Shown: positions 1-29,572 of the stretch, piece by piece
How the letters are laid out: every line of letters begins with the position of its first letter
Position numbering within the stretch: position 1 is the first letter of the stretch
Source of the DNA: an uncultured Anaerolineales bacterium
Lineage (GTDB): Bacteria; Chloroflexota; Anaerolineae; Anaerolineales; VGOW01
DNA length: 29,572 nt
NCBI GenBank assembly: GCA_964470235.1
Contig: CAYYCF010000002.1
Coordinates: 1 to 29,572, forward strand
Direction: 5' to 3'
Made by a program: the position numbers and the translations under genes
Notes under the pieces: generated by a model
The model's input: only the letters and a program-made list of their open reading frames with translations
Databases searched by the model: none
What the model was told of the DNA's origin: nothing

Positions 1-2
1 AA

Positions 3-338
3 GTCGTCGTCGTCAACTTCTGGGCCTCGTGGTGCAAACCGTGCGAGCAGGAAGCGCGCGACCTTGAAGCCTTCTATCGCGACTACAAAGATCGCGGCGT
101 CATTCTCATTGGCGTGGATTACGTGGACACCGAAACCGAGGCCCGCGCCTATCTAAAAAAATTCGACATCACTTATCCCAACGGCCCCGACCTCGGCACG
201 CGCATCTCGCAAGCCTACCGCATCAAGGGCGTGCCGGAAACGTACATCATTGACCAGAGCGGCCAACTCGTCACCAACATTATCGGCCCGACGACGAAGG
301 AAGACTTGGCAAAGATTGTCGAACCACTGTTAAAATGA
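3..338 (+). CDS. TlpA/CcmG/ResA-like thiol-disulfide oxidoreductase, 5' part cut by window edge
   Basis: The frame from nt 3 reads VVVVNFWASWCKPCEQEA (thioredoxin WCxxC) and continues into the track ORF (GVPETYIID cis-Pro loop) to TGA 336-338. It heads a ccm gene cluster. Confidence 0.9.
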   Translation, partial: VVVVNFWASWCKPCEQEARDLEAFYRDYKDRGVILIGVDYVDTETEARAYLKKFDITYPNGPDLGTRISQAYRIKGVPETYIIDQSGQLVTNIIGPTTKEDLAKIVEPLLK

Positions 339-388
339 CTCGTGAGGCGTGACCCGTGAGTCATTCACGCATCACGCCTCACGAGTCA
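336..388. repeat. Heptamer-based palindromic element (TCACG-type)
   Basis: Perfect 17-bp inverted repeat TGACTCGTGAGGCGTGA (336-352) / TCACGCCTCACGAGTCA (372-388), built from TCACGnn units. Confidence 0.85.
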
Positions 389-414
389 CGTATCAAACAA
401 ACCACACTTCATTC

Positions 415-906
415 ATGGACCTCGGCTCCCTCCTCCTCTCTCTCGCCCTCCTCATCCTGGTCGCCGCATTCGTGGCGCGGCCTTTGATGGACAAACGCCG
501 CCGCTCGAACGGCCCGGCTCCGGCGGATGAGCTTGTAGCCCGGCGCGAAGCCGTGTTGATCGAATTGCGTGATCTCGACTTTGACCACGGCACCGGCAAA
601 GTGAACGACGACGATTACGCGGCGCAGCGCGCCAGGCTCGTCGCCAACGGCGCGGAAGTTCTGCGCCAATTGGCCGCGCTCAAGCCGCCATCGCCCGCCC
701 GCGCCGGCGAGTCCGGTTCGTACGGGTCTCAGAGCCGCCCCGACATTGACGACGACCTCGAAAAACTGATCGCCGCCCGCAGGCAAGTTCGCCGGCCCGC
801 GCCCGGCGGAAAGTTCTGTCCCAACTGCGGCAACCCCGTTCACCCTGGCGACAAATTCTGCGCCACCTGCGGCCACAACATCACCACCACGCAGGAGGCG
901 GCATGA
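415..906 (+). CDS. Membrane-anchored CcmI/CycH-like N-terminal helical motif plus C-terminal double zinc ribbon
   Basis: ATG 415 begins an N-terminal TM helix. It contains REAVLIELRDLDFDHGTGKVNDDDY and CPNCG...CATCG. The track's extension to 349 is translated palindrome. Confidence 0.7.
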   Translation: MDLGSLLLSLALLILVAAFVARPLMDKRRRSNGPAPADELVARREAVLIELRDLDFDHGTGKVNDDDYAAQRARLVANGAEVLRQLAALKPPSPARAGESGSYGSQSRPDIDDDLEKLIAARRQVRRPAPGGKFCPNCGNPVHPGDKFCATCGHNITTTQEAA

Positions 907-2894
907 AAGGCTTTTTGTTTTCTGGTCCCTTTCCGGAATCAACGGGACACTCTGCACCGCGAAGACGCCAAGAGCGCAAAGTGTTTGAAAAAACTTGGCG
1001 TCCTTCGCGGCTTCGCGGTTCAATTTCTGCCAAAATCCTTGCGCTCTCTGCGGCGGGAATAATCCTCGCCGCTTGCTCACTCGCCGGGGACGTGACCCCG
1101 CCGCCCGGCTTTGAATCGTCAAACGCCAACGCTCCCGCCGACATTAACCCGGTCCCTACGTCTGCCCCGCCGATAGCCCCCGACTCCGGTTTAGGCTACC
1201 CTTCATTCACTCCCTCCGTCGCCGAAGGCGCGTTCCTTTACGCGCAGAACTGCACGCGCTGTCACGGCGCCGGCGGCGCGGGCGACGGCGAACTGGCGAG
1301 CCAGATTCAATTTCCGCTGCCGGACCTCACCACGCCCGACCTGGCGCGCGCTACCACCCCGGCCAACTGGTTCTCGATCATCACGGACGGCAATATTGAC
1401 CGCGTGATGCCGCCGTGGCGCGAAAAGCTGACGGAGACCGAGCGTTGGAATCTCGTCGCTTACCTTTATTCCCTCAGCGCCCCGCAGATTGAAACCGGCC
1501 GGCAAACTTACGCCGCCAGCTGCGCCAACTGTCACGGTGAGAACGGACAGGGCGACGGCAAAGACGCCGCCGCGCCGATCCCCGATTTCACCGATCAGAA
1601 ATACATGGCCTCAAAGTCGGACGATGACTTTTACGCCGCGATCACACAAGGCCTCAACGGCGCGCACGCGTACGCCGACACGTTAACCGACGACGAGCGT
1701 TGGGCCGTTTCCGATCTCGTGCGATCATTTTCCTTCGACACGACCGCGCTGGCCGTCTCGTCCGGCACGGTCACCGGCACGCTCACCAACGGCACGCCAG
1801 GCGCCAGCGCGCCGGACGGTCAAGCGGTCGTCCTGCACCTCTTTGACAATTTTCAGGAGACCGACGCAATCACCACCACCACGCAAAGCGGCGGCGCGTT
1901 CTCATTTGCCGACGTGGCCTTCCCCCCCGGACGCGCGCTCATTCTCAGCATTGATTACGGCGGCGTGGTCTACGTTTCCGATGTCGTGTCGCCTTCGTCG
2001 GGGCAGACGACGTATGATCTGCCGGTGCGGGTTTTCGAGTCCACGTCCGATCCCTCCGCTATTGGCGTGGATCGCATGCACGTTATTTTTGATTTTCAGA
2101 ACGACCTGGTGCAAGTAGCCGAACTATTCATCATCGGCAACAACGGCGACGCCACGTTCGCCGCCCCCCATTCCGGCGCGCCCACGGTGAGCTTCGCCTT
2201 GCCCGCTGGCTACGGCGATCTTGCATTTCAAGACGGCGCCATCGGCGACCGCTATCTGCAAACCGCCGACGGCTTCGCCGATACCGAGCCGATCCGCCCA
2301 GGCCAATCCAGCCAACAGATTCTGGTTTCGTTCACTCTGCCTTACACCGACGCCTTGACCTTCGCGCAGAAAATTTCTTACCCGACGACCGACGTTACCA
2401 TTCTGCTGCCCGATAACGGCGTAGCGCTGAGCGGCAGCGGCATCGGTGATCAGGGCGTGCGCGACGTGCAGGGCGCAAAGTATCACACCTATTCCGCCGC
2501 AGGCCTCCGGGCGAATGACGTATTCGCCTTCGACCTCAAAGGCCAACCGTCGCTGTCGGCCTTGCCTCAAACCGCCGCCGCCCATGCCGCCGCAGTGACA
2601 TTCGATGCGCGGAGCGCCATCGTCGGCGGCATCGCCCTCGCGCTGGCAGTTGCCCTCGTCGTCTATTGGCAAATGCAACGCCGCCAAATATCCGTAGGCG
2701 CGGTTGTCAACCGCGGTAGCCGCGACACCGGCGACGACCGCGATCGTCTGCTCGATCAAATCGCCGCCCTCGACGATCGTTTCGAAGCGGGTGGCATTTC
2801 CGAATCCGAGTATCGCGCCCGGCGGGAGAAGTTGAAGGGAAGATTGAAGAAGCTGGTTCACCACAGAGACACGGAGAACACAGAGAAAGAATAG
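903..2894 (+). CDS. Diheme c-type cytochrome, probable lipoprotein, with beta-rich middle region, C-terminal TM helix and short helical tail
   Basis: Two CxxCH motifs (CTRCH, CANCH) in duplicated cytochrome c domains, a hydrophobic stretch ending in lipobox LAAC, and a TM segment AIVGGIALALAVALVVYW. AGGAGG RBS and ATGA overlap with the upstream gene. Confidence 0.85.
   Translation: MKGFLFSGPFPESTGHSAPRRRQERKVFEKTWRPSRLRGSISAKILALSAAGIILAACSLAGDVTPPPGFESSNANAPADINPVPTSAPPIAPDSGLGYPSFTPSVAEGAFLYAQNCTRCHGAGGAGDGELASQIQFPLPDLTTPDLARATTPANWFSIITDGNIDRVMPPWREKLTETERWNLVAYLYSLSAPQIETGRQTYAASCANCHGENGQGDGKDAAAPIPDFTDQKYMASKSDDDFYAAITQGLNGAHAYADTLTDDERWAVSDLVRSFSFDTTALAVSSGTVTGTLTNGTPGASAPDGQAVVLHLFDNFQETDAITTTTQSGGAFSFADVAFPPGRALILSIDYGGVVYVSDVVSPSSGQTTYDLPVRVFESTSDPSAIGVDRMHVIFDFQNDLVQVAELFIIGNNGDATFAAPHSGAPTVSFALPAGYGDLAFQDGAIGDRYLQTADGFADTEPIRPGQSSQQILVSFTLPYTDALTFAQKISYPTTDVTILLPDNGVALSGSGIGDQGVRDVQGAKYHTYSAAGLRANDVFAFDLKGQPSLSALPQTAAAHAAAVTFDARSAIVGGIALALAVALVVYWQMQRRQISVGAVVNRGSRDTGDDRDRLLDQIAALDDRFEAGGISESEYRARREKLKGRLKKLVHHRDTENTEKE
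956..1019. repeat. ACCGCGAAG...CTTCGCGGT palindromic element lying within the cytochrome reading frame
   Basis: Arms ACCGCGAAG (956-964) / CTTCGCGGT (1011-1019), inner GACGCCAAG / CTTGGCGTC. Same family as 3819-3882. Confidence 0.85.
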
Positions 2895-2924
2895 AAAACT
2901 CCGTGCGCTCTGTGTCTCTGTGGT
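2860..2924. repeat. ACCACAGAGACAC-type palindromic element spanning the cytochrome stop codon
   Basis: 13-bp perfect inverted repeat ACCACAGAGACAC (2860-2872) / GTGTCTCTGTGGT (2912-2924). TAG 2892-2894 lies in the loop. Confidence 0.85.
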
Positions 2925-2929
2925 AAAAA

Positions 2930-3625
2930 ATGATCGAACTTCGTGCCCTCACAAAATCATTCGGCCTCCGCCCCGTTCTGCGCGGCGTCAATCTCACCGT
3001 GCAGAACGGCGAGTTCGTCGCCCTCATGGGACCCAACGGCGCCGGCAAGACCACACTGCTGCGCATTGTCGCCTCCCTCAGCCGCCCAACCTTTGGCGGC
3101 GTGCGCGTGGGCGGCTTTGATCTGCCCTCGCAAGCGGACGAGGCGCGGCGCGCTATCGGCGTGGTATCGCATTTGCCGCTTCTGTACGGCGACCTCACCG
3201 CCGAAGAAAATTTGTTTTTTTACGGGCGGATGTACGGCGTGCCGGATCTTGCGGCGCGGGTGAGCGAAGTGCTGGAGCAGGTCGGGCTGAGCAAACGGCG
3301 GCGCGATCTGGTGCGGGCGTTTTCGCGCGGCATGACTCAACGGCTGGCCATCGCCCGCGCCATTCTCCATTCGCCCGACATCATGCTGTTCGACGAACCG
3401 TATACCGGACTCGACCAAGACGCCAGCGCCAGGCTCGATACTATTCTAAAGACCGTCGCCGCGCGCGGGCGCACCGTGCTGATGATCTCGCACGATCTGG
3501 CGCACGCGTTGGCGCTGGCGGATCGGGTGGCGATTCTCTCGCGCGGCAAAATTGCCTACGACGCCCCGACGGCGGGCTTGAATCCAAAGCAGTTTGCCGA
3601 TGCCTATAAAGAATATACGCAGTGA
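2930..3625 (+). CDS. ccmA: Heme exporter ABC ATP-binding protein CcmA
   Basis: Walker A GPNGAGKT, signature FSRGM, Walker B LFDEP. Directly upstream of ccmB. Confidence 0.9.
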   Translation: MIELRALTKSFGLRPVLRGVNLTVQNGEFVALMGPNGAGKTTLLRIVASLSRPTFGGVRVGGFDLPSQADEARRAIGVVSHLPLLYGDLTAEENLFFYGRMYGVPDLAARVSEVLEQVGLSKRRRDLVRAFSRGMTQRLAIARAILHSPDIMLFDEPYTGLDQDASARLDTILKTVAARGRTVLMISHDLAHALALADRVAILSRGKIAYDAPTAGLNPKQFADAYKEYTQ

Positions 3626-3672
3626 CAATTCATTATGGGTCCCTGTAACTGCTCACGGCTAGAGCGAGACAA

Positions 3673-3790
3673 GCGCCCTGAGCGAAGCGCCGCGCCGTTT
3701 GCGGCGCGAAGTCGAAGGGTGCGGGTCACTCCCAATTATCGCGTCCTTCAACTGCGCGGCAGAAGGACACTGCCGCTCCGTTCAGGACGC
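3673..3790. repeat. Branched REP/MITE-like palindrome (CCTGAGCGAAG...GTCGAAGG / CCTTC...TCAGG type)
   Basis: Outer stem GCGCCCTGAGCGAAGC / GCTCCGTTCAGGACGC (G-U tolerant), inner GAAGTCGAAGG / CCTTCAACTGC, and two side hairpins. Confidence 0.7.
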
Positions 3791-3818
3791 TTGGTCATGA
3801 GCAGTTACGAATCCCTGA

Positions 3819-3882
3819 ACCGCGAAGGACGCCAAGAACGCAAAGTTTTCACGTGTCTTTGCGCCCTTTGCGTCTTCGCGGT
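3819..3882. repeat. ACCGCGAAG...CTTCGCGGT palindromic element, second copy
   Basis: ACCGCGAAGGACGCCAAGAACGCAAAG...CTTTGCGCCCTTTGCGTCTTCGCGGT, closely matching 956-1019. Confidence 0.85.
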
Positions 3883-3897
3883 GAATCATGCGCGGTG

Positions 3898-4572
3898 ATG
3901 GCAGCTTACTTTCGCGCTACCCTGGCCATCGTTCGCAAAGACCTCGCCGCCGAAATGCGGAGCCGAGAACTGATCAGCGCCATGCTGGTCTTCTCGCTGT
4001 TGGTGGTGTTGATCTTCAATTTCGCTCTCGAACTCGACCGCGCCGCGCGCGAGAACGTGGGCGCGGGCGTGCTGTGGGTAACGTTTACTTTCGCCGGAAC
4101 GCTCGGATTGAACCGGGCCTTCGCCGCCGAAAAGGATCGCGGTTCGCTCGACGGCTTGCTCCTGGCGCCGGTGGATCGCACGGTGATATTTTTCGGCAAG
4201 TTGGTCGGCACGCTGGTATTCATGCTGATCGTCGAAGCCATCGTCATTCCGGTGTTCAGCATCCTTTACGGCATTTCACTTTTCCAGCCTTTGCTGTTGG
4301 TTGTCGTGCTTCTTGGCACGTTAGGCTACGCCGCCGTCGGCACGCTGCTGGCGTCCATGGCGGTGCAGACCCGCACGCGCGACGTGATGCTGCCCATTCT
4401 GCTCTTTCCGGTGACCGTGCCGGTCGTCGTCGCCTCGGTCAAGGCCAGCGTGGGCATCCTCACCGCCGCCGGCTGGAGCGATATTGCGCTGTGGTTCAAC
4501 ATGTTGATCGTGTATGATGTGATCTTCCTCGCCGTGGCATACATGGTATTTGATTACGTGGTCGAGGAATAG
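3898..4572 (+). CDS. ccmB: Heme exporter permease CcmB
   Basis: AIVRKDLAAEMRSRE, FAAEKDRGSLDGLLLAP, LPILLFPVTVPVV and several TM helices. Start trimmed to ATG 3898 because the upstream extension is repeat-derived. Confidence 0.9.
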   Translation: MAAYFRATLAIVRKDLAAEMRSRELISAMLVFSLLVVLIFNFALELDRAARENVGAGVLWVTFTFAGTLGLNRAFAAEKDRGSLDGLLLAPVDRTVIFFGKLVGTLVFMLIVEAIVIPVFSILYGISLFQPLLLVVVLLGTLGYAAVGTLLASMAVQTRTRDVMLPILLFPVTVPVVVASVKASVGILTAAGWSDIALWFNMLIVYDVIFLAVAYMVFDYVVEE

Positions 4573-4586
4573 TACGGAGGCTCAAA

Positions 4587-5402
4587 TTGGAAAACGAAGC
4601 GCCCGTCGGGAACGACACCCCCGCCAACAATTCACAACCGGCCAGCGTTCAACCGCCCACCGAACACAAAGCCGCCGCCATTCTGATCGGCCCGATCATT
4701 GTTCAGTCGTTTAGCACGCCCATCGTCGGCGCGATCATGTTGATCGCCGGACTGTTGATCGGCTACTTTGGCCGGCCGCTGGTCGCGGCGCAACTCGCGC
4801 CTACCCCGACGGCGATCCCCGCCGCAGCGCAGTCGGATAGCCAAGCCGAGTCCCGCGCCCTGCTCATGCAATCCTTGATCGCCAAAACGGATCACTTTCA
4901 AGGCAAAGAGGACGCGCCGGTCGTCATGCTGGAATTCAGCGACTTCCAGTGACCGTACTGCGGGCGATTCGCCGCTGGCGCGGGGCGTCAGATTTATCAA
5001 CAGTACGTTGAAACAGGGTTAGTACGGTTCGGGTATCAGCATTTTGCATTTTTGGGGACGGAGTCGCAATGGGCCGCCGAGGCCAGCGAGTGCGCGTCGG
5101 ATCAAGACGCCTTCTGGGAATATCACGATCTATTGTTCGCAAAACAGTCGGGGGAAAACGGCGGCGCGTTCGGCAAAGAGAATCTCAAACAGTTCGCCGC
5201 AGAACTCAGGTTGAACACCGGCGCCTTCGACGAATGTCTCGACAGCGGCCAGCACGCGGCGGCAGTCAAAAGCCAAACCGAGTATTTGCGATCGCTCGGC
5301 GTGTCCAGCACGCCCACGTTCTTGATCAACGGCCAGCCGGTTATCGGCGCAGAGTCGTTTGAAGCGTTTCAGAAAATCATCGAACAAGAATTAAACAAGT
5401 AA
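4587..5402 (+). CDS. Membrane-anchored DsbA/BdbD-family oxidoreductase with in-frame TGA at the first active-site Cys (candidate selenoprotein, UPYC)
   Basis: Track ORFs 4587-4952 and 5052-5402 share one frame. Read through TGA 4950-4952, the sequence is EFSDFQ*PYCGRF...WAAEASECA...FWEYHDLLF...GVSSTPTFLING, a 271-aa DsbA. GGAGG lies 6 nt before TTG 4587. Confidence 0.85.
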
Positions 5403-5424
5403 GTTGACCTCACAGGAGCCACGC

Positions 5425-6129
5425 ATGCCAACCTCTTCCCCTCGCGCACTGAAAACCCTCAACATCGTCACCGCCGTTATGGCCCTCGTCGCGCTCGGCA
5501 TGGTGTTCTTCTATGCGCCGCGCGAAGCCGTGATGGGCGAAGCCCAACGCATTTTCTATTTTCACGTGTCGTCGGCCTGGGTGAGCTTCGTCGCCTTCTT
5601 CGTCACGCTCGTCGCCGGGATCGCCTTCCTGCGGACGGCCGATCATAAATGGGATCGGGTGGCGTTGTCGTCGGTCGAGGTAGGGATGACCTTTGCCATG
5701 ATGACACTGCTCAGCGGCATGTTGTGGGCCCGCCCGATCTGGAATGCCTGGTGGACGTGGGACCCGCGCCTGACCACGTTCAGCATTCTGCTGTTGATCT
5801 ACTTTGCCTATCTCATGCTAAGGGAAGGCATCGAAGACCCCGACCGCCGCGCCCGATTCGCCTCGGTGTACGGCATCGTCGGCTTCATCAGCGTGCCGAT
5901 TACCTTTTTCTCGATTCGCTTCTGGCGGACGATTCATCCGGTGGTCATCGGCTCCGGCGACCCCTCGGCCAAAGGCTCCTTCAACATGGAGCCGCAGATG
6001 CTGCAGACGTTGTTGTTCAGCATCGCCTTCTTCACCGTGCTGTACGCCACGCTGATGTGGCACCGCCTGCGGTTGGAGAGCTTCGCCGGTTACGTCGAGC
6101 AACTCAAGGCCAAGTTCACTTCAGCCTAA
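5425..6129 (+). CDS. ccmC: Heme exporter / cytochrome c biogenesis protein CcmC
   Basis: RIFYFHV, Trp-rich WARPIWNAWWTWDPRLT, and FWRTIHP. AGGAG RBS before ATG 5425. Confidence 0.92.
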   Translation: MPTSSPRALKTLNIVTAVMALVALGMVFFYAPREAVMGEAQRIFYFHVSSAWVSFVAFFVTLVAGIAFLRTADHKWDRVALSSVEVGMTFAMMTLLSGMLWARPIWNAWWTWDPRLTTFSILLLIYFAYLMLREGIEDPDRRARFASVYGIVGFISVPITFFSIRFWRTIHPVVIGSGDPSAKGSFNMEPQMLQTLLFSIAFFTVLYATLMWHRLRLESFAGYVEQLKAKFTSA

Positions 6130-6133
6130 GCTC

Positions 6134-6198
6134 ACCGCCGAGATTGCGGAGAACGCCGAGATTATTTTTCTCCCCGCGCTCTCCGCAGACTCTGCGGT
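6134..6198. repeat. ACCGC(C/A)GAG...CTCTGCGGT palindromic element
   Basis: Arms ACCGCCGAG / CTCTGCGGT (one mismatch), inner GCGGAGA / TCTCCGC. Same architecture as 2860-2924. Confidence 0.7.
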
Positions 6199-6210
6199 AG
6201 AACAAACAAC

Positions 6211-6384
6211 ATGCTACTAGCCCCCTTTTTCCAAACTCCCGACACGTCCGGCTACATGATCGCCGGATACATTGTCTTTGTTTCATTCCCGATTCTGTTT
6301 ATTGTCAGCCTGTTTTTCCGCCGAAGGAATCTTGAAAAAGACGAAGCGAACATCAAGAGCTTGAGCGAAGACGAAGCGAAATAA
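6211..6384 (+). CDS. CcmD-like small single-TM protein (57 aa), absent from the ORF track
   Basis: My translation is MLLAPFFQTPDTSGYMIAGYIVFVSFPILFIVSLFFRRRNLEKDEANIKSLSEDEAK*: one TM helix then a basic/charged tail, located right after ccmC as ccmD normally is. Confidence 0.75.
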   Translation: MLLAPFFQTPDTSGYMIAGYIVFVSFPILFIVSLFFRRRNLEKDEANIKSLSEDEAK

Positions 6385-6387
6385 AAA

Positions 6388-6418
6388 GACCGGCGCGGTC
6401 TTCAAGACCGCGTCGGTC
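6388..6418. repeat. Short palindrome, possible terminator of the ccm operon
   Basis: GACCGGCGCGGTCTT-C-AAGACCGCGTCGGTC, 15-bp arms with one G-U pair. There is no strong U-tract. Confidence 0.55.
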
Positions 6419-6425
6419 GATTCCG

Positions 6426-6926
6426 ATGCAAGTAAGAATCCACTACACCCGCCTCGGCGGCGAGACAGATATTTACACCGAGGGGCTGGTCGAGGACAAC
6501 GGGACTCGGCTGAAGACGCTCACGGTTCTGCCGCCCGATGTCAGCGCGCAACTGTCTCAACGATATCGCAGGAACGGCCTGATCGCACAAGAGCAGTCCA
6601 TTCGTTCCCTCTCCAAAAATCATTTTTACGACGAGTATTTCAGCGTGATGGAACTGCGCGACCGCGCGGGCGATCTGCTCGGCTATTATTGTGACATCAC
6701 TACACCGCTGCAAAAGACCGGCGGCGAGTATTTCATCAGCGATCTGTTTTTGGATTTGTGGATCGCGCCTGACGGCTCAATGCGCGAATTCGATTGGGAT
6801 GAATTGGAAGACGCTTTCCGCAAGGGGCTGATCTCTTCCGAATTGAAAGAAAAGGCCGTCAGCGTTTTTGAAAGACTCAAAGCCGAAACGGCAGAAGGTA
6901 TTTTCCCCGCCAAGCACGTCCTCTGA
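6426..6926 (+). CDS. DUF402 family protein
   Basis: GYYCDITTP...DLFLDLWIAPDG...DWDELE acidic motif pattern typical of DUF402. Confidence 0.75.
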   Translation: MQVRIHYTRLGGETDIYTEGLVEDNGTRLKTLTVLPPDVSAQLSQRYRRNGLIAQEQSIRSLSKNHFYDEYFSVMELRDRAGDLLGYYCDITTPLQKTGGEYFISDLFLDLWIAPDGSMREFDWDELEDAFRKGLISSELKEKAVSVFERLKAETAEGIFPAKHVL

Positions 6927-7028
6927 TCGATTGATTATCGAACCTCGAAAACGCCGCCCCGCGCCCGCGGCGTACGCTTCATCACGACATTCGCGCCCAT
7001 GCCGCGTCAGGTGTCAGTTCTGTCCCCA

Positions 7029-7037
7029 TGCTATAAT
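7029..7037 (+). promoter_or_regulatory. Extended -10 promoter element (TGnTATAAT)
   Basis: TGCTATAAT about 45 nt upstream of ATG 7082, with AGGAGG at 7071-7076. Confidence 0.6.
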
Positions 7038-7081
7038 CCTCCGAATTCGCGCAGACTTCGCCTGATTCACAGGAGGCCGAC

Positions 7082-8554
7082 ATGGTTGCTCCCCTCACCG
7101 TCGCCGACGAACGCGGCTTGCGAGGCCACAGCCTCGACACGCAACTGCGGCAAGTGTTTTACGGCCTGCCACCGGAAAAAGTGAGAGAAATGGCCGGGCA
7201 AGTGACGGTCGAAGCCGGAAGGCGGCGGCTGGTGTACGTCCGCGAGGGGAAGGAAGAAGTGATTAATATTCTTCTGCGCCCCATCGTCGTCATGCGCGAT
7301 CAAGCCACCTACTTTCACGTCGCTTCGCTCGCTCTGCTCAACGCCCTCAAACGCCTGCCCGATCTCTACTTGCATGACTTCGACGTGCGCGAAGCTATCC
7401 CGCTCACGCCCGATGAAGAGAAATGGCTGTTGGAAAACTGGCGCAAGAGTCACCACGAGAACAACCCGGTGTTTGGCCGCCTGGATGCGGTGGTGGATTT
7501 TACGACCGCGATGTGGAAGGAGTCGCTGAAGTTCGTCGAGCCGAACTTGTCGGGGATTGGCGGCATACATCTAATCCCAAACTGCGATCAAGTGCTGGCC
7601 GACGTGGTGATCCCCATGCTGGAGGAGGCCGCCCCCGATTTGCAGCTCGAACCCGGCCCCGACCTGCGTGATATGTTCCTGCAAGAAATGACGGATCACC
7701 TGGAAGCCATTGGCCGGGCGGGCGGCACGATCTGCTTCATCGATCCGAAATATGCCGAAGACGGAATCGCCGAACTCGATCCCTTGATCGAATACTTCCA
7801 CCAAACTCAACCGGAGACAAAAATCGTCCACGCCGATCCGTCCGAGTTGTACGTGCGCAGCGGCGACGTGTGGTACGAGGACACCAAAGTGGATTTGGGC
7901 TACCGCGATTACGAGGTGCGCGACCTGATCGAGATGGAGAAAGTGGAGGGGCTGGACATCAAGCCGATGAAGATTCTCTTCCGCGAGAACCGGATCGTGT
8001 CCTCGCTGGTCGGCGACTTTGACCACAAATCCACGTGGGAAGTGCTGACCGACCCGCGCTTCACCGAAAAATACTTCACCGCCGAAGACCGCCATTATTT
8101 CAAACGGCACGTCCTCTGGACCCGCACGATGAGGGAGCGCCGCACTACCGACCCCGAAGGCGAAACGATAGACTTGCTCGACTTCACTCGCAGGAATCAA
8201 GACATTCTGGTGATCAAACCCAATCGATCTTACGGCGGCGACCGTGTTCTGCTCGGACCCTCGGTGAGCGAGGGTGAGTGGGGGGCCGCTATCGAGGAGT
8301 CGTTGTCGGGCGAGGAATCGTGGGTGGTTCAGCGGTTGGCGCGCATCAGCGTCAACGAGTTTCCGGTGGTCGCGCCCGACGGCTCCGTATCCACCGAACC
8401 GTTTTATACCGTGATGGGTTTTGCGCCCACCAAGTACGGCGTGGCCGTGCTGGGGCGCGCCTCGCAAAAGCAAGTGGTCAACGTGGCTCAGCGCGGCGGC
8501 ATGTGTTCGGTCCTCATCGGGCGGCACCACAAGGCGTTGCACGGGCCAAGATGA
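7082..8554 (+). CDS. Circularly permuted ATP-grasp / glutathionylspermidine synthase-like amidoligase
   Basis: FGRLDAV, LKFVEPNLSGIGG (E-x-N), LVIKPNRSYGG and WVVQR occur in the permuted order (RxD and ExN before the KP...GG motif). Confidence 0.7.
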   Translation: MVAPLTVADERGLRGHSLDTQLRQVFYGLPPEKVREMAGQVTVEAGRRRLVYVREGKEEVINILLRPIVVMRDQATYFHVASLALLNALKRLPDLYLHDFDVREAIPLTPDEEKWLLENWRKSHHENNPVFGRLDAVVDFTTAMWKESLKFVEPNLSGIGGIHLIPNCDQVLADVVIPMLEEAAPDLQLEPGPDLRDMFLQEMTDHLEAIGRAGGTICFIDPKYAEDGIAELDPLIEYFHQTQPETKIVHADPSELYVRSGDVWYEDTKVDLGYRDYEVRDLIEMEKVEGLDIKPMKILFRENRIVSSLVGDFDHKSTWEVLTDPRFTEKYFTAEDRHYFKRHVLWTRTMRERRTTDPEGETIDLLDFTRRNQDILVIKPNRSYGGDRVLLGPSVSEGEWGAAIEESLSGEESWVVQRLARISVNEFPVVAPDGSVSTEPFYTVMGFAPTKYGVAVLGRASQKQVVNVAQRGGMCSVLIGRHHKALHGPR

Positions 8555-8627
8555 ATGATGAGTGATGAATGCGGAACGATGAATATCTATTCCGCATTCA
8601 TCATTCCGCATTCATCATTCCACATTC
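8550..8627. repeat. Heptamer-based palindromic element (GATGAAT/ATTCATC)
   Basis: TGATGAATGCGGAA (8563-8576) has its reverse complement TTCCGCATTCATCA twice in tandem (8590-8603, 8604-8617). Confidence 0.85.
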
Positions 8628-8631
8628 GCAC

Positions 8632-9969
8632 ATGCTCGGCGAATCACGAATCAAATCCCTGCTGGAAACAGCCCTGTCGCTTTCCACCGCCGACGAGACT
8701 GAAGTCTCGCTCACGGCAGTGGACGACGCCACCACGCGCTTCGACAACAACGCCATTCATCAGAACGTCGCCGAGACCGACGCCGTGCTCGAAGTGCGCG
8801 CCGTCATCGGGCGGCGCGTTGGCACGGCCAGCACCAACCATTTTGCGCCGGACTCTTTGGCGCGGGTGGTCGAAATGGCAGGCGAGGCCGCGCGCTATCA
8901 ACCGGAAAGCGAAGACTTCGTCGGTCTGCCGGAACCACGCCCGATCCAAAGAGTCAATTCATTCGACGAGGCCGTGGCCGCCGCCTCGCGGTCGCCCGAA
9001 CTTCGGGCGCGCGTGGTCAGCGGACTCTGCCAGGCCGCCGCCGGCGCGTCTGCCCTCGCCGCCGGGGCCTACGCCACCGCCGCCGCAGAGACCGCTATCG
9101 CCAATTCGCGCGGCGTGTGGGCGTATCATCCCTCCACATCGGTAGAACTGACTTTGGTCGTCGCTTGCGAAGATGGATCGGGGTACACGCACGGCACGTC
9201 GTGGCGATTGGATCGGGTTGACACGGAGGCGCTTGGCGCAGAGGCGATCCAACGCGCGCTGGCCTCTCGCCATCCGCGCCGCCTCCCGCCGGGCGAGTAT
9301 CCGGTCATCCTCGAGCCGTATGCCGTGGTGGACATCGTCGAACAGTTGGCGGCCGAAGGCATGGGCGCGCTGGCCGTGCAAGAGGGACGCAGTTGGATGA
9401 ACGGGCGAATGGGCAAGCGGACGCTCTCGCCGTTGATTTCAATTTGGGATGACGGCCTCGATCTCGAAGGCGAACCGCAACCGTTTGATTGCGAAGGCGT
9501 TCCGAAAGAGCGCGTGGACATTGTGAACGCCGGTGTGCCGACCGCGCCCGTGTACGACACCCACACCGCCGCCCGCGAACCTGGGCAACTCTCCACCGGG
9601 CACGCGCAGCCGATGGACGAAGACTGGGACGGCCCGATGCCGGGCAATTTGCATTTGGCTCCCGGCGACTCGTCGGTGCAAGAAATGATCAGCGCCACGC
9701 GGCGCGGGTTGTACATCACGCGCTTCTGGTACACCAACATCGTGGCCGACCGCGATTGCGTGCTCACCGGCACCACGCGCGATGCCGCATTCTTGATCGA
9801 GCGCGGCGAGATCGTCTGCCCGGTGCAGGCCTCGCGCTTCACACAAGGATTGATCCCGGCGCTTAAAAACGTCGCCGCCGTCGGTCGCGAGTCGCGGCCC
9901 ATTGGCGGCTTCTACGGCAGTCACCGATTACCGGCGGTGAAGTTAGAGAGCTTCAGGTTTACGGGGTAA
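8632..9969 (+). CDS. TldD/PmbA family protein, PmbA/TldE-type
   Basis: TRFDNNAIHQNV, PPGEYPVILEP, PFDCEGVP, RGLYITRFWY and TGTTRD. No HExxxH is visible. Start trimmed to ATG 8632. Confidence 0.85.
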   Translation: MLGESRIKSLLETALSLSTADETEVSLTAVDDATTRFDNNAIHQNVAETDAVLEVRAVIGRRVGTASTNHFAPDSLARVVEMAGEAARYQPESEDFVGLPEPRPIQRVNSFDEAVAAASRSPELRARVVSGLCQAAAGASALAAGAYATAAAETAIANSRGVWAYHPSTSVELTLVVACEDGSGYTHGTSWRLDRVDTEALGAEAIQRALASRHPRRLPPGEYPVILEPYAVVDIVEQLAAEGMGALAVQEGRSWMNGRMGKRTLSPLISIWDDGLDLEGEPQPFDCEGVPKERVDIVNAGVPTAPVYDTHTAAREPGQLSTGHAQPMDEDWDGPMPGNLHLAPGDSSVQEMISATRRGLYITRFWYTNIVADRDCVLTGTTRDAAFLIERGEIVCPVQASRFTQGLIPALKNVAAVGRESRPIGGFYGSHRLPAVKLESFRFTG

Positions 9970-10003
9970 CTCCCTCCCCCGTCGGGTGTATACTCCTCAG
10001 CCG

Positions 10004-10756
10004 ATGATCTACCTCGGCATTGATCCCACCGCCGGACGCCGCCCGCTTAACTATGCCCTCCTCGACGACTCGCTCGCGCTCCTGGCCGAAGGCACAGGCC
10101 AGCCGGCCGATCTGCTCAAACTGATCGCGCCCTACCCCGACATCGTCTGCGCCGTTGATGCGCCGAGCCTGCCGAACCAAGGTTTGATGGCCGACCCCGC
10201 CGTGCGCGCTCGTTTGGGCCTGCCGCCGAAAACCGAAACGTGGGCGCAGTATCGGGTGTGTGAATACGAACTGCGACGGCGCAATATCAAGCTATACAAC
10301 ACTCCGGCGCATACCGCAAAAGCGCCGGCCTGGATGAAGGCCGGATGGAAACTGTACGATCAACTCCGCGCCGCCGGATTCCAAACCTACCCCGCCTCCG
10401 CGCCGCGAATTTTTTTTGAAGCGCACCCGCACGCCACTTTCGCCGTGCGGCTGGGCGTCCTGCCATACGACAAAGCCACCCTCGAAGGCAGACTGCAACG
10501 GCAGCTTCTGCTGTATGACGAAGGAGTTGGCGTGCCGGACGCAATGGAGTTTTTTGAAGAGATCACGCGACATCGGATATTGCAGGGCGCGATCAACCTG
10601 AACGGCCTCCGCACCCACGACCAGCTTGACGCCCTGGCCTCGGCCCTCACCGCCCATTACGCCCACACCCGTCCCCACCAGATCACCCTCGTCGGCGATC
10701 CTACCGATGGGCAGATTGTGGTGCCGACGAATGAGTTGAAAGAACGATATTCGTAA
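10004..10756 (+). CDS. DUF429 family predicted nuclease (RNase H-like fold)
   Basis: YLGIDPT, AVDAP, RVCEYEL, FEAHPHA and DQLDALASA. Start at ATG 10004. Confidence 0.75.
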   Translation: MIYLGIDPTAGRRPLNYALLDDSLALLAEGTGQPADLLKLIAPYPDIVCAVDAPSLPNQGLMADPAVRARLGLPPKTETWAQYRVCEYELRRRNIKLYNTPAHTAKAPAWMKAGWKLYDQLRAAGFQTYPASAPRIFFEAHPHATFAVRLGVLPYDKATLEGRLQRQLLLYDEGVGVPDAMEFFEEITRHRILQGAINLNGLRTHDQLDALASALTAHYAHTRPHQITLVGDPTDGQIVVPTNELKERYS

Positions 10757-10858
10757 ATCCCAAATCCCAAGCCCCAAATCCCAAGCGCGAGCGCCTTTCC
10801 GAAAACTCGCACCTTCGAGATTTGACGTTTGGGATTTGGAAGTTGGGATTTGGGATTT
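10755..10858. repeat. Heptamer palindromic element (AAATCCC/GGGATTT)
   Basis: Tandem AAATCCC-like units at 10755-10785 mirrored by GGGATTT units at 10828-10858. Confidence 0.85.
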
Positions 10859-10863
10859 TTTCT

Positions 10864-11631
10864 ATGCGCCTCCACTACACCCTCCACTCTCCCCAACTTC
10901 AAAACACCGTCGTCCTCTTGCACGGCATGGGGTCGTGCGGAGAGGATTGGGCATTGCAGATTCCGGCGCTGGCAGAGCATTACCGCGTGGTCACGCCCGA
11001 GATGCGCGGGCACGGCCAGAGCGACAAGCCGCCCGGCCCTTACAGTATCGCGCACATGGCCGACGATGTCATCGAATTGATGGACGAGTTGAAAATTGAA
11101 TCGGCGCACGTGGCCGGTCTTTCGATGGGCGGGTGCATCGCGTTGCAGCTCGCCATTGCCCATGCGAATCGAGTCCGCAGCGCCGTGATCGTCAACAGTT
11201 TTGCCAAAGCCCGCCCGGCCGGGTGGCGCGGCGTTCTCCGCTTCCTCAACCGCATTTGGTCGTTGAACTTCGGCACAATGGAAGATGTGGCCGAGCCGGT
11301 CGCCCGTTCCATGTTCCCGAAACCGGAGCAGGCTGAACTGCGCCGTATTGCGCTGGAGCGCATAGCCGGCAACCCCAAGGAACAGTATCGCTCCATCTTG
11401 AGCGCCGTCGTGCGGTTCAACGCCCTGCCCCATCTCAATCAAATTAAATGCCAGGTGCTGATCGTCGCCGGAGAGCGCGATCTCACCGTGCCACTGCCGC
11501 CCAAACGGGAGCTGCATCGCAAACTCCCAGGCTCCGAATTTGTCCTCATCTCCGATTCCGGCCACGCCACGCCGGTAGACCAGCCGGAGAAATTCAACGA
11601 GGCTTTGCTGGACTTCATTGGCCGTAATTAA
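10864..11631 (+). CDS. Alpha/beta hydrolase (3-oxoadipate enol-lactonase-like fold)
   Basis: LLHGMG, RGHGQS, nucleophile elbow GLSMGG, GERD acid and SGH catalytic His. Start trimmed to ATG 10864. Confidence 0.88.
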   Translation: MRLHYTLHSPQLQNTVVLLHGMGSCGEDWALQIPALAEHYRVVTPEMRGHGQSDKPPGPYSIAHMADDVIELMDELKIESAHVAGLSMGGCIALQLAIAHANRVRSAVIVNSFAKARPAGWRGVLRFLNRIWSLNFGTMEDVAEPVARSMFPKPEQAELRRIALERIAGNPKEQYRSILSAVVRFNALPHLNQIKCQVLIVAGERDLTVPLPPKRELHRKLPGSEFVLISDSGHATPVDQPEKFNEALLDFIGRN

Positions 11632-11633
11632 AA

Positions 11634-11711
11634 AAATCCCAAATCCCAATTTCTGAATCCCAAGAAATTCTTTTGGGATTTGGTTTTTGGGATTTGGGAT
11701 TTGGGATTTGG
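11634..11711. repeat. Heptamer palindromic element (AAATCCC/GGGATTT) between convergent genes, possible bidirectional terminator
   Basis: AAATCCCAAATCCCAA...TTGGGATTTGGGATTTGGGATTTGG, same family as 10755-10858. Confidence 0.85.
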
Positions 11712-11734
11712 ACGCGGCGTCGCCGTGTCCGCGT

Positions 11735-13054
11735 CTAATTCACGTGCTTCGCGTATTTCACCGCGTCGTTGAGTTTGTTGAGCGTCTCGTCCACATCCTG
11801 CTCCGAGTGCGCTTCGCACATGAAGAGCGGCTCGCGCCCGTCCGGCTCGTATTCCACGCCGAACTCGGCCATGCGATCGGCGATCTTTTCAAACAGCCCG
11901 ACGTTGCAATTCACCGCATCGCGGAAGTCTCTGATCTTGTCCGTCTTCGGCTCCAGCATAAAACCGAACATGGCCGGATGGCCGGTGAAAACATGCGGCA
12001 CTCCGGCCTCGGTGAATACTTCACCCATGCCGGCCATCAAACGAGCGCCGCGCTTGTTGACCGTGTCCAACGCGGGCGTAGTTTCCAGAATTTCCAGCGT
12101 GGCCGCCGCCGCCGCCGTGCCCACCACGTTGCCGCAGTACGTGCCGCCGTGCGCCACCTGGCCCGGGGCGATGATGTCCATGATCTCCGCCGCGCCGCCA
12201 ATGGCCGCAATGGGGAAGCCGTTGCCCAGGCTTTTCGCATACGTGTAAAGATCGGCCTTCACGCCAAAGAACTCGGTGGCGCCGCCCTTGGCAATTCGGA
12301 AGCCGGTCTTCACTTCGTCCATGACCATCACAACACCGTATTGCGTGCACAGCTTGCGAATGAGTTCCAGGAAGCCTGGCTCCGGCATCACTCCGGCCAC
12401 GTTGCCCAGCATCGGCTCGATCATGATGGCGGCCGCTTCGTGCGCGTGATCCTTCATCATGCGTTCCAGCCCCTCGAAATCGTTGAAGCGCGTGATGAGA
12501 GTCAAGGCGCAGGTGCTGCCGGGCATGCCCGAAGTGAGCGCAATCGGCAGCGGGCTGCGCGGCGACCCCATCACCTGGGAAGGCATGTTGGCGGTTGACC
12601 ACATCACGTAATCGGACGAACCGTGATACGCGCCTTCGAACTTGATCACTTTCTCGCGGTTGGTGTACGCCCGCGCCAGCCGCATGGCGGTCATCGTCGC
12701 TTCCGAGCCGGAATTGGCAAAGCGGACTTTCTGCACGCCGGAGCACATGCGGATGATGCGCTCGGCGGCTTCTGTTTCAAACGGGTGTGTGTGCGCGTAA
12801 ATAGTGCCGTCGTCAATGGCCTGCTTCACGCGCTCGTTGACGCGCCGGTCGGCGTGGCCGAGGATAATCGGGCCATAGGCCAGCCGGTAATCTATGTACC
12901 GGTTGCCATCCATGTCCCAGAGATAAGCGCCCTCACCGCGTTTGATCACTTTGGTATTTTCCCCGGCGTAACGAAAATTCGAGGTGACGCCCAAGGGCAT
13001 CACTTTGAGCGCTTGCTTATAGGCGGCCCGGGTCTGTGTATACGTGCGAACCAT
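11735..13054 (-). CDS. Class III PLP aminotransferase, glutamate-1-semialdehyde aminomutase (HemL)-like
   Basis: GPIILGH, RFANSGSEATM, KFEGAYHG, DEVKTGFR and PLP-Lys YAKSLGNGFP. HGGTYCGN diverges from the typical HemL QAGTLSGN. Confidence 0.85.
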   Translation of the reverse strand: MVRTYTQTRAAYKQALKVMPLGVTSNFRYAGENTKVIKRGEGAYLWDMDGNRYIDYRLAYGPIILGHADRRVNERVKQAIDDGTIYAHTHPFETEAAERIIRMCSGVQKVRFANSGSEATMTAMRLARAYTNREKVIKFEGAYHGSSDYVMWSTANMPSQVMGSPRSPLPIALTSGMPGSTCALTLITRFNDFEGLERMMKDHAHEAAAIMIEPMLGNVAGVMPEPGFLELIRKLCTQYGVVMVMDEVKTGFRIAKGGATEFFGVKADLYTYAKSLGNGFPIAAIGGAAEIMDIIAPGQVAHGGTYCGNVVGTAAAAATLEILETTPALDTVNKRGARLMAGMGEVFTEAGVPHVFTGHPAMFGFMLEPKTDKIRDFRDAVNCNVGLFEKIADRMAEFGVEYEPDGREPLFMCEAHSEQDVDETLNKLNDAVKYAKHVN

Positions 13055-13470
13055 GATATTCTCCCTTTAGCTTTCTCAGTAACACCAACCACAACAACTC
13101 TAGCGAAGCAGAGCAGGTGTAATGCGTCAACACTCCGCTGGTGTGCGGACTGGCATTTTCGTTCTATTCGATTGGGTGGTTTAGATTGAGTCGAGCGAAA
13201 AGACAGGCAGTGAGGACACTGCGCGGGGGAGACTATCAGCCGTCACCGGTGGTCCAGTTCTTTCGCGCAAAATCGCGGTGAACAAGTGGGCCGCCAAATA
13301 GGACTATCAAGATGTCACGCTCTCTTTACAGACAGTTAACCTGCCCGTGTGAAAAACTCTATGACTATTGTATTCGCAAAAAAATATAAAGCAACTTTTC
13401 GTTAGGTTACGGTCAACGCAGTTTGATTCAACGCCGAGCTAACACCACTAATGGGGAGGCAATTTCAGTT

Positions 13471-14472
13471 GTGACAGTAATTCAGGTCGAAAACGCAACA
13501 AAAATTTTCCGGATCAATCAAAAAGACCCCGGAATCGCCGGCGCTATCAAGGCGCTCTTTCGCCCTCATTATCAAGATAAGGTCGCCGTAGATCGCATCA
13601 GCTTCACCGTCGAACCTGGCGAAGTGGTCGGCTACATCGGCGTCAACGGCGCCGGCAAGTCCACTACGATCAAGATGCTCACCGGAATCCTTCTGCCCTC
13701 TGCCGGGGCGATTCGCGTGCTGGGCCGCGACCCGCACCGCGAACGTGTGCCTAATGCCAGGCAGATTGGCGTAGTATTCGGCCAGCGCACGCAGTTGTGG
13801 TGGGACCTGGCGCTGATCGAATCGCTCAACCTGATCGCCCAGATTTACGAAATTGATCCCGCACAGTATAAACGGCGGCTGGAACAGTTTTCCGAGACTT
13901 TGGAGCTGACCGAACTGTTGCGCGTGCCTATTCGAAATATGTCGCTCGGACAGAAGATGCGCGCCGAATTGGCCGCCACCCTGATCCACGAACCGGCGAT
14001 CATTTATCTTGACGAGCCGACCATCGGCCTGGACCTCATTGTCAAAGAGCGCATCCGCGACTTCATCAAACAACAGAATCAGGATAAGGGAACGACGGTG
14101 ATCCTGACCACCCACGATTTGGGCGACATCGAGCAGTTGTGCCAGCGGGTGATCATCATCGACTCGGGCAAATTGATCTACGACGGGCCGATCAGCACCA
14201 TCAAAGATCGCTTTGGCAAATACCGCGAGATCGCGTTCGAGACCGCCGGTCCGGTGGGGACGATTGCATTGCCGCCTGGCGCGGAAACGGTTGCGGCGGA
14301 AGCGCGCAAGCTCGTCGTGCGGTTCGACCGCACCGCCGCCACCGCCAGTCAGGTCGCCGCGTCCCTCATGGAGCAAATCGAAGTCGTGGATTTTTCTTTG
14401 GCCGAGCCCGATCTCGCTTCTATCATCAAACAGATTTACGGCGGCGCGCTGCGCGGGGAGGCTGCCGCGTGA
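13471..14472 (+). CDS. ABC-2 type exporter ATP-binding protein
   Basis: GVNGAGKST, MSLGQKMR and YLDEPT. GTG 13471 chosen for the upstream GGAGG; the track start 13423 is an alternative. Confidence 0.9.
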   Translation: MTVIQVENATKIFRINQKDPGIAGAIKALFRPHYQDKVAVDRISFTVEPGEVVGYIGVNGAGKSTTIKMLTGILLPSAGAIRVLGRDPHRERVPNARQIGVVFGQRTQLWWDLALIESLNLIAQIYEIDPAQYKRRLEQFSETLELTELLRVPIRNMSLGQKMRAELAATLIHEPAIIYLDEPTIGLDLIVKERIRDFIKQQNQDKGTTVILTTHDLGDIEQLCQRVIIIDSGKLIYDGPISTIKDRFGKYREIAFETAGPVGTIALPPGAETVAAEARKLVVRFDRTAATASQVAASLMEQIEVVDFSLAEPDLASIIKQIYGGALRGEAAA

Positions 14473-15281
14473 TCCGATCCCTCCGCCGCGCCGTGAACGT
14501 GTATCGCGCCTTTGCCGCGATGACGCCGAAGCTCTACCTGGCTTACAGCCTTTGGGTGTGGATGGAATTCTTCGCGCAGATTCTATCCATGACCATCTTC
14601 GCCTCCTTCTGGAGGGCAGTGTATGCCCCGGGCCAAACACTCGGCGGCTTGAGCCTGCAGCAGACGTTGAACTATATTTTGTTGGCGCAGATTATGCTGC
14701 CGTTGGTTGAAACACGGTTGATTTTCCGTTTCGGTTCGATGATTCGCTCCGGCGAGCTGGCGGTCGAACTGGTGAGGCCGGTTGATCTGGAAGGGCGTCA
14801 TTACGCCGAAGGCGTGGCCGGGCTGGCGCTCTTCCTTCTCTTCAAGTCGCCCTTGGCGATCATCGGCTGGCTGTTCTTCGGCCTGCAATTGCCAAGCGAC
14901 CCCGCCGTGTGGGCCGCCTTTGCGCTCTCTCTGCTGTTAGGCCACGCCGTGATCTTTTGCTTCGATTGGATATTTGCGTGCCTGGCGTTCTACAGCACCG
15001 AAACGTGGGGATTGAGCGTGGTGCGGATAGGGGTGGCGACGTTTTTCAGCGGCGCGCTGGTGCCATTGGCGATGATGCCAGGCTGGTTGCGCGCAATCGC
15101 CAATGCGCTCCCGTTTGCGCAAGCGCTGTCCGTTCCGGTGTCGCTTCTCGGCGGCATCACGCCCGTATCAGACGCGCCGCGCGTTTGGTTGGCGCAAGCG
15201 CTGTGGCTGATCGGATTGGGGCTTTTGTCGCGGACGGTTTTCAATGTCGCCGTGAAAAAGGTCACCGTGCAGGGAGGGTGA
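14469..15281 (+). CDS. ABC-2 family permease (DUF990-like)
   Basis: GTGA overlap with the ATPase stop, IRSGELAVELVRP, FFSGALVPL and multiple TM helices. Confidence 0.85.
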   Translation: MIRSLRRAVNVYRAFAAMTPKLYLAYSLWVWMEFFAQILSMTIFASFWRAVYAPGQTLGGLSLQQTLNYILLAQIMLPLVETRLIFRFGSMIRSGELAVELVRPVDLEGRHYAEGVAGLALFLLFKSPLAIIGWLFFGLQLPSDPAVWAAFALSLLLGHAVIFCFDWIFACLAFYSTETWGLSVVRIGVATFFSGALVPLAMMPGWLRAIANALPFAQALSVPVSLLGGITPVSDAPRVWLAQALWLIGLGLLSRTVFNVAVKKVTVQGG

Positions 15282-15329
15282 ATCATCAGGCGTGTGGGTC
15301 TTAACACCTGCCGGGCTTGGGGCAAAGAA

Positions 15330-16118
15330 ATGCGTCGCTACTTTGTTTTGTATCAACACTTCCTCATCCAACGTTTAAAAATCCTGATGGAATACCGCGT
15401 CAATTTTTTCATTGGCGCGGCATCCACCGTCATCTTGCAAGCGGCCGGACTGCTCACCCTTTGGGTTGTCATGCGGCAAATCCAGGATTTGAACGGCTGG
15501 AGCTTCGACGAAGTGTTGCTGATTTACGGATTGCTCACGCTGGCGAAGAGCATCAACCACATGTTCGCCGACAACCTGTGGACCATCGGATGGAATTACG
15601 TCCGCAGCGGCGACTTTGACCGCTTCCTCGTCCGTCCGATTGATCCGCTTTTTCATTTGTTGGCCGACCGATTCTGCCACGATGGTATTGGAAATTTTCT
15701 GGTAGGCGCGGCCCTGGTCGCTAAATCGTCTGCCGCGCTCGGCATCGCCTGGACGCCGTACCGCCTCTCATATCTCGCCCTCGCGGTGCTAAGCGGCGGC
15801 GCTATTTTCATCGCTTTGAACTTGATCACGGCCACATCGGCCTTTTGGATCATTGAATCGATCCCGGTGACACAAATCGTTTTCAACACGCACGAATTCG
15901 CCAAATATCCGCTGACGATTTATCACCGGAGCATCGGCCTGTTGATGACTTGGTTGATTCCGTATGGGTTTGCGTCGTTTTATCCGGCCAATTACCTGCT
16001 GGGGCGCGACGTAAGCCTGTTGGCTTGGATCGGCCCGGTCATGGCGCTGGCACTTTTGTTCTTGAGTTATCGCGTGTGGCTCATCGGCTTGCGGCATTAC
16101 AGCGGTACCGGGTCGTAA
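15330..16118 (+). CDS. ABC-2 family permease (DUF990-like), second subunit
   Basis: MEYRVNF, GWSFDEVLL, VRSGDFDRFLVRP, KYPLTIY and GLRHYSGTGS. Confidence 0.88.
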   Translation: MRRYFVLYQHFLIQRLKILMEYRVNFFIGAASTVILQAAGLLTLWVVMRQIQDLNGWSFDEVLLIYGLLTLAKSINHMFADNLWTIGWNYVRSGDFDRFLVRPIDPLFHLLADRFCHDGIGNFLVGAALVAKSSAALGIAWTPYRLSYLALAVLSGGAIFIALNLITATSAFWIIESIPVTQIVFNTHEFAKYPLTIYHRSIGLLMTWLIPYGFASFYPANYLLGRDVSLLAWIGPVMALALLFLSYRVWLIGLRHYSGTGS

Positions 16119-16512
16119 AGACGTTGCAAAAGGAGTCTGCGGCGCAGCATCTCTACTGACCGTGAGGTAGGCGACGCGCATTCAAGTAGGTCGGGGCGCG
16201 CATCGGGATATATTTTAAGGACGAGATCGTTGACTCGTTGCGCTAAAGCGTTATATAGTTCGATCACGAACGAAAGCCCCACACGCTATCAGGCGTTGAG
16301 GCGACTGGCTCCGACGTTTATAGAGCTTGCCTGTTCCGGTCACACAACCCCTCTATCGCTTTCACGCGAACATGGGATGCCATCAGGGCAACAGACCGAC
16401 CGGCTAATGAGCAAGTTCTCCATATATTCGCGAGAGAACCACCAGTCGCATGTTTGACTATAGCGGCAGTCAAACCAACAGCTTGAACCAAAGCGCCCGG
16501 GGCTTTCGTGTT

Positions 16513-29572: not shown

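Follow-up and report, generated by a model that had tools for sequence, protein, structure and literature searches.

We predict that a gene located between ccmB and ccmC encodes a selenocysteine-containing, membrane-anchored, extracytoplasmic oxidoreductase of the Gram-positive DsbA type (BdbD/MdbA). Taken together with the recoding mechanism and the role in cytochrome c maturation (Ccm) that we propose for this protein, we consider the interpretation likely. The gene lies on a 29,572-nucleotide stretch of DNA from an uncultured Anaerolineales bacterium, the whole of which was analyzed and is called the window below. Our confidence varies among the parts of the interpretation. Judging from comparisons of many homologous sequences, codon 122, a UGA, very likely encodes selenocysteine (Sec). 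A specific function of the Sec-containing enzyme in Ccm, as judged from gene arrangement and homology, is plausible, at somewhat below an even chance. The gene and its protein have the following features.

4576 to 4580, forward strand: Shine-Dalgarno sequence GGAGG, 6 nt upstream of the TTG start codon; the identical TTG start is found in the related contig L247
4587 to 5402, forward strand: predicted dsbA-like selenoprotein gene of 271 codons, with a TTG start and a TAA stop at 5400 to 5402
4707 to 4763, forward strand: N-terminal transmembrane anchor, residues 41 to 59, the most hydrophobic 19-residue run of the protein
4950 to 4952, forward strand: in-frame UGA, codon 122, predicted to encode Sec as the first residue of U-P-Y-C
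4959 to 4961, forward strand: TGC codon of Cys125, the resolving Cys of U-P-Y-C, which is invariant in the alignment
4975 to 4991, forward strand: SECIS-like hairpin CUGGCGC-GGG-GCGUCAG, with a 7-bp stem that includes one G-U pair (-9.9 kcal/mol)
5310 to 5315, forward strand: Thr242-Pro243, part of the S-T-P-T-F cis-Pro loop and invariant in the family
Residues ~100 to 266 of the protein: BdbD/MdbA-type Thioredoxin_4/DSBA domain, from profile matches and sequence matches to PDB entries

The TGA at 4950-4952, in the context EFSDFQ-TGA-PYCGRF, is the sole in-frame stop codon inside this open reading frame. When U122 is replaced by Cys, the protein matches the Pfam families Thioredoxin_4 (PF13462; E-value 7e-36, model positions 3-164 of 165) and DSBA (PF01323; E-value 2.5e-15). 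The nearest solved structures by sequence are those of actinobacterial DsbA (4pwp/4pwo; E-value 2e-22) and Bacillus BdbD (3eu3; E-value 4e-20). In an alignment with 21 Cys homologues, U122 falls on their invariant C122, and the cis-Pro loop and two more Cys residues downstream of the UGA are invariant in the family alignment. The first-pass annotation had described one in-frame TGA at the catalytic Cys of an otherwise intact DsbA-like gene, and its ribosome-binding site, start, stop and STPTF motif are all confirmed here. It had also called the protein membrane-anchored, in agreement with the hydrophobic residues 41-59 near the N terminus. The mean Kyte-Doolittle value of these residues is 1.94, a broader hydrophobic run covers approximately residues 29-62, and the anchor is kept across the subfamily in our alignment. 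Because the 121 residues before codon 122 contain no Cys, the protein appears to be held by this membrane anchor rather than to be a lipoprotein.

Of the 28 genes in the window with Pfam support, 11 end in TGA as their ordinary stop codon, and the genetic code is therefore standard. We scanned the window for further selenoprotein genes by inspecting all TGA codons flanked on each side by 60 or more open codons, and only the TGA at 4950 has the context of a redox motif. Gene and tRNA searches detected no selA, selB, selC, selD or tRNA-Sec within the 29.6-kb window, where neither the tRNA scan nor a scan with Rfam families returned a match.

A lone TGA in place of a Cys codon could arise by nonsense mutation in a single step, so the case for Sec rests on comparison across sequences. 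With the CcmC protein of the window as a query, we found proteins that are 91-95% identical. They include those of two independent groundwater assemblies, L247 (NCBI JBFOMP010004200.1) and L252 (ENA, Hainich H51 groundwater), which are syntenic with the window at ~92-94% nucleotide identity and have ~95% identical CcmC proteins. Both carry TGA at the same codon as the window's gene.

To find more distant homologues, we scanned DNA for a degenerate pattern corresponding to F-x-D-[FY]-[QK]-TGA-P-[YF]-C. This pattern matched contigs from genomes and from metagenomes, at least 120 of each, while only ~0.5 matches would be expected by chance in the genome collection, by our own estimate from the information content of the pattern. 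Among the matches listed, 239 of 242 are true homologues whose frame is open on both sides of the TGA and continues beyond it for a median of 148 codons; these homologues come from Chloroflexi, Deltaproteobacteria/Desulfobacterota, Acidobacteria, Rokubacteria, Nitrospirota and Myxococcota. At least 28 of the Sec forms belong to the same subfamily as the window's protein, to which they are 47-61% identical with the anchor included (all but one at 49% or more). These 28 are as close to the window's protein as are the best among ~7,000 Cys homologues. Cys forms number in the thousands, and the two forms are interleaved in a neighbor-joining tree, where parsimony implies at least 10 switches, although the tree is rough. 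The Cys paralogs present in loci with Sec forms are too distant to serve as controls, and we used the Cys forms P0006, P0007 and P0014 instead. Orthologs thus alternate between TGA, as in the 239 listed homologues, and TGC, as in the syntenic ortholog P0006, which agrees with the first-pass annotation. Judging by these homologues, Sec at the first position of the CxxC motif appears to be widespread in this DsbA-like family.

We then considered whether the mRNA following the UGA could form a bacterial Sec insertion sequence (SECIS). The first-pass annotation had pointed to two small hairpins, at 4963-4973 and 4970-4980. These are present in the sequence, but among 29 Sec sequences their pairing is matched by 98 and 253 of 500 shuffles, respectively, and we rejected both. 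The more general proposal of a SECIS-like hairpin after the TGA survives in the form of a different hairpin, at 4975-4991. In an alignment of the 54 nt from the UGA onward in the window and 28 Sec orthologs (29 sequences), its consensus is CUGRCG(C)-GGG-(N)CGYCAG, where alignment columns 26-42 correspond to 4975-4991 in the window. All six core pairs are preserved in 27 of the 29 sequences, and the hairpin is paired in 90.6% of alignment cells.

Two of its base pairs have changed on both sides. The pair 29:39 is A-U in 14 sequences, G-C in 11, G-U in three and a mismatch in one, while the pair 27:41 has changed once from U-A to A-U. None of 500 shuffles reached the covariation score of this hairpin, and the pairing is destroyed when the 3' partner is moved along the alignment. 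Because the hairpin is within a coding sequence, it is important to consider the codons involved. Covariation links a non-synonymous position, the second base of a Gly/Asp codon, to a synonymous one, the third base of an Arg codon (Fisher p 1e-4, without correction for phylogeny). Third-codon positions within the hairpin (columns 27, 30, 33 and 42) are 93-100% conserved, versus an average of 61% for those elsewhere. All 29 sequences have G as the first base of the loop (column 33), and the loop is mostly GGG, with the variants GTG, GTT and GGC. Between the window, L247 and L252, the stem is identical and the third loop base differs (GGG, GGA and GGC, respectively). We conclude that, as far as can be judged from this alignment, the hairpin is conserved with compensatory changes among Sec forms.

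The hairpin is also associated with Sec at the level of the encoded peptide: [GD]-A-[GWL]-R-Q-[IL] is found in 26 of 28 Sec forms versus 7 of 119 Cys forms (p 3e-20). P0006, the syntenic Cys ortholog, has TGC at the codon, and the hairpin is absent. Another Cys form, P0007, retains the exact hairpin, and looks like a recent replacement of Sec by Cys. When 221 Sec forms of every subfamily are considered, structure in the 51 nt following the UGA exceeds that of synonymous recodings (mean z -1.40, as opposed to -0.26 in a control region farther downstream; Wilcoxon p 3.5e-17). Taken singly, the fold after the UGA in the window does not reach significance, either against synonymous recodings (z -0.95) or against dinucleotide shuffles (z -1.4 and -1.6). 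Our structural argument therefore rests on covariation and not on folding energy.

Like other bacterial SECIS elements (the E. coli fdhF type; bSECIS), the predicted element lies in the coding sequence just 3' of the UGA and is a hairpin whose small apical loop starts with G. The GGG loop begins 29 nt after the UGA, which falls inside the UGA-to-loop spacing of 16-37 nt that the bSECISearch model reportedly uses. Unlike these elements, the hairpin has a short stem (6-7 bp) and matches no Rfam SECIS family, either in the window at the gathering threshold or in the region 4930-5030 at E-values up to 10; binding by SelB is, in this case, a prediction. The bacterial SECIS families in Rfam are each specific to particular lineages and genes. 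In the mechanism that we propose, UGA122 would be recoded as Sec during translation, with the in-frame mRNA hairpin at 4975-4991 as the predicted signal, and this hairpin would be bound by SelB carrying Sec-tRNA(Sec).

Read-through of the UGA might also occur with no involvement of Sec, if Trp or Cys were inserted by a near-cognate tRNA or if the code were reassigned. We regard this as very improbable. The use of TGA as a terminator in the window indicates the standard code, and the UGA is located precisely at the redox-active Cys. Downstream of the UGA there is moreover a hairpin that covaries and has an apical loop rich in G, a signature of bacterial Sec (PMC1088965), and the taxa with the motif are mostly Deltaproteobacteria/Desulfobacterota, Acidobacteria and Chloroflexi, in which selenoproteins have been reported (PMC1794560).

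Finally, the TGA could reflect a nonsense mutation, a pseudogene or an error of sequencing or assembly, such that the gene is dead or split. A single substitution suffices to convert TGC or TGT into TGA, and gene callers do break the dsbA-like gene into two pieces in both L247 and L252. However, the identical TGA occurs in three independent assemblies. Moreover, in the 149 codons after the TGA, the window and L247 differ by 24.5 synonymous versus 9.5 non-synonymous changes, for a dN/dS of 0.088, whereas the 90 codons before it have a dN/dS of 0.10. The codons after the TGA are therefore as constrained as those before it, and are under purifying selection, as the first-pass annotation would lead one to expect. 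Conservation at the protein level in 28 orthologs extends to the 33 codons that separate the TGA from the next possible start codon, and hundreds of homologues have TGA at the same codon. A TGA shared with L247, L252 and the 239 listed homologues is not private to one genome. Based on these comparisons, the in-frame TGA appears to be neither an error nor a private nonsense mutation, and a dead or split gene is strongly disfavored, with a probability close to nil.

Selenoproteins of this kind are not new. DsbA-like (nine sequences) and DsbG-like (COG1651) selenoproteins with a UxxC motif were described in 2005 in sequences from the Sargasso Sea (Zhang, Fomenko & Gladyshev, PMC1088965), with a predicted SECIS that has a G in its apical loop (PMC1088965). 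Both types were included in a 2006 survey of bacterial selenoproteomes (PMC1794560), by which time selenoproteins were known in Chloroflexi (PMC1794560). They had been found in 41 organisms by 2016 (PMC5029168), and are listed in a 2026 review (PMC13188914). The window's protein resembles them in its thioredoxin-fold DSBA-type domain, in the use of Sec for the first Cys of CxxC, in its abundant Cys homologues, in the in-frame hairpin after the UGA with a G in the apical loop, and in its occurrence in Deltaproteobacteria, Acidobacteria and Chloroflexi. Thus, the domain, the UGA at the first Cys of CxxC and the conservation of the downstream coding sequence are all as in UxxC proteins of the DsbA/DsbG-like type. 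Since the published "DsbA-like form 1" is filed under PF01323/COG2761, while the best model for the window's protein is PF13462 and JGI names its homologues "protein-disulfide isomerase", our own reading is that the protein is nearer to the DsbG-like COG1651 label. The selenoprotein family has consequently been known since 2005, and only its position in a ccm operon is unusual. In this respect, the novelty suggested by the first-pass annotation is reduced to the location of the gene: in the literature that we searched, which had limited coverage, we came across no selenoprotein described from a bacterial ccm operon.

A further comparison concerns the NCBIfam family NF041057 (Rcas_1661 thioredoxin-like (seleno)lipoprotein), which is the best NCBIfam match of the window's protein (E-value 1e-45, residues 69-267). 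The members of this curated family are likewise (seleno)proteins with a thioredoxin-like fold, and "Rcas" in its name refers to Roseiflexus castenholzii, a member of the Chloroflexi. We rejected membership in this family, because the score of 156 bits is below the 190-bit cutoff and because the protein is anchored by a transmembrane segment and lacks a lipobox Cys. We therefore consider the protein to be a relative, and not a member, of NF041057.

The operon around the gene contains the following additional genes.

3 to 338, forward strand: 3' part of a ResA/TlpA/DsbE-like thioredoxin gene that starts outside the window (ResA NF002854, E-value 8e-27)
349 to 906, forward strand: gene for a zinc-ribbon protein, conserved in related ccm operons
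903 to 2894, forward strand: gene for a 663-aa c-type cytochrome with two Cytochrome_CBB3/Cytochrom_C domains
2930 to 3625, forward strand: ccmA, heme ABC exporter ATPase (TIGR01189, 139.9 bits, above the 131.6-bit cutoff)
3853 to 4572, forward strand: ccmB, with homology to relatives starting near 3894
5425 to 6129, forward strand: ccmC, with an ATG at 5425 and a reading frame that is open from a TTG at 5404
6211 to 6384, forward strand: 57-aa open reading frame with a single transmembrane segment, in the ccmD position and assigned by position alone

Profile matches confirm what the first-pass annotation had said of this neighborhood, namely that the gene lies between ccmB and ccmC, near a Cys-only ResA/TlpA-like gene. 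The latter encodes a W-C-K-P-C motif, and we assigned it the role of CcmG. The 57-aa reading frame matches no family, and a small gene of 54-62 aa also follows ccmC in relatives. The dsbA-like gene starts 14 nt past the ccmB stop codon and its own stop codon is 1-22 nt before the start of ccmC. Because it is so tightly packed between these genes, it very probably shares a transcript with ccmABCD. No gene for the potential partners DsbB, VKOR or CcdA was found within the window.

Since the dsbA-like gene lies inside a ccm operon, we investigated how far this arrangement extends to other genomes. Three groundwater contigs (L241-243) contain the Cys ortholog P0006 in the order ccmH-tlpA-zinc ribbon-cytochrome c-ccmA-ccmB-dsbA(Cys)-ccmC-small ORF. 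P0006 is 59% identical to the window's protein in a local alignment and ~54% identical by tblastn over nearly the full length, and the two proteins have an N-terminal indel in common. The order ccmB-dsbA-ccmC is thus present in two diverged lineages, one with Sec (the window, L247 and L252) and one with Cys (L241-243), between which the DsbA proteins are ~54% and the CcmC proteins ~69% identical. However, the association is not conserved across related genomes. In four related ccm operons (L249, L250, L253 and L254), whose CcmC proteins are 71-76% identical, ccmB runs straight into ccmC without dsbA; the operon in L254, for example, reads ccmE-ccmF-ccmH-tlpA-zinc ribbon-cytochrome c-ccmA-ccmB-ccmC. 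Using tblastn with the CcmB and CcmC proteins of the window, we detected neither gene near the Sec forms at 239 loci among the matches listed, and clustering revealed no conserved neighbors of the Sec-form subfamily. The Cys forms P0007 and P0014 are also not beside ccm genes. We therefore rejected a linkage to Ccm across the subfamily, given the lack of ccmB or ccmC at the 239 listed Sec loci and of any conserved neighbor. Because dsbA is absent from the four related operons, and the Sec-form loci, P0007 and P0014 are apart from ccm genes, the gene appears not to be a core part of Ccm, but an accessory insertion, seen in just two lineages, into Chloroflexi ccm operons that are otherwise conserved.

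What function might such an accessory enzyme have? The N-terminal helix would fix the enzyme in the membrane with its catalytic domain facing outward, and Sec122 would be the attacking residue in thiol-disulfide or selenenylsulfide exchange. In Bacillus, BdbD oxidizes the thiols of apocytochrome c and ResA re-reduces them. The logic of this pairing matches the dsbA and ResA/TlpA-like pair of the window's operon. The window's protein aligns with BdbD (3eu3) and with proteins of the DsbA/MdbA type (4pwo and 4pwp) over residues ~99-271 (E-values 4e-20 to 2e-22), and has in common with them the context E-F-S-D-F-x-C-P-[FY]-C and the cis-Pro loop. Unlike the window's protein, with its predicted Sec, these proteins use Cys, and their partners BdbC and VKOR have no counterpart in the window. 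Moreover, BdbD comes from a System II organism, whereas the window's operon belongs to System I (ccmABC...). Our best guess, from gene position and homology, is that the Sec-containing DsbA would be an oxidizing or thiol-exchange partner of the CxxCH thiols of apocytochromes and of the thiols of CcmH, which the upstream ResA/TlpA-like protein would re-reduce, as ResA does relative to BdbD in Bacillus. The 663-aa c-type cytochrome encoded at 903-2894 is a possible client. In its strongest form, this hypothesis holds that the protein is a dedicated, co-transcribed Ccm factor that sets the redox state of CxxCH and CcmH and makes cytochrome production dependent on selenium in groundwater Chloroflexota; we advance this form tentatively, as it is rather doubtful.

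The main functional rival, which we take as a serious possibility while placing it below an even chance, is that the protein is indeed a selenoprotein, but a general catalyst of oxidative folding (BdbD/MdbA-like) whose gene merely landed between ccmB and ccmC. This would fit with the 28 Sec members of the subfamily, among the motif matches listed, and the Cys forms P0007 and P0014, none of which are adjacent to ccm genes, as well as with the four related ccm operons that do without the gene; the nearest solved relatives, moreover, are general oxidases. It is less easily reconciled with the exact position and tight spacing that have been kept in two diverged lineages, or with the N-terminal indel common to the window's protein and the ccm-linked Cys clade. 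These observations suggest that the linkage was retained and is not a transient accident. The assertion of the first-pass annotation that the enzyme controls the redox state of apocytochromes is nonetheless too strong, in that it is a hypothesis about an accessory gene whose 28 listed Sec relatives and two stand-alone Cys forms are not ccm-adjacent.

It is also conceivable, though improbable, that the enzyme acts on the reducing or isomerizing side of Ccm, as a CcmG-like reductase of apocytochromes or CcmH and not as an oxidase. Selenenylsulfides are thermodynamically harder to reduce, and Sec is a superior nucleophile, so that Sec chemistry makes a different role possible; the window also has no DsbB or VKOR gene nearby for re-oxidation. 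However, the same operon already has a dedicated ResA/TlpA-like reductase as well as CcmH, and the homology of the protein is to DsbA, BdbD and MdbA of the oxidase type and not to CcmG or ResA.

For annotation, the consequence is that the gene should be called as a single selenoprotein of 271 residues, whereas public calls in its relatives are split in two. Our analysis adds a well-supported case of exchange between Sec and Cys in an exported enzyme of the DsbA type. Several comparisons within this case are informative, namely the syntenic Cys ortholog without the hairpin, the Cys form P0007 with it, and the interleaving of Sec and Cys forms in the tree. If the linkage to the ccm genes is functional, the availability of selenium would be tied to cytochrome c biogenesis in subsurface Chloroflexota, a consequence of modest scope. 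Should a dedicated role in Ccm prove true, a selenoprotein would for the first time be counted among the components of a Ccm system.

In two close syntenic relatives that carry the same in-frame TGA, L247 (JBFOMP010004200.1) and L252 (from Hainich H51 groundwater), public gene calls break the selenoprotein gene in two (L247 2306-3118 and L252 1496-2487). The N-terminal piece is called as 120 or 128 aa and has no Pfam hit, while the C-terminal piece is a DSBA fragment of 126 aa. This splitting is a systematic misannotation across the family.

These relatives also lack a 268-nt insert that separates ccmA from ccmB in the window (3626-3893), and in both of them ccmA and ccmB abut. The insert, which resembles a MITE or REP element, is highly structured (RNA MFE -127 kcal/mol), and part of its 3' hairpin recurs in inverted orientation at 955-1010. 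Further intergenic spacers vary among strains, e.g., near 5403-5424 and 10781-10864.

Other genes in the window are as follows:

7082-8554, + strand: ORF of 490 aa, directly upstream of a PmbA/TldD-family gene (8569-9969)
20041-20770, - strand: pair of a CrcB fluoride channel gene and a DUF190 gene
23898-26366, + strand: RtcB RNA ligase with an intein, 822 aa (Pfam RtcB, Intein_splicing and HNH_3)

The 490-aa ORF, which is also kept in L247, occupies the place expected for a TldD partner; searches of Pfam and NCBIfam gave no hit to it at E 0.001 or better. For the CrcB/DUF190 pair, no fluoride riboswitch was found at the Rfam gathering threshold. The intein that splits RtcB contains an HNH endonuclease-like segment.

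Among six loci with TGA-containing DsbA-like homologues (L061, L157, L183, L027, L110 and L151), the first two have two pattern matches each. Several of these genomes encode two TGA-containing paralogs no more than a few kb apart, and in others a Sec copy is accompanied by a Cys copy, which suggests that Sec-DsbA genes have been duplicated locally.

A Cys form of the same subfamily, P0007 (L244 6001-6858), has TGC and retains the exact SECIS-like hairpin, CTGGCGCGGGTCGCCAG, at a distance identical to that from the UGA in Sec forms. P0007 looks like the product of a recent switch from Sec to Cys, its SECIS being left as a "fossil".
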